Positions 1-39,803 of a stretch of DNA of 39,803 nt are shown piece after piece. The notes below the pieces were generated by a model. It searched no databases. It was not told where the DNA came from and saw only the letters and a program-made list of their open reading frames with translations. This DNA comes from Gemmatimonadales bacterium (GTDB lineage Bacteria > Gemmatimonadota > Gemmatimonadetes > Gemmatimonadales > GWC2-71-9). The translations under genes and the position numbers were made by a program. How positions within the stretch are numbered: position 1 is the stretch's first letter; each line of letters starts with the position of its first letter. The DNA is taken from contig JBOHSI010000205.1 in the NCBI GenBank assembly GCA_050733055.1, positions 1 through 39,803 on the forward strand, in the 5' to 3' direction.

Positions 1-1484
1 CGGGCGTGGCCGTGCCCCGCCGTGTGGACGAGCTGCAACAGATCGTCCGCTGGGCCGCGGACACGGGCACGCCGCTCGTGCCCCGGGGCTCCGGCAGCGG
101 GATGCCGGGATCGAATGTGGGTCGAGGCGTGGTCGTGGACCTGAGCCAGGGGTTCCGCTGGATGGCGCCGGACTGGGCCCATCGCTCCGTGTGGGTGGGC
201 GCATCGGTGACGTGGGGGGAGGTGAGCGATGCCGCCCGCCCGTTCGGGTTACGGCTTCCCCCGGACCCGTCGTCCGGCGCGTTCGCGACCTCCGGCGGGA
301 TGGTCGCGACCAACGCCGCGGGCCCGCGCTCGGTGCGCTGCGGCAGCGTGCGCCCGTGGATAGAGGCGGTGGAGATCGTGGGTGCGGACGGCGAGGCGCA
401 CCGGGTGTCACGAGGGGCGGGGGGGGGGGAGCGGTTCCGCCTGGAGCCGGGCGCGCGGCGGCTCGTCGCGGAGCGCTTTCCCCGCACCCGCAAGAACTCG
501 AGCGGATACGCCCTGGACCGCTACGCCGAGTCGGGGGACGAGCTGGACCTGCTCATCGGGTCCGAGGGAACGCTCGCGGTGATCACGGCGGTGCGGTGGC
601 GGCTCGAGCCGATCCCGCCCGACAGGGCCGGCGCCGCCCTTGGCTTCGGGAGCGTCGAGGCGCTCGCCGAGGCGGTCCCCCACATCGTGGCGCTCAATCC
701 GTCGGCGGTGGAGCTCCTGGACCGAACGCTCCTCGAGCTCGTGCGGGAGGCCGGTGCCGACATTCCGGAGGGGGTCGACGGGCTGTTGCTCCTCGAGTTC
801 GAGCGCGACACGGCCGCGGCCGCGCGCGGGGCGGTCGGGGACGTGGTGCGCGGGCTCAAGCCACTCACCGCGCACGTCGCGACGGCGGTGGACCGCGGGA
901 GCCTCGAGAAGCTCTGGACCATCCGCAGGCTCGCGAGCCCCGCCCTCGCCCGGCTCCCCGAGACCCGGCGCTCCCTTCAGGTGGTGGAAGACGGGTGTGT
1001 CCCGCTCGAGCGGCTGGGCGACTACCTCGCGGGGCTGCGCTCGGCGGCGCAGCGTCACGGGGTGCCGGTGACCAGCTTCGGCCACGCGGGCGACGGGCAC
1101 GTGCACGTGAACGCTCAGCCTGACACGACGCGGCCCGGCTGGAAGGACGCGCTCGCGGCGCTGTTCGCCGAGGTCACCGACCTGGTCGGGCGGTTGGGCG
1201 GCACGCCGTCCGGAGAGCACGGCGACGGACGGCTGCGCGCAGGACTGGTCGAGCGCTTCCACGGGCCCGAGGTGGCGGCGCTGTGCCGCGGCCTCAAGGC
1301 GGCGTACGACCCGCGGCTGATCCTCAATCCCGGTGTTATAATCCCCTCGGCCGATTGGGCGCCGCTCGCCGATCTGAAGATCGGCTTGGACGCCGCGCGG
1401 ATCCCCGACGACATCGCCGCTCGGTTGCGCGACATCGAGCGCACCGCCGGGTGGGCCACCCCCAAGCCCGAGCTCGCCCGCTGA
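1..1484 (+). CDS. FAD-linked oxidase, GlcD / D-lactate dehydrogenase family (5' end off-window)
   Basis: ORF 6..1484. FAD_binding_4-like 'PLVPRGSGSGMPGSNVG' lies only about 25 aa into the ORF, whereas it sits deeper in full-length members, so the N-terminus is cut by the window edge. C-terminal 'FGHAGDGHVHVN' and 'GEHGDGRLR' are typical of this family. Confidence 0.8.
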   Translation, partial: GVAVPRRVDELQQIVRWAADTGTPLVPRGSGSGMPGSNVGRGVVVDLSQGFRWMAPDWAHRSVWVGASVTWGEVSDAARPFGLRLPPDPSSGAFATSGGMVATNAAGPRSVRCGSVRPWIEAVEIVGADGEAHRVSRGAGGGERFRLEPGARRLVAERFPRTRKNSSGYALDRYAESGDELDLLIGSEGTLAVITAVRWRLEPIPPDRAGAALGFGSVEALAEAVPHIVALNPSAVELLDRTLLELVREAGADIPEGVDGLLLLEFERDTAAAARGAVGDVVRGLKPLTAHVATAVDRGSLEKLWTIRRLASPALARLPETRRSLQVVEDGCVPLERLGDYLAGLRSAAQRHGVPVTSFGHAGDGHVHVNAQPDTTRPGWKDALAALFAEVTDLVGRLGGTPSGEHGDGRLRAGLVERFHGPEVAALCRGLKAAYDPRLILNPGVIIPSADWAPLADLKIGLDAARIPDDIAARLRDIERTAGWATPKPELAR

Positions 1485-2242
1485 TGGATCTCGAGATCTA
1501 CCGCGCTCCCCGCATCACGCTCATCGCCCGCCCCCAGTTCCTCGAGCCGGAGCACCTGCGAGTGCAATGGCGCGGGGACGCGTCAGACGGAGAGCGGCTC
1601 GCCGAGTACGCCGGCCGGATCTGCTACATGAGCCACCACAACCCCGCGAACCGGGCGACGGCGGAGTATCTCGAGAACATCAAGAAGCAGGGTCACGGCT
1701 CCGTGCTCGAGCATCCCGTGTACGTGCTCCTGATCGAAGGGATTTCCCGCTCCTGCTCGCATGAGCTCGTGCGCCACCGCGCCGGCTTTGGCTATTCTCA
1801 GCTCTCGCAGCGCTACGTCGACGAGTCGCATGCGGCGTTCGTCATCCCTCCAGCCATCCTCGGCGACGAGCGGCTGGAGCACGAATGGGAGCGACACGTC
1901 GCGGAGAGCCAGGCGGCCTACGGGCGCGCGGTCGAGTCGCTGATGGAGCGGTACGCGTGGGTCACGGACAAGGTCCATCGGCGCAAGCTGGCGCGCGAAG
2001 CGGCGCGCAGCGTGTTGCCGAACGCCACCGAGGTGAAAATCGTGGTCTCGGCGAACGTGCGTGCGTGGCGCACGATGCTCGAGTTGCGCACGTCGGAGGG
2101 CGCGGAGCTCGAGATTCGCCGGATGGCGATCGCGTGCCTCCGCGGCTTGCAGCCCCAGGCACCCGCGCTGTTCTCCGATTTCGAGATCTACCTCGCCGAC
2201 GACAAACAGGAAGCCGCCCGCGTCGCGTACCACAAAGTGTGA
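1484..2242 (+). CDS. thyX: Flavin-dependent thymidylate synthase ThyX
   Basis: Internal ATG of ORF 1283..2242 (MDLEIYRAP...). ThyX signature 'ELVRHRAGFGYSQLSQRY' (RHR...S..SQRY). The start ATG at 1484 overlaps the TGA of the upstream oxidase (TGATG). Confidence 0.9.
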   Translation: MDLEIYRAPRITLIARPQFLEPEHLRVQWRGDASDGERLAEYAGRICYMSHHNPANRATAEYLENIKKQGHGSVLEHPVYVLLIEGISRSCSHELVRHRAGFGYSQLSQRYVDESHAAFVIPPAILGDERLEHEWERHVAESQAAYGRAVESLMERYAWVTDKVHRRKLAREAARSVLPNATEVKIVVSANVRAWRTMLELRTSEGAELEIRRMAIACLRGLQPQAPALFSDFEIYLADDKQEAARVAYHKV

Positions 2243-2277
2243 GCGTCGGACGTCGGGGAAAAAATCCATTCTCCCTA

Positions 2278-2306
2278 TTGCGCATCGCTCCGGCTTTTCG
2301 TATTCT
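2278..2306 (+). promoter_or_regulatory. Candidate sigma70-like promoter (TTGCGC-17 nt-TATTCT) upstream of the ATP-grasp/KamA operon
   Basis: Read directly: TTGCGC at 2278..2283, a 17-nt spacer, TATTCT at 2301..2306. It lies in a locally AT-richer intergenic stretch 2243..2384. Confidence 0.3.
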
Positions 2307-2384
2307 CTACTCGACAATCCGTGTCGCTCCACAGACCGCACGACATGAGCGGCCTTTTTTGTAGGAGATCACCCGAGAGACCAC

Positions 2385-3452
2385 ATGCGAATCGGTCTCG
2401 CGTACAACCAAAAACCCGATCCCGCGCCCGCCGAAGAGCCTCCGAGTACCAGCGACGCGTTCGCCGAGTGGGACGACCCATCCACCATCGCCGCGGTGGA
2501 GCAGGCTCTCGGTCTCTTCGGCAGCGTCATTCGACTCGAAGCCGATCAGTTCTTGCCGCAGAAGCTCGCCCTCGCCCGTCCCGACCTCGTGTTCAACATG
2601 GCCGAGGGGCTCCACGGCCAGAACCGCGAAGCGCTCGTCCCCGCGATCTGCGAGTACCTGAGCATTCCGTACACGGGCTCGGACCCGCTCACGCTCGGGC
2701 TGTCGCTCCACAAGGGACGCACCAAAGAGATCCTCGCGTTCCGTGGGGTGCCGACCGCGCCGTTCGCGTGCGTCGAGACGGCAACGGATCTGGAGCACGT
2801 GGCGCTGCCGTTTCCGGTGTTCGTCAAGCCGGTTGCGGAGGGGTCCGGTAAAGGGGTATTTGCCAATAACTTATGCCAGGCCCCCGCGCAGCTGCGCGAG
2901 CGCGGCCGGTACCTGCTCGATCGTTACACCGAGCCCGTCTTGGTCGAGACCTACCTCCCCGGTCCGGAGTTCACGGTCGCGATTCTGGGCAACGGTGCGG
3001 CGGCCTACTGCCTCCCCGTCATCGGCCTCGACTTCTCGACCCTCCCCGCGGGCGCGGCGCCCGTGTACGGCTACGAAGCCAAGTGGGTATGGGATCGGCC
3101 GGAGGCCCCGCTCGCCATCTTCCAGTGCCCCGCGCGGGTGCCGGCCGACCTGTACAGCGAGATCGAGCGCACGGCCCTCGACGCCTACCACGCTCTCGGT
3201 TGCCGCGACTGGTGCCGCGTCGACATCCGCGTGGACCGGTTCAGCGTCCCCAACATCCTCGAGCTCAACCCGCTGCCCGGGATCATCCCCGACCCCGCGA
3301 TGAACTCCTGCTTCCCGAAGGCCGCCCGCGCCGCCGGCTTCAGCTACGACGAACTGATCCAGGAGGTCGTCCGCATCGCTTGGCGGCGGCTGACCGGGCA
3401 GGACGTCGCGATCGATCTCGGGGCCGGCCAGGCCGCGGCGGCATCCGCATGA
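2385..3452 (+). CDS. ATP-grasp ligase, D-alanine--D-alanine ligase-like family (copy 1)
   Basis: 355-aa ORF 'MRIGLAYNQKPD...'. ATP-grasp landmarks: 'VFVKPVAEGSGKGV', 'LVETYLPGPEFTVAILGN', 'RVDIRVD...ILELNPLPGI'. Confidence 0.75.
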   Translation: MRIGLAYNQKPDPAPAEEPPSTSDAFAEWDDPSTIAAVEQALGLFGSVIRLEADQFLPQKLALARPDLVFNMAEGLHGQNREALVPAICEYLSIPYTGSDPLTLGLSLHKGRTKEILAFRGVPTAPFACVETATDLEHVALPFPVFVKPVAEGSGKGVFANNLCQAPAQLRERGRYLLDRYTEPVLVETYLPGPEFTVAILGNGAAAYCLPVIGLDFSTLPAGAAPVYGYEAKWVWDRPEAPLAIFQCPARVPADLYSEIERTALDAYHALGCRDWCRVDIRVDRFSVPNILELNPLPGIIPDPAMNSCFPKAARAAGFSYDELIQEVVRIAWRRLTGQDVAIDLGAGQAAAASA

Positions 3453-4468
3453 GGATCGTCATCCTCTACGACCCCGGCGCCGACGACTGGACGACGGAGG
3501 ACATCCGTGGCGTGATGAAGGCCGTGGACGAGATCGGGGCGATATTCGGCGCAAAGGGTCACGAGATCCGGAAGGTCCCGGTGCGCCACGACATGCGGTG
3601 GTTTCAGGTGGCTCGACGCGCAGACCTCGTCTTCAACCTGTGCGAGGGCGTGCACGGGCGCAGCGAGTGGGAAGAGCATGTCGTCGGGACCCTCGAGTTC
3701 GCGGGGCTTGCGGTCACGGGCGCGAGTCTGTGGACCTTGGCCGCCTGCCGCCGCAAGGCGGTGGCGAACGCACTGCTCGAGCGGGCCGGGCTCCCAGTCC
3801 CCCGCTGGACGCTGGCACAGGGCACGATCGACGACGACTTCCCCCTCCCCGCGATCGTCAAGCCGGCGGCGGAAGACGCGAGCGCAGGGCTCGACCGCGG
3901 GTCGGTCGTCAACGACCGCAACGAGCTGCGCGCGCGTGTCGCCGCGATGACGGAGCAGTTCGACGAGGTGCTCATCCAGGAGTACGTCGCGGGCCGCGAG
4001 TTCAATGTCGGCTGTGTCGGCAGCCGCGTCCTGCCCATCGCCGAGATCGACTTCAGCCGGATGCCCGAGCGCGCCTGGCCGATCCTCACGTACGCCGCGA
4101 AGTGGGAGACCGGCTCGCCAGACGACGTGGGCAGCGTCCCCGTGTGCCCCGCCAGCATCCCCCCCAAGGTCGCCGACCGGCTGGTGAGGATCGCGGACGC
4201 CGCCTGGCGCGCGATGCAGGGGAAGGGCTACGGCCGGGTCGACCTGCGGATGGACGAGCAGGGCCGTCCCTGGGTCCTCGAGGTCAACCCCAACCCCGAC
4301 CTGAACGACGACGCCGGCCTGTCGCGGATGGCGAGGGTGGCCGGCTGGGACTACGCGGAACTCGTGCGCCGGATCGCCGAGGTCGCGCTCCGCGAGGCCC
4401 AGGGCGCGAAGGCCGCCCGTGAGCTGCTCGCTCCGCCCCGTCGGCCGCGCGCAGCGCGCCCGACTTGA
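3449..4468 (+). CDS. ATP-grasp ligase, D-alanine--D-alanine ligase-like family (copy 2)
   Basis: Internal ATG (MRIVILYDPGADDW...) of ORF 2873..4468. ATGA overlap with the upstream stop (3449..3452). Landmarks: 'AIVKPAAEDASAGL', 'LIQEYVAGREFNVGCVG', 'RVDLRMDEQGRPWVLEVNPNPDL'. Confidence 0.75.
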   Translation: MRIVILYDPGADDWTTEDIRGVMKAVDEIGAIFGAKGHEIRKVPVRHDMRWFQVARRADLVFNLCEGVHGRSEWEEHVVGTLEFAGLAVTGASLWTLAACRRKAVANALLERAGLPVPRWTLAQGTIDDDFPLPAIVKPAAEDASAGLDRGSVVNDRNELRARVAAMTEQFDEVLIQEYVAGREFNVGCVGSRVLPIAEIDFSRMPERAWPILTYAAKWETGSPDDVGSVPVCPASIPPKVADRLVRIADAAWRAMQGKGYGRVDLRMDEQGRPWVLEVNPNPDLNDDAGLSRMARVAGWDYAELVRRIAEVALREAQGAKAARELLAPPRRPRAARPT

Positions 4469-4919
4469 GCGGTTGACCCGCGCGACGGGTCTCTTCCGGC
4501 CGGAGGAGGTTGCGACGGCCGTGGAACTGCTCGACGAGAGCCTCGGCGGGGACAACGACTACCGGTTTCTCGGCGCGTATGCGGGCGACGAGCTGATCGG
4601 TTATGCGTCCTGGGGTCCGACCCCGGGCACGCAAGGCACCTACGACCTGTACTGGATCGTCGTCGACCCCGCATCGCAGGGGAAAGGCGTCGGCACCCAA
4701 CTGCTCGCGGCGGTCGAAACGCAACTGCTGGTTGACCGCTGTCGGCTGATCGTCGTCGAGACCTCGTCTCGCGCCGACTATGCCCCGACGCGCGCCTTTT
4801 ACGAGCGGCGCGGCTACGCTCGGGCGGCGACCCTGCCCGGCTACTACGCGCCGGATGACGACTTGGTGATTTATCTCAAGGACCTGAGGCATGGTGTCCT
4901 GGCAAGAGCTTCTTCGTAA
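4419..4919 (+). CDS. GNAT family N-acetyltransferase
   Basis: 166-aa ORF. Acetyl-CoA binding core 'WIVVDPASQGKGVGTQLLAAVE' (Q/RxxGxG/A) and C-terminal 'AFYERRGY'. The GTG start overlaps the previous gene by 50 nt. Confidence 0.7.
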   Translation: MSCSLRPVGRAQRARLERLTRATGLFRPEEVATAVELLDESLGGDNDYRFLGAYAGDELIGYASWGPTPGTQGTYDLYWIVVDPASQGKGVGTQLLAAVETQLLVDRCRLIVVETSSRADYAPTRAFYERRGYARAATLPGYYAPDDDLVIYLKDLRHGVLARASS

Positions 4920-5970
4920 GAAGAGCATCGCCTCGCTCGAGGCGCTCGTCGCGAAGTTCGGGCCCGAACCCTTCCCCGACCTCGGGCGTCTGCGCTTGGC
5001 GGCCGAGAACTTTGAGTTCCGGATCTCGCCCGCGATGGTGGACCTCATCCAGTCGCCGGGCGATCCGATCTGGCGGCAGTATGTCCCCGACCTCCAGGAG
5101 CTCGACGTCCACGACGGGCTGGTGGATTCGCTCGCGGAAGACGCCCACTCGCCCGTCCCGAACATCACGCACCGTTACCCGGACCGGGCGCTGTTCCTCG
5201 TGTCCCCTGTGTGCGCGTCGTATTGCCGCTTTTGCACGCGGCGCCGCAAGGTGGGGGACCCGGACAAGATCCCGCTGTCCCAGCTCGAGTCGGCCTTCCG
5301 CTACCTCGAGGAGCACACCGAGATCCGCGACGTCATCATGTCGGGCGGCGACCCCCTGCTGCTCTCGGACCGGCGGATCGACGAGATCTGCGAGCGGTTG
5401 CGGTCCATCACACACATCGAGGTCCTCCGCATCGGGAGCAGGGTGCCGTGCCACCTCCCGGAGCGGATCACGCCCGAGCTGTGCGCCATCCTGCGGAAGT
5501 ACCATCCGCTCTACATCAACACCCATTTCAACCACCCGTGCGAGCTGACGGCTGCGGCGGTCGCAGGCCTCGGCCTGCTCGCCGATGCCGGCATCCCGCT
5601 CGGCTGCCAGACGGTGCTCCTGAAGGGCGTGAACGACGACCCCGAAGTGATGAAGCTCCTGATGCAGAAGCTCCTCGCCGCGCGGGTGCGCCCGTACTAC
5701 ATCTACATGTGCGACCAGGTGGCGGGCGCGGAGCACTTCCGCACGACCGTCGAGACGGGGCTCGAGATCATCAGGGCGCTGCGGGGCTGGACGTCGGGGC
5801 TCGCCGTGCCGCATTTCGTGATCGACGCGCCCGGCGGCGGGGGGAAGATCCCGTTGCTGCCCGAGTACGTGGAGTCGATCACAGACGAGGAAGTTGTGCT
5901 CCGCAACTATGCGGGGAAGCGGTACGTGTACAAACAACCGATGGTGCAGGAGCCGATTCTCGTCGGCTAA
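4891..5970 (+). CDS. KamA-family radical SAM aminomutase (lysine 2,3-aminomutase-like, short form)
   Basis: 359-aa ORF. Radical-SAM cluster motif 'CASYCRFCTRRRK' (CxxxCxxC in the KamA context), 'SGGDPLLL', 'PYYIYMCD'. GAGG lies 2-5 nt before the ATG at 4891. It overlaps the GNAT gene by 29 nt. Confidence 0.85.
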   Translation: MVSWQELLRKKSIASLEALVAKFGPEPFPDLGRLRLAAENFEFRISPAMVDLIQSPGDPIWRQYVPDLQELDVHDGLVDSLAEDAHSPVPNITHRYPDRALFLVSPVCASYCRFCTRRRKVGDPDKIPLSQLESAFRYLEEHTEIRDVIMSGGDPLLLSDRRIDEICERLRSITHIEVLRIGSRVPCHLPERITPELCAILRKYHPLYINTHFNHPCELTAAAVAGLGLLADAGIPLGCQTVLLKGVNDDPEVMKLLMQKLLAARVRPYYIYMCDQVAGAEHFRTTVETGLEIIRALRGWTSGLAVPHFVIDAPGGGGKIPLLPEYVESITDEEVVLRNYAGKRYVYKQPMVQEPILVG

Positions 5971-5994
5971 GCGAAGCGGGCCGTAGCAGCACGA

Positions 5995-6027
5995 GGGGCC
6001 CGGGGCGCGAGCGAGCGCTCCGGCCCC
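5995..6027 (+). terminator. GC-rich stem-loop downstream of the KamA-family gene (possible terminator)
   Basis: GGGGCCCGGGGCGC (5995..6008) pairs with GCGCTCCGGCCCC (6015..6027), with one bulge and one mismatch. The loop is GAGCGA. There is no clear U-tract. Confidence 0.3.
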
Positions 6028-6052
6028 GTTGCTCGTTAAGATTCACACGACC

Positions 6053-7045
6053 ATGCGTGCCATGCTGTTGGACGTCCCGCGCCGCCCACTGCGCGCGGCC
6101 GACGTCGCCCGCCCCGAGCCCAAGCCCCACCAGATCCTGCTCACCGTGAAGGCGTGCGGCGTCTGCCGCACCGACCTCCACGTCATCGACGGAGACCTCC
6201 CCGACCCGAAACTGCCCCTCGTGCTCGGTCACGAGATCGTGGGGTCGGTGGTCGCGACCGGCGCGGAGGTCGCGCGCTTCACCCCCGGACAGCGGGTGGG
6301 CGTGCCGTGGCTCGGCTGGACCTGCGGCGCCTGCCGCTACTGCTGCGCGGGGTGCGAGAATCTGTGCGACCGCGCCCGGTTCACGGGCTACCAGCTCGAC
6401 GGCGGCTACGCCGAGTACGCGGTTGCGGACGCGCGCTTCGCATTCCCGATCCCGGACAGCTACGGGGACCTCGAGGCGGCACCGCTGCTCTGCGCTGGGC
6501 TGATCGGCTACCGCTCGCTGGCTGCCGCGGGAGCCGCTGAGCGGATCGGGCTGTACGGCTTCGGCGCCGCCGCGCACATCGTCGCCCAGGTCGCGCGCCA
6601 CCAGGGCCGGCGGGTCTTCGCGTTCACGCGCCCGGGAGACAGCGACGCCCAACAGTTCGCGCTCGCGCTCGGAGCAGAATGGGCGGGAGCGTCGGACGCG
6701 CCGCCGCCCCACTCGCTTGACGCGGCGATCATCTTCGCGCCCGTAGGCGCGCTCGTCCCCGCGGCGCTCCGCGCCGTGGTGAAAGGCGGGACAGTCGTGT
6801 GCGCCGGGATCCACATGAGCGAGATCCCCGCGTTTTCGTACGACATCCTCTGGGGAGAGCGCGTCATCCGTTCGGTGGCCAATCTCACACGGCAGGATGG
6901 CGAGCACTTCCTCGCGCTCGCCCCGAAGGTACCGGTGCGGACGGCAGTCGAACCGTACGCACTCGAGCGGGCGAACGAGGCGCTGGAGCGGCTGCGCGCG
7001 GGGAAGGTGCACGGGGCGGCGGTGCTGGAAATCCGATCGAGCTGA
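6053..7045 (+). CDS. Zinc-dependent alcohol dehydrogenase family oxidoreductase
   Basis: 'CGVCRTDLH', 'GHEIVG', and the structural-Zn motif 'CGACRYCCAGCENLC'. The ATG at 6053 is preferred over the TTG at 6029. Confidence 0.85.
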   Translation: MRAMLLDVPRRPLRAADVARPEPKPHQILLTVKACGVCRTDLHVIDGDLPDPKLPLVLGHEIVGSVVATGAEVARFTPGQRVGVPWLGWTCGACRYCCAGCENLCDRARFTGYQLDGGYAEYAVADARFAFPIPDSYGDLEAAPLLCAGLIGYRSLAAAGAAERIGLYGFGAAAHIVAQVARHQGRRVFAFTRPGDSDAQQFALALGAEWAGASDAPPPHSLDAAIIFAPVGALVPAALRAVVKGGTVVCAGIHMSEIPAFSYDILWGERVIRSVANLTRQDGEHFLALAPKVPVRTAVEPYALERANEALERLRAGKVHGAAVLEIRSS

Positions 7046-7110
7046 GGGGCACTGTCACACCCTGACGCAACGGGCGTCTCCCGCGCTCACGTGCCAAGCG
7101 AGGCCATCCA

Positions 7111-9261
7111 TCAGATGCGCGCCCGGAGCGCCTGGAAGCGCGGATCACCGCGCAACGAGTCGAGGTCCGAGTCGTTCTCCAGCCACTCCCGGTGCCCGAA
7201 CCCATTCTGGATCGCTTTCTCGAGGCAGCCGATCGCCTCGTCCGTCAGCCCCCGAAGTGCATACGCGCACGCCACGTTGTAGAGGATCCCCGGGTCCTCC
7301 TGATCCATGGCGTACGCCCGTCTGGCCCACTCGAGCCCCCGTTCGTTGTCGCCCAGCTGGATCCACGCGGTTGCACCCAAGACGAGAGCGCGAGCGTCGT
7401 CTGGGTTGAGCTCAAGGTGCTTCTCGGCCACCTGTAACCCCCGGCTGAGGGCCGCGTGAGCGTCTGCCGTGCGGCCCAGCGAGGTCAGGGGTGCCTGCAT
7501 CAGAAACAGTGCCTGGTAGTCTTCAGGGCGCACGCGCGAGGCATCTTCGTAATGCCGCACGGCCTCCTCCAGCTTGCCCTCCTGGAAGCACGCCCGCGCA
7601 TATAGGTAGTGCGCTTCGTACAACTTCGGGTTGAGCCGGATCGCGGTTTCGAACTCCCGCCGTGCCTCGTCGTACTGCCTGCTCAGGGACAAGGCGAACC
7701 CCCGGGACGCGTGCGCCTCGGCCAGCTCGGGATCGAGCTGAAGGGCCTTGCGGCTCGCGGAGTCCGCGCTCTCAAGATTGGCCTTGCTGCCGTCCCAGTA
7801 CATGTAGAGGAACGAGCAGCAGTCGGCGACCCCGGCGTACGCAAGGGCGTAGTCGGGGTCGATCTCGATGGCGCGCTCGAACATCCGGCGCGCGAACTGG
7901 ATGCCGGTGCGGCGGAACTGGTGGAAGAACTGCCGCCCGCGCAGGTAGTAGTCGTACGCCTGCACGTTCTCGGTCGGCGCCTTCTCGATCGCCCGTTTCT
8001 CTTCCTCGCTCAGCACCACCCGCAGCGCCTTGACGATGTTCTCGGCGATTTCGTCCTGGATCGCGAACACGTCCTGCAGCTCGCGGTCGTAGCGCTCTGA
8101 CCAGAGATGGTAGCCGTCGGCGACATTCACGAGCTGCGCCGTGACCCGCAGCCTGGTCCCCGCTTTCCGTACGCTGCCCTCGAGCACCGTCGCGACTTTC
8201 AGCTTCCGGCCGATCTCGCCGATGGCCGCGTTCTTCCCCTTGAACGCGAACGCCGAGGTCCGCGACGCCACGCGCAGCGCCTGGATCTTGGTGAGCGCGT
8301 TGATGATCTCCTCGGCGATGCCTTCGCAAAAATACTCCTGGTCCCGCTGAGAGCTCATGTCCGCGAACGGCAGCACCGCGATCGACTTCGCCGCGCCGGC
8401 CGGCATGCTTCCCGGCGGCGTCGAGCCGCCAGCGGGCCACGCGAGCGCCTGGGCGAACTGTGCGGCCGTCGTGTACCGCCCGGCCGGGGCCTTCGCCAGC
8501 GCCTTCAGCACCGCCTGCTCCAGCCAGTCAGGTACCTCATCCCGTCGTTCGCGGAGCCGGGGCACCGGATCCGTGAACAACCTCGCGATGATCGCCTGCA
8601 CCGTGGGCCCCGTGAACGGCGCCACCCCCCCCAGCATCTCGTACAGCACCGCGCCCAGGGAATAGATGTCGCTTCGCCCGTCCAGCTCGGCCTCCCCCGC
8701 CGCCTGCTCCGGGCTCATGTACGCCGGCGTGCCCACCGCGGTACCGGTCTGCGTCAGGTTCTCTGCCGCAGCCGTCACCGCCTTGGCGATCCCGAAATCG
8801 GTCACCACTGCCTCACCGTCGTGCAGCATCACGTTTTCGGGCTTGATGTCGCGGTGGACGATCTGGTGCCGGTGGGCGTAGTCCAGCGCCGACGCCACGG
8901 CCCGGGCCACCTGGAGCGCGTCCTCCAGCGGCAGCTGCCGCTCGCGCTCCAAGCGCTGGCGCAGCGATTCACCCTCGACGTAGGGCATCACGTAGTACAG
9001 GAGCTCCCCGGCCTGCCCGGAGTCGTACAGCGGGACGATGTGGGGATGCTGCAGGCGGGCCGCGATCTGGATCTCGCGCAGGAACCGGTCGGGCCCGAGG
9101 CTCACCGCCAGCTGGGGGTGCAGCACCTTCACGGCCACCGGGCGGTGGTGCCGCAGGTCCTGCGCGAGAAAAACCGTCGCCATGCCGCCGCGGCCGACTT
9201 CCCGCTCGATGGCGTAGCGGTCGGCCAGAGCGGTGCGAGCGCGGTCAACCAATTCAGCCAT
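7111..9261 (-). CDS. Hanks-type Ser/Thr protein kinase with C-terminal TPR domain (intact copy)
   Basis: 716-aa ORF. 'GRGGMATVFLA...AVKVL' (G-loop/VAIK), 'HRDIKPEN', 'DFGIAK', 'GTPAYMSPEQ'. These are followed by 'IAVLPFADMS...' and multiple TPR-like repeats. Confidence 0.9.
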   Translation of the reverse strand: MAELVDRARTALADRYAIEREVGRGGMATVFLAQDLRHHRPVAVKVLHPQLAVSLGPDRFLREIQIAARLQHPHIVPLYDSGQAGELLYYVMPYVEGESLRQRLERERQLPLEDALQVARAVASALDYAHRHQIVHRDIKPENVMLHDGEAVVTDFGIAKAVTAAAENLTQTGTAVGTPAYMSPEQAAGEAELDGRSDIYSLGAVLYEMLGGVAPFTGPTVQAIIARLFTDPVPRLRERRDEVPDWLEQAVLKALAKAPAGRYTTAAQFAQALAWPAGGSTPPGSMPAGAAKSIAVLPFADMSSQRDQEYFCEGIAEEIINALTKIQALRVASRTSAFAFKGKNAAIGEIGRKLKVATVLEGSVRKAGTRLRVTAQLVNVADGYHLWSERYDRELQDVFAIQDEIAENIVKALRVVLSEEEKRAIEKAPTENVQAYDYYLRGRQFFHQFRRTGIQFARRMFERAIEIDPDYALAYAGVADCCSFLYMYWDGSKANLESADSASRKALQLDPELAEAHASRGFALSLSRQYDEARREFETAIRLNPKLYEAHYLYARACFQEGKLEEAVRHYEDASRVRPEDYQALFLMQAPLTSLGRTADAHAALSRGLQVAEKHLELNPDDARALVLGATAWIQLGDNERGLEWARRAYAMDQEDPGILYNVACAYALRGLTDEAIGCLEKAIQNGFGHREWLENDSDLDSLRGDPRFQALRARI

Positions 9262-9410
9262 TTATGGCAAAGATATGGCTTGCTCCATCGTCCCGCGAGC
9301 GAGCGCCCGCCAGTCCCATTCACGAGCGCGCCGCATCACCTCGATCATCGCGGACGCCGACTCGACCGCCCTCCGCATTCTCCGCCCACGCCGGCACGGT
9401 CACATCTTGC

Positions 9411-11342
9411 CCAAGAGCGCCTGGAACCGCGGGTCGCCGCGCAGCGAGTCGAGGTCGGAATCGTTCTCGATCCACCCCCGCAACCCGAAGCCGTATTGCA
9501 CCGCCTTTTCCAGGCACTTGACGGCGTCGTCGGTCTCGCCCTGAATGGCGACCGGTGGACCCGCCCCGCGTCCGCCTTGCGCCCCAGCCCATCATAGGTC
9601 TGTGACAGGAAGGAGGCGGCTTGATAGTCGTCCGGCCGAAGCCGGCACGCCTCCTCGAAGGACTGCGCCGCCTCGGCGAGCTTCCCTTGCTGGTATCGCG
9701 CCCGGGCGTAGAAGTAATGGGCTTCGAACAGCTTCGGATTCAGCTGGATCGCGATGTTGAACGCCTGTTCCGCTTCGGCATGTCGCCGGGCGAAGGCGAG
9801 GGCCAGTCCACGCGACGTGTGGGCTTCGGCGAGCTCGGGATCGAGTTCGAGGGCCTTCCGGCTCGCGGCGTCCGCTTGCTCCAGGTGCGCCGCGCTCGCG
9901 TCCCAGTAGGTGTAAATGAACGAGCAGCAGTCGGCAATCCCGGCGTAGGCGAGCGCGTAATTGGGGTCGACCTCGATCGCCCGCTCGAACATCCGCCGGG
10001 CGTACTCGACTCCCTTCCGCCGCCATTGGTGGAAGAACTGCCGCCCGCGCAGGTAGTAATCGTAGGCCTGCACGTTCGCCGTCGGCACCTTCTCGATCGC
10101 GCGCTTCTCGTCCTCACTCAGGACTACCCGCAGCGCCCGCACGATGTTCTCCGCGATCTCGTCCTGGATCGCGAACACGTCGGACATCTCCCGGTCGTAG
10201 CGCTCCGACCAGAGATGGTAGCCGTCGGCGACGTTCACCAGCTGCGCCGTGACCCGCAGCCTTGTCCCCGCTTTCCGCACGCTCCCCTCGAGCACCGTGC
10301 TGACGCTCAACTGCTCGCCGATCCTGCGGATGTCCTGGTTCTTCCCCTTGAACGCGAACGCCGACGTGCGCGAAGCCACGCGCAACGCCTGGATTTTCGT
10401 GAGGGAGTTGATGATCTCTTCCGCAATGCCGTCGGTGAAGTATTCATTCTCCGGATCGGCGCTCATGTTGACGAACGGCAACACGGCGATGGACTTCGCG
10501 GCGGTGGCTGCCTGGGCCGCCCAGGTCGCCGGCGTGCTGCCCGGCGGAGTCGTCACCCGCCCGGCGACGCCAGGGCCAGCGCAAACTGGGCGGCGGTGGC
10601 GAACCGGTCGGCCGGCACCTTGGCGAGGGCCCGGGTCACCGCGCGGTCGATCCAATCGGGCACGGTCTCCCGCGCCGAGCGGAGCGACGGCACGGGATCG
10701 GTGAAGCGCTTCGCCAGGATGGCCTGCGCCGTCGGCCCGGTGAATGGTGTCTCGCCGGCCAGCATCTCGTACAGCATGCAGCCAAGGGAGTAGATGTCGC
10801 TGCGCCCATCGAGCTCCGCTTCGCCCGCCGCCTGTTCGGGGCTCATGTAGGCCGGCGTGCCGACGGCAGCTCCGGTTTGCGTCAGGGTTTCCTTGCCGGC
10901 CACGCTGATGGCCTTGGCAATCCCAAAATCGGTCACCATCGCCTCGCCCTCATGGAGCATGACGTTTTCCTGGTGACGGTGGGCGTAATCGAGCGCGGCC
11001 GCGACGGCCCGGACCACCTGGAGGGCGTCTTCCAGCGGCGCGGAGCGATTCCCCCTCCACGTACGGCATCACGTAATAGAAAAGGCCGTTCGCCTGCCCC
11101 GAGTCGTAGAGTGGGAGGATATGGGGGTGCTGGAAGCGTGCCGCGATCTGGATCTCGCGCAGGAATCGCTCGGGCCCGAGATTGGCCGTGAGGTGGGGGT
11201 GAAGCACCTTCACGGCCACCGGACGGTGGTGCTTCAGATCCTGGGCCGCGTAGACCGTCGCCATGCCACCACGACCGACCTCCCGCTCGATGGCGTAACG
11301 GTCGGCCAGGGCACTCCCGAGGCGATCCAGGAGATTCTGCAT
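9411..11342 (-). pseudogene. Decayed tandem paralog of the Ser/Thr kinase-TPR gene
   Basis: Homology to 7111..9261 is split over ORFs 10950..11342, 10553..11017 and 9345..10655 plus an unlisted frame ending at the TGA at 9411.
- About 26 nt are deleted after 'YVEGESLR' (near 11037..11041), giving a frameshift.
- A 24-nt in-frame loss removes 'IVHRDIKP' (junction 10969/10970), so the sequence reads 'YAHRHQ-ENVML'.
- A 1-nt frameshift lies near 10555..10565.
- About 60 TPR codons are lost with a frameshift near 9545..9570.
- The C-terminal 'DSDLDSLRGDPRFQAL' is still readable. Confidence 0.8.
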
Positions 11343-11343
11343 A

Positions 11344-13440
11344 CTACGCCTTCGCCTCCTCCAGCTCTTTCTTCCGGGCCTCGACCACTTTCTGTGCCAC
11401 CTCCAGCGGGACTTCTTGGTACACGTGGAACTTCTGCCGGTACGTCCCGCGGCCGTGCGTCAGCGAGTGCAGCTGAGTGGCATAGCGGTCCAACTCCGCC
11501 TCCGGCACGTACGCCCGGACCTTCGCCAGCCGTCCGTCGGGCTCGGAGCCCAGGATCTGCCCTCGACGCGCGGAGAGGTCGCCCATCACCGCGCCGAGGT
11601 ACTCGTCGGGTGTCCACACCTCGAGCTCCAGGATCGGCTCGAGCAACACCGGCTTGCAGTTCGGACTCACGTTCCGGAACGCGAGGATCCCGGCCATCTT
11701 GAACGACATCTCGTTCGAGTCCACGTCGTGGTACGAGCCGTCGTACAGCTCCACTTTGAAGTCCACCACCGGATATCCCGCCACCGGACCGCGCGCCGCC
11801 GCTTCATGCATTCCCCGCTCCACGGCCGGGATGTATTGTCGCGGGATCACGCCGCCCACGATCTTGTCCTCGAACACGAACCCCGAGCCCCGCGGCAGCG
11901 GTGCCAGGCGGATCCAGCAGTCGCCGTACTGACCGCGGCCCCCGGTCTGCTTCTTGTGCTTCCCTTGCCCCTCGCCCCGCCCGCGGAACGTTTCACGGTA
12001 CGCGATCTTCGGCTTCGTAATCAGGGCGTGCACACCGAACTTCCGCGCGAGCCGACCCACGATGATCTCGAGATGCCGCTCGCCCAGGCCGTGGATCAGC
12101 GTCTGACCGAGCTCGCCGTTGTACTCGTGCTGGAACGTAGGATCCTCCTCGTGCAGCTTGTGCAGGCCGTTCGAGAGCTTCTCTTCTTCACCCCGCTGCC
12201 TGACCTCGATCGCCACCGTGATCACCGGCTCCGGGAACGGGATCTTGTGGAGGACGATCGGCCGCTCCCGAACCGAGAGCGTGTCATTCGTATGCGTGTC
12301 GTGCAGCTTGGCGACCACTCCGATGTCCCCTGCGTGCAGCTCGGCGATCTCCGAGCGGTCCTTGCCGACGCTTACGCAGAGATGGTTCAGCTTCTCCACC
12401 GCCTCGCGCGGCGCGTTGTAGACATCCTGACCATTCCGCACGAGCCCCGAGTACACGCGGAAGTACGTGACGTCGCCGACGTGCGGCTCGGACATGGTCT
12501 TGAAGACTTGGGCGACGAACGGTCCCGTGTCGTCGGGTTTGAGCGGCACGCGTTCCGCGCTCCTCCACTTTTGCGCGTCCACCGGCGGCCGCTCGTGCGG
12601 CGCCGGGAACAGCTCCACCATCTTGGACAGCAGCGCGCGCATGCCGTACGTCAGCTCGGCGGCGCCGCAGAACAGCGGGAACAGCTCGCCCTTGAGCATC
12701 CCGGCCTTCATCGCCCGGATGGCCTCATCCCGACCGATCTCCTCCCCGCCTAGATAGTGCTCGAGCAACGTATCGTCGGTCTCGGCGATGCGCTCGATCA
12801 GCTCCTTCGAGTACTCCTCGAAGCGTTCCCGGTACTCCGCCGGGACGTCCACCTCCTCGGATTCGCCCGCCTTGGTGCCCTTCTTGTACATGTGGCAGCG
12901 CTTCGAGAAGAGGTTGATGATCCCATGGAACTCGGGGCCCTCGCCCACCGGGATTTCCACGGGGATCACCTTCGGCGTGAGCAGGTCCTTGATCCGCCGG
13001 TACACCTTGTGGAAGTCGGCGTGCTCCTTGTCCATCAGGGAGACGAAGAACAAGCGCGGGATCCCGCGCGCTTCACAGTAATCCCACACTTTCTCGGTCC
13101 CAACCTCCACTCCACCCGTCGCTGACACGACCACGACCGCGGCGTCCGCGGCGTGCACGCCGGCGAGGGCCTCACCGGTGAAGTCGAGATAGCCGGGCGT
13201 ATCGATCAGGTTGACCTTCGTGTCCATCCACTCGGCCACGGCGAGGGCCAGGTTGATGGAGTACTTGCGCTCGATTTCGTCGGGGGTGTAATCGGTGAGG
13301 GCCGTACCGTCCTTCACAAACCCGTGGCGTTTGCTCGTACCGGCCACGAACGAGAGGGCGTCGACCAGGGAAGTCTTGCCACTCGCGCCGTGGCCCACGA
13401 CGGCCACGTTGCGGATCTCCGGTGTCTTGTACACGCGCAT
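11344..13440 (-). CDS. Elongation factor G paralog (EF-G2-like translational GTPase)
   Basis: Internal ATG (MRVYKTPEIRNVAVVGHGASGKTSLVDAL) of ORF 11344..13617, with AGGAG about 14 nt upstream. The G1 motif 'GHGASGKTS' resembles EF-G2-type rather than canonical 'AHIDAGKTT'. 'DTPGYLDF' and EF-G domains II-V are readable. No rpsL/rpsG/tuf neighbours. Confidence 0.85.
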   Translation of the reverse strand: MRVYKTPEIRNVAVVGHGASGKTSLVDALSFVAGTSKRHGFVKDGTALTDYTPDEIERKYSINLALAVAEWMDTKVNLIDTPGYLDFTGEALAGVHAADAAVVVVSATGGVEVGTEKVWDYCEARGIPRLFFVSLMDKEHADFHKVYRRIKDLLTPKVIPVEIPVGEGPEFHGIINLFSKRCHMYKKGTKAGESEEVDVPAEYRERFEEYSKELIERIAETDDTLLEHYLGGEEIGRDEAIRAMKAGMLKGELFPLFCGAAELTYGMRALLSKMVELFPAPHERPPVDAQKWRSAERVPLKPDDTGPFVAQVFKTMSEPHVGDVTYFRVYSGLVRNGQDVYNAPREAVEKLNHLCVSVGKDRSEIAELHAGDIGVVAKLHDTHTNDTLSVRERPIVLHKIPFPEPVITVAIEVRQRGEEEKLSNGLHKLHEEDPTFQHEYNGELGQTLIHGLGERHLEIIVGRLARKFGVHALITKPKIAYRETFRGRGEGQGKHKKQTGGRGQYGDCWIRLAPLPRGSGFVFEDKIVGGVIPRQYIPAVERGMHEAAARGPVAGYPVVDFKVELYDGSYHDVDSNEMSFKMAGILAFRNVSPNCKPVLLEPILELEVWTPDEYLGAVMGDLSARRGQILGSEPDGRLAKVRAYVPEAELDRYATQLHSLTHGRGTYRQKFHVYQEVPLEVAQKVVEARKKELEEAKA

Positions 13441-13523
13441 GGGCGCCGCCAACTCCTGCTGGGGGTGAGGAAAATATGAGGCGGAAAACGGGGAGTGGGC
13501 TAGACATAGGCTTGACGCACAGA

Positions 13524-13544
13524 CGCACAGCGCACCGCTGTGCG
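13524..13544 (-). terminator. 8-bp stem-loop just downstream of the MFS gene stop (possible terminator)
   Basis: CGCACAGC (13524..13531) pairs with GCTGTGCG (13537..13544) around a 5-nt loop. It lies 10 nt past the stop at 13554. The U-tract is weak. Confidence 0.3.
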
Positions 13545-13553
13545 CCCAGGCGC

Positions 13554-14750
13554 CTAGCCATTGAAGACTTGTGCACTGACCACTCGATCCCGTTCGATCT
13601 TCGGCACCCGGAGGCACACGACCCCCCCGAGCGCCATCACCACCCCCGCGGCCACGAACGCCGCCGACGGGGACCCGTCGTACACCCTGCCTATCACGAC
13701 CGGCCCGAGCAGCCGGCCGAGCGCCGAGAGGGCCTGGGCCGCGCCCAGCACCGTGCCCTGCTCAGCGGGATCGGCGAACACGGACACGAGCCCGGTGGCC
13801 GCGGGAGAGAACACGCTGTTCGAGAACGCGAGCACGACCGTCCACCCGTACAGGGCGGCGCTCGAGTGGAGCGCCGGGATCACCCCGATGGCGAGCGCCA
13901 TGCCGAAGGCGCCCACGATGAGGAGCCAGCGCTCGCCGAAGCGTCCGGCGAGCTTGCCGAAGAGATACCCCTGCACGACCGCTGCCGTCGCGCCGATCAC
14001 CGTGAAGAACCAACCCAGTTCCTGCTCGCGCCAGCCGAAGCTGACTCCGGCCCAGAGCGGCAGGGCGACCGTGTAACCCGAGAAGGCGAACGGCGCCACC
14101 GCCCATGCCGCCATGAGAGGCGCAAGCCGCGGGTGCCGGACCGCGTCGCCGATGTGCGAGAGGTCCCACATCCCACCCACGGTGCGGTGTTCCTCCCGGA
14201 GTGACTCGGGCAGGATGAAGTACGCCGATACGAAGTTCACGAGCGACAGCCCTGCGGCCACGAGTCCCGGCGCCGCGGGCCCGAGATAGTGAGCCGAGAG
14301 GCCACCCACAGCGGGGCCGATGATGAAGCCAAGCCCAAATGCCGCGCCGATGATCCCCATGCCGCGCGACCGCTCGGCGGGCGTCGTGATGTCCGCGATG
14401 TAGGCTTGGGCGGCGGAGATGTTGCCGCCCGCAAATCCGGAAACGACGCGCGCGACGAACAATACGGGATACGACTGGGCGGCTGCGAATAGCAGGTACC
14501 CGAGCGCGTTGACCACCATGGTCACCAGCAGGATCGGACGGCGGCCTACCCGGTCGGACGTGCGCCCCAGGAACGCGGTCGCGGCGAACTGCATCAGCGA
14601 GAACACACCCAGCAGCGCGCCGAGGCCGAACCCGCCCGCCCCCAGGCGCTGCGCGTAGTACGGCAGGATCGGGATGATGATGCCGAACCCGATCAGGTCG
14701 ATCAGGACCGTGAAGAAGATGACGGCGAAGCGGGAGCGGGCCGCGGGCAT
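13554..14750 (-). CDS. MFS transporter (TetA/drug-efflux-like)
   Basis: 398-aa ORF, 12-TM-like hydrophobic pattern. MFS loop motif 'GRTSDRVGRRPILL' between TM2 and TM3. Confidence 0.8.
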   Translation of the reverse strand: MPAARSRFAVIFFTVLIDLIGFGIIIPILPYYAQRLGAGGFGLGALLGVFSLMQFAATAFLGRTSDRVGRRPILLVTMVVNALGYLLFAAAQSYPVLFVARVVSGFAGGNISAAQAYIADITTPAERSRGMGIIGAAFGLGFIIGPAVGGLSAHYLGPAAPGLVAAGLSLVNFVSAYFILPESLREEHRTVGGMWDLSHIGDAVRHPRLAPLMAAWAVAPFAFSGYTVALPLWAGVSFGWREQELGWFFTVIGATAAVVQGYLFGKLAGRFGERWLLIVGAFGMALAIGVIPALHSSAALYGWTVVLAFSNSVFSPAATGLVSVFADPAEQGTVLGAAQALSALGRLLGPVVIGRVYDGSPSAAFVAAGVVMALGGVVCLRVPKIERDRVVSAQVFNG

Positions 14751-14790
14751 GAAGGCTACAATTTACCCTGCCTCTCACAGGAGTGCTGTC

Positions 14791-15906
14791 ATGGCCACGT
14801 GGCGACTTGGCGATCGAGCCGAGCTCTCGAACCGGGTGCCGTGCGCGTTCAAGCTCGACCGCTGGTTCGTCGCGGTGTTCTTCTACGACGGCGCCTTCCG
14901 AGCGATCGGCAACAGCTGCAATCACAAGGGCGGCCCGCTGTCGGAAGGACGGCTCCACGGCGAGTTCGTGATGTGCCCCTGGCACGCGTGGGAGTACAGC
15001 GTGATCACCGGCAAGGGGCCCGAGGGGTTCGACGAGGAGCAGGTGCCGGTGTTCGCTGTCGAAGAGCGGGAGGACGGCGTGTACGTGCAGACCCCGCCCG
15101 TGATGCCGCGCAAGCTCCTCAAGCACAAGCCCTCCCACCTGCTCGAGCCGCACGCGAAGCCCCCCGGCGCGCCGCCGCGGGTACTCCTCATCTCGACGAC
15201 CGCGATGGACGACGTCAACCCGCGCTTCTCCACCTCCGACACACTGCTCGATCATGCGCTGGAGCAGGCCACGCGCCGCCACGCGGACACCCAGTACATC
15301 AAGCTCCGCGACCTCAAGTTCCGCCACTGCGAGGGGAACTACTCCAAGGCCGCCCACGCCTGCACCTGGCCGTGCGCCATCACCGAGCGCGATCCCGAGG
15401 ACCAGCTCACGGCGGTTTACGAGGGACTCGTGCACTGGGCGGACGTGGTGCTGATCGCGACGCCTATCCGGTGGGGCAACGCGTCCTCGCTCTACTACAA
15501 GATGATCGAGCGGCTCAACTGCGTGCAAAACCAGGTCACGATCCGCAACACGGTGCTGATCAGGAACAAGGTCGCCGCGTTCATCATCACCGGCGGCCAG
15601 GACAACATTCAGGCGGTGGCCGGCGGCATGTTCACCTTCTGGGCGGAGCTCGGTTTCGTGTTCCCGCCCTTTCCGTTCATCGCCCACTCGCGCGGCTGGG
15701 ACGCCGAGGACATGCAGAACAACGTGCGCCAGGTGAAGTCCAGCGAGCAGCTGCGTGAGGCGGCGTACGAGCTGCTCGACCGGGCGCTCGACTTCTGGAC
15801 GATCATCGACCGCCACAAGGCCGAGATGGACAAGCCCATGGAACGCGCGGGCCGCAAGGCGAACACGCTCCCCGAGCCCGAGGAGATCGAGGAGATCACG
15901 GTATGA
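14791..15906 (+). CDS. Rieske [2Fe-2S] domain fused to a flavodoxin-like / NAD(P)H-dependent FMN reductase-like domain
   Basis: Internal ATG (MATWRLGD...) with CAGGAG 8 nt upstream. Rieske ligands 'CNHKGGPL...CPWHAWEY'. The C-terminal half ('VLLISTTAMDD', 'VVLIATPIRWGNASSLYYKMIERL', 'FIITGGQDN') is flavodoxin-fold reductase-like and carries an extra 'HCEGN...HACTWPC' Cys/His patch. Confidence 0.7.
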   Translation: MATWRLGDRAELSNRVPCAFKLDRWFVAVFFYDGAFRAIGNSCNHKGGPLSEGRLHGEFVMCPWHAWEYSVITGKGPEGFDEEQVPVFAVEEREDGVYVQTPPVMPRKLLKHKPSHLLEPHAKPPGAPPRVLLISTTAMDDVNPRFSTSDTLLDHALEQATRRHADTQYIKLRDLKFRHCEGNYSKAAHACTWPCAITERDPEDQLTAVYEGLVHWADVVLIATPIRWGNASSLYYKMIERLNCVQNQVTIRNTVLIRNKVAAFIITGGQDNIQAVAGGMFTFWAELGFVFPPFPFIAHSRGWDAEDMQNNVRQVKSSEQLREAAYELLDRALDFWTIIDRHKAEMDKPMERAGRKANTLPEPEEIEEITV

Positions 15907-16337
15907 GCGAGCGCATGAAGATCGCCAAGGCATACGAGAAAGCGCTGTTCGCGGGCAAGATGGATGAGGTGGCGGGCTACCTCACCGAAGACATCGTGTA
16001 CTGGGTCGCGGGTGCTCCGCCGATCGGCGGCGAGTGGAACGGCCGCGCGGCGGTGATCCGCTGCTTCGACAAGCGCGAAGCCGGCCTGGGGGCGGCCGAC
16101 TGGGGCTACGAAGACGTGTGGCGCAAGTGGTACGACGCCGACGAGCGGGTGATCGTGGAGATCCGCGAGCGCTCCTGGCTCAAGAGCGCTCCCCAGGACG
16201 TGATGGATCAACGCACCTGCGCGGTCCTCAGGTTCAGGGGGGACAAGATCTGCGAAATGCAGGATTATGCGGACAGCCACATTTACGAAGAGTTCGCCAA
16301 GCGCCACCGGAACGAGCTAGCGAAGTTCAGAAGGTAG
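15903..16337 (+). CDS. SnoaL-like / NTF2-fold protein
   Basis: 144-aa ORF. ATGA overlap with the upstream gene. The size and 'F..GKMDEV..YLTEDIVYWV.G....G...G' pattern fit the SnoaL/ketosteroid-isomerase-like fold. Confidence 0.55.
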   Translation: MSERMKIAKAYEKALFAGKMDEVAGYLTEDIVYWVAGAPPIGGEWNGRAAVIRCFDKREAGLGAADWGYEDVWRKWYDADERVIVEIRERSWLKSAPQDVMDQRTCAVLRFRGDKICEMQDYADSHIYEEFAKRHRNELAKFRR

Positions 16338-16463
16338 TTGGAAGCGGCGTTGCCGCCTGTTCCATATGCCACGAGAGGCGGCCCCTCGCGTGTGACGGTG
16401 CTCACCTTCTTAACGCGCGCAGTTTGGAAAGGTCTCACCTGCGAACCTTACCTGAGGATTCGT

Positions 16464-16742
16464 ATGCGAGGCCGACTTGCGTTGCTCACCGCCCTGACCC
16501 TTGCCCTAAGCCTCCCAGCCGCGCTCTCCGCCCAGGCGCCGGCGAAGGACCGTCACGAGACTCGCCGAGATCGCCGAGAGATCCGCAGCGACGTCCGGGA
16601 GATTCGCCAGGACCGCCGCGAGATCCGTCGGGACCTGAAGCGCGGCGACCGCATGGAGGCCCGCCGGGACCGCCGCGAGCTGCGCCGCGACCGGCGCGAC
16701 CTGCGCCGGGACGTGCGGGATGCGCGGCGTGACCGGCGGTAG
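16464..16742 (+). CDS. Small secreted Arg/Asp-rich heptad-repeat protein
   Basis: Internal ATG with GAGGA 5 nt upstream. Signal peptide 'MRGRLALLTALTLALSLPAALSA|QA'. The mature part is RSDVREI/RQDRREI/RRDLKRG/.../RRDRREL/RRDRRDL/RRDVRDA/RRDRR. Confidence 0.55.
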   Translation: MRGRLALLTALTLALSLPAALSAQAPAKDRHETRRDRREIRSDVREIRQDRREIRRDLKRGDRMEARRDRRELRRDRRDLRRDVRDARRDRR

Positions 16743-16830
16743 GAGGCGGTAAGAGGCGGTAGGGGGCGGTAAGGGGCGGTACGTCTCTGTGCGCTTACCG
16801 CCTCCTACCGCCCCCTACCGCCTCCTACCG
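16737..16830. repeat. Palindromic array of 10-bp units TARGRGGCGG; likely bidirectional terminator
   Basis: Four direct units at 16740..16779 (TAGGAGGCGG TAAGAGGCGG TAGGGGGCGG TAAGGGGCGG) and about 3.5 inverted units at 16794..16830. By hand pairing, 16737..16773 pairs with 16794..16830: 37 positions, 2 mismatches, 1 G-U, 20-nt loop. Both convergent stop codons (TAG 16740..16742 and CTA 16825..16827) lie inside repeat units. Confidence 0.8.
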
Positions 16831-18051
16831 AATCACGTCCAGCTGCCGGTCGCGTCGTCGCGCCAGCCAGTACAGGGTCAGCCCGAGCAGCTGCGTGGCC
16901 CCGCTCCAAACCCACGCCTCGGCGATCGAGCGCGTGCGCGCGAGCCAGCCCCACACCGATTGGCCCGCGACGCCGCCGACACTTGCGAACATGGAGTCGA
17001 GCGAGATGATCGTCGCCCGCTGCGCGGATGGGATGTGCGCGTTGAGATACGCCTGCTTCACGGGCATCGCGACCCCGAGGGCGATGCCGTACACTAGGTA
17101 GAGGGAGACCACCAGGTAGAAATTTGTCAGGAGGCCGCAGGCCACGGCCATCACGGCCTGCACGGCGACCGAGAGTATCAACAGCCCCGTGCGCGTGCGC
17201 ACCAGGCGCGACAGTGGACCGACCAGTGCGTTGCCCGCGATCAGGCTGAGCCCCACGAGCGAGCTGATGACGCCGTTCACCCACACCAGTTCGCGGCCCA
17301 GCAGGTCGAGGAAGTAGCGCTGCCAGCTGTAGAACCCGAAGATCATGAAGCTCATCGAGACGAGCGAGGCGAGCATCACCGGTCGCACGACCGGGTGGCT
17401 CAACCCGTAGTTCATTCCCTCCACGAACACCCGTCGCATCTCTGCTGGCACGCGCTTGAGCTTGAGCGCCCGCGGTGTGTACCCGAGCTCCGGCATCGCG
17501 CGCCACGCCAGGACGAACAGGGGTACGACGATCGCAGCCCGCACCAGGTACGGGACATACAGGTGGATCTGCCCCAGCAGCCCGCCGCTGATCGTGCCGA
17601 CCAGCATCCCCGCGCCGAAGAACATCTGCCCCTTCGCGAAGACGTGCTCGAGCGGCCCGGTGTACCCGGTGGCTTTGAGGGCGTCCACGAGCCACGCGTC
17701 CACTGCGCCCGTATAGAACGTGTAGCCGAGCCCGAGAAAGACGGACACCCACACGAACGCCCAGAATCCCCACCCACGCCACGCGCTCGCGACGTACAGC
17801 AGCGTCGTGGTAAAGAGCGTCGCGAGACAGAGCAACAGCGAGACCCGTCGCCCAACCGTGTCCGCCACGACACCGGTCGGGATCTCGAACACCATCGACC
17901 CCAGCGTGAACGCGGCGTTGGTGAGCATCACCTGCAGGATGTCGAGCCCGGCACCCATCTTGAACAGCGTGTCGATGCCCCAGATCAGCGACATCGCGAA
18001 GTTGAAGAGCGCGGTGATTGCGAAGTAGGTGCGGATGATCCGCGTGCTCAC
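16825..18051 (-). CDS. MFS transporter
   Basis: 408-aa ORF, polytopic. 'ADTVGRRVSLLL' MFS loop motif. GTG start. Confidence 0.8.
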   Translation of the reverse strand: MSTRIIRTYFAITALFNFAMSLIWGIDTLFKMGAGLDILQVMLTNAAFTLGSMVFEIPTGVVADTVGRRVSLLLCLATLFTTTLLYVASAWRGWGFWAFVWVSVFLGLGYTFYTGAVDAWLVDALKATGYTGPLEHVFAKGQMFFGAGMLVGTISGGLLGQIHLYVPYLVRAAIVVPLFVLAWRAMPELGYTPRALKLKRVPAEMRRVFVEGMNYGLSHPVVRPVMLASLVSMSFMIFGFYSWQRYFLDLLGRELVWVNGVISSLVGLSLIAGNALVGPLSRLVRTRTGLLILSVAVQAVMAVACGLLTNFYLVVSLYLVYGIALGVAMPVKQAYLNAHIPSAQRATIISLDSMFASVGGVAGQSVWGWLARTRSIAEAWVWSGATQLLGLTLYWLARRRDRQLDVIR

Positions 18052-18126
18052 GCGGCGACCACCTGCGTTAGTTGTACGCGGTCGCGGTGAGAATCACCGC
18101 GGCGAGCGCGAGCTGCAGACGGGGCT

Positions 18127-19029
18127 TCATGGCAGGTTCGCCCGGAGCCACTCACGCGCGATCGTCCTGATGTCGCGATGCCGCACGTCCGCGTCGGCAT
18201 TGAGCCGGCGCATCTCCGCATCCGAGAGCCGATCTGCCAGCTCGTCGAGAGCCGCCGTGACACCGGGATGGCGCTTCAACACCTCGGCCCGGATCACGGG
18301 CGCCGCCTCGTAGGGCGGGAAGTAGTGTCGGTCGTCCTCGAGCGCCACGAGATCGAGCGCCTCGATCTGGCCGTCGGTCGAGTTTCCCGCGATCAGATCC
18401 ACCCGTCCGTCGGCGAGAGCGCGATAGGTGAGGCCCAGGTCCATCGCGGTCGGCGGCGCGGCAAGGGTGAGGCCATACGTCCTCGCGAGCCCCGCGAAGC
18501 CATCCGCCCGCTCGAGGAACTCGTAGCCGAACCCGGCGCGCCACCCCGGCGCCACCCGCGCGACATCCGACACCGTCTTAAGCCCGTGCCGCTCGGCGTC
18601 GCGGCGACGCACCACGATCGCGAACGTGTTGTTGAACCCGAACGGCTTGCCCCACACGATCCCGAAGCGCTCCCGGTACTCGGCCGCGACCGCCCGGTAC
18701 ACGCTGTCCCGGTCCTGCACGGGCGGGTGCTTGAGCACCGCGGTGAACGCCGTGCCCGTGTACTCGACGTACAAGTCGATCCGCCCCGACGTGATCGCCT
18801 GGTGACACACGAACGTGCCTCCGAGGTGCAGTCGGCGCCCTACCGGCATGCCGGTCCGGCGCTCGATTTGCTGCGCCACGATCTCGGCGAGCAGATCGGA
18901 CTCCGTGAAGTTCTTCGCGCCCACGACGACGCGGTCCCGACGGCTGCAGCCGGCGGCGAGCACCAGGGCGGCACACCCAAACCGGAACCACCGACCGCCC
19001 GGCCGGCCGGCCGCCTGACCGCCTCTCAT
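18127..19029 (-). CDS. Osmoprotectant/quaternary-amine ABC transporter substrate-binding lipoprotein (OpuC/OsmF-like)
   Basis: Internal ATG (MRGGQAAG...) making an ATGA overlap with the permease stop. Lipobox-like 'VLAAGC'. 'VVVGAKNFTESDLLAEIVAQ...IDLYVEYTGT' is typical of OpuAC-fold glycine-betaine-type binding proteins. Confidence 0.75.
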   Translation of the reverse strand: MRGGQAAGRPGGRWFRFGCAALVLAAGCSRRDRVVVGAKNFTESDLLAEIVAQQIERRTGMPVGRRLHLGGTFVCHQAITSGRIDLYVEYTGTAFTAVLKHPPVQDRDSVYRAVAAEYRERFGIVWGKPFGFNNTFAIVVRRRDAERHGLKTVSDVARVAPGWRAGFGYEFLERADGFAGLARTYGLTLAAPPTAMDLGLTYRALADGRVDLIAGNSTDGQIEALDLVALEDDRHYFPPYEAAPVIRAEVLKRHPGVTAALDELADRLSDAEMRRLNADADVRHRDIRTIAREWLRANLP

Positions 19030-19664
19030 TTCGGCCGCCACCCGAGCCTCCGCTCCGCCAAGCCGAGGAGCCCGTCCGCCGCGAGCGCCAGCAGCGCCGC
19101 CGGCAGTGCCCCGGCGAGGATCAGCGTGTCGTTCACCATGGCCACGCCGCGGAAGATGTACTCGCCGAGGCCGCCCGCACCTATCGCCGCCGCGATGGTC
19201 GCGGTGCCGACACTCACCACCGTGGCGACCCGGACACCCGCGAGGATCACCCCGAGGGCGAGCGGCAGCTCGACCATGAGCAGCAGCTGGCGGTCCGTCA
19301 TGCCCATCCCGCGCCCGGCGTCCCGCACCGCAGGGTCCACACCGGCGATCCCGGTGTACGTGTTCCGGACGATGGGCAGCAGCGCGTACAGCACCAGCGC
19401 CACGATCGCGGTGCGCGCGCCGATCCCACCGATGAAGGGAAGCGGGATGAGGAACCCGAACAGCGCGAGACTCGGAATCGTCTGGAATACGTTCGCGAGC
19501 CCGAGCACCGGGCCACGCCACGCCGGTCGGCGCGTGAGCAGGACGCCGAGCGGCAAGCCGATGGCGGTCGCCGCCCCCGTGGAGATGGCGACGAGGTAGA
19601 TGTGCTGCCAGAACAGGGCGAGCGCCTCACCGGAGTTCTGCGCATAGAGCTGAAAGAGCCTCAT
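19026..19664 (-). CDS. ABC transporter permease (OpuCB/ProW-like)
   Basis: 212-aa ORF. BPD-transporter EAA-like region 'VDPAVRDAGRGMGMTDRQLLLMVELPLA'. Confidence 0.8.
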   Translation of the reverse strand: MRLFQLYAQNSGEALALFWQHIYLVAISTGAATAIGLPLGVLLTRRPAWRGPVLGLANVFQTIPSLALFGFLIPLPFIGGIGARTAIVALVLYALLPIVRNTYTGIAGVDPAVRDAGRGMGMTDRQLLLMVELPLALGVILAGVRVATVVSVGTATIAAAIGAGGLGEYIFRGVAMVNDTLILAGALPAALLALAADGLLGLAERRLGWRPK

Positions 19665-19668
19665 ACGT

Positions 19669-20397
19669 TCACGCGGCTGCCATGAACGCCTGGCACTCCG
19701 GGTGGTCCGCCGCGCGGAACTCCTCTGGCGTCCCCAGAAAGACCAACCTGCCCCCGTACATCAGCCCGATCCGGGTGGCGAGCATGAGACCCTCGCGCAC
19801 GTCGTGGGTCACGAACACCATCGCCTTGCCGAGGCGCCCCTCGAGCGAGCGGAACTCGCGCTGCAGCTCCACCCGCGTGATCGGGTCGAGCGCGCCGAAC
19901 GGCTCGTCCAGGAGCAGGAGCGTCGGGTCGGCGGCGAGCGCCCGCGCCACACCGACACGCTGGCGCTGCCCGCCCGAGAGCTGATGCGGGTAGCGCCCGG
20001 CGAACACCTCGGGATCGAGCCCCACCAGCGCGAGCAGCTCGCGCACCCGCGTCGCGATCCGCGGCGCGGGCCACCCCTCGAGCCGGGGCACGAGGCCCAC
20101 GTTGTCTCCAACAGTGAAGTGCGGGAACAGCCCGATCTCCTGGATCACGTACCCGATCCGGCGCCGGAGCCGCGTCACGGGGACGGCCACGGTGCGCTCG
20201 CCCGCGACGCGCACGTCCCCCGCCGTAGGCTCGAGCAGCCGGTTGATGAGTTTGAGTGTGGTCGTCTTCCCGGAACCGCTGCGGCCGAGCAGGACGAGCG
20301 TCTCCCCGGCGCCTACCGTGAACGACACCCCATCCACGAGGGCTCGCCCGGTCGGCAGTTCATAACCGAGGCCCCGCACCTCGAGCGCTGCGGTCAC
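19669..20397 (-). CDS. ABC transporter ATP-binding protein
   Basis: Walker A 'GRSGSGKTT', signature 'LSGGQRQR', Walker B 'LLLLDEP'. The GTG at 20397 is preferred because it forms a GTGA overlap with the upstream methyltransferase stop. The track ORF extends to 20451. Confidence 0.8.
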   Translation of the reverse strand: MTAALEVRGLGYELPTGRALVDGVSFTVGAGETLVLLGRSGSGKTTTLKLINRLLEPTAGDVRVAGERTVAVPVTRLRRRIGYVIQEIGLFPHFTVGDNVGLVPRLEGWPAPRIATRVRELLALVGLDPEVFAGRYPHQLSGGQRQRVGVARALAADPTLLLLDEPFGALDPITRVELQREFRSLEGRLGKAMVFVTHDVREGLMLATRIGLMYGGRLVFLGTPEEFRAADHPECQAFMAAA

Positions 20398-21332
20398 CGG
20401 AGCCCGGCCAGGGCCATCAGGAAGCGGTCGTCGTCGCTCCGGCCCTGCCACTGCGCACCCAGGCCGGCGTCGGAGAGAATCCGGAGGAAGGTGTCCGGGG
20501 CGTACTTATACGAGTGGTTCATGTCGAGCCGGTCGCCGCGCTCGAGCCGCAGCGTTTCGCCGCCCATCTGCACGTCGATCGGTTGCGCCGCGCGGAAGTG
20601 CTTGGAGATGAAGTGCAGACCCGGCAGCCGGGGATCGCCCGCGGCCTCGAACACGAGCTCGCCGTCCTCGTCCCGGATACCCACCGCGTGCAGCGGCGCC
20701 CAGGCGAAGCGGCGGTTCAGCGGGTTGTCGTAACCGGCGAGCGTGGTGTCGCCCGCGTAGAGCTCGCCGTCCACGAGCAGCCGGTCGCCGGGCCGGAGCA
20801 GGGCAGCCAGTTGGCGTGCCTGGGCGATCGGATCGAACGCGCCCAGCGTATTACCGATGAGTAGGACGAGGCGCGGCGCACTCTCGGCCTCGGCCGCGAG
20901 CGCCGCGAGGTGCTCCAGCTTCGTGAAGTCGGCCTTGATGCCGTGGGCCGGGAGGCCGGCCCGAAGCGCGCCGCCGCACGCCATCTCGAGCAGGGCCTGG
21001 CTCGTATCGACGGGGACGTACGCCAAGCGCACACCGTGTTCGCGCAATGCCTCGAGCAAGATCAGGTCCTTGTCTCCCTGTCCCGAGCCGAGGCTGAGCA
21101 CTTCGAGGGGGCCGGGCGAGAAGCGGCGGGCCAACTCGCCCGCCGAACGCGCGATGAGGGAGCGCGACCGCACGAAGTTCCGGTACGCGCCGTCCGAGCA
21201 GAGCGCGAGCCAGGCACGCACGGACAGCGGGAACCAATAGAAGAACTTCTCCGCGAGGCGCCGCGCCTCGAAGGAAGCAACAAACTCGTCCGCGAGCTCG
21301 TTCTCGGTGACGAGCGTTTCGATCGGGATCAT
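20394..21332 (-). CDS. EgtD-like SAM-dependent methyltransferase (Methyltransf_33 / histidine N-alpha-methyltransferase family, divergent)
   Basis: 312-aa ORF. The family layout is recognisable by eye: 'VLSLGSGQGDKDLILLEAL', 'YVPVDTSQALLE', 'LLIGNTLGAFDP', 'GYDNPLNRRF', 'MNHSYKYAP', 'DDRFLMAL'. Several substrate-pocket positions differ from canonical EgtD (for example 'GNTLGAF' versus 'GSTIGN'). Confidence 0.55.
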   Translation of the reverse strand: MIPIETLVTENELADEFVASFEARRLAEKFFYWFPLSVRAWLALCSDGAYRNFVRSRSLIARSAGELARRFSPGPLEVLSLGSGQGDKDLILLEALREHGVRLAYVPVDTSQALLEMACGGALRAGLPAHGIKADFTKLEHLAALAAEAESAPRLVLLIGNTLGAFDPIAQARQLAALLRPGDRLLVDGELYAGDTTLAGYDNPLNRRFAWAPLHAVGIRDEDGELVFEAAGDPRLPGLHFISKHFRAAQPIDVQMGGETLRLERGDRLDMNHSYKYAPDTFLRILSDAGLGAQWQGRSDDDRFLMALAGLR

Positions 21333-21366
21333 CCGCGCCTCTTCATTAGGCGGTCAGACTTAGTGG

Positions 21367-21395
21367 TTGACGGGCCCGACGGCAACCCGTAGGAT
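21367..21395 (+). promoter_or_regulatory. Candidate sigma70-like promoter (TTGACG-17 nt-TAGGAT) for the small-peptide operon
   Basis: TTGACG at 21367..21372, an exact 17-nt spacer, TAGGAT at 21390..21395. This is about 45 nt upstream of the ATG at 21441, in the 108-bp divergent intergenic region. Confidence 0.45.
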
Positions 21396-21440
21396 TGTAC
21401 GAACAGCCGTCTTTGAATCACTCTCACGCAGGAGGATCAG

Positions 21441-21533
21441 ATGCAGATCGTCGAGACGCAGGAACTCGTGCCCAGCTGTCATCGTCCCGAAATCATCGAG
21501 ACGAGCGAGCTGCAGCCGACCTGCCACTCCTGA
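21441..21533 (+). CDS. Putative RiPP precursor peptide, 30 aa: MQIVETQELVPSCHRPEIIETSELQPTCHS (not in supplied ORF track)
   Basis: Hand translation. AGGAGG at 21430..21435 lies 5 nt before the ATG, and the TGA is at 21531..21533. 24 of 29 sense codons after the ATG end in G/C, matching the genomic coding bias. There are two tandem 12-aa repeats, IVETQELVPSCH and IIETSELQPTCH. It sits immediately upstream of the DUF692/MNIO-like operon. Confidence 0.6.
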   Translation: MQIVETQELVPSCHRPEIIETSELQPTCHS

Positions 21534-21545
21534 GGGTGCGGCTGA

Positions 21546-22505
21546 ATGCGCCCGGGGGCCCGGACTGATTTCGGGCCCCCTCCGCGTTTCATAACGTCCG
21601 AACCCCGTCTCGGGTTCGGCGCGTGGGCGGTGGGGGGCGAGGGGTGGGGAACGCCAGCAGACGAGCGCGACCGCACCGCCGCCGTCGAGCGAGCTGTCGA
21701 GCGCGGCATCGACTTCTTCGATACGGCGCCCACGTACGGCGACGGTGCCTCGGAAACCCTGCTCGGCCGGGCCCTCCGGCCCTACCGCGAGCAGGTCACG
21801 ATCGCCACGAAGGTCGGGCCCTACCACGAGCCGCGCCGATCCCTCGAGGCGTCGCTGCGCCGCCTGGCGTGCGACCAGGTGGATCTCGTCCAGCTGCACG
21901 AAACACTCGACGGCTGGGAGTGGCGGCTGGAGAAGCTCCATGCGTTGCAAGAGGAAGGAAAGACCGTCGCCATCGGGCTCTGCAACGCCACCCGCCGACA
22001 GCTCGCCCACGCGCTCGAGATCGCGCCGGTGGTCACCTGCCAGGCGCCATACAACCTGTTCGACCGCGACGTCGAGCAGCGGGAGCTGCCGCTGTGCCGC
22101 CAACGCGGGCTCGGCTTCCTCGCCTATCGCCCACTCGCCTCGGGGCTTTTGACCGGCAAGTACGCCATGGTTGCGATCGTGCTTGCGGGCGCGCGAGACG
22201 CCCGGCAGGTGGACGAGAACGCGGCGGCGCACGCACGACGGCTCACCCCGCAGGAAGTCGCCGCCATCGACGAGATCGTGGCGGAAGTGTTCCGGCCCGC
22301 GCGCGCCACCGAGCGGGCGCACGCGCTCGCCGCGAGCTGGGGTATCCGCGAGCGGTTCATCGTCGAGCGGCTCGACGGGGCGACGACCTACGAGGCGATC
22401 GCGGCCGTGTGGACGGACACGGGTGAACGACCGATGATCGCAGCCCAAGTCAAGGTGTTCGTCGACCAGTTACGGGAGCAGGAACTCGTTGAAGCTGAGA
22501 GCTGA
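21546..22505 (+). CDS. Aldo/keto reductase with a C-terminal PqqD/RRE-like extension
   Basis: AKR tetrad context is present: 'FFDTAPTYGDG' (D, Y), 'IATKVG' (K), 'LVQLHE' (H). GAGGGTG lies 7 nt before the ATG. The barrel looks shortened after 'SGLLTGKY'. The last ~70 aa, 'IVERLDGATTYEAIAAVWTDTGERPMIAAQVKVFVDQLREQELVE', resemble a PqqD-type winged helix. Confidence 0.65.
   Translation: MRPGARTDFGPPPRFITSEPRLGFGAWAVGGEGWGTPADERDRTAAVERAVERGIDFFDTAPTYGDGASETLLGRALRPYREQVTIATKVGPYHEPRRSLEASLRRLACDQVDLVQLHETLDGWEWRLEKLHALQEEGKTVAIGLCNATRRQLAHALEIAPVVTCQAPYNLFDRDVEQRELPLCRQRGLGFLAYRPLASGLLTGKYAMVAIVLAGARDARQVDENAAAHARRLTPQEVAAIDEIVAEVFRPARATERAHALAASWGIRERFIVERLDGATTYEAIAAVWTDTGERPMIAAQVKVFVDQLREQELVEAES
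21554..21580 (+). promoter_or_regulatory. Perfect 9-bp GC stem-loop after the peptide ORF (attenuator or mRNA-stability element candidate)
   Basis: GGGGGCCCG (21554..21562) pairs with CGGGCCCCC (21572..21580) around the 9-nt loop GACTGATTT, followed by TCCGCGTTTCAT. It lies 21 nt after the peptide stop and within codons 3-12 of the next ORF. Confidence 0.45.
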
Positions 22506-22511
22506 CGGCTG

Positions 22512-23300
22512 ATGGCTGCTTTGATGGTTGGCGCGTTCTACAACCCCCACCTCGGCGGCGAGCTCGCCGAGGCGACCGGCATCGACCATCTGGCCATGGC
22601 CGACCCCCCGGCGCCCACCGATCCGCACTGGCCCGTCATCCAGCAGCGCTATACCCTGCTGCTTCACGACTACCTCGGCCAGCTCTCCGAGCCGCTCGAC
22701 GAGCGCTCCATCCAGCGGGCGCGCGCGCTCGCTGATCTGTATCGCTCGCCGTGGGTCGCCGAGCACTTCCAGTGCCTGCACACCGAGGATGGCGCCTACA
22801 ACCTGAACTACGTGTTCCCCCCGCTGTACACGGAGGAGTTCCTCGACCGCTTCGTGCGAAACGCGACTGCGCTCAAGGCCCGGCTCGACCAGCCGCTCGT
22901 GATGGAGAACATCCCCGGTTTCTTCGACGTGCAGGCAAGCCAGATGCCGGAGCCGGTCTGGCTGCGTCGCTTCTTCGAGACGACGGAGGTCGGGTTCCTG
23001 CTCGATTTGCCGCACGTCTGGCTCGAGGCACACTATCACGACATGGCTCCCGAGCGCTGGCTCGCCGAGTTCCCGCTCGAGCACGTCGTGGAGCTGCACG
23101 TCGCAGGCGTCGAACAAGACGACGACCTCGAGGGCCCGTGGATCGCTCCCGCCGAGCCGTCGAACGAGATGCTTGACTTCCTGGCCACCACGGTCGAGCG
23201 CTGCCCCAAGGCGAAAGCGGTGACGTTCGACGCGTTCTCACCCTCCCTCACCGGCGACGTCTTGTTTCGGAGTGTCGAGCGGATTCGAGCGGCGCTGTGA
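22512..23300 (+). CDS. DUF692 / MNIO-like (MbnB/TglH-type) TIM-barrel protein, divergent
   Basis: 262-aa ORF starting 6 nt after the AKR stop. DUF692-like landmarks by eye: 'SPWVAEHFQC', 'VFPPLYTEEFL', 'PLVMENIPGFF', 'GFLLDLPHVW', 'VVELHVAGV', and C-terminal 'KAVTFDAF'. Confidence 0.55.
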   Translation: MAALMVGAFYNPHLGGELAEATGIDHLAMADPPAPTDPHWPVIQQRYTLLLHDYLGQLSEPLDERSIQRARALADLYRSPWVAEHFQCLHTEDGAYNLNYVFPPLYTEEFLDRFVRNATALKARLDQPLVMENIPGFFDVQASQMPEPVWLRRFFETTEVGFLLDLPHVWLEAHYHDMAPERWLAEFPLEHVVELHVAGVEQDDDLEGPWIAPAEPSNEMLDFLATTVERCPKAKAVTFDAFSPSLTGDVLFRSVERIRAAL

Positions 23301-24064
23301 GCGATCGCCGGCTGCAGGATCAGGTCATCCGTGCGCTCGCCGATGCTCCGTACCGAGCCTCGCCCGAGTGGCGGCGCGGCGCGCTGGCCGATCCGGAGCG
23401 TGTCGAGCGCTACGCGCGATTCCTCGCACGGCATTTCTACTACGAGCGGATCGTCCACTTCTTCAAGTACTCGGGCGCCCTGGCGCGCATCACCGGCCGG
23501 CGGCCCGAGGCCGTCCTCAGGCGGCCGGGATTCGAGGCGCTGCTTTCCGCCATCGTGCTCGGGAGCCGCGAGAGCGCGCGCGCGGTGGCGCGGCTCGTGG
23601 CCGAGTATGTGTCCGAAAACGATGCGGGCATTGCCTATGTGCAGGATCTCCTGCGCTACGAGCGGACGATGATGGCGGTCGAGGCTGGGCCGCGGGTGTG
23701 GCGAGAAACAGGGAAGGGGGAGGGGGGAAAGGGGGAGCGTGGGCTGCCTGAGACCGTGGAAGGAACGGTGCTGCTCGAGCTTAGCTACGACCTCCCGGCG
23801 GTGTTGCCCAAGTTGTTGCAGCCCTGGACCGAAGTGCCGCAGGCGCCGCAGCGGCCCGTGCGGCTGCTCATCGCGCGCTCGCCGCACGGGCGGGTCGCTG
23901 TCGCGCGTAGCGATGAGGGGGTGGCTGCCGTGCTCGAGCTGGCCGACGGGCGGCGTACCCTGGCGGATCTGGCGCGGGCGGCCCGCCTGGAGCCAGCGGT
24001 AGTGAAGGAGATGCTCCGGGGGCTCTTCGATCTCGGCGCCGTGCGGTTCTCGACGGGGAGTTGA
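23297..24064 (+). CDS. Partner protein of the DUF692-like enzyme with C-terminal RRE/PqqD-like domain
   Basis: 255-aa ORF. GTGA overlap with the upstream stop. The C-terminal 'VAAVLELADGRRTLADLARAARLEPAVVKEMLRGLFDLGAVRF' resembles a PqqD-type peptide-binding winged helix. A low-complexity 'GKGEGGKGERG' insert is present. No other family was recognised. Confidence 0.45.
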   Translation: MSDRRLQDQVIRALADAPYRASPEWRRGALADPERVERYARFLARHFYYERIVHFFKYSGALARITGRRPEAVLRRPGFEALLSAIVLGSRESARAVARLVAEYVSENDAGIAYVQDLLRYERTMMAVEAGPRVWRETGKGEGGKGERGLPETVEGTVLLELSYDLPAVLPKLLQPWTEVPQAPQRPVRLLIARSPHGRVAVARSDEGVAAVLELADGRRTLADLARAARLEPAVVKEMLRGLFDLGAVRFSTGS

Positions 24065-24132
24065 GCGGAGCGGTAGCAACCTGGCGCCGCGCCGGGTAAC
24101 TTCGATGTGCAATCGTACCACAGGAGCATCCT

Positions 24133-24537
24133 TTGAACGCCCGCTCGACAGCCCTGTCGCTCGCCACGGTGGCCGTCCTCTCGGCGTGCGGCGGCGCGAG
24201 CAGCCAGGCGAGGAGTCGCGAGCCCGCACCAGCGCGCAGCGGCGACGTCGTCACGAGAGAGGAACTCGAAAAGAGCTCGTCCAACTCCAGTCTGTACGAG
24301 GCCCTCCGCAGTCTCCGGCCCAACTGGTTCCGCAAGATCCCGACGACGCTTCGCCCCCAGGCGGAAGGAGACATCGTCGTCTACCTCGACCAAAGCCGCC
24401 TCGGCGGCCTCGAGTCGCTGCGGACGATCTTCGTCTCGTCCGTCACGACGGTGAGGTATTACAGCCCGTCTGAGGCCCAGGGTCGTTTCGGTCTGGGACA
24501 CCTCCATGGCGCCATCCAGGTCAGCACGTTGCGATGA
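24133..24537 (+). CDS. Small lipoprotein with TonB-dependent-receptor plug-like domain
   Basis: TTG start with CAGGAG 6 nt upstream. Lipobox 'VLSAC'. 'VVTREELEKS...LYEALRSLRPNWF...IVVYLDQSRLGGLESLRTI...VRYYSPSEAQGRFG...GAIQVST' follows the plug-domain pattern. It is a paralog of 25969..26358. Confidence 0.5.
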   Translation: MNARSTALSLATVAVLSACGGASSQARSREPAPARSGDVVTREELEKSSSNSSLYEALRSLRPNWFRKIPTTLRPQAEGDIVVYLDQSRLGGLESLRTIFVSSVTTVRYYSPSEAQGRFGLGHLHGAIQVSTLR

Positions 24538-24577
24538 GGGCCCTGCTCGGCCTCGCGGCGATGGGGCTCGCGCCCCG

Positions 24578-25102
24578 ATGACCGCCACGATTGCCCGTCC
24601 CGAGGCCACCGAGTACGCTCCGTTCTACGGCACGTACGTGTCCAAGGTGCCGGAAGGCGATCTCCTCGAAGCGTTGGAGGCACAAAGACGCGAAACCCAG
24701 GCACTCCTGAAGGCCATCCCCGAGGCGAAGGCGCTGCACCGCTATGCCCCGGGGAAGTGGAGCGTTAAAGAAGTCGTCGGCCACCTGGCGGACACCGAGC
24801 GTGTGTTCTGTTACCGTGCGCTCCGGTTCGCGCGCGGCGACCAGACGCCGCTGGCGGGGTTCGACGAGAAAGCGTACGTACCCGCGGGCGGGTTCGATGC
24901 CCGCCCCGTGGCGGACCTCGCAGCGGAACTGGACGCGGTGCGGCGCGCGACGATCGCGCTGCTCGGAAGCCTCGACGCCGCAGCGCTCGCACGCCGGGGC
25001 ACGGCCGACGGCAAGGAGGTGTCGGTGCGGGCCCTAGCCTACATCATCGCCGGCCACGAGCGCCACCACTTCGCGATCCTGCGGGAGCGCTACTTGACAT
25101 GA
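24578..25102 (+). CDS. DinB-family (DinB_2) metal-dependent protein
   Basis: Internal ATG (MTATIARPEATEYAPFYGTY...). 'KWSVKEVVGHLADTERVF' and 'IAGHERHHFAILRERY' supply the DinB His triad context. Confidence 0.7.
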   Translation: MTATIARPEATEYAPFYGTYVSKVPEGDLLEALEAQRRETQALLKAIPEAKALHRYAPGKWSVKEVVGHLADTERVFCYRALRFARGDQTPLAGFDEKAYVPAGGFDARPVADLAAELDAVRRATIALLGSLDAAALARRGTADGKEVSVRALAYIIAGHERHHFAILRERYLT

Positions 25103-25506
25103 AGCCGGCGGTGGGACAGCGGGCCCACCGCACCCTGACGCTCGAGCCCGAGCACGTCGCGACTTACGCCCGGCTCACCGGCGACTACAACCCGCTGCAC
25201 TTCGACGCGGCGTTCGCCGCTCGGACGACGTTCGGGAAGCTCGTCGTCCAGGGCGGCCTCACCACGGGATTGCTGCACGCGCTCGTCGCCACGGACTTGC
25301 CCGGTCCAGGGACCGTCTTCCTGAGCCAGAACTGGACGTTTACGGCACCCGTTTTCATAGGCGACACGATCACGGCGGAGGTCGAGGTCGTGAGCGTGCA
25401 TGAGAGCAAGCCGGTGTGCCAGCTGCGGATCCAGGTGACGCGCCAGACGGGGGAGACGGTGCTCGAAGGCGAGGCGTGGTGCTATACGTTCGACGGCGGG
25501 GCGTGA
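25099..25506 (+). CDS. MaoC-like (R)-specific enoyl-CoA hydratase / hotdog-fold dehydratase
   Basis: 135-aa ORF. ATGA overlap with the DinB gene. 'YARLTGDYNPLHFDAAFA...FGKLVVQGGL' is the MaoC hydratase motif. Confidence 0.75.
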   Translation: MKPAVGQRAHRTLTLEPEHVATYARLTGDYNPLHFDAAFAARTTFGKLVVQGGLTTGLLHALVATDLPGPGTVFLSQNWTFTAPVFIGDTITAEVEVVSVHESKPVCQLRIQVTRQTGETVLEGEAWCYTFDGGA

Positions 25507-25507
25507 C

Positions 25508-25654
25508 TCAGAAGCGGACGCTCACCCCGCCGTACACCTGGTCGTATCCGTCCATCCCGCCCCGCTGCCGTGTCGCGGACAGCATCGCGTACCACGCGCG
25601 CGCGAGTGTCACGTCGATGTCGGCCCCCACCCACGTCACGGCACTGCAACCGGG
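25508..25654 (-). pseudogene. C-terminal remnant of an outer-membrane beta-barrel protein
   Basis: Hand translation of the minus strand gives '...VTWVGADIDVTLARAWYAMLSATRQRGGMDGYDQVYGGVSVRF*'. It has alternating beta-strand character and a terminal Phe typical of OMP C-termini. Only about 48 codons are open and no start is present. Confidence 0.35.
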
Positions 25655-25659
25655 TCACG

Positions 25660-25962
25660 CTCTCCTACCGTAACGACGCGTTCAGTCGCATCAAGGAACG
25701 CAACGCCCAGCGCCTGCGGGACGACACCAAGCGCGGGAAGCTGCAGGTGATTTTCAACTCACAGCCCGTCGAGATCCGCGAGCGGTCGGTGCTCCTCGAC
25801 GTGGCGGGGGAGGTCCGCGAACTCCCGAACGACTACGTGTGGGTGTTCGCGGGCGGGACGCCGCCGAACGAGTTGCTGCGGAAGATCGGCGTGCAGGTGG
25901 GGCCGCGCGATCTGACCCGCGAGGTGGGGGCGGGGGCGAAGCTGGCGCTGCGGACTGCGTGA
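25660..25962 (+). pseudogene. C-terminal remnant of an FAD/NAD(P)-dependent (thioredoxin-reductase-like) oxidoreductase
   Basis: 'LSYRNDAFSRIKERNAQRL...GKLQVIFNSQPVEIRERSVLLDV...LPNDYVWVFAGGTPPNELLRKIGV' matches the last ~100 aa of the pyridine-nucleotide-disulfide oxidoreductase fold. No N-terminal FAD (GxGxxG) part exists upstream. Confidence 0.45.
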
Positions 25963-25968
25963 ACGTCG

Positions 25969-26358
25969 CTACCGCTTCAGCGTCACCACGATCGCTGGGC
26001 CGTCGGTGGGCCCATAACGACTCGCCGCCTGGTTCCCGCTGAGCCAGCGTAGCTCGAAGACGCGCTCGGCCGGAATCGTCTTTAGGTAGTCCACGTCGCC
26101 CGCGTCGACGTCGTTCAAGTACACGTGCACCTGCGCCGCTTGGAGAGGGTCGTCGGGTCTTCCCGACAGGACCAGCTCGCGCGACTTCAGCCAGCGGGGC
26201 CGCAGCCTCTGCACGGCGTCGTACGCGGTACCGACGTGCGGCTGCGCCCGCTCGATTTCCTCGGCCGTGATGACGTTGCTGCGCCGCTGCGCTTGGAGCG
26301 GCGCGGCGGCGAGCACGACGGCGCCCAGCACCAGTACCGTTCGCGTAAGCGCGAGCAT
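25969..26358 (-). CDS. Small secreted protein with TonB-dependent-receptor plug-like domain (paralog of 24133..24537)
   Basis: The ATG at 26358 (MLALTRTVLVLGAVVLAAAPLQA|Q) has GGGAGGGG 4 nt upstream. 'VITAEEIERAQ...AYDAVQRLRPRWL...VHVYLNDVDAGDVDYLKTIPAERV...SGNQAASRYGP...AIVVTLK'. Confidence 0.5.
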   Translation of the reverse strand: MLALTRTVLVLGAVVLAAAPLQAQRRSNVITAEEIERAQPHVGTAYDAVQRLRPRWLKSRELVLSGRPDDPLQAAQVHVYLNDVDAGDVDYLKTIPAERVFELRWLSGNQAASRYGPTDGPAIVVTLKR

Positions 26359-26388
26359 AGCCCCTCCCTTCAATGTCGCCGCGACCGG

Positions 26389-26497
26389 CTAGTGCCGTTC
26401 CAACTATTCGCGCCAAGTCATCGGACGCCCGGGGTGGCCACCGGCCCGCACACGATGCTCTCGGCAGGTTTGGCGAATCAAGTTGGAACGGCACTAG
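26389..26497. repeat. 109-bp element bounded by perfect 17-bp inverted repeats (MITE-like or structured RNA)
   Basis: CTAGTGCCGTTCCAACT at 26389..26405 and its exact reverse complement at 26481..26497. The stem can extend with ATTCGC/GCGAAT after a 2-nt bulge. An internal 10-bp palindrome GGTGGCCACC lies at 26433..26442. The right arm contains the ABC exporter stop codon. Confidence 0.7.
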
Positions 26498-28383
26498 CGG
26501 TACCCGGCCGCCTGGAGAGAAAACAACTCGGCGTACAGCCCGCCTCGCCCGACCAGCTCCTCGTGCGTGCCCTGATCGACGAGCTCGCCGCCCTGCAACA
26601 CCAGAATACGATCCGCCATGCGCACCGTCGAGAAGCGATGCGAGATGAGGACCGCCATGCGCCCTTTGGTGAGCTCGGCGAACCGCAGGAACACCTCGTA
26701 CTCGGCGCGGGCGTCGAGCGACGCCGTGGGCTCGTCGAGGATCAGCACCTGGGCGTCCCGCATGTAGGCGCGCCCCAGCGCCACCTTCTGCCACTCGCCC
26801 CCTGACAGCTCCACGCCCCCCTCGAAGCGGCGGCCGAGCATCTGGTCGTAGCCCTTCTCGAACCGCCCCGCCACCGAGTCGGCGAGGCTGCGGCGCGCCG
26901 CCTCCCGCACCCGCGTGTCGTCGTCCAGCGCCTCGACTTGGCTCACCCCGATGTTCTCCTTGAGGATGAAGTCGTAGCGCACGAAATCCTGGAAGATGAC
27001 GCCGATGTTCTTGCGCAGGCTCTCGAGGTCGTACTCGCGCAGGTCCACGCCGTCGAGCAGGATCCGCCCCTCGTCCGGATCGTACAGCCGGGCGAGCAGC
27101 TTCACGAGCGTCGTCTTTCCCGCCCCGTTCTCCCCCACCAGCGCGATGCGCTCGCCGGGCTCAAACTTGAACGTGAGGTGCCGCACCGCCCAGCGCTCCG
27201 AGCCGGGGTAGCGGAACCCGACGTCCTGGAACTCGAAACCGCGGCGGATCGACACCGGCACGGGCCACGCCCCTGAGCGCGAGACCACCCGCGGCTGGAC
27301 GTCGAAGAACGTGAACAGGTCGGAGAGGTACAGGCTCTGCTCGAACACCTGCGACAGCGACAGGAGGATCCGCTGGATCAGGTCGCGGCTCTGCCGGAAC
27401 GAGCCGGCGAGGAACGTCAGCGCGCCAATCGTGAAGCGGCCCAGCACGGTGAGGTAGATCGTGATCGCGTACGCGCCGTAGTAACCCAGGGTGCCGATCG
27501 TGACGAACAGCGTCGAGACCAGGTTCCGCTTTACCGCGAGGCGTTTGTTCGCCTCGTAGAACTCATCGGACAGCCTGGCGTAGCGTCCGACCAGAAAATC
27601 CGACAAGCCGAAAAGCTTGACCTCCTTCGCCATCTCGTCCGACGCCCCGACGTAGCGCAGGTAGTCGAGCAGCCGCCGCTCGGGGGTCCATTGAAAGAGG
27701 AGCGAGTATCCGAGCGCGGCGAAGTGCGTCTCGCCGAGGAACGACGGCAGCACCGCGACGACCAGCAGCAGCAGGAGCCATGGCAGCTGCACCAGCAGGA
27801 CGCCGGCGAGCGAGGCCAGCGTGACCATGTCCTGGCCCGTCGAGAGCAGCAGCGCGATGAGCCCGATCCGGCCCACCGTCTGGCGCCGCGCACGCTCGAG
27901 GTGGTCGTAGGTTTCGGCGTCCTCGTACTGCGCGAGGTCGAGCGTGGCCGCGTGCTGCATCAGCCGCACGCTGATGCGGTTCGAGAACAGATCGCCGAGC
28001 AGGCTCTCGAGCAATGACGAGAGACGGGCCAGGCCTTCCCCCGCCACGGCGATGCCGAGCTCCAGCGCCACCAGCCCGCCGAGGTACCACCAGTCCACAG
28101 GGTCGCCCGCCTCGCGCGCCTGCACGGCCGCGATCGCCCCATCGATGATCAGTTTTCCGATCCACAGCACTGCGAGCGGGACGAAGGAGCGGATCGCCCG
28201 CAGGGCGAGGATCGCGATGGTGTACCCGCGGTGCGTCCGGTAGACCAGCTTGAGCAGGGGTGGGACGTACTTCAGCGCCTGGAGTCGCTCGCCCCAGGTG
28301 GGCGGCTTGCCGTCGCCTCCCGAGAGCGGGCTCCTGGGGCGCGGGAGAATGCCGTGCGAGATGAACCGCGGTGCCGCCGTCAC
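26494..28383 (-). CDS. ABC exporter, fused permease/ATP-binding protein (MsbA/ABCB-type)
   Basis: 629-aa ORF. N-terminal 6-TM region. Walker A 'GENGAGKTT', signature 'LSGGEWQKV', Walker B 'VLILDEP'. Confidence 0.85.
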   Translation of the reverse strand: MTAAPRFISHGILPRPRSPLSGGDGKPPTWGERLQALKYVPPLLKLVYRTHRGYTIAILALRAIRSFVPLAVLWIGKLIIDGAIAAVQAREAGDPVDWWYLGGLVALELGIAVAGEGLARLSSLLESLLGDLFSNRISVRLMQHAATLDLAQYEDAETYDHLERARRQTVGRIGLIALLLSTGQDMVTLASLAGVLLVQLPWLLLLLVVAVLPSFLGETHFAALGYSLLFQWTPERRLLDYLRYVGASDEMAKEVKLFGLSDFLVGRYARLSDEFYEANKRLAVKRNLVSTLFVTIGTLGYYGAYAITIYLTVLGRFTIGALTFLAGSFRQSRDLIQRILLSLSQVFEQSLYLSDLFTFFDVQPRVVSRSGAWPVPVSIRRGFEFQDVGFRYPGSERWAVRHLTFKFEPGERIALVGENGAGKTTLVKLLARLYDPDEGRILLDGVDLREYDLESLRKNIGVIFQDFVRYDFILKENIGVSQVEALDDDTRVREAARRSLADSVAGRFEKGYDQMLGRRFEGGVELSGGEWQKVALGRAYMRDAQVLILDEPTASLDARAEYEVFLRFAELTKGRMAVLISHRFSTVRMADRILVLQGGELVDQGTHEELVGRGGLYAELFSLQAAGYR

Positions 28384-28403
28384 GCCTTAACTTCCCAGAG
28401 GGA

Positions 28404-28507
28404 TAGGGGTAGGGGTCAATATAAGGGCGGTAGGAGGCGGTAAGAGGCGGTAGGGGGCGGTAACGGGCGGTAAGGGGCGGTAGGGGGCGGTAAGAGGCGG
28501 TAGGGAT
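28404..28507. repeat. Tandem array of about 8 units of the 10-bp repeat TARGRGGCGG in a divergent intergenic region
   Basis: Exact 10-bp register from 28431: TAGGAGGCGG TAAGAGGCGG TAGGGGGCGG TAACGGGCGG TAAGGGGCGG TAGGGGGCGG TAAGAGGCGG TAGGGATCCG. Degenerate TAGGGG units lie at 28404..28416. The first four units match the 16740..16779 block at all but one position (C for G in the fourth unit). Confidence 0.85.
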
Positions 28508-28522
28508 CCGAAGGAGGCGCTC

Positions 28523-29785
28523 ATGTCGATCTGCAGGCGAGTTTTCGTAAAGTCCGGCGGTCTCGCGCTCGTGAGCTTGGGGCTCGACCCGCTCTTCCTG
28601 GCTCGAGCCGCCTTCGCCGCTTCCCGCTCCTTACCACCGCTTACCGCCTCTGCCCGCCCGGTTCTGGTTTGTGTTTTCCAGCGCGGCGCCGTGGACGGGC
28701 TCAACATGATCGTCCCGCACGGCGACCCGCTTTATTACCGCGAGCGGCCGCGGATCGCGATTCCGGAAAAGGACGTGGTCAAGCTGGACGGCTACTTCGG
28801 GCTGCATCCCCGACTCGCCGCCCTGAAACGGCTCTGGGACAACGGGAGTCTCGCGGCGATTCATGCGATCGGCTCCCCCGACTCCACGCGCAGCCACCTC
28901 GACGCGCAGGACTACATGGAAACGGCAACGCCCGGCCGGAAGGCCACGCCGGACGGCTGGCTCAACCGGTACTGCCAGCACGATCGGGAGCACCAGCACA
29001 CGCCGTTCCGCGCGGTCGCGTTCGGGCCGCAGCTGCCGCGCATCCTGGCGGGCTCCGCGCCAGCACTCGCGATCGAGAACCTCCAGACGTTCGGCCTGCG
29101 GGCGCCGCGGGAGGCGGCGCGGGACCGGCTCACTCGAGCGTTCGAGGAGCTGTACGCGAGCTCGGCGACCGGACTGCTTTCGTCCTCGTCGCAGGAAGCG
29201 TTCGAGGCCGTGCAGGTACTCAGGCGGGTGAACCCCACCCAGTACCAACCCGCGCGGGGAGCCGACTACCCGCGCGGCCGGTTGGGCCGCGGGCTGCTCC
29301 AGATCGCGCAGCTCATCAAGGCGAACGTCGGTCTGCGGGTGGCGTTCGCCGACGCGACCGGATGGGACACCCACGTGAATCAGGGTGCCAGCGAGGGTCA
29401 GCTGGCCACGCGGCTCGCGGAGTTCTGCCAGGCACTCGCGGCATTCGCGCGCGACCTCGGCGAGAGCATGCGGGACGTCGTGGTGCTCACGATGTCCGAG
29501 TTCGGCCGCACCGTCCGGGAGAACGGCAACTCGGGCACCGACCACGGCCACGCCACGGCGATGCTGGTCATGGGCGGCCCCGTGAACGGCGGGAAGGTAC
29601 TCGGGCGTTGGCCCGGGCTCGACCCCGCGAGCCGCTTCGAGGGCCGCGACGTCGCCGTTACCACCGATTTCCGAGATCTGTTCGCAGAGATCCTGGCGCG
29701 GCACCTCGGTGCGACCGATCTGGCGGCGATCTTCCCGGGGTTCACGCCGGATGCGGCCCGGTTCCCCGGGGCGATCAAAGGCTAA
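28523..29785 (+). CDS. DUF1501 family protein (sulfatase-fold) with Tat signal
   Basis: AAGGAGG lies 5 nt before the ATG. Twin-arginine 'CRRVFVKSGGLALVSLG'. 'VCVFQRGAVDGLNMIVPHGD', 'EFGRTVRENGNSGTDHGH' are typical DUF1501 blocks. Confidence 0.8.
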   Translation: MSICRRVFVKSGGLALVSLGLDPLFLARAAFAASRSLPPLTASARPVLVCVFQRGAVDGLNMIVPHGDPLYYRERPRIAIPEKDVVKLDGYFGLHPRLAALKRLWDNGSLAAIHAIGSPDSTRSHLDAQDYMETATPGRKATPDGWLNRYCQHDREHQHTPFRAVAFGPQLPRILAGSAPALAIENLQTFGLRAPREAARDRLTRAFEELYASSATGLLSSSSQEAFEAVQVLRRVNPTQYQPARGADYPRGRLGRGLLQIAQLIKANVGLRVAFADATGWDTHVNQGASEGQLATRLAEFCQALAAFARDLGESMRDVVVLTMSEFGRTVRENGNSGTDHGHATAMLVMGGPVNGGKVLGRWPGLDPASRFEGRDVAVTTDFRDLFAEILARHLGATDLAAIFPGFTPDAARFPGAIKG

Positions 29786-30815
29786 GAGGTTTTGATTCTT
29801 CCGGGACGATCGGCAGGTCGAGCCGGTCGGCCTGCCGTAGCACGCTGACCTTCGCCGGAACCCCGATCCCGTCAGCGGCCAGGGCCCGGTGCAGATCGTC
29901 GATGCCGGTCACCGGCTTTCCGTCGAACCCCACGATGATGTCTCCCGCCCGGACGCCCGCGCGGGCGGCCGGGCTGTTCTCCTCCACGCCCGTAACGAGC
30001 ACGCCGGTCTTCGACTCGAGCCCGTGCGCCCGCACCGCAAGGCGCAGCAGCGACACGTTCTGCCCCGCGACCCCGATCCGGCCGCGGCGGATCTTGCCGT
30101 GGCGGATGAGCTGGCCCGTCACGAACTTTGCCGTGTTGACCCCCACCGCGAAGCAGATCCCCTGCGCCGGCAGGATGACGGCCGTGTTGACGCCGACCAC
30201 CCGGCCCCTCGAGTCCACGAGCGGCCCCCCGGAGTTGCCGGGGTTGAGCGCGGCGTCGGTCTGGATGACGTCGTCGATCAGGCGCCCCGTCACCGAGCGG
30301 AACGAGCGCCCGAGCGCGCTCACCACCCCGGCCGTGACGGTGCTCTGAAAGCCGAGCGGGTTGCCGATCGCGATGACGAGCTGGCCGACCCGAAGGCTGG
30401 CGGAATCACCGAGCTCCGCCACGGTGATCGAGACCGGATCGACGCGCAGCACGGCGAGGTCGGTATCGGGATCGTCTCCGACGAGCTCGGCCCGCAGGCG
30501 GCGCCCGTCCGCGACCGCCGCGTCGATGCGCGTCGCGCCGTGCACCACGTGGCTGTTCGTGAGGACGAAGCCGTCCGGCGTGAACACGAAACCGGACCCG
30601 TTGCCGGGCAGCTCCCGCGCCGGCCGGCCCCGCCGCTCGACCCGGCGGCGCACCTCCACGCTGACCACGGCGGGTCCGACCTGTTCGGCGGCGCCGGTCA
30701 CCGCGCGAGAGTACGCGTCGAGTAGCTCCGCCTCCGCAGCAGAGGCGGGCGGCGAACCCGCGGCAGCGGGCCCGTCAGGATGGGAGTTGGCGAGGAACGC
30801 GAGTGTGGCGCTCAT
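29775..30815 (-). CDS. HtrA/DegP-family trypsin-like serine protease with PDZ domain
   Basis: Catalytic context 'TNSHVVHGA' (H), 'DTDLAVLRV' (D), 'GNSGGPLVD' (S). C-terminal PDZ 'GVLVTGVEENSPAARAGVRAGDIIVGFDGKPV'. Start is the ATG at 30815, or alternatively the GTG at 30854. Confidence 0.8.
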   Translation of the reverse strand: MSATLAFLANSHPDGPAAAGSPPASAAEAELLDAYSRAVTGAAEQVGPAVVSVEVRRRVERRGRPARELPGNGSGFVFTPDGFVLTNSHVVHGATRIDAAVADGRRLRAELVGDDPDTDLAVLRVDPVSITVAELGDSASLRVGQLVIAIGNPLGFQSTVTAGVVSALGRSFRSVTGRLIDDVIQTDAALNPGNSGGPLVDSRGRVVGVNTAVILPAQGICFAVGVNTAKFVTGQLIRHGKIRRGRIGVAGQNVSLLRLAVRAHGLESKTGVLVTGVEENSPAARAGVRAGDIIVGFDGKPVTGIDDLHRALAADGIGVPAKVSVLRQADRLDLPIVPEESKPLSL

Positions 30816-30913
30816 ACTTGGGGAACGCCGGACGGTTCCTGACCTCGGCTGCACGGCTTTTGTCCAGGATGTCCCCTACGCCCGTCTTCGATGTCTTTCG
30901 TATATTGTCGCCC

Positions 30914-31630
30914 ATGGAACTGGCAGGGTCGTTGGCCGTGATCACCGGCGCGACCGAGGGCATCGGCCGCGCTATCGCCTTCACGCTCGGCCGGGCCGGC
31001 GCCCGGGTCGCGATCTGCGCCCGCACGGGACCGAACGTGCGCGCCACGGTCGGGGAGCTGTGCGCCGCCGGGGTGGACGCCATCGGCGCACCGTGCGACG
31101 TCTCCGATCCAGCGGCGGTGGATCGCTTCGCCTCGTTCGTTACGACCCAGCGCGGCGCTGCGAAGGTTCTCGTCAACAACGCCGGCATCGGCCGGTTCCG
31201 GCCGCTCGACGAGCTGTCACTCGAGGACTGGGACCAGACGTTCGGGGTCAACGTCCGCTCGCTGTATCTCGTCAGCCGCGCCTTCCTCTCGGGGATGAAG
31301 GCGTCCGGCGGCGCCACCATCGTGAACATCGCCTCCCTCGCCGGCCGCAACGGCTTCGAGGGCGGCACGGCCTATTGCGCGTCCAAGCACGCCGTGCTCG
31401 GCTTTTCGAAAGCGCTGATGGCCGAGGTGCGCAAGCACAACGTTCGGGTCGTGGCGGTGTGTCCCGGGACCGTCGCCACGCCGTTCATGGACAAAGGCCC
31501 GCGCGCGGGACGTACCGACCGCGAGCGGGCGCTCATGGCGGAGGACGTGGCCCACGCGGTGCTCGCGACGCTCACGGTGGATGATCGAGCCATGATCAGC
31601 GAGCTAGACATTCGACCCACAAACCCGTGA
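30914..31630 (+). CDS. SDR family oxidoreductase
   Basis: 'VITGATEGIGRAIA' (TGxxxGIG), 'NNAG', 'YCASKHA' (YxxxK). The ATG at 30914 is preferred; the alternative is 30869. Confidence 0.8.
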   Translation: MELAGSLAVITGATEGIGRAIAFTLGRAGARVAICARTGPNVRATVGELCAAGVDAIGAPCDVSDPAAVDRFASFVTTQRGAAKVLVNNAGIGRFRPLDELSLEDWDQTFGVNVRSLYLVSRAFLSGMKASGGATIVNIASLAGRNGFEGGTAYCASKHAVLGFSKALMAEVRKHNVRVVAVCPGTVATPFMDKGPRAGRTDRERALMAEDVAHAVLATLTVDDRAMISELDIRPTNP

Positions 31631-31649
31631 ACGAACCTAGTCTGCCGCC

Positions 31650-33578
31650 ATGATCGACCCCATCCGTCGCTTGCTGACCGAAGCCGGCCGCGCGAAACAA
31701 ACGAAGGTCTTTTGGCAGACGGCCAGCGGCATCCTGAGCGAGTGGGCGGGGGGGGCCCACGTCCAGCTCGTCTACAAAGGCCTAAACGAGTCGGGCACGG
31801 TGCGGGCCGGTTCGCCCGGCCAGGACGGCGCGACCTTCATCGCGGACTACCACGACGCGGACGGCCGCCATGTGGCGGCGACGTTCCGCGGGCTGCCGCA
31901 AGGCTTCCCCGGCGAGGTCCTGCGCTTCGGCGTGGAGATCGCCACCCACCTCGCGGTAATGGTAGCGCGCCGGGCGGCGCTGGAACGGGAACGGCGGCTC
32001 GGGACCTTCCTGGTGGAGTTGTCGCGCTGGCTACTGGCGGCGCCCGAGCGGGAGCTGTTGCTGCGCTATACGCTGCAGAGCGTCGTCAGCCTGACGGATG
32101 CGCAAGGCGCGTTCGTGGCGCTGCGGCAGCAGGGCGGCGACACACTGCGGGTGGCGGCGACGGTGGGCCAGTGCACCGAGTTCGAGGGGTTCGAGGTCGG
32201 CGTGACGGGGAGCGTGATGGGCCGCGTGGTGCGCACCGGGGAGGCGCTGCTCACGGACAACATCCTCGTCGAGCCCGACGCGCAGCTGGCGCTGAACCCC
32301 GCGGGCACCGCGCGGGGGGCGATGATCGCGCCGCTCAAGACGTCGAGTGGCGTGGCGGGCGCCGTGGGCGTCGTCCGGTACCTCCAGCCCGGCGTGGAAG
32401 ATCCGCCCCACCCCTTCGGGCTCATCGACCTGCAGTACCTCGCGGCGGTCGCGGCGTACATCGGCGGCGGGCTGGAGCTGTCCGAGGCCGTCACCGGTGC
32501 CCGGGCTGCGGCGGAGCGGGCGCACGCCATGGTGAACTCGAGCCCGCTACCGCTCGCGCTCGTGGACCGCGAGGGCCGCGTCCAGCAGCTGAACCAGGCC
32601 GGGTGCCGCCTGTTCGGGATCGCCTCCGAGGCGCAGGCGCTCGGCGCCCACCTCGAGGCACTGGGGCTCTCACCGAGCGAGATCTCGCTGCGCCTCGTGC
32701 TTGCGCGGCCGCAGGTCGGCGAGCCGTGGCATGGCCGCGTGCTGGTCAGCCAGCCGTCGGGAGACCGGCGAATCTGCGACTGCACCGTCACTGGGCTCTC
32801 GGGGGTGGGGCCGGACAACCTGCTCGTCGCGCTGTATGACCGCACCGACGAGCTCCGCGCCCAGCGCGAGCTGATCGCGCGGGAGAAGCTCGCCACCGTC
32901 GGCGAGATTGCGAGCGGCGTGGCGCACGAGGTCAATAACCCGCTCGCGGCCATCCGCATGGAGGCGGAGCTGCTCGGCCGGGCGAGCAAGGATGCCGAGA
33001 CGAGCACGACCGCCGCGACCATCCAGCGCGAAGTCGATCGCGCCGCCCGGATCGTGCGCAGCCTGCTCCGGCTGGCCCGCCGCGCCGACACCACGCCGAC
33101 GCGGGTGCAGATCAACGACCTGGTCCATGACGTCGCCGAAATCCGCCAGCGCGTGCTGCGCGTGGAGAGCGTCGAGTTCCGCACGCGGCTCGACGACGCG
33201 GCGCCGGTCGTCCTCGGCCTCGGGCAGGAGCTGCAGCAGGTGGTGATCAACCTCGTGACCAACGCCGAGCACGTAGTGCGCGGGCGCAACCCCGCGGTCA
33301 TTCAGCTGAGTACGCAGGCGCGCGAAGGTTGGGTCCGATTGGTGGTGGAGGACTCCGGGCCAGGGGTCCCGACCGAGATCCGGGCACGGATCTTCGATCC
33401 GTTCTTCACCACCAAGGGGCCCGACGAGGGCACGGGTCTGGGGCTCGCAATCTGCCAGCGCGTCGTGACTGAAGTCGGCGGCAAGATCTGGCTGGAGGAC
33501 TCCGAGCTGGGCGGGGCGAAGTTCGTGGTGGAGCTGCCGGCCGCCCCCGAGAGCGTCGAGACGTCGACGATCGGCTGA
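31650..33578 (+). CDS. Cytoplasmic sensor histidine kinase with GAF- and PAS-like domains (no adjacent response regulator)
   Basis: H-box 'ASGVAHEVNNPLAAI', N-box 'INLVTNAEH', G1 'VEDSGPGV', G2 'GTGLGLAI'. No TM segments are evident. Confidence 0.8.
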   Translation: MIDPIRRLLTEAGRAKQTKVFWQTASGILSEWAGGAHVQLVYKGLNESGTVRAGSPGQDGATFIADYHDADGRHVAATFRGLPQGFPGEVLRFGVEIATHLAVMVARRAALERERRLGTFLVELSRWLLAAPERELLLRYTLQSVVSLTDAQGAFVALRQQGGDTLRVAATVGQCTEFEGFEVGVTGSVMGRVVRTGEALLTDNILVEPDAQLALNPAGTARGAMIAPLKTSSGVAGAVGVVRYLQPGVEDPPHPFGLIDLQYLAAVAAYIGGGLELSEAVTGARAAAERAHAMVNSSPLPLALVDREGRVQQLNQAGCRLFGIASEAQALGAHLEALGLSPSEISLRLVLARPQVGEPWHGRVLVSQPSGDRRICDCTVTGLSGVGPDNLLVALYDRTDELRAQRELIAREKLATVGEIASGVAHEVNNPLAAIRMEAELLGRASKDAETSTTAATIQREVDRAARIVRSLLRLARRADTTPTRVQINDLVHDVAEIRQRVLRVESVEFRTRLDDAAPVVLGLGQELQQVVINLVTNAEHVVRGRNPAVIQLSTQAREGWVRLVVEDSGPGVPTEIRARIFDPFFTTKGPDEGTGLGLAICQRVVTEVGGKIWLEDSELGGAKFVVELPAAPESVETSTIG

Positions 33579-33588
33579 AACCGGCCGG

Positions 33589-33954
33589 TCAGTGCTCCAG
33601 GATGCGCTGGCGGTACAGCGCGAGCGTTACGAGGCCGGAGGCACCCAGCGCGACGAGCAAGGCCGAGAGGCGCCAGTCGAGCCCGAACCACGCCGCCCCG
33701 ACCGGCCCGGCGACGAGCCAGGCGATGCTCGCGATGACACCCAAGACCACCACTTCCTTGCGCGCCATCAGGATGCCGAAGACGTAGCCCCAACTGAACC
33801 CGCACACCAGCAGGAACAAAATGCCCTGGGGGATCTTCACCGGGTCGATCAGGTTGAGCACACCCGCGAAGAGGCAGAACAGGCCGAGCGCGGTGTAGCT
33901 CGCGAGGTGCAGGGACAGCGGCAGGGGGACGGTGCCCATGCGGTTGAAAGTCAT
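33589..33954 (-). CDS. Hypothetical small integral membrane protein (about 4 TM)
   Basis: ORF 33589..33990 with hydrophobic helices throughout. The start is uncertain (ATG at 33954 or TTG at 33990). No family recognised. Confidence 0.45.
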   Translation of the reverse strand: MTFNRMGTVPLPLSLHLASYTALGLFCLFAGVLNLIDPVKIPQGILFLLVCGFSWGYVFGILMARKEVVVLGVIASIAWLVAGPVGAAWFGLDWRLSALLVALGASGLVTLALYRQRILEH

Positions 33955-34006
33955 GGCGCTAAAATAGACGCTAAGATGCTGAGACGCCAAGGCGCCGAGG
34001 GGTGAC

Positions 34007-34507
34007 GTGCGAGCAACGCGGACGTATCTCGAGCTCAGGAAACCAGGCCAGTTTCGGCCTGCTTTCGGAAACGTCCCCGACCTGGTCGTGGAACGGGTCG
34101 AGCGTCCTGCGCCCGACCTCTACCGCCACTGCTACCGCACCGTGGGCGAGGCGTACCACTGGCGGGATCGCTGGGACTGGACCGATGAGGAGATCCGCGC
34201 CCATCTCGCCCAGCCCGGAATCTCGCTGCACGTGGCGACCCGGAACGGCACGCTAATGGGGTGGTACGAGCTGCGCCGGGTCCCGGACGACGATTCCGTC
34301 GAGATCGCGTACTTCGGCCTGGCGCCGGGCGCGATCGGCCATGGCCTCGGCAAGCACCTGCTGTCGTGCGCGGTGCGGGACGCCTGGACGCTCGGGCCCG
34401 CGCGGGTGTGGCTCCACACGTGCACGCTCGATCATCCGCACGCGCTGTCGAACTATGAAAAGCGGGGGTTCGTGCCGTACAAGACGGACGCGTATGAGGT
34501 GGCGTGA
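34007..34507 (+). CDS. GNAT family N-acetyltransferase
   Basis: 'VEIAYFGLAPGAIGHGLGKHLLSCAV' (acetyl-CoA loop), 'SNYEKRGF'. Confidence 0.7.
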   Translation: MRATRTYLELRKPGQFRPAFGNVPDLVVERVERPAPDLYRHCYRTVGEAYHWRDRWDWTDEEIRAHLAQPGISLHVATRNGTLMGWYELRRVPDDDSVEIAYFGLAPGAIGHGLGKHLLSCAVRDAWTLGPARVWLHTCTLDHPHALSNYEKRGFVPYKTDAYEVA

Positions 34508-34526
34508 AACGCATTAAGTTTCCAGC

Positions 34527-34906
34527 GTGAACTCTCACTTCACCCTGACCCGCAGGCACAAGCTCATCATCGCAGGCGTACTCGTGGCGCCGCTCCTGCT
34601 CTTCGTTCTCTATACCTGGGGCGCCCTCACCTGGAGCTATTCCAGCGGCGAGCGCGCCGGGTACGTGCAGAAGTTCTCGAAGAAGGGCTGGATCTGTAAG
34701 ACGTGGGAGGGCGAGCTCGCGATGGTGTCCATTCCGGGAACCATGTCGGAGAAGTTCCTCTTCAGTGTCCGGGACGACTCCATCGCGGCGCGGATCAACG
34801 AGGCCATGGGCAAGCGGGTCAGCCTCACCTATCAACAGCATTTGGGCGTTCCGACGACCTGCTTCGGCGAGACGCAGTACTTCGTCGTGAACGTGAAGGC
34901 CGTCGA

Positions 34907-34910
<4 letters not shown>
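34527..34910 (+). CDS. Hypothetical N-terminally membrane-anchored protein
   Basis: 127-aa ORF, GTG start. One TM '[17 protein letters not shown]', then a soluble domain with two Cys ('[10 protein letters not shown]', 'TTCFGET'). ATGA-coupled to acnA. Confidence 0.5.
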
Positions 34911-37699
<2,789 letters not shown>

Positions 37700-38391
37700 G
37701 ATTCGAAGCCGCCGAGTGGTCGGAGATGCGTGCGGAAGGGAGCCCGACCCTCTCCTTGAGCACTCACGCCCAGGTGCCGGATGAGCCAGAGGTGCAGCGC
37801 GAGGAGCGCCACGAGGAGCAGGGGAAGCACCGAGACGTGCAGGGCGTACATCCGCGTCACGAGCGGGTTCGACGGCGTGAAGTCAGGCCGGAAGGGAGCC
37901 CCGAGGGCACCGGCTACTTCAGCACCCGCGACCGCGTGGGCCATGGCCTCCACCGCTTCCTGGTCGGTGCGGAGCACGGTGCCGGTGAACGCCAACCCGA
38001 ACAGGAGCCCCAGCAGCAAGACACCGCTCCACCAAAGCCCTTCGCGCGGTCTGCGGAAGCCTCGGCGCCAAAACACGGTCGCGAGGTGCGCGAAGACGAG
38101 TACCACCGCAGCCGAAGCGCTCCACACGTGCACGTCGCGGAGCAGGGTGACGAGCGGTACGCGCGTGATGATGTAGCGGACCGACTCGTGCGCGGCGAGC
38201 GGCGCGGGGTTGTAGAACTGGGTCAGCACGATCCCGGTCACAGCGAGGAGCGTGAGGGCGACGAGCGTCAACGCCCCGAGCATGAAGTCCAAGCGGTTGG
38301 CGCGGGCAGGGATCGGGTAGTCGAGCGCACGGAGCGCGAACCGGTCGGTGAGCGCGCTTGTGGTAGTGGTCATGGAGTCACTCCCGGATCT

Positions 38392-39705
38392 TCACGGCCG
38401 ATGTGGGTGCGCCTTCGTCGTGTCCGGCCGGGGTGCCGGCTTCGTAGCACCGCGAAGCGCCCGGTGCAGCAACCCGAGGAGCGCGGTCCGGTCGGGCTCG
38501 GGGAGCACGCGAATCAGCTCGAGGACGCTCCGGTGCGCGGACGAGTCCGCGAGGAGCGCGGCGCGCCTCGCCGGCTTCGCGAGGAAGACTCTGAGGAACC
38601 CCGCCGCGGCCCTGGAGGTCATCGTGTCGGGGGCTGGCGGCGTGGCCGCCTGCATGCCGGGCATCCCCTCGTGCTCGCCCAGCGCCGGCTCGACGGGAGC
38701 CCTTGTCTCAAGGCGGCCCAGCACCGGCCCGCCCATGGCGTCGATCCCGCCCATGTGGTCCCCCATCATCAGCCACTCATCCCGGGTCATCACGTTCCGG
38801 GTCGAGTCCCGAAACTCCGCGAGCACCGCATAGATCACGCCCCGCTTCCTGTCTCGCGGCACAGTGTCCGCGGCCAGGATGTCCGAGATGATGTCGTGCA
38901 TCATGTGCAGGTTGTCGAAGATCGCAGCCGCCCGTGGATGCCGCGCGGTGAACGCCGGCGCCACCGACGCCGTCATCGGCATGATCCGCGGCATGCTCCG
39001 GGGCGGATCCTTGAGCATCCCCCAGAACCGCGCGACCGCAGCCTGCACTCCAGCCTCCCGCTCCGACGGCGTCTGCCCCGCGAGGAACGGCTCGTAGAGG
39101 CCCACCTGGAGCCAGTGGTACGCCCAGATCAACCCGTTGAACTTGGGGTAGCGGTGCCGAAACACCTGGCTGTAATACTGCTCGTCCATCAGCGCCATGG
39201 ACTTCGGCACCGGCACAAACGCCATGTCCGGGCGGCTCAGGTAGTAGTCCGTAAGCCGCTCGACCAACGAGTCCTTCTGCACCTCCACGATCCGCTCATC
39301 CGCATACACGTCGTAGAGCTGGCGATGCAGGACGTGCGCCCAGTCGAACATCAGCTTCGCTCGCCAGGCGAGCTTGGCGTAGCTGGGCTCGATCACCTCT
39401 TCGGCCACGGCGAACCGCGGCGGTCGCACGAGCAGATCCGTGGTCAGATAGCGGTACTGCTTCTCGAGCTCCCGGGCCGCTGTAGCCGAGTCCCGCCGCG
39501 TGTGCAGGGTCTCGTACAGCACGGCGTGTCCGTAGTCGAAGGCGTTGAACAGCCGGGCCGCCTCGTTGTAGTTCTGGAGGAACGTCCAGTTGAACGCGCC
39601 CGGGTAATAGAACTGTTCGTCGCGGCGGTCCTGGCCCACGGCGGCGCCACCGACCAGCGCCGTCAACGCCACGGCAAGCGTGAGGGTGCGCAAGAGGGTC
39701 TTCAT
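38392..39705 (-). CDS. Hypothetical secreted protein, His/Met-rich toward the C-terminus
   Basis: Internal ATG (MKTLLRTLTLAVALTALVGGAAVG|Q) with GGAG about 9-12 nt upstream. No family recognised. It ends 18 nt upstream of the cytochrome b-like gene. Confidence 0.55.
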   Translation of the reverse strand: MKTLLRTLTLAVALTALVGGAAVGQDRRDEQFYYPGAFNWTFLQNYNEAARLFNAFDYGHAVLYETLHTRRDSATAARELEKQYRYLTTDLLVRPPRFAVAEEVIEPSYAKLAWRAKLMFDWAHVLHRQLYDVYADERIVEVQKDSLVERLTDYYLSRPDMAFVPVPKSMALMDEQYYSQVFRHRYPKFNGLIWAYHWLQVGLYEPFLAGQTPSEREAGVQAAVARFWGMLKDPPRSMPRIMPMTASVAPAFTARHPRAAAIFDNLHMMHDIISDILAADTVPRDRKRGVIYAVLAEFRDSTRNVMTRDEWLMMGDHMGGIDAMGGPVLGRLETRAPVEPALGEHEGMPGMQAATPPAPDTMTSRAAAGFLRVFLAKPARRAALLADSSAHRSVLELIRVLPEPDRTALLGLLHRALRGATKPAPRPDTTKAHPHRP

Positions 39706-39724
39706 ACGTCTCTCTCCTTCCCGC

Positions 39725-39803
39725 TCAGCGGATACCGGGCATGAGCCCGGCGAGCGCGAACGCATTCGAGATCCCCACGGTGAAGGCGAAGTCGGGTCCC
39801 ACG
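39725..39803 (-). CDS. 3' end of an unidentified gene continuing off-window
   Basis: Minus-strand frame open to the window edge, '...VGPDFAFTVGISNAFALAGLMPGIR*', with the stop at 39725..39727. Too short to identify. Confidence 0.25.
   Translation of the reverse strand, partial: VGPDFAFTVGISNAFALAGLMPGIR

Follow-up and report, generated by a model that had tools for sequence, protein, structure and literature searches.

The question raised by this locus, which lies on a contig of a soil member of the Gemmatimonadales, is whether a 30-codon reading frame with Cys-His repeats is the substrate of the enzymes encoded beside it, and what they might make from it. The window, i.e. the whole stretch of DNA analysed, is 39,803 nt long (GCA_050733055.1 JBOHSI010000205.1:1-39803). 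An earlier note on this DNA had proposed a peptide-modification system composed of a precursor peptide, an aldo-keto reductase (AKR), an oxidase of the MNIO (DUF692) family and a partner protein. The peptide, the oxidase and the partner were borne out, but the AKR as a core component and the PqqD-like tails were not, and a methyltransferase had been left out. The cluster is widely conserved beyond the window, and its features are as follows.

18127-20451, minus strand: betaine-type ABC importer (ATPase, permease and OpuAC-family binding protein; Pfam ABC_tran, BPD_transp_1 and OpuAC)
20394-21332, minus strand: EgtD-fold (Methyltransf_33) SAM-dependent methyltransferase (PF10017, E = 4.8e-24; 66/66 loci)
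21367-24064, plus strand: operon region, with the genes for the peptide, AKR, MNIO and partner
21367-21395, plus strand: promoter-like site TTGACG-17 nt-TAGGAT (consensus scan)
21430-21436, plus strand: Shine-Dalgarno sequence AGGAGGA, 4 nt before the peptide ATG (direct reading of the sequence)
21441-21533, plus strand: predicted precursor peptide gene, 30 aa, with repeats ending P-S-C-H and P-T-C-H (66/66 loci)
21546-22505, plus strand: AKR with a small C-terminal helical domain, 319 aa, internally deleted (PF00248, E = 4e-46)
21554-21580, plus strand: GC-rich RNA hairpin of 11 bp, overlapping the first AKR codons
22287-22502, plus strand: C-terminal domain of the AKR, ~72 aa, weakly PqqD-like (sub-threshold profile match)
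22512-23300, plus strand: oxidase of the MNIO (DUF692) family, separate subfamily, 262 aa (PF05114, 96 bits)
23297-24064, plus strand: MNIO partner, 255 aa, with an N-terminal helical domain and a C-terminal winged-helix (RRE-like) module (predicted structure)

The repeat peptide gene and its operon

All four reading frames, the promoter-like site and the Shine-Dalgarno sequence lie where the earlier note had placed them, and the gene spacing is also as described there: 12 nt between the peptide and AKR genes, 6 nt between the AKR and MNIO genes, and a 4-nt GTGA overlap through which the MNIO and partner genes are translationally coupled. The promoter-like site is the sole consensus match in 21250-21700, where shuffled sequences gave an expectation of 0.0, and its hexamers and spacer are kept ahead of the peptide ORF throughout the Gemmatimonadales loci. 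An inverted repeat, GACGGC/GCCGTC, is positioned with one arm in the promoter spacer (21378-21383) and the other in the sequence downstream (21406-21411). A GGAGG sequence with identical spacing is found in essentially all related loci. The window's operon holds no protease or exporter, in agreement with what was first described, and a signal peptide, a protease and a dedicated exporter are all absent from the core genes.

The 30-aa peptide (MQIVETQELVPSCHRPEIIETSELQPTCHS) carries the two Cys-containing repeats that had been claimed for it. Its N-terminus, MQIVETQE, begins no hydrophobic segment. In relatives the unit [IV][VI]E-x-x-E-L-x-P-[ST]-C-H occurs in two, three or four copies; the Cys always precedes the His, and what follows the last Cys-His varies: some precursors stop at that His, and others finish with S, A, T, V, R, L or I. 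One lineage (L081) may have selenocysteine in place of the Cys. The peptide gave no match to Pfam and NCBIfam profiles, and identical copies, which are widespread, are annotated solely as "hypothetical protein". The ORF was found in all 66 related loci with enough upstream sequence, so that a small ORF is conserved in the homologous operons. Variable sites fall mostly on codon position 3 (25/30, against 11/30 for position 1 and 7/30 for position 2), and residues that never change, Glu, Leu, Val, Pro and Cys among them, show synonymous changes. As read from these alignments, the pattern is one of purifying selection and the 30-codon ORF is a real gene; the small repeat-peptide gene is conserved and is predicted to be strongly expressed.

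The stem-loop that had been noted after the peptide gene is present at the position given, but it falls within the first AKR codons rather than in the intergenic gap. The 76-nt stretch that contains it folds at -40 kcal/mol (z = -3.5). Such a hairpin lies directly 3' of the peptide stop codon in every related locus, and the stem sequences are unrelated in distant loci; thus, it is the position and not the sequence that is kept. A short T-run follows the hairpin in the AKR-less Terriglobales loci and in L061. The hairpin may act as an attenuator or as an mRNA stabiliser. One could envision from this arrangement a regulatory role for the small ORF as a leader peptide, whose translation, sensed through its Cys and His codons, would control the hairpin and read-through while the enzymes use some other substrate. 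The constant position of a stable hairpin, the T-run that in some loci makes it resemble an intrinsic terminator, and the short ORF at the 5' end of the operon would all fit. The ORF, however, has just 2-4 Cys and His codons, which are never clustered, and the E, T, E, L and P residues are conserved like Cys and His, with synonymous variation, a pattern that attenuation does not need. An alternative anti-terminator pairing was looked for and none was seen; moreover, the unit is retained whatever its copy number, and small peptides encoded alongside MNIO-partner pairs are known substrates of these. We regard a leader peptide as highly improbable.

The oxidase and its partner

The gene at 22512-23300 had been read as a divergent DUF692 member, and the profile scores agree: 96.1 bits against PF05114 (cut-off 25), as opposed to 15.1 bits against the xylose-isomerase barrel PF01261, which is below the cut-off of 31.1. 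A generic xylose-isomerase-like TIM barrel was, therefore, rejected. In addition to the family profile match, the protein has an adjacent partner and an adjacent small precursor with conserved target residues. It reaches the cut-off of no curated NCBIfam subfamily; the best matches were ApyH (NF050151, 104 bits, cut-off 400) and BufB (87 bits, cut-off 310), and the HvfB model scored 53 bits (cut-off 360). The solved structure closest by sequence is TglH (E = 4.5e-8), and identity to any characterised MNIO is ~25-35%. In a search of 1.84 billion proteins, only 31 representatives reached E <= 1e-30.

Alignment places the family's changes at particular residues. The window MNIO keeps H52, H85, E132, N133, D165, H168 and H196, and has D240 in place of a conserved Glu. 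Of these, H52, H85, E132 (with N133), D165 and H196 fall in alignment columns whose conservation among 54 generic MNIOs is at least 96%, and the H52, H85, E132, D165 and H196 columns are assigned, after the MbnB literature, to particular iron sites. On this alignment, the first two metal sites retain their residues. The Asp-x-His that follows the H-x-A-G strand (D in 52 and H in 50 of the 54 generic MNIOs) falls in gapped columns in the window protein and in four relatives (P0241, P0244, P0254 and P0268), and the segment VEQDDDLEGPWIAPAEPS contains zero His; by the same alignment the third metal site is missing. Further changes are Ala28 for a conserved N-terminal Glu and Tyr175 for a conserved Asn. 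With the Asp-x-His, the Glu and the Asn all lost, the reaction may differ from every known one. Known Cys-directed MNIOs oxidise Cys of peptides, and by analogy the most likely target here is the Cys of each Cys-His motif.

The gene for the downstream protein is present in 62/62 loci, and in three relatives (P0249, P0274 and P0282) it is fused to the MNIO gene. The AlphaFold model (pLDDT 79) has TglI as its best PDB match (8hi7_A, E = 8.8e-4, probability 1.0), followed by NGO1945/DUF2063. The model places strands at 158-162, 188-194 and 200-205 and helices at 207-216, 222-228 and 233-245, the C-terminus forming a strand-strand-helix-helix-helix module. Matches to curated partner models fall below their cut-offs (ApyI NF050149, E = 4.6e-9, 35.9 bits, cut-off 200; HvfC, 13.5 bits, cut-off 142), and there was no DUF2063 Pfam match, the nearest being NGO1945_C at E = 0.06. 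The predicted structure supports the assignment of this protein as the MNIO partner. It had been described as ending in a PqqD-like winged helix: fold evidence, in the form of the TglI match, points to a C-terminal winged helix, but no PqqD profile matched and only weak HTH profile matches were seen.

The methyltransferase, the reductase and flanking genes

In every one of the 66 loci, among them L085/L086 and the Terriglobales loci that lack an AKR, a methyltransferase gene is transcribed divergently from the peptide operon. It spans three phylum-level labels, stays adjacent where every other flank differs, and also adjoins the gene of a 36%-identical MNIO-like protein in L082. This universal fourth component is the one that had been passed over before. 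Its profile matches EgtD structures from end to end (E = 1e-15), whereas its score against the EgtD equivalog TIGR03438 is 69.5 bits (cut-off 290.9) and it falls below the EasF cut-off as well. GNTLGAF is invariant in this family and replaces the GSTIGNL of EgtD, and the EgtD Glu is changed to Ser; we take GSTIGN and this Glu to bind the alpha-amino group and the imidazole. On the basis of the score and the altered motif, identity with EgtD (L-histidine N-alpha-methyltransferase) was rejected. The known members of the family methylate free amino-acid alpha-amines, not peptides.

The AKR gene lies between the peptide and MNIO genes in 60/66 loci and is missing in L042, L054, L075-L080 and the L085/L086 lineage. 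In the window, the catalytic tetrad (D59, Y64, K89 and H118) is readable from the sequence, and the best PF00248 stretch covers model positions 1-201 of 291 only. About 54 residues are missing at ~22164-22175, between the GKY and IVLAGAR segments, in a deletion that is in frame and, among the homologues listed, is seen in the window copy only; the protein has 319 aa, as against 367-407 aa in all 119 other homologues among the matches listed. Because it is present in 60 of the 66 loci and internally deleted in the window, the AKR did not stand as a core component; it is an accessory tailoring gene. Its C-terminal domain is conserved across orthologues, and the earlier description of it as PqqD-like is not established: the PqqD match is sub-threshold (16.7-20.3 bits, cut-off 23.4; E = 7e-4 to 0.0095 in the window protein), recurs below threshold in 33/37 members of the AKR alignment, and covers model positions 21-67, the helical part, only. 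The modelled domain (pLDDT 88) is all-helical and had no significant match among solved structures (best E ~1; the RRE-bearing LynD and TruD at probability 0.2-0.3), and a profile search against PDB sequences returned nothing.

The window AKR is probably inactive, and a locus with such a copy would run the AKR-less pathway, as in the Terriglobales loci. Alternatively, the locus might be decaying or non-functional in this MAG, or the deletion might be an assembly artefact, with nothing being made. The window AKR is the only one shorter than 342 aa among the 120 homologues listed, and it has lost segments whose conservation among 36 full-length orthologues is 90% or higher. Nevertheless, the deletion keeps the frame, other lineages manage without the AKR, and the peptide, MNIO, partner and methyltransferase genes are intact, with 87-95% identity to the nearest relative (L001). 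We think a decayed or artefactual locus very unlikely.

The flanking genes differ among lineages. The ABC importer is co-directional with the methyltransferase and adjoins it in most Gemmatimonadales loci, and is rearranged yet nearby in L037, L041 and L073, whereas the Terriglobales and "Actinomycetota" loci lack it; it is possibly associated with the cluster and is not part of its core. A DinB_2 protein is encoded downstream. In L085/L086 the core is flanked by genes for a TonB-dependent receptor and for an Fe/Mn superoxide dismutase, and MsrPQ-like genes lie downstream in L071, a context in the direction of metal or redox function.

Known systems and a proposed pathway

The closest solved structures, TglH for the MNIO and TglI for the partner, belong to the pearlin (3-thiaglutamate) system of Pseudomonas syringae. 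In both systems a Cys-directed MNIO (a predicted one here) comes with a partner of two domains, and the precursor lacks a signal peptide. However, pearlin carries a single appended C-terminal Cys, whereas here the Cys is internal to a repeated P-[ST]-C-H; TglH keeps the His-Asp-x-His segment, which the window MNIO is without; and the tgl cluster has neither a methyltransferase nor an AKR. Membership in the pearlin group was rejected, since no PEARL/LanB-like enzyme was found among the Pfam-scanned neighbours, either those in the window or those of selected related loci, and the Cys always stands before a His. The top-scoring curated models for both MNIO and partner are those of ApyHI, the aminopyruvatide system of Burkholderia (PMC11117315). 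The two clusters share a methyltransferase and a partner of the non-DUF2063 type, but ApyH acts on a C-terminal Asp, whereas the conserved target candidates here are Cys and His; the P450 and B12-radical SAM enzyme are absent here; and ApyS is an MppJ-like C-methyltransferase rather than an EgtD-fold enzyme. Membership was rejected on the scores given above and because the precursors have no conserved C-terminal Asp.

Bufferins and oxazolins (BufBC and HvfBC) and methanobactins (MbnBC), whose products are metal chelators, likewise depend on an MNIO and a partner that act on Cys of a small adjacent precursor, and repeated-Cys precursors exist (EGKCG repeats; PMC12452194). The TonB-dependent receptor in L085/L086 is a further likeness to methanobactin loci. 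The present clusters differ in having no Sec signal peptide, DUF2063 Pfam match, DoxX or separate leader, in the invariant His after the Cys, and in the missing third metal site. The BufB, HvfB and HvfC scores and the lack of a Sec signal peptide led us to reject bufferin/oxazolin membership, and the papers searched report no EgtD-fold methyltransferase or AKR in bufferin, oxazolin or methanobactin clusters. With EgtD and EasF (Methyltransf_33) there is a fold-level match over nearly the whole methyltransferase, but the gene adjoins a peptide-MNIO operon and not egtB or egtC. As had been stated earlier, no description of a family of this make-up was found in the searched literature or curated model libraries.

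One interpretation of the methyltransferase and importer is that the Cys-His units are raw material for a small molecule built on a scaffold peptide, as in pearlins, PQQ and mycofactocin. On this view, the MNIO would link the Cys sulfur to the His or rearrange the two. The altered residue, once released by a peptidase, would be N-methylated by the EgtD-fold enzyme to a betaine-like thio-histidine related to ergothioneine or ovothiol, which the ABC system would then import. This would fit with the action of TglH and TglI on a scaffold peptide, the invariant His beside the Cys, and the fact that the only structural relatives of the methyltransferase are histidine N-alpha-methyltransferases. It would also fit with the co-directional OpuAC-type importer, whose linkage outlasts rearrangement in three loci, the variable or absent residue past the last Cys-His, and the DinB_2 protein downstream. 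On the other hand, the methyltransferase falls far short of the EgtD cut-off and has its motif changed (GSTIGN to GNTLGA, Glu to Ser), insofar as the roles given above for these residues apply; a C-S lyase and a conserved peptidase are both absent; the Terriglobales, "Actinomycetota" and L085 lineages have neither the importer nor DinB; and conservation of the whole repeat suits a recognition segment under either model. We consider this scaffold route unlikely. If it were true, and we hold this to be distinctly unlikely, it would be a peptide-templated, MNIO-based counterpart of ergothioneine/ovothiol biosynthesis.

We favor, instead, the reading that the repeat peptide itself is matured into the product, and from the known systems we infer the following chemistry and function. 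Each unit could carry its own recognition segment in its acidic first half (IVETxEL), to be bound by the partner's winged-helix module; the partner would hand the P-[ST]-C-H that follows to the MNIO. The MNIO would then oxidise each Cys with O2 and an iron cofactor, probably dinuclear, as known Cys-directed MNIOs do, to a thiooxazole, an oxazolone-thioamide or another Cys rearrangement. The modified Cys and the invariant neighbouring His might form one N,S-donor site per unit, and 2-4 units together a multidentate metal- or redox-active peptide. The methyltransferase would add at least one methyl group. In most Gemmatimonadota-type lineages the AKR might reduce a carbonyl arising in maturation, its small C-terminal domain docking it to the peptide or the complex, and the hairpin could hold peptide transcripts in excess of enzyme transcripts. 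Metal binding by the peptide is plausible by analogy; the few flanking genes that point to it are not conserved across lineages.

In the loci examined, the peptide gene is always accompanied by genes for an MNIO-family protein, a TglI-like partner and a divergent methyltransferase. We consider it likely that the cluster carries out RiPP biosynthesis with a new MNIO subfamily. Given an iron-oxidase neighbour, its partner and a methyltransferase beside a repeat peptide, the cluster probably makes a new modified peptide, which, by analogy with the chelators made by related oxidases, is plausibly a metal binder.

The repeat-peptide gene and its operon

The four ORFs of the cluster and the sites discussed with them are as follows.

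21367-21395, + strand, sigma-70-like site TTGACG-17 nt-TAGGAT, the sole match in the region
21441-21533, + strand, peptide ORF, first of four ORFs
21546-22505, + strand, aldo-keto reductase (AKR), second of four ORFs
21554-21580, + strand, GC hairpin of 11 bp (z = -3.5)
22164-22175, in-frame deletion site within the AKR gene (21546-22505), placed by protein comparison
22512-23300, + strand, MNIO (DUF692), third of four ORFs
23297-24064, + strand, TglI-like partner, fourth of four ORFs (locus tag ACREMM_11285)

The spacings claimed in the earlier note (a 12-nt gap, a 6-nt gap and a GTGA overlap) were confirmed, as was the strong Shine-Dalgarno (SD) sequence before the 30-codon ORF, which reads AGGAGGA and is positioned 4 nt upstream of the peptide ATG. 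The promoter-like element also held up, being a single match in a region where none is expected by chance. The GC stem-loop described as following the peptide ORF is present, but it lies within the first AKR codons. The promoter, the SD sequence and the hairpin are all found again in related loci; in distant loci the hairpin keeps its position with an unrelated sequence, and a T-run often lies 3′ of it in loci that lack the AKR. The promoter region including the spacer (21367-21411) is nearly invariant across Gemmatimonadales loci. Within it are the inverted repeat GACGGC (21378-21383)/GCCGTC (21406-21411) and, between the −35 and −10 hexamers, ACGGG...CCCGT arms, and these repeats look like a putative operator for a regulator. 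An Rfam scan of the whole window gave zero matches, so the window contains none of the known riboswitches or leaders.

A genome scan with the MNIO protein as the query yielded 80 loci, mostly from Gemmatimonadales, with some from Gemmatimonadaceae and Terriglobales and three on contigs binned as Actinomycetota. The small ORF is conserved in these homologous operons: when the count was restricted to the loci having at least 2.7 kb of upstream sequence, an ORF of the same type was present in all of them (66/66). The repeat unit is [IV][VI]-E-[T/A/M]-x-E-L-x-P-[ST]-C-H, with two copies in most Gemmatimonadales, three in Terriglobales and the "Actinomycetota" contigs, and four in Gemmatimonadaceae. 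Among the 49 distinct DNA versions of the two-repeat peptide, variation is seen at 25 of the 30 third codon positions, 11 of the 30 first positions and 7 of the 30 second positions, and several synonymous codons are used at invariant residues. As judged from this comparison of sequences, the small ORF is a gene. Alternatively, it might function purely as an attenuation leader peptide; we think that this is unlikely because selection acts on all of the repeat residues. Identical copies of individual peptides are present on as many as 847 public contigs, labeled only as "hypothetical protein", and the peptide is matched by none of the Pfam or NCBIfam models. The precursor lacks a separate leader; we propose that recognition would depend on the acidic first half of the repeat units and that modification would take place at P-[ST]-C-H.

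The contigs binned as Actinomycetota (L061, L067 and L069) carry the same cluster, with three-repeat peptides ending in CHV in L067 and L069, and their MNIOs are 69-75% identical to that of the window, which suggests either mis-binning or horizontal transfer. Another locus, L081 (Logan ERR14790938), encodes an MNIO-partner fusion, P0249, with an MNIO 46% identical to that of the window. Its upstream small ORF (L081:217-282) reads MQNAKLEVETVETEQIRPQ-TGA-CAC-TGA (...VETEQIRPQ-TGA-CAC-TGA), so that an in-frame TGA is positioned exactly at the Cys codon of P-x-C-H and is followed by His and a stop; a hairpin begins 10 nt downstream of the TGA. On this single contig the TGA may encode selenocysteine in place of the motif's Cys, or it may be no more than a mutation. 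A metagenome scan with P0249 recovered an ordinary Gemmatimonadales locus (L084) alone and no second TGA case, and the closest representative to P0249 is about 50% identical.

The MNIO and its partner

The proposal that the middle gene encodes a DUF692 member was borne out by a PF05114 score of 96 bits, the generic xylose-isomerase barrel model being below threshold. That the protein is a divergent member is likewise clear from the best curated subfamily models, all of which score far under their cut-offs (ApyH, 104 bits against 400; BufB, 87 against 310; HvfB, 53 against 360). By sequence, the nearest solved structure is TglH. Only 31 of 1.84 billion representatives match at E <= 1e-30, most of them fragments of the window MNIO's family, and beyond those 31 the identity drops to 46%, 36% and about 30%.

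Alignment with 54 generic MNIOs showed that the window MNIO retains H52, H85, E132/N133, D165, H168 and H196, that D240 stands for a conserved Glu, and that the conserved Asp-x-His segment is missing. In addition, Ala28 replaces the conserved N-terminal Glu and Tyr175 a conserved Asn. From the MbnB literature, we take the retained residues to be those of the first two iron sites and Asp-x-His to belong to the third. Because the former are retained and the latter is missing, a dinuclear iron site is predicted. Three MNIO-like proteins that are 34-38% identical to the window MNIO, P0254, P0268 and P0274 (L082 = GCA_038221925.1, L083 and L088), lack the majority of the conserved His/His/Asp/His ligands and may be non-catalytic paralogues. 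P0254 is still encoded between a Methyltransf_33 gene and a partner gene at L082, where the 75-nt intergenic gap holds no Cys-His peptide.

The partner contains no Pfam domain; its weak matches are to ApyI (E = 4.6e-9, under the cut-off) and to winged-helix models. In its AlphaFold model (pLDDT 79), a helical N-terminal domain is joined by a disordered, Gly-rich linker (134-154) to a C-terminal module in which strands precede three helices. The PqqD-like winged helix that had been assigned to the C terminus may fit this fold; no PqqD profile match was obtained. Among solved structures, the partner model best matches TglI of the TglHI holoenzyme (E = 8.8e-4, probability 1.0), and the second match is NGO1945, the DUF2063 prototype. 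The partner gene lies downstream of the MNIO gene in 62/62 loci, directly in 34, behind an inserted gene of ~1.2 kb in 23 and behind other inserts in 5. The ~1.2-kb insert was identified in L006 (6690-7985), where it encodes an LssY_C-domain protein; an insert of the same size is present in 23 loci. The other inserts include a gene for a beta-propeller (Vgb-lyase/SGL-like) protein (L062:6797-7828).

The AKR, the methyltransferase and the flanking genes

The second gene encodes an AKR by profile, with the tetrad D59/Y64/K89/H118 retained. The earlier note counts it among the parts of the system, but it is not universal: it was found in 60/66 loci and is missing from L054 and L076-L080, and it is missing as well from L042, L075 and the L085/L086 lineage. 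The window AKR is 319 aa long versus 342-407 aa in all 119 other homologues listed. Relative to the 373-aa AKR of L001, the nearest relative, AMVA stands in frame for ~54 residues that lie between ...LLTGKY and IVLAGAR...; the junction was taken from the protein comparison, gap placement in the MAFFT DNA alignment being unclean. The lost stretch includes segments at least 90% conserved among aligned full-length orthologues; unless the gap arose in assembly, this AKR is therefore probably impaired. As far as the genes of the locus can be read, any decay of it in this MAG is confined to the AKR.

The last ~72 residues of the AKR form a domain that is kept across the AKR orthologues of these clusters, with an extra segment of ~20 residues upstream of it in Gemmatimonadaceae. 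The claim of a PqqD-like end was examined by profile and by fold. A sub-threshold Pfam PqqD match recurs in 33 of 37 aligned orthologues, covering the helical part of the model alone. The AlphaFold model of the tail is all-helical (pLDDT 88) and a fold search gave no significant PDB match. A profile of the tail searched against PDB sequences returned chance matches such as prohibitin and nothing else. To call the tail RRE-like is plausible but unproven. A gene for a secreted alpha/beta hydrolase lies between the AKR and MNIO genes at L047:4836-5987, and an insert of the same size is found in 12 loci.

The genes on either side of the four ORFs are listed below.

16825-18051, − strand, MFS transporter, following the betaine-type ABC importer genes
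about 18127-19030, − strand, OpuAC-family binding lipoprotein, co-directional with the methyltransferase
19026-19664, − strand, ABC permease, co-directional with the methyltransferase
19669-20451, − strand, ABC ATPase, co-directional with the methyltransferase
20394-21332, − strand, Methyltransf_33 (EgtD/EasF-fold) methyltransferase (PF10017, E = 4.8e-24)
24133-24537, + strand, predicted lipoprotein of 134 aa, lipobox LSACGG, no family match
24506-25102, DinB_2 protein, between the two lipoprotein genes
25099-25506, MaoC dehydratase, between the two lipoprotein genes
25969-26373, − strand, predicted lipoprotein of 134 aa, paralogue of 24133-24537, no family match

The methyltransferase is a cluster component that the earlier note overlooked. 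Its gene is adjoining and divergent in 66/66 loci and also in L085/L086 and L082, and is thus more constant than the AKR. An assignment as an EgtD orthologue was rejected (69.5 bits with the EgtD model against a cut-off of 290.9). The family profile covers EgtD structures end to end, with an invariant GNTLGAF where EgtD has GSTIGNL and a Ser in place of the Glu of the EgtD T-E-V-S-C-K-F segment. The EgtD residues at those positions contact the alpha-amino group and the imidazole. One could envision that the peptide is a scaffold on which a small thio-histidine betaine is made; the EgtD-fold enzyme, the betaine-type importer and the resemblance to TglHI would then be accounted for. The altered methyltransferase motifs weaken this scenario, which also has neither a lyase nor a peptidase, and we consider it improbable.

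In L037, L041 and L073, which are rearranged, the importer genes are still close to the cluster; distant lineages lack them. Their persistence through rearrangement may point to a quaternary-ammonium group on the product or on a related compound. A VirJ-like hydrolase gene adjoins the methyltransferase gene in some lineages (L071:2043-2777 and L073:2629-3336); together with the LssY_C, beta-propeller and alpha/beta hydrolase inserts, it is a candidate for a processing or tailoring function. The ABC exporter at 26494-28383 was rejected as a dedicated exporter. It is conserved (83-93% identity) in close relatives only, above the level of the cluster genes, and is missing from distant loci, and was, therefore, treated as a housekeeping neighbour. 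DinB, MaoC and the small downstream lipoproteins, the last occurring as tandem or single copies near the cluster in close relatives, were rejected as cluster members, as they are not conserved outside close relatives.

A proposed cluster type and its significance

The constant set thus comprises the peptide, the MNIO, the TglI-like partner and the methyltransferase, and the variable set the AKR, the alpha/beta hydrolase, the LssY_C protein, the beta-propeller protein and the VirJ-like hydrolase. Going by gene content, this is how RiPP clusters with lineage-specific tailoring are usually built. We think it probable that the locus is a RiPP cluster of a new MNIO subfamily in which each Cys of the Cys-His motif is modified; most MNIOs characterised so far act on Cys (table, PMC12452194). 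The invariant neighbouring His and the multiple units suggest that the modified peptide could be a multidentate N,S ligand. Metal- or redox-type neighbours point toward the same ligand reading in single lineages and are not conserved. They are MsrPQ-like genes flanking the cluster in L071, and a TonB-dependent receptor and an Fe/Mn superoxide dismutase flanking the core (methyltransferase, peptide, MNIO and partner) in L085/L086. The L085 (2362-8379) and L086 loci encode an MNIO 58% identical to that of the window and a three-repeat peptide. We infer the reaction, the site of methylation, the AKR substrate and the biological role.

The earlier note knew of no described MNIO family with an AKR and a C-H repeat substrate, and none appeared in the searched literature, the system being unnamed in every source. 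We found no paper linking an MNIO with an AKR, an EgtD-type enzyme or Gemmatimonadota, no such group in the MNIO landscape survey, which covers mainly reference genomes, and no AKR or Methyltransf_33 entry in the supplements of the landscape paper. An Antarctic soil paper that mentions DUF692 was set aside because it concerns gammaproteobacterial six-Cys (bufferin-like) clusters and not the Gemmatimonadales system. By these searches, the system is new within the known class of MNIO-dependent RiPPs.

Few sources of new peptide chemistry are growing as fast as the MNIO enzymes, and to our knowledge every newly characterised subfamily so far has led to a new reaction. The system described here is unusual in its leaderless, self-repeating precursor with an invariant Cys-His pair, in an MNIO predicted to lack the third metal site, in an obligatory EgtD-fold methyltransferase, and in an AKR fused to a small docking-like domain. 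It is also abundant, one exact peptide sequence being present on 847 public contigs, and its hosts are hard-to-culture soil Gemmatimonadota and Acidobacteriota-type genomes. Because only three or four genes are involved, co-expression can test the system directly. The cluster bears on the question of whether MNIO catalysis can proceed with only two metal sites, and a new ligand or cofactor of soil bacteria, based on Cys/His, could come to light through it.

Follow-up and report, generated by a model that had tools for sequence, protein, structure and literature searches.

Several described systems pair a multinuclear non-heme iron oxidative enzyme (MNIO, DUF692) with a partner protein. In the TglHI pathway to 3-thiaglutamate, a pearlin pathway of Pseudomonas syringae, the enzyme pair acts on a Cys thiol, and the peptide is a scaffold that later gives up a small amino acid. 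In the ApyHI pathway to aminopyruvatide (Burkholderia), a methyltransferase acts on the product of the MNIO; the precursor ApyA must end in Asp and contain a C-B-X2-3-G motif, and B12-rSAM and P450 genes belong to the gene cluster. Captophorin, bufferin and oxazolin precursors carry Sec signal peptides or leaders and the motif EGKCG, which has no His, and are accompanied by DUF2063 partners and often by DoxX; within the bufferin/captophorin family the precursor is of the DUF2282 or the EGKCG-repeat kind. In methanobactin biosynthesis (MbnABC), an MNIO and its partner modify two Cys residues of a short peptide, MbnA, which has a leader and a core. Beyond the MNIOs, cyanobactin and fungal dikaritin precursors hold several near-identical cassettes, each with a flanking recognition stretch.

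We compared these systems with a locus in the window (by which we mean the whole stretch of DNA analysed, 39,803 nucleotides from a Gemmatimonadales bacterium). A putative precursor (substrate) peptide gene of 30 codons lies on the forward strand at 21441..21533. It encodes two cassettes, and its translation reads MQIVETQELVPSCHRPEIIETSELQPTCHS before the stop codon, with the 12-residue units IVETQELVPSCH and IIETSELQPTCH joined by the linker RPE; this is identical to the 30-residue ORF with two tandem repeats described in an earlier note on this DNA. That note had also pointed to a well-spaced AGGAGG, and we found this Shine-Dalgarno sequence at 21430..21435 (+), with a 5-nt spacer to the ATG. 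G or C occupied 25 of the 30 third codon positions upon recounting, compared with the 24/29 given previously. A candidate sigma-70-like promoter, TTGACG-17-TAGGAT (21367..21395, +), lies in the divergent intergenic region; it is a consensus match only, found at one site compared with 0.0 expected in shuffled sequences.

The predicted peptide has neither a leader nor a signal peptide: its N terminus is not hydrophobic, and the acidic cassette runs from the very start. Across lineages it is made solely of two to four copies of the cassette [ILV][VI]E[TA]xE[LV]xP[TS]CH, and searching the peptides against Pfam and NCBIfam models matched no family. In its tandem short Cys motifs, with a repeat number that differs by species, the peptide resembles the precursors of captophorins, bufferins and oxazolin (BufB/HvfB/FonB systems), and in its repeated cassettes it resembles those of cyanobactins and dikaritins. 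However, it differs from the captophorin and bufferin precursors in being leaderless and predicted to be cytoplasmic, from MbnA in having no leader, and from ApyA in having neither the C-terminal Asp nor the C-B-X2-3-G motif. The TglHI system is similar with respect to the missing signal peptide, although the pearlin Cys is C-terminal, whereas here the Cys is encoded, internal, always placed before His and present in two to four repeats. The earlier expectation that standard gene callers would miss so short an ORF proved only partly right. The sources listed for the exact peptide sequence are JGI/IMG, Logan and ENA, with NCBI not among them, which fits a gene left uncalled in the NCBI record of this contig; in other assemblies, gene finders did call this very peptide and variants of it, with 'hypothetical protein' as the invariable label.

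Of 80 related loci, 73 have a same-strand ORF containing the motif upstream of the MNIO gene; among the other seven, six have their upstream region truncated by a contig end and one (L046) is rearranged. Because none of the seven has a disrupted copy, they are no counterweight to the conservation. In 60 loci, all from Gemmatimonadales, the ORF is exactly 93 nt long, and these loci provided 50 distinct nucleotide sequences. Orthologous loci keep the reading frame, with no frameshift or internal stop in the 93-nt ORFs of the 60 loci, and substitutions in this set are biased toward synonymous ones (variable sites by codon position 13/8/25, pN/pS 0.23, dN/dS about 0.19). A core Shine-Dalgarno sequence (GGAG, GAGG or AGGA no more than 20 nt upstream) was present in 72 of 76 loci. 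The unit logo showed Cys and His to be invariant in 98/98 units and Pro to be retained in 97/98, while the end of the peptide varied, with S, A, T or V as the last residue or the chain ending directly after His. Cassette number is two, three or four depending on the lineage and is fixed within each lineage, with two in all 60 Gemmatimonadales loci and three in the Terriglobales form, and its changes are always in frame, which fits independent cassettes that each have their own recognition stretch. Both the invariant Cys-His pair and these in-frame changes agree with the earlier view that each unit consists of an acidic recognition stretch and, behind it, a putative P-S/T-C-H modification site. 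Searching with an alignment of 16 peptides recovered 182 peptide clusters among 5.8 billion proteins, and the ORF also occurs in further metagenome contigs beyond the 80-locus set; all carriers are uncultured MAGs and metagenomes. Together, these results indicate that the 30-codon ORF, with a translation predicted from the sequence, is a real gene under selection.

At 21554..21580 (+), 20 nt past the stop codon of the precursor gene and within the opening codons of the reductase ORF described below, the RNA is predicted to fold into a GC-rich 11-bp hairpin, GGGGGCCCGGA...UCGGGCCCCC (z = -4.2), which is followed by a weak U-tract. A stem of 10–15 bp recurs at 16–38 nt past the stop codon in 68 of 74 loci; its sequence differs in distant lineages, and 5 of the 10 pairs in the consensus structure show double changes. 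This hairpin is likely to be a partial terminator or a transcript-stabilising element. The arrangement of a conserved hairpin behind the peptide gene resembles that of many precursor-first RiPP operons. A short ORF that contains Cys and His codons, with a strong, conserved GC-rich hairpin and weak U-tract 20 nt on, might also be read as a regulatory leader peptide that senses the supply of Cys or His and thereby controls the hairpin and the reductase–MNIO operon, without being an enzyme substrate. We regard this as scarcely credible. What is conserved over three phyla, at the dN/dS given above, is the whole amino-acid sequence of the cassette and not mere codon content; the fold of 21400–21600 contained no anti-terminator pairing of the ORF with a hairpin arm; and the downstream genes are not those of Cys or His biosynthesis, the operon instead encoding two peptide-binding domains and an MNIO that needs a peptide substrate. 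Nor did an unsystematic look beside the operon turn up another conserved small ORF.

The MNIO gene lies downstream at 22512..23300 (+) and encodes a distinct subfamily (Pfam PF05114, 96 bits compared with a cut-off of 25), of which at least 850 homologs were found at E <= 1e-10. The closest solved structures to the enzyme and its partner are those of TglH and TglI. The AF2 model of the MNIO (pLDDT 83) has a TIM-barrel fold that best matched TglH (E = 5.5e-17, TM 0.77–0.79), followed by 3BWW and then MbnB (E about 1e-13); MbnB, a neighbour in structure, was not retrieved by sequence at E < 0.01, and sequence identity with TglH is only about 22%. Nine candidate ligands of a di- or tri-iron site (H52, H85, E132, D165, H168, H196, D203, D205 and D240) are invariant in 85 orthologs. 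H52, H85, E132, D165 and H196 align with TglH H71, H107, E151, D184 and H216, respectively, and H168 takes the position of TglH N187; D240, D203 and D205 are the candidates for TglH E258, D229 and H231, at positions outside the reliable part of the alignment. Tyr54 stands where TglH has Asn73, the residue that orients the substrate Cys. Among NCBIfam models the enzyme scored best with ApyH (104 bits, cut-off 400), ahead of BufB (87 bits, cut-off 310) and HvfB (53 bits, cut-off 360).

The partner gene (23297..24064, +) is always behind the MNIO gene in related loci. Its TglI/ApyI-like product has a helical N-domain and a C-terminal winged-helix, RRE-like domain, in which three strands and three helices match winged-helix proteins. 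The AF2 model (pLDDT 79, pTM 0.75) had its best PDB matches in TglI (8hi7_A and 8hci_A, E = 7.9e-5, TM 0.55–0.57), which extended over the full length, and its next match in the DUF2063 protein 3DEE. ApyI was its best-scoring NCBIfam model (E = 4.6e-9, 36 bits, below the cut-off of 200), so that for enzyme and partner alike the best scores, those with ApyHI, are far below equivalog cut-offs. The partner falls in the TglI/ApyI group, which is the non-DUF2063 kind designated type 2 in the MNIO landscape survey; this TglI-like partner and BufB and HvfB scores below cut-offs set the locus apart from the captophorin and bufferin systems. Neither a PEARL/LanB-like amino-acyl-tRNA ligase, the enzyme that attaches an amino acid to the scaffold peptide in pearlin systems, nor the B12-rSAM and P450 genes of the ApyHI cluster were found among the ORFs of the window scanned with Pfam. 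Methanobactin biosynthesis is similar in that an MNIO with a partner acts on two Cys residues of a short peptide; however, we know of no methanobactin cluster that contains a Methyltransf_33 methyltransferase or an aldo-keto reductase, both of which are encoded here.

The reductase gene at 21546..22505 (+) encodes a putative aldo-keto reductase (Pfam Aldo_ket_red, 158 bits) fused to a C-terminal PqqD-like (RRE-type) peptide-binding domain at about residues 253–319. PqqD matched the reductase of this genome with E = 0.0095 and was found in 13 of 17 orthologs, with a best match (E = 5e-5, 20.9 bits) below the cut-off of 23.4; because a profile search of the PDB with this domain gave chance-level matches only, the PqqD assignment comes from Pfam only. 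In the biosynthesis of PQQ and mycofactocin, a PqqD-type domain recruits an enzyme to a scaffold peptide, although the enzyme families there are entirely different from those encoded here. Compared with its counterparts in L047 and 56 other orthologs, the reductase domain in this genome has lost about 52 residues. The gene is present in Gemmatimonadota and Actinomycetota loci and in none of the Terriglobales loci. An extra gene in loci of the L047 type had been taken for an S33 peptidase, which was wrong; NCBIfam places its product in a MetX-like alpha/beta-hydrolase family.

Divergent from the precursor gene, at 20394..21332 (-), is a gene for a SAM methyltransferase of the Methyltransf_33 (EgtD/EasF) family (Pfam PF10017, 85 bits), a different family from that of the ApyHI methyltransferase. 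The gene keeps its place and direction in every one of the 71 loci with sufficient upstream sequence; these span three phyla. It is also present in L081, L082 and L084–86; in L083, a short contig, a Crp-type regulator is directly upstream in its place. The enzyme shares its Pfam family with EgtD of ergothioneine biosynthesis and keeps the EgtD carboxylate-binding residues Tyr56, Tyr206 and Ser284. However, it is not an EgtD equivalog (69.5 bits with TIGR03438, below the cut-off of 290.9), and neither Asn166, which in EgtD binds the alpha-amino group of the substrate and is here Ala or Gly, nor Glu282, here Asn or Ser, is conserved. The peptide, MNIO, partner and methyltransferase genes constitute an undescribed gene-cluster family in soil Gemmatimonadota, Acidobacteriota and Actinomycetota; our literature searches returned no account of this type of precursor, no MNIO cluster from Gemmatimonadota and no RiPP cluster with a Methyltransf_33 enzyme.

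Downstream of the methyltransferase gene, an ABC importer of the OpuBC/OsmF type (quaternary-amine class) is encoded at 18127..20451 (-), comprising an ATPase (19669–20451, -; Pfam ABC_tran), a permease (19026–19664, -; BPD_transp_1) and a binding protein (18127 to about 19101, -; OpuAC, 215 bits), with OsmF and ProV-type matches in NCBIfam. The binding protein shares the F-III quaternary-amine class with EgtUC of the EgtUV system but is at least as close to OpuBC and OpuCC, as indicated by its PDB neighbours (OpuBC/OpuCC at about 1e-52; EgtUC at 4e-48, 12th in the list). The importer is conserved next to the cluster in Gemmatimonadales and recurs in a different orientation in an Acidobacteria-type locus (L084), where the binding protein is 54% identical; it is not found in the Terriglobales loci L076–L080 or in the Actinomycetota loci. 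From linkage only, we infer that the importer belongs to the peptide/MNIO system. Other neighbours are more sporadic. A DinB_2 family protein with a thiol-transferase-like fold (24506..25102, +; Pfam DinB_2, 104 bits) is encoded downstream in some Gemmatimonadales loci only, and the other lineages lack it; we rejected it as a core component on these grounds, and it is possibly an accessory gene, weakly linked. In L081, a TonB-dependent receptor adjoins the cluster. No protease is consistently encoded in the cluster.

The ORF is co-inherited with the TglH-like MNIO, the TglI-like partner, the PqqD-fused aldo-keto reductase (where present) and the Methyltransf_33 methyltransferase, and the trio of peptide, MNIO and partner remains intact in every lineage, amid neighbouring genes that vary. 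With an MNIO and a TglI-like partner encoded downstream and the frame conserved, the earlier proposal of a two-core precursor beside a DUF692 homolog gained support, and we consider that the 30-codon ORF very probably encodes a genuine MNIO substrate peptide. The retention in the methyltransferase of EgtD residues that bind a free alpha-carboxylate was counted in favour of the wider reading set out below. The peptide might instead be real yet function on its own, for example as a regulator or a metal-binding chaperone, with the target of the MNIO encoded elsewhere: the link between peptide and enzyme is a genomic one, and the MNIO landscape survey includes some MNIOs with no identified precursor nearby. 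The constant company of peptide, MNIO and partner amid differing surroundings, the repeated cassette with its invariant Cys, which fits the known logic of MNIO substrates, and the RRE-type domains in the operon make such independence highly improbable.

The peptide is best read as a leaderless multi-cassette RiPP-type precursor in which the Cys next to His would be modified by the TglHI-like MNIO pair. The ORF product would be a ribosomally made precursor, either substrate or scaffold, and the hydrophobic-acidic stretch of each cassette would dock, as a beta-strand, onto the winged-helix (RRE-like) domain of the partner and onto the PqqD-like domain of the reductase. This binding would bring the Cys of P-[ST]-C-H to the iron cluster of the MNIO, much as happens in TglHI and MbnBC, and the Cys would be oxidatively transformed with O2 beside the invariant His. 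Where present, the reductase may then reduce a carbonyl created on the peptide, a step against which its absence from Terriglobales and the deletion in this window both count, and the methyltransferase would methylate the product.

What becomes of the modified peptide can be read in more than one way. We tentatively propose, at somewhat less than an even chance, that the cassettes are cut up and that each releases the same small Cys/His-derived amino acid, which would be N-methylated, possibly to a betaine, and recognised by the importer. Release of a small molecule is favoured because betaine-type ABC importers are linked to the cluster in two phyla. Against it stand the lack of a consistent protease and the fixed repeat number, for which an intact product is at least as good an explanation; the replacement of EgtD Asn166 and Glu282 counts against the inference from the methyltransferase, and the direction of the importer and its absence from L076–L080 and the Actinomycetota loci count against that from the transporter.

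The intact peptide could itself be the end product, with its two to four modified Cys-His sites binding copper or another metal in a cytoplasmic metal-buffering or chalkophore-like role. The MNIO would then turn each Cys into a heterocycle or thio-carbonyl (5-thiooxazole or oxazolone/thioamide), groups known from captophorins, bufferins and methanobactin, and the methyltransferase would act on the peptide itself. Most characterised Cys-modifying MNIOs described in the literature make metal-binding groups, the invariant neighbouring His is a classic metal ligand, and the presence of two sites per peptide is reminiscent of methanobactin with its two chelating pairs; a constant repeat number within lineages and the TonB-dependent receptor in L081 also suit an intact product. 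However, the enzyme and partner are nearest to TglHI and ApyHI and not to the thiooxazole-forming BufB and HvfB with their DUF2063 partners, the peptide has no signal peptide or leader, and a linked quaternary-amine importer would be unexpected for a metallopeptide. The methyltransferase, moreover, keeps its carboxylate-binding residues, and, as far as we know, the characterised members of Methyltransf_33 all use a free amino acid as the substrate for N-methylation, EgtD being the member we checked. On balance we consider an intact metal-binding product possible but rather doubtful.

A further reading, which we consider unlikely, is that the cluster makes a sulfur-containing histidine betaine by a peptide-templated (ribosomal) route, the product being an ergothioneine- or ovothiol-like thiohistidine. 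As for ergothioneine, a Cys to act as sulfur source and a His would be at hand, here supplied side by side by the peptide. In contrast to the ergothioneine pathway, EgtB/FGE-sulfatase, EgtC and EgtE were all absent from the window. The MNIO would transfer sulfur from each encoded Cys to the imidazole of the His next to it, the reductase would deal with the carbonyl at the former Cys, and the modified His would be released; the EgtD-family methyltransferase would N-methylate the His, and the EgtU/OpuBC-class importer would recapture the product. If this were true, an MNIO acting on a gene-encoded Cys-His dipeptide would replace the EgtB and OvoA sulfoxide synthases.

MNIO enzymes are yielding unprecedented peptide chemistry at a rapidly growing rate, and finding their substrates is the hardest step according to the MNIO landscape survey, with small ORFs going unannotated. 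Our analysis pairs a widespread, uncharacterised MNIO clade of soil Gemmatimonadota, Acidobacteriota and Actinomycetota with its probable substrate, in a minimal four-gene unit of methyltransferase, peptide, MNIO and partner that lends itself to direct expression. Several of its features are without precedent in the literature searched: the leaderless peptide built only of cassettes, the invariant Cys-His pair, the EgtD-family methyltransferase and the fusion of an aldo-keto reductase with a peptide-binding domain. Should the product prove to be a peptide-derived amino-acid betaine or thiohistidine, the cluster would represent a new biosynthetic logic for an important group of microbial antioxidants or osmolytes.

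The 30-codon ORF at 21441–21533 on the forward strand translates as MQIVETQELVPSCHRPEIIETSELQPTCHS followed by a stop codon, and a Shine–Dalgarno-type AGGAGG (21430–21435, forward strand) lies 5 bases upstream of its ATG. Direct translation bore out the earlier note's description of two 12-residue units joined by an RPE linker, and the high third-position G+C that it had pointed to was counted at 25 of 30 (the window is ~68% G+C). A locus scan using one genome per species yielded 80 loci with 61–95% identity in the MNIO (the DUF692 iron oxidase of the cluster), all in metagenome-assembled genomes of Gemmatimonadales, Gemmatimonadaceae, Actinomycetota and Terriglobales; every sequence compared stems from uncultured genomes. 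An ORF with the motif E..[ED][LIVM].P.CH lay upstream of the MNIO gene on the same strand in 73 of the 80 loci, and of the seven without one, six end at a contig edge before the expected position and the seventh (L046) is rearranged. The ORF is exactly 93 nt long in 60 loci, among which 50 distinct nucleotide sequences occur, with 13, 8 and 25 variable sites at codon positions 1, 2 and 3, respectively. The synonymous bias across orthologs that the earlier note had proposed to look for was also found (pN/pS = 0.23, dN/dS = 0.19). From the codon-position bias, dN/dS and conservation across loci, we infer that the ORF is translated and evolves under purifying selection; that it is an unrelated micropeptide appears very unlikely.

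The number of repeats varies by lineage, without exception in frame: peptides have two cassettes in Gemmatimonadales, three in Terriglobales-type Acidobacteria (with the C terminus exactly at the His), three or four in Actinomycetota (L067 and L069 having units joined without a linker) and four in Gemmatimonadaceae. The 98 units from 40 distinct peptides yielded the consensus [ILV][VI]E[TA]xE[LV]xP[TS]CH, in which the Cys and His, whose conservation the earlier note had made a point to check, are each present in 98 of 98 units, the Pro in 97 and each of the two acidic residues in 93 or more. The peptide has no leader and no signal peptide, its first cassette being the peptide start. Searching 5.8 billion proteins with a profile retrieved 182 peptide clusters, all without a Pfam domain and, wherever the source gives a name, labelled 'hypothetical protein'; no NCBIfam or Pfam model covers the peptide, and the exact window peptide has already been recorded from other assemblies.

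We drew the gene map around the ORF from Pfam and NCBIfam matches. Divergent from the ORF, on the reverse strand, lie a Methyltransf_33 (EgtD/EasF-family) methyltransferase (20394–21332), an ABC ATPase (19669–20451), a permease (19026–19664) and an OpuAC-type binding protein (18127–about 19101). On the forward strand are an aldo-keto reductase whose C terminus weakly resembles PqqD (21546–22505), the MNIO (22512–23300; PF05114, 96 bits), a partner protein with a match to ApyI, its gene overlapping the stop codon of the MNIO (23297–24064) and, further downstream, a DinB_2 protein (24506–25102). Conserved ORF(s) without a family match lie between the partner and DinB_2 (24105–24537), in a region 79% identical in L001. 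The window contains no EgtB/FGE-sulfatase, PLP lyase or LanB-like gene, and its remainder comprises housekeeping or unrelated genes. At 4419–5970, a GNAT acetyltransferase adjoins a lysine-2,3-aminomutase-like radical SAM enzyme, a pair resembling ablB/ablA, genes for the osmolyte N-epsilon-acetyl-beta-lysine.

By tblastn, the divergent position of the methyltransferase is kept in all 71 loci that reach far enough upstream, including Terriglobales, where the enzyme is 38–40% identical; the independent metagenome contigs L081, L082 and L084–86 have the same arrangement, and the 1.6-kb contig L083 carries a Crp-type regulator in place of the methyltransferase. The partner gene always comes after the MNIO gene. 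The reductase fusion lies between the peptide and MNIO genes in Gemmatimonadota and Actinomycetota, and is absent from Terriglobales, L042 and L054. Because the reductase and various inserts differ between lineages, the smallest unit that is conserved consists of the methyltransferase, peptide, MNIO and partner genes. The inserts comprise a MetX-like alpha/beta hydrolase between reductase and MNIO in L047-type loci (L047 3836–4987; NF005071, 487 bits) and an LssY_C-domain protein between MNIO and partner in L006-type loci (L006 5789–6985, 7637–9137), with ArsC-family, DUF4760 and DinB_2 proteins further on. In the rearranged L046 (1–1700), only the last 95 reductase residues, the PqqD-like part, remain as a separate ORF (1411–1698) before the MNIO, with neither peptide nor methyltransferase upstream, which could reflect a deletion or a chimeric contig. 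On the Acidobacteria-type contig L081 (3274–6809, 10387–14283), two TldD/PmbA-family metalloprotease genes directly adjoin the methyltransferase and a TonB-dependent receptor gene follows the partner, possibly providing processing and uptake functions. In the actinomycetotal L067 (679–2646), the genes immediately upstream of the methyltransferase encode a TetR regulator and a Cys/Met-metabolism PLP enzyme, whose family includes C–S lyases.

At E ≤ 1e-10, database searching yielded at least 850 relatives of the MNIO, and each of the best 120 is at least 81% identical to it. Because its best NCBIfam scores (ApyH, 104 bits; BufB, 87 bits) fall far under the cut-offs, the MNIO lies outside every named subfamily. 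Its nearest solved structure by sequence is TglH, which was also the best fold match (E = 5.5e-17, TM 0.77–0.79) of an AlphaFold2 model (pLDDT 83, pTM 0.84), followed by the Histophilus DUF692 protein 3BWW and MbnB. Five of six aligned TglH Fe1/Fe2 ligands are identical (H52, H85, E132, D165 and H196), the sixth being H168 in place of N187, and D203, D205 and D240 are candidate replacements for the remaining TglH ligands; all of these residues are invariant in 85 orthologs. The partner model (pLDDT 79), in which a helical N-domain precedes a C-terminal part built of three strands and three helices, best matched TglI, along its entire length (E = 7.9e-5); the DUF2063 protein 3DEE and, after it, winged-helix regulators came next. 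The alignments underlying the models were shallow in diversity (rows 69–89% identical to the query).

As in TglHI, ApyHI and MbnBC, in which an MNIO and its partner act on a small peptide, the cluster would work through such a pair. It falls outside every named MNIO family: its MNIO is under the ApyH, BufB and HvfB cut-offs, the peptide lacks the C-terminal Asp and signal peptide that mark such families, and the cluster contains neither a DUF2063 partner nor a PEARL enzyme. A survey of the MNIO landscape, which notes that many minor precursor types go unidentified because small ORFs are missed, does not catalogue this type, and the open-access literature searched held nothing linking Gemmatimonadota to MNIOs or Methyltransf_33 to RiPPs.

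The C-terminal ~65 residues of the reductase match PqqD in 13 of 17 diverse orthologs, consistently but too weakly to reach the Pfam threshold (best E = 5e-5). The window copy is without ~52 barrel residues after LLTGKY that 56 of 58 orthologs retain, and so may be impaired, although the residues of its D-Y-K-H motif can still be recognised; gene decay or an assembly artefact could account for the loss. A GC-rich hairpin of 11 bp with a weak U-tract after it (21554–21580; z = −4.2) lies 20 nt past the stop codon of the peptide ORF and overlaps the start of the reductase coding sequence, whose ATG and an upstream GGGAG are conserved too. A second stem lies nearby (about 21594–21623), and a promoter-like site at 21367–21395. 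In 68 of 74 loci, a stem of 10–15 bp occurs 16–38 nt past the stop codon, those of Gemmatimonadaceae and Actinomycetota having unrelated sequences at the same position. Of the 10 pairs in the consensus fold, five show compensatory changes. By partly terminating or by stabilising transcripts, the hairpin may increase precursor transcript relative to enzyme transcript; that the ORF itself is an attenuation leader is extremely unlikely.

The characterised enzymes of the methyltransferase family are, as far as is known, all active on a free aromatic amino acid, EgtD being the one we checked. The cluster enzyme aligns with EgtD across nearly its whole length (profile E = 1.7e-15). The equivalents of EgtD Tyr56, Tyr206 and Ser284, residues reported to bind the substrate through its free carboxylate, are all invariant. 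Other residues stand in place of Glu282 and of Asn166, the residue that contacts the alpha-amino group. The importer's binding protein is of the OsmF/OpuBC/OpuCC kind, with PDB neighbours OpuBC/OpuCC (~1e-52) and the ergothioneine-binding EgtUC (4e-48), all of the F-III class, in which an aromatic cage accommodates the quaternary amine. Essentially all Gemmatimonadales loci carry the importer beside the cluster, linked to the methyltransferase on the same strand, and even L037 and L041, where it has moved to the cluster's other side, keep it; on the Acidobacteria-type contig L084 (3762–6054) an orthologous importer (binding protein, 54% identity; permease, 60%; ATPase, 56%) adjoins the methyltransferase on the opposite strand. 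That the two are linked in two phyla, with genes differently ordered, speaks for the importer being functionally tied to the cluster.

Together, the genomic comparisons show that a cassette peptide under selection, apparently translated, is inherited together with a TglHI-like MNIO pair, a reductase fused to a putative peptide-binding domain and an EgtD-family methyltransferase. The IVExxEL stretch of each cassette would dock onto winged-helix domains, the PxCH Cys would reach the iron site and be oxidised with O2 beside the invariant His, and the reductase and methyltransferase would then tailor the product. The intact peptide, with two to four metal-binding Cys-derived/His sites, is a possible end product, for which there is precedent among Cys-modifying MNIOs and which would suit the repeat number fixed within lineages and a cluster without a protease. 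Yet each cassette has its own recognition stretch, the methyltransferase keeps its carboxylate-binding residues in a family whose characterised members are known to act on free aromatic amino acids, and a quaternary-amine importer is linked. On these grounds we tentatively, and slightly, favour an end product that would be a released small Cys/His-derived amino acid, N-methylated by the methyltransferase.
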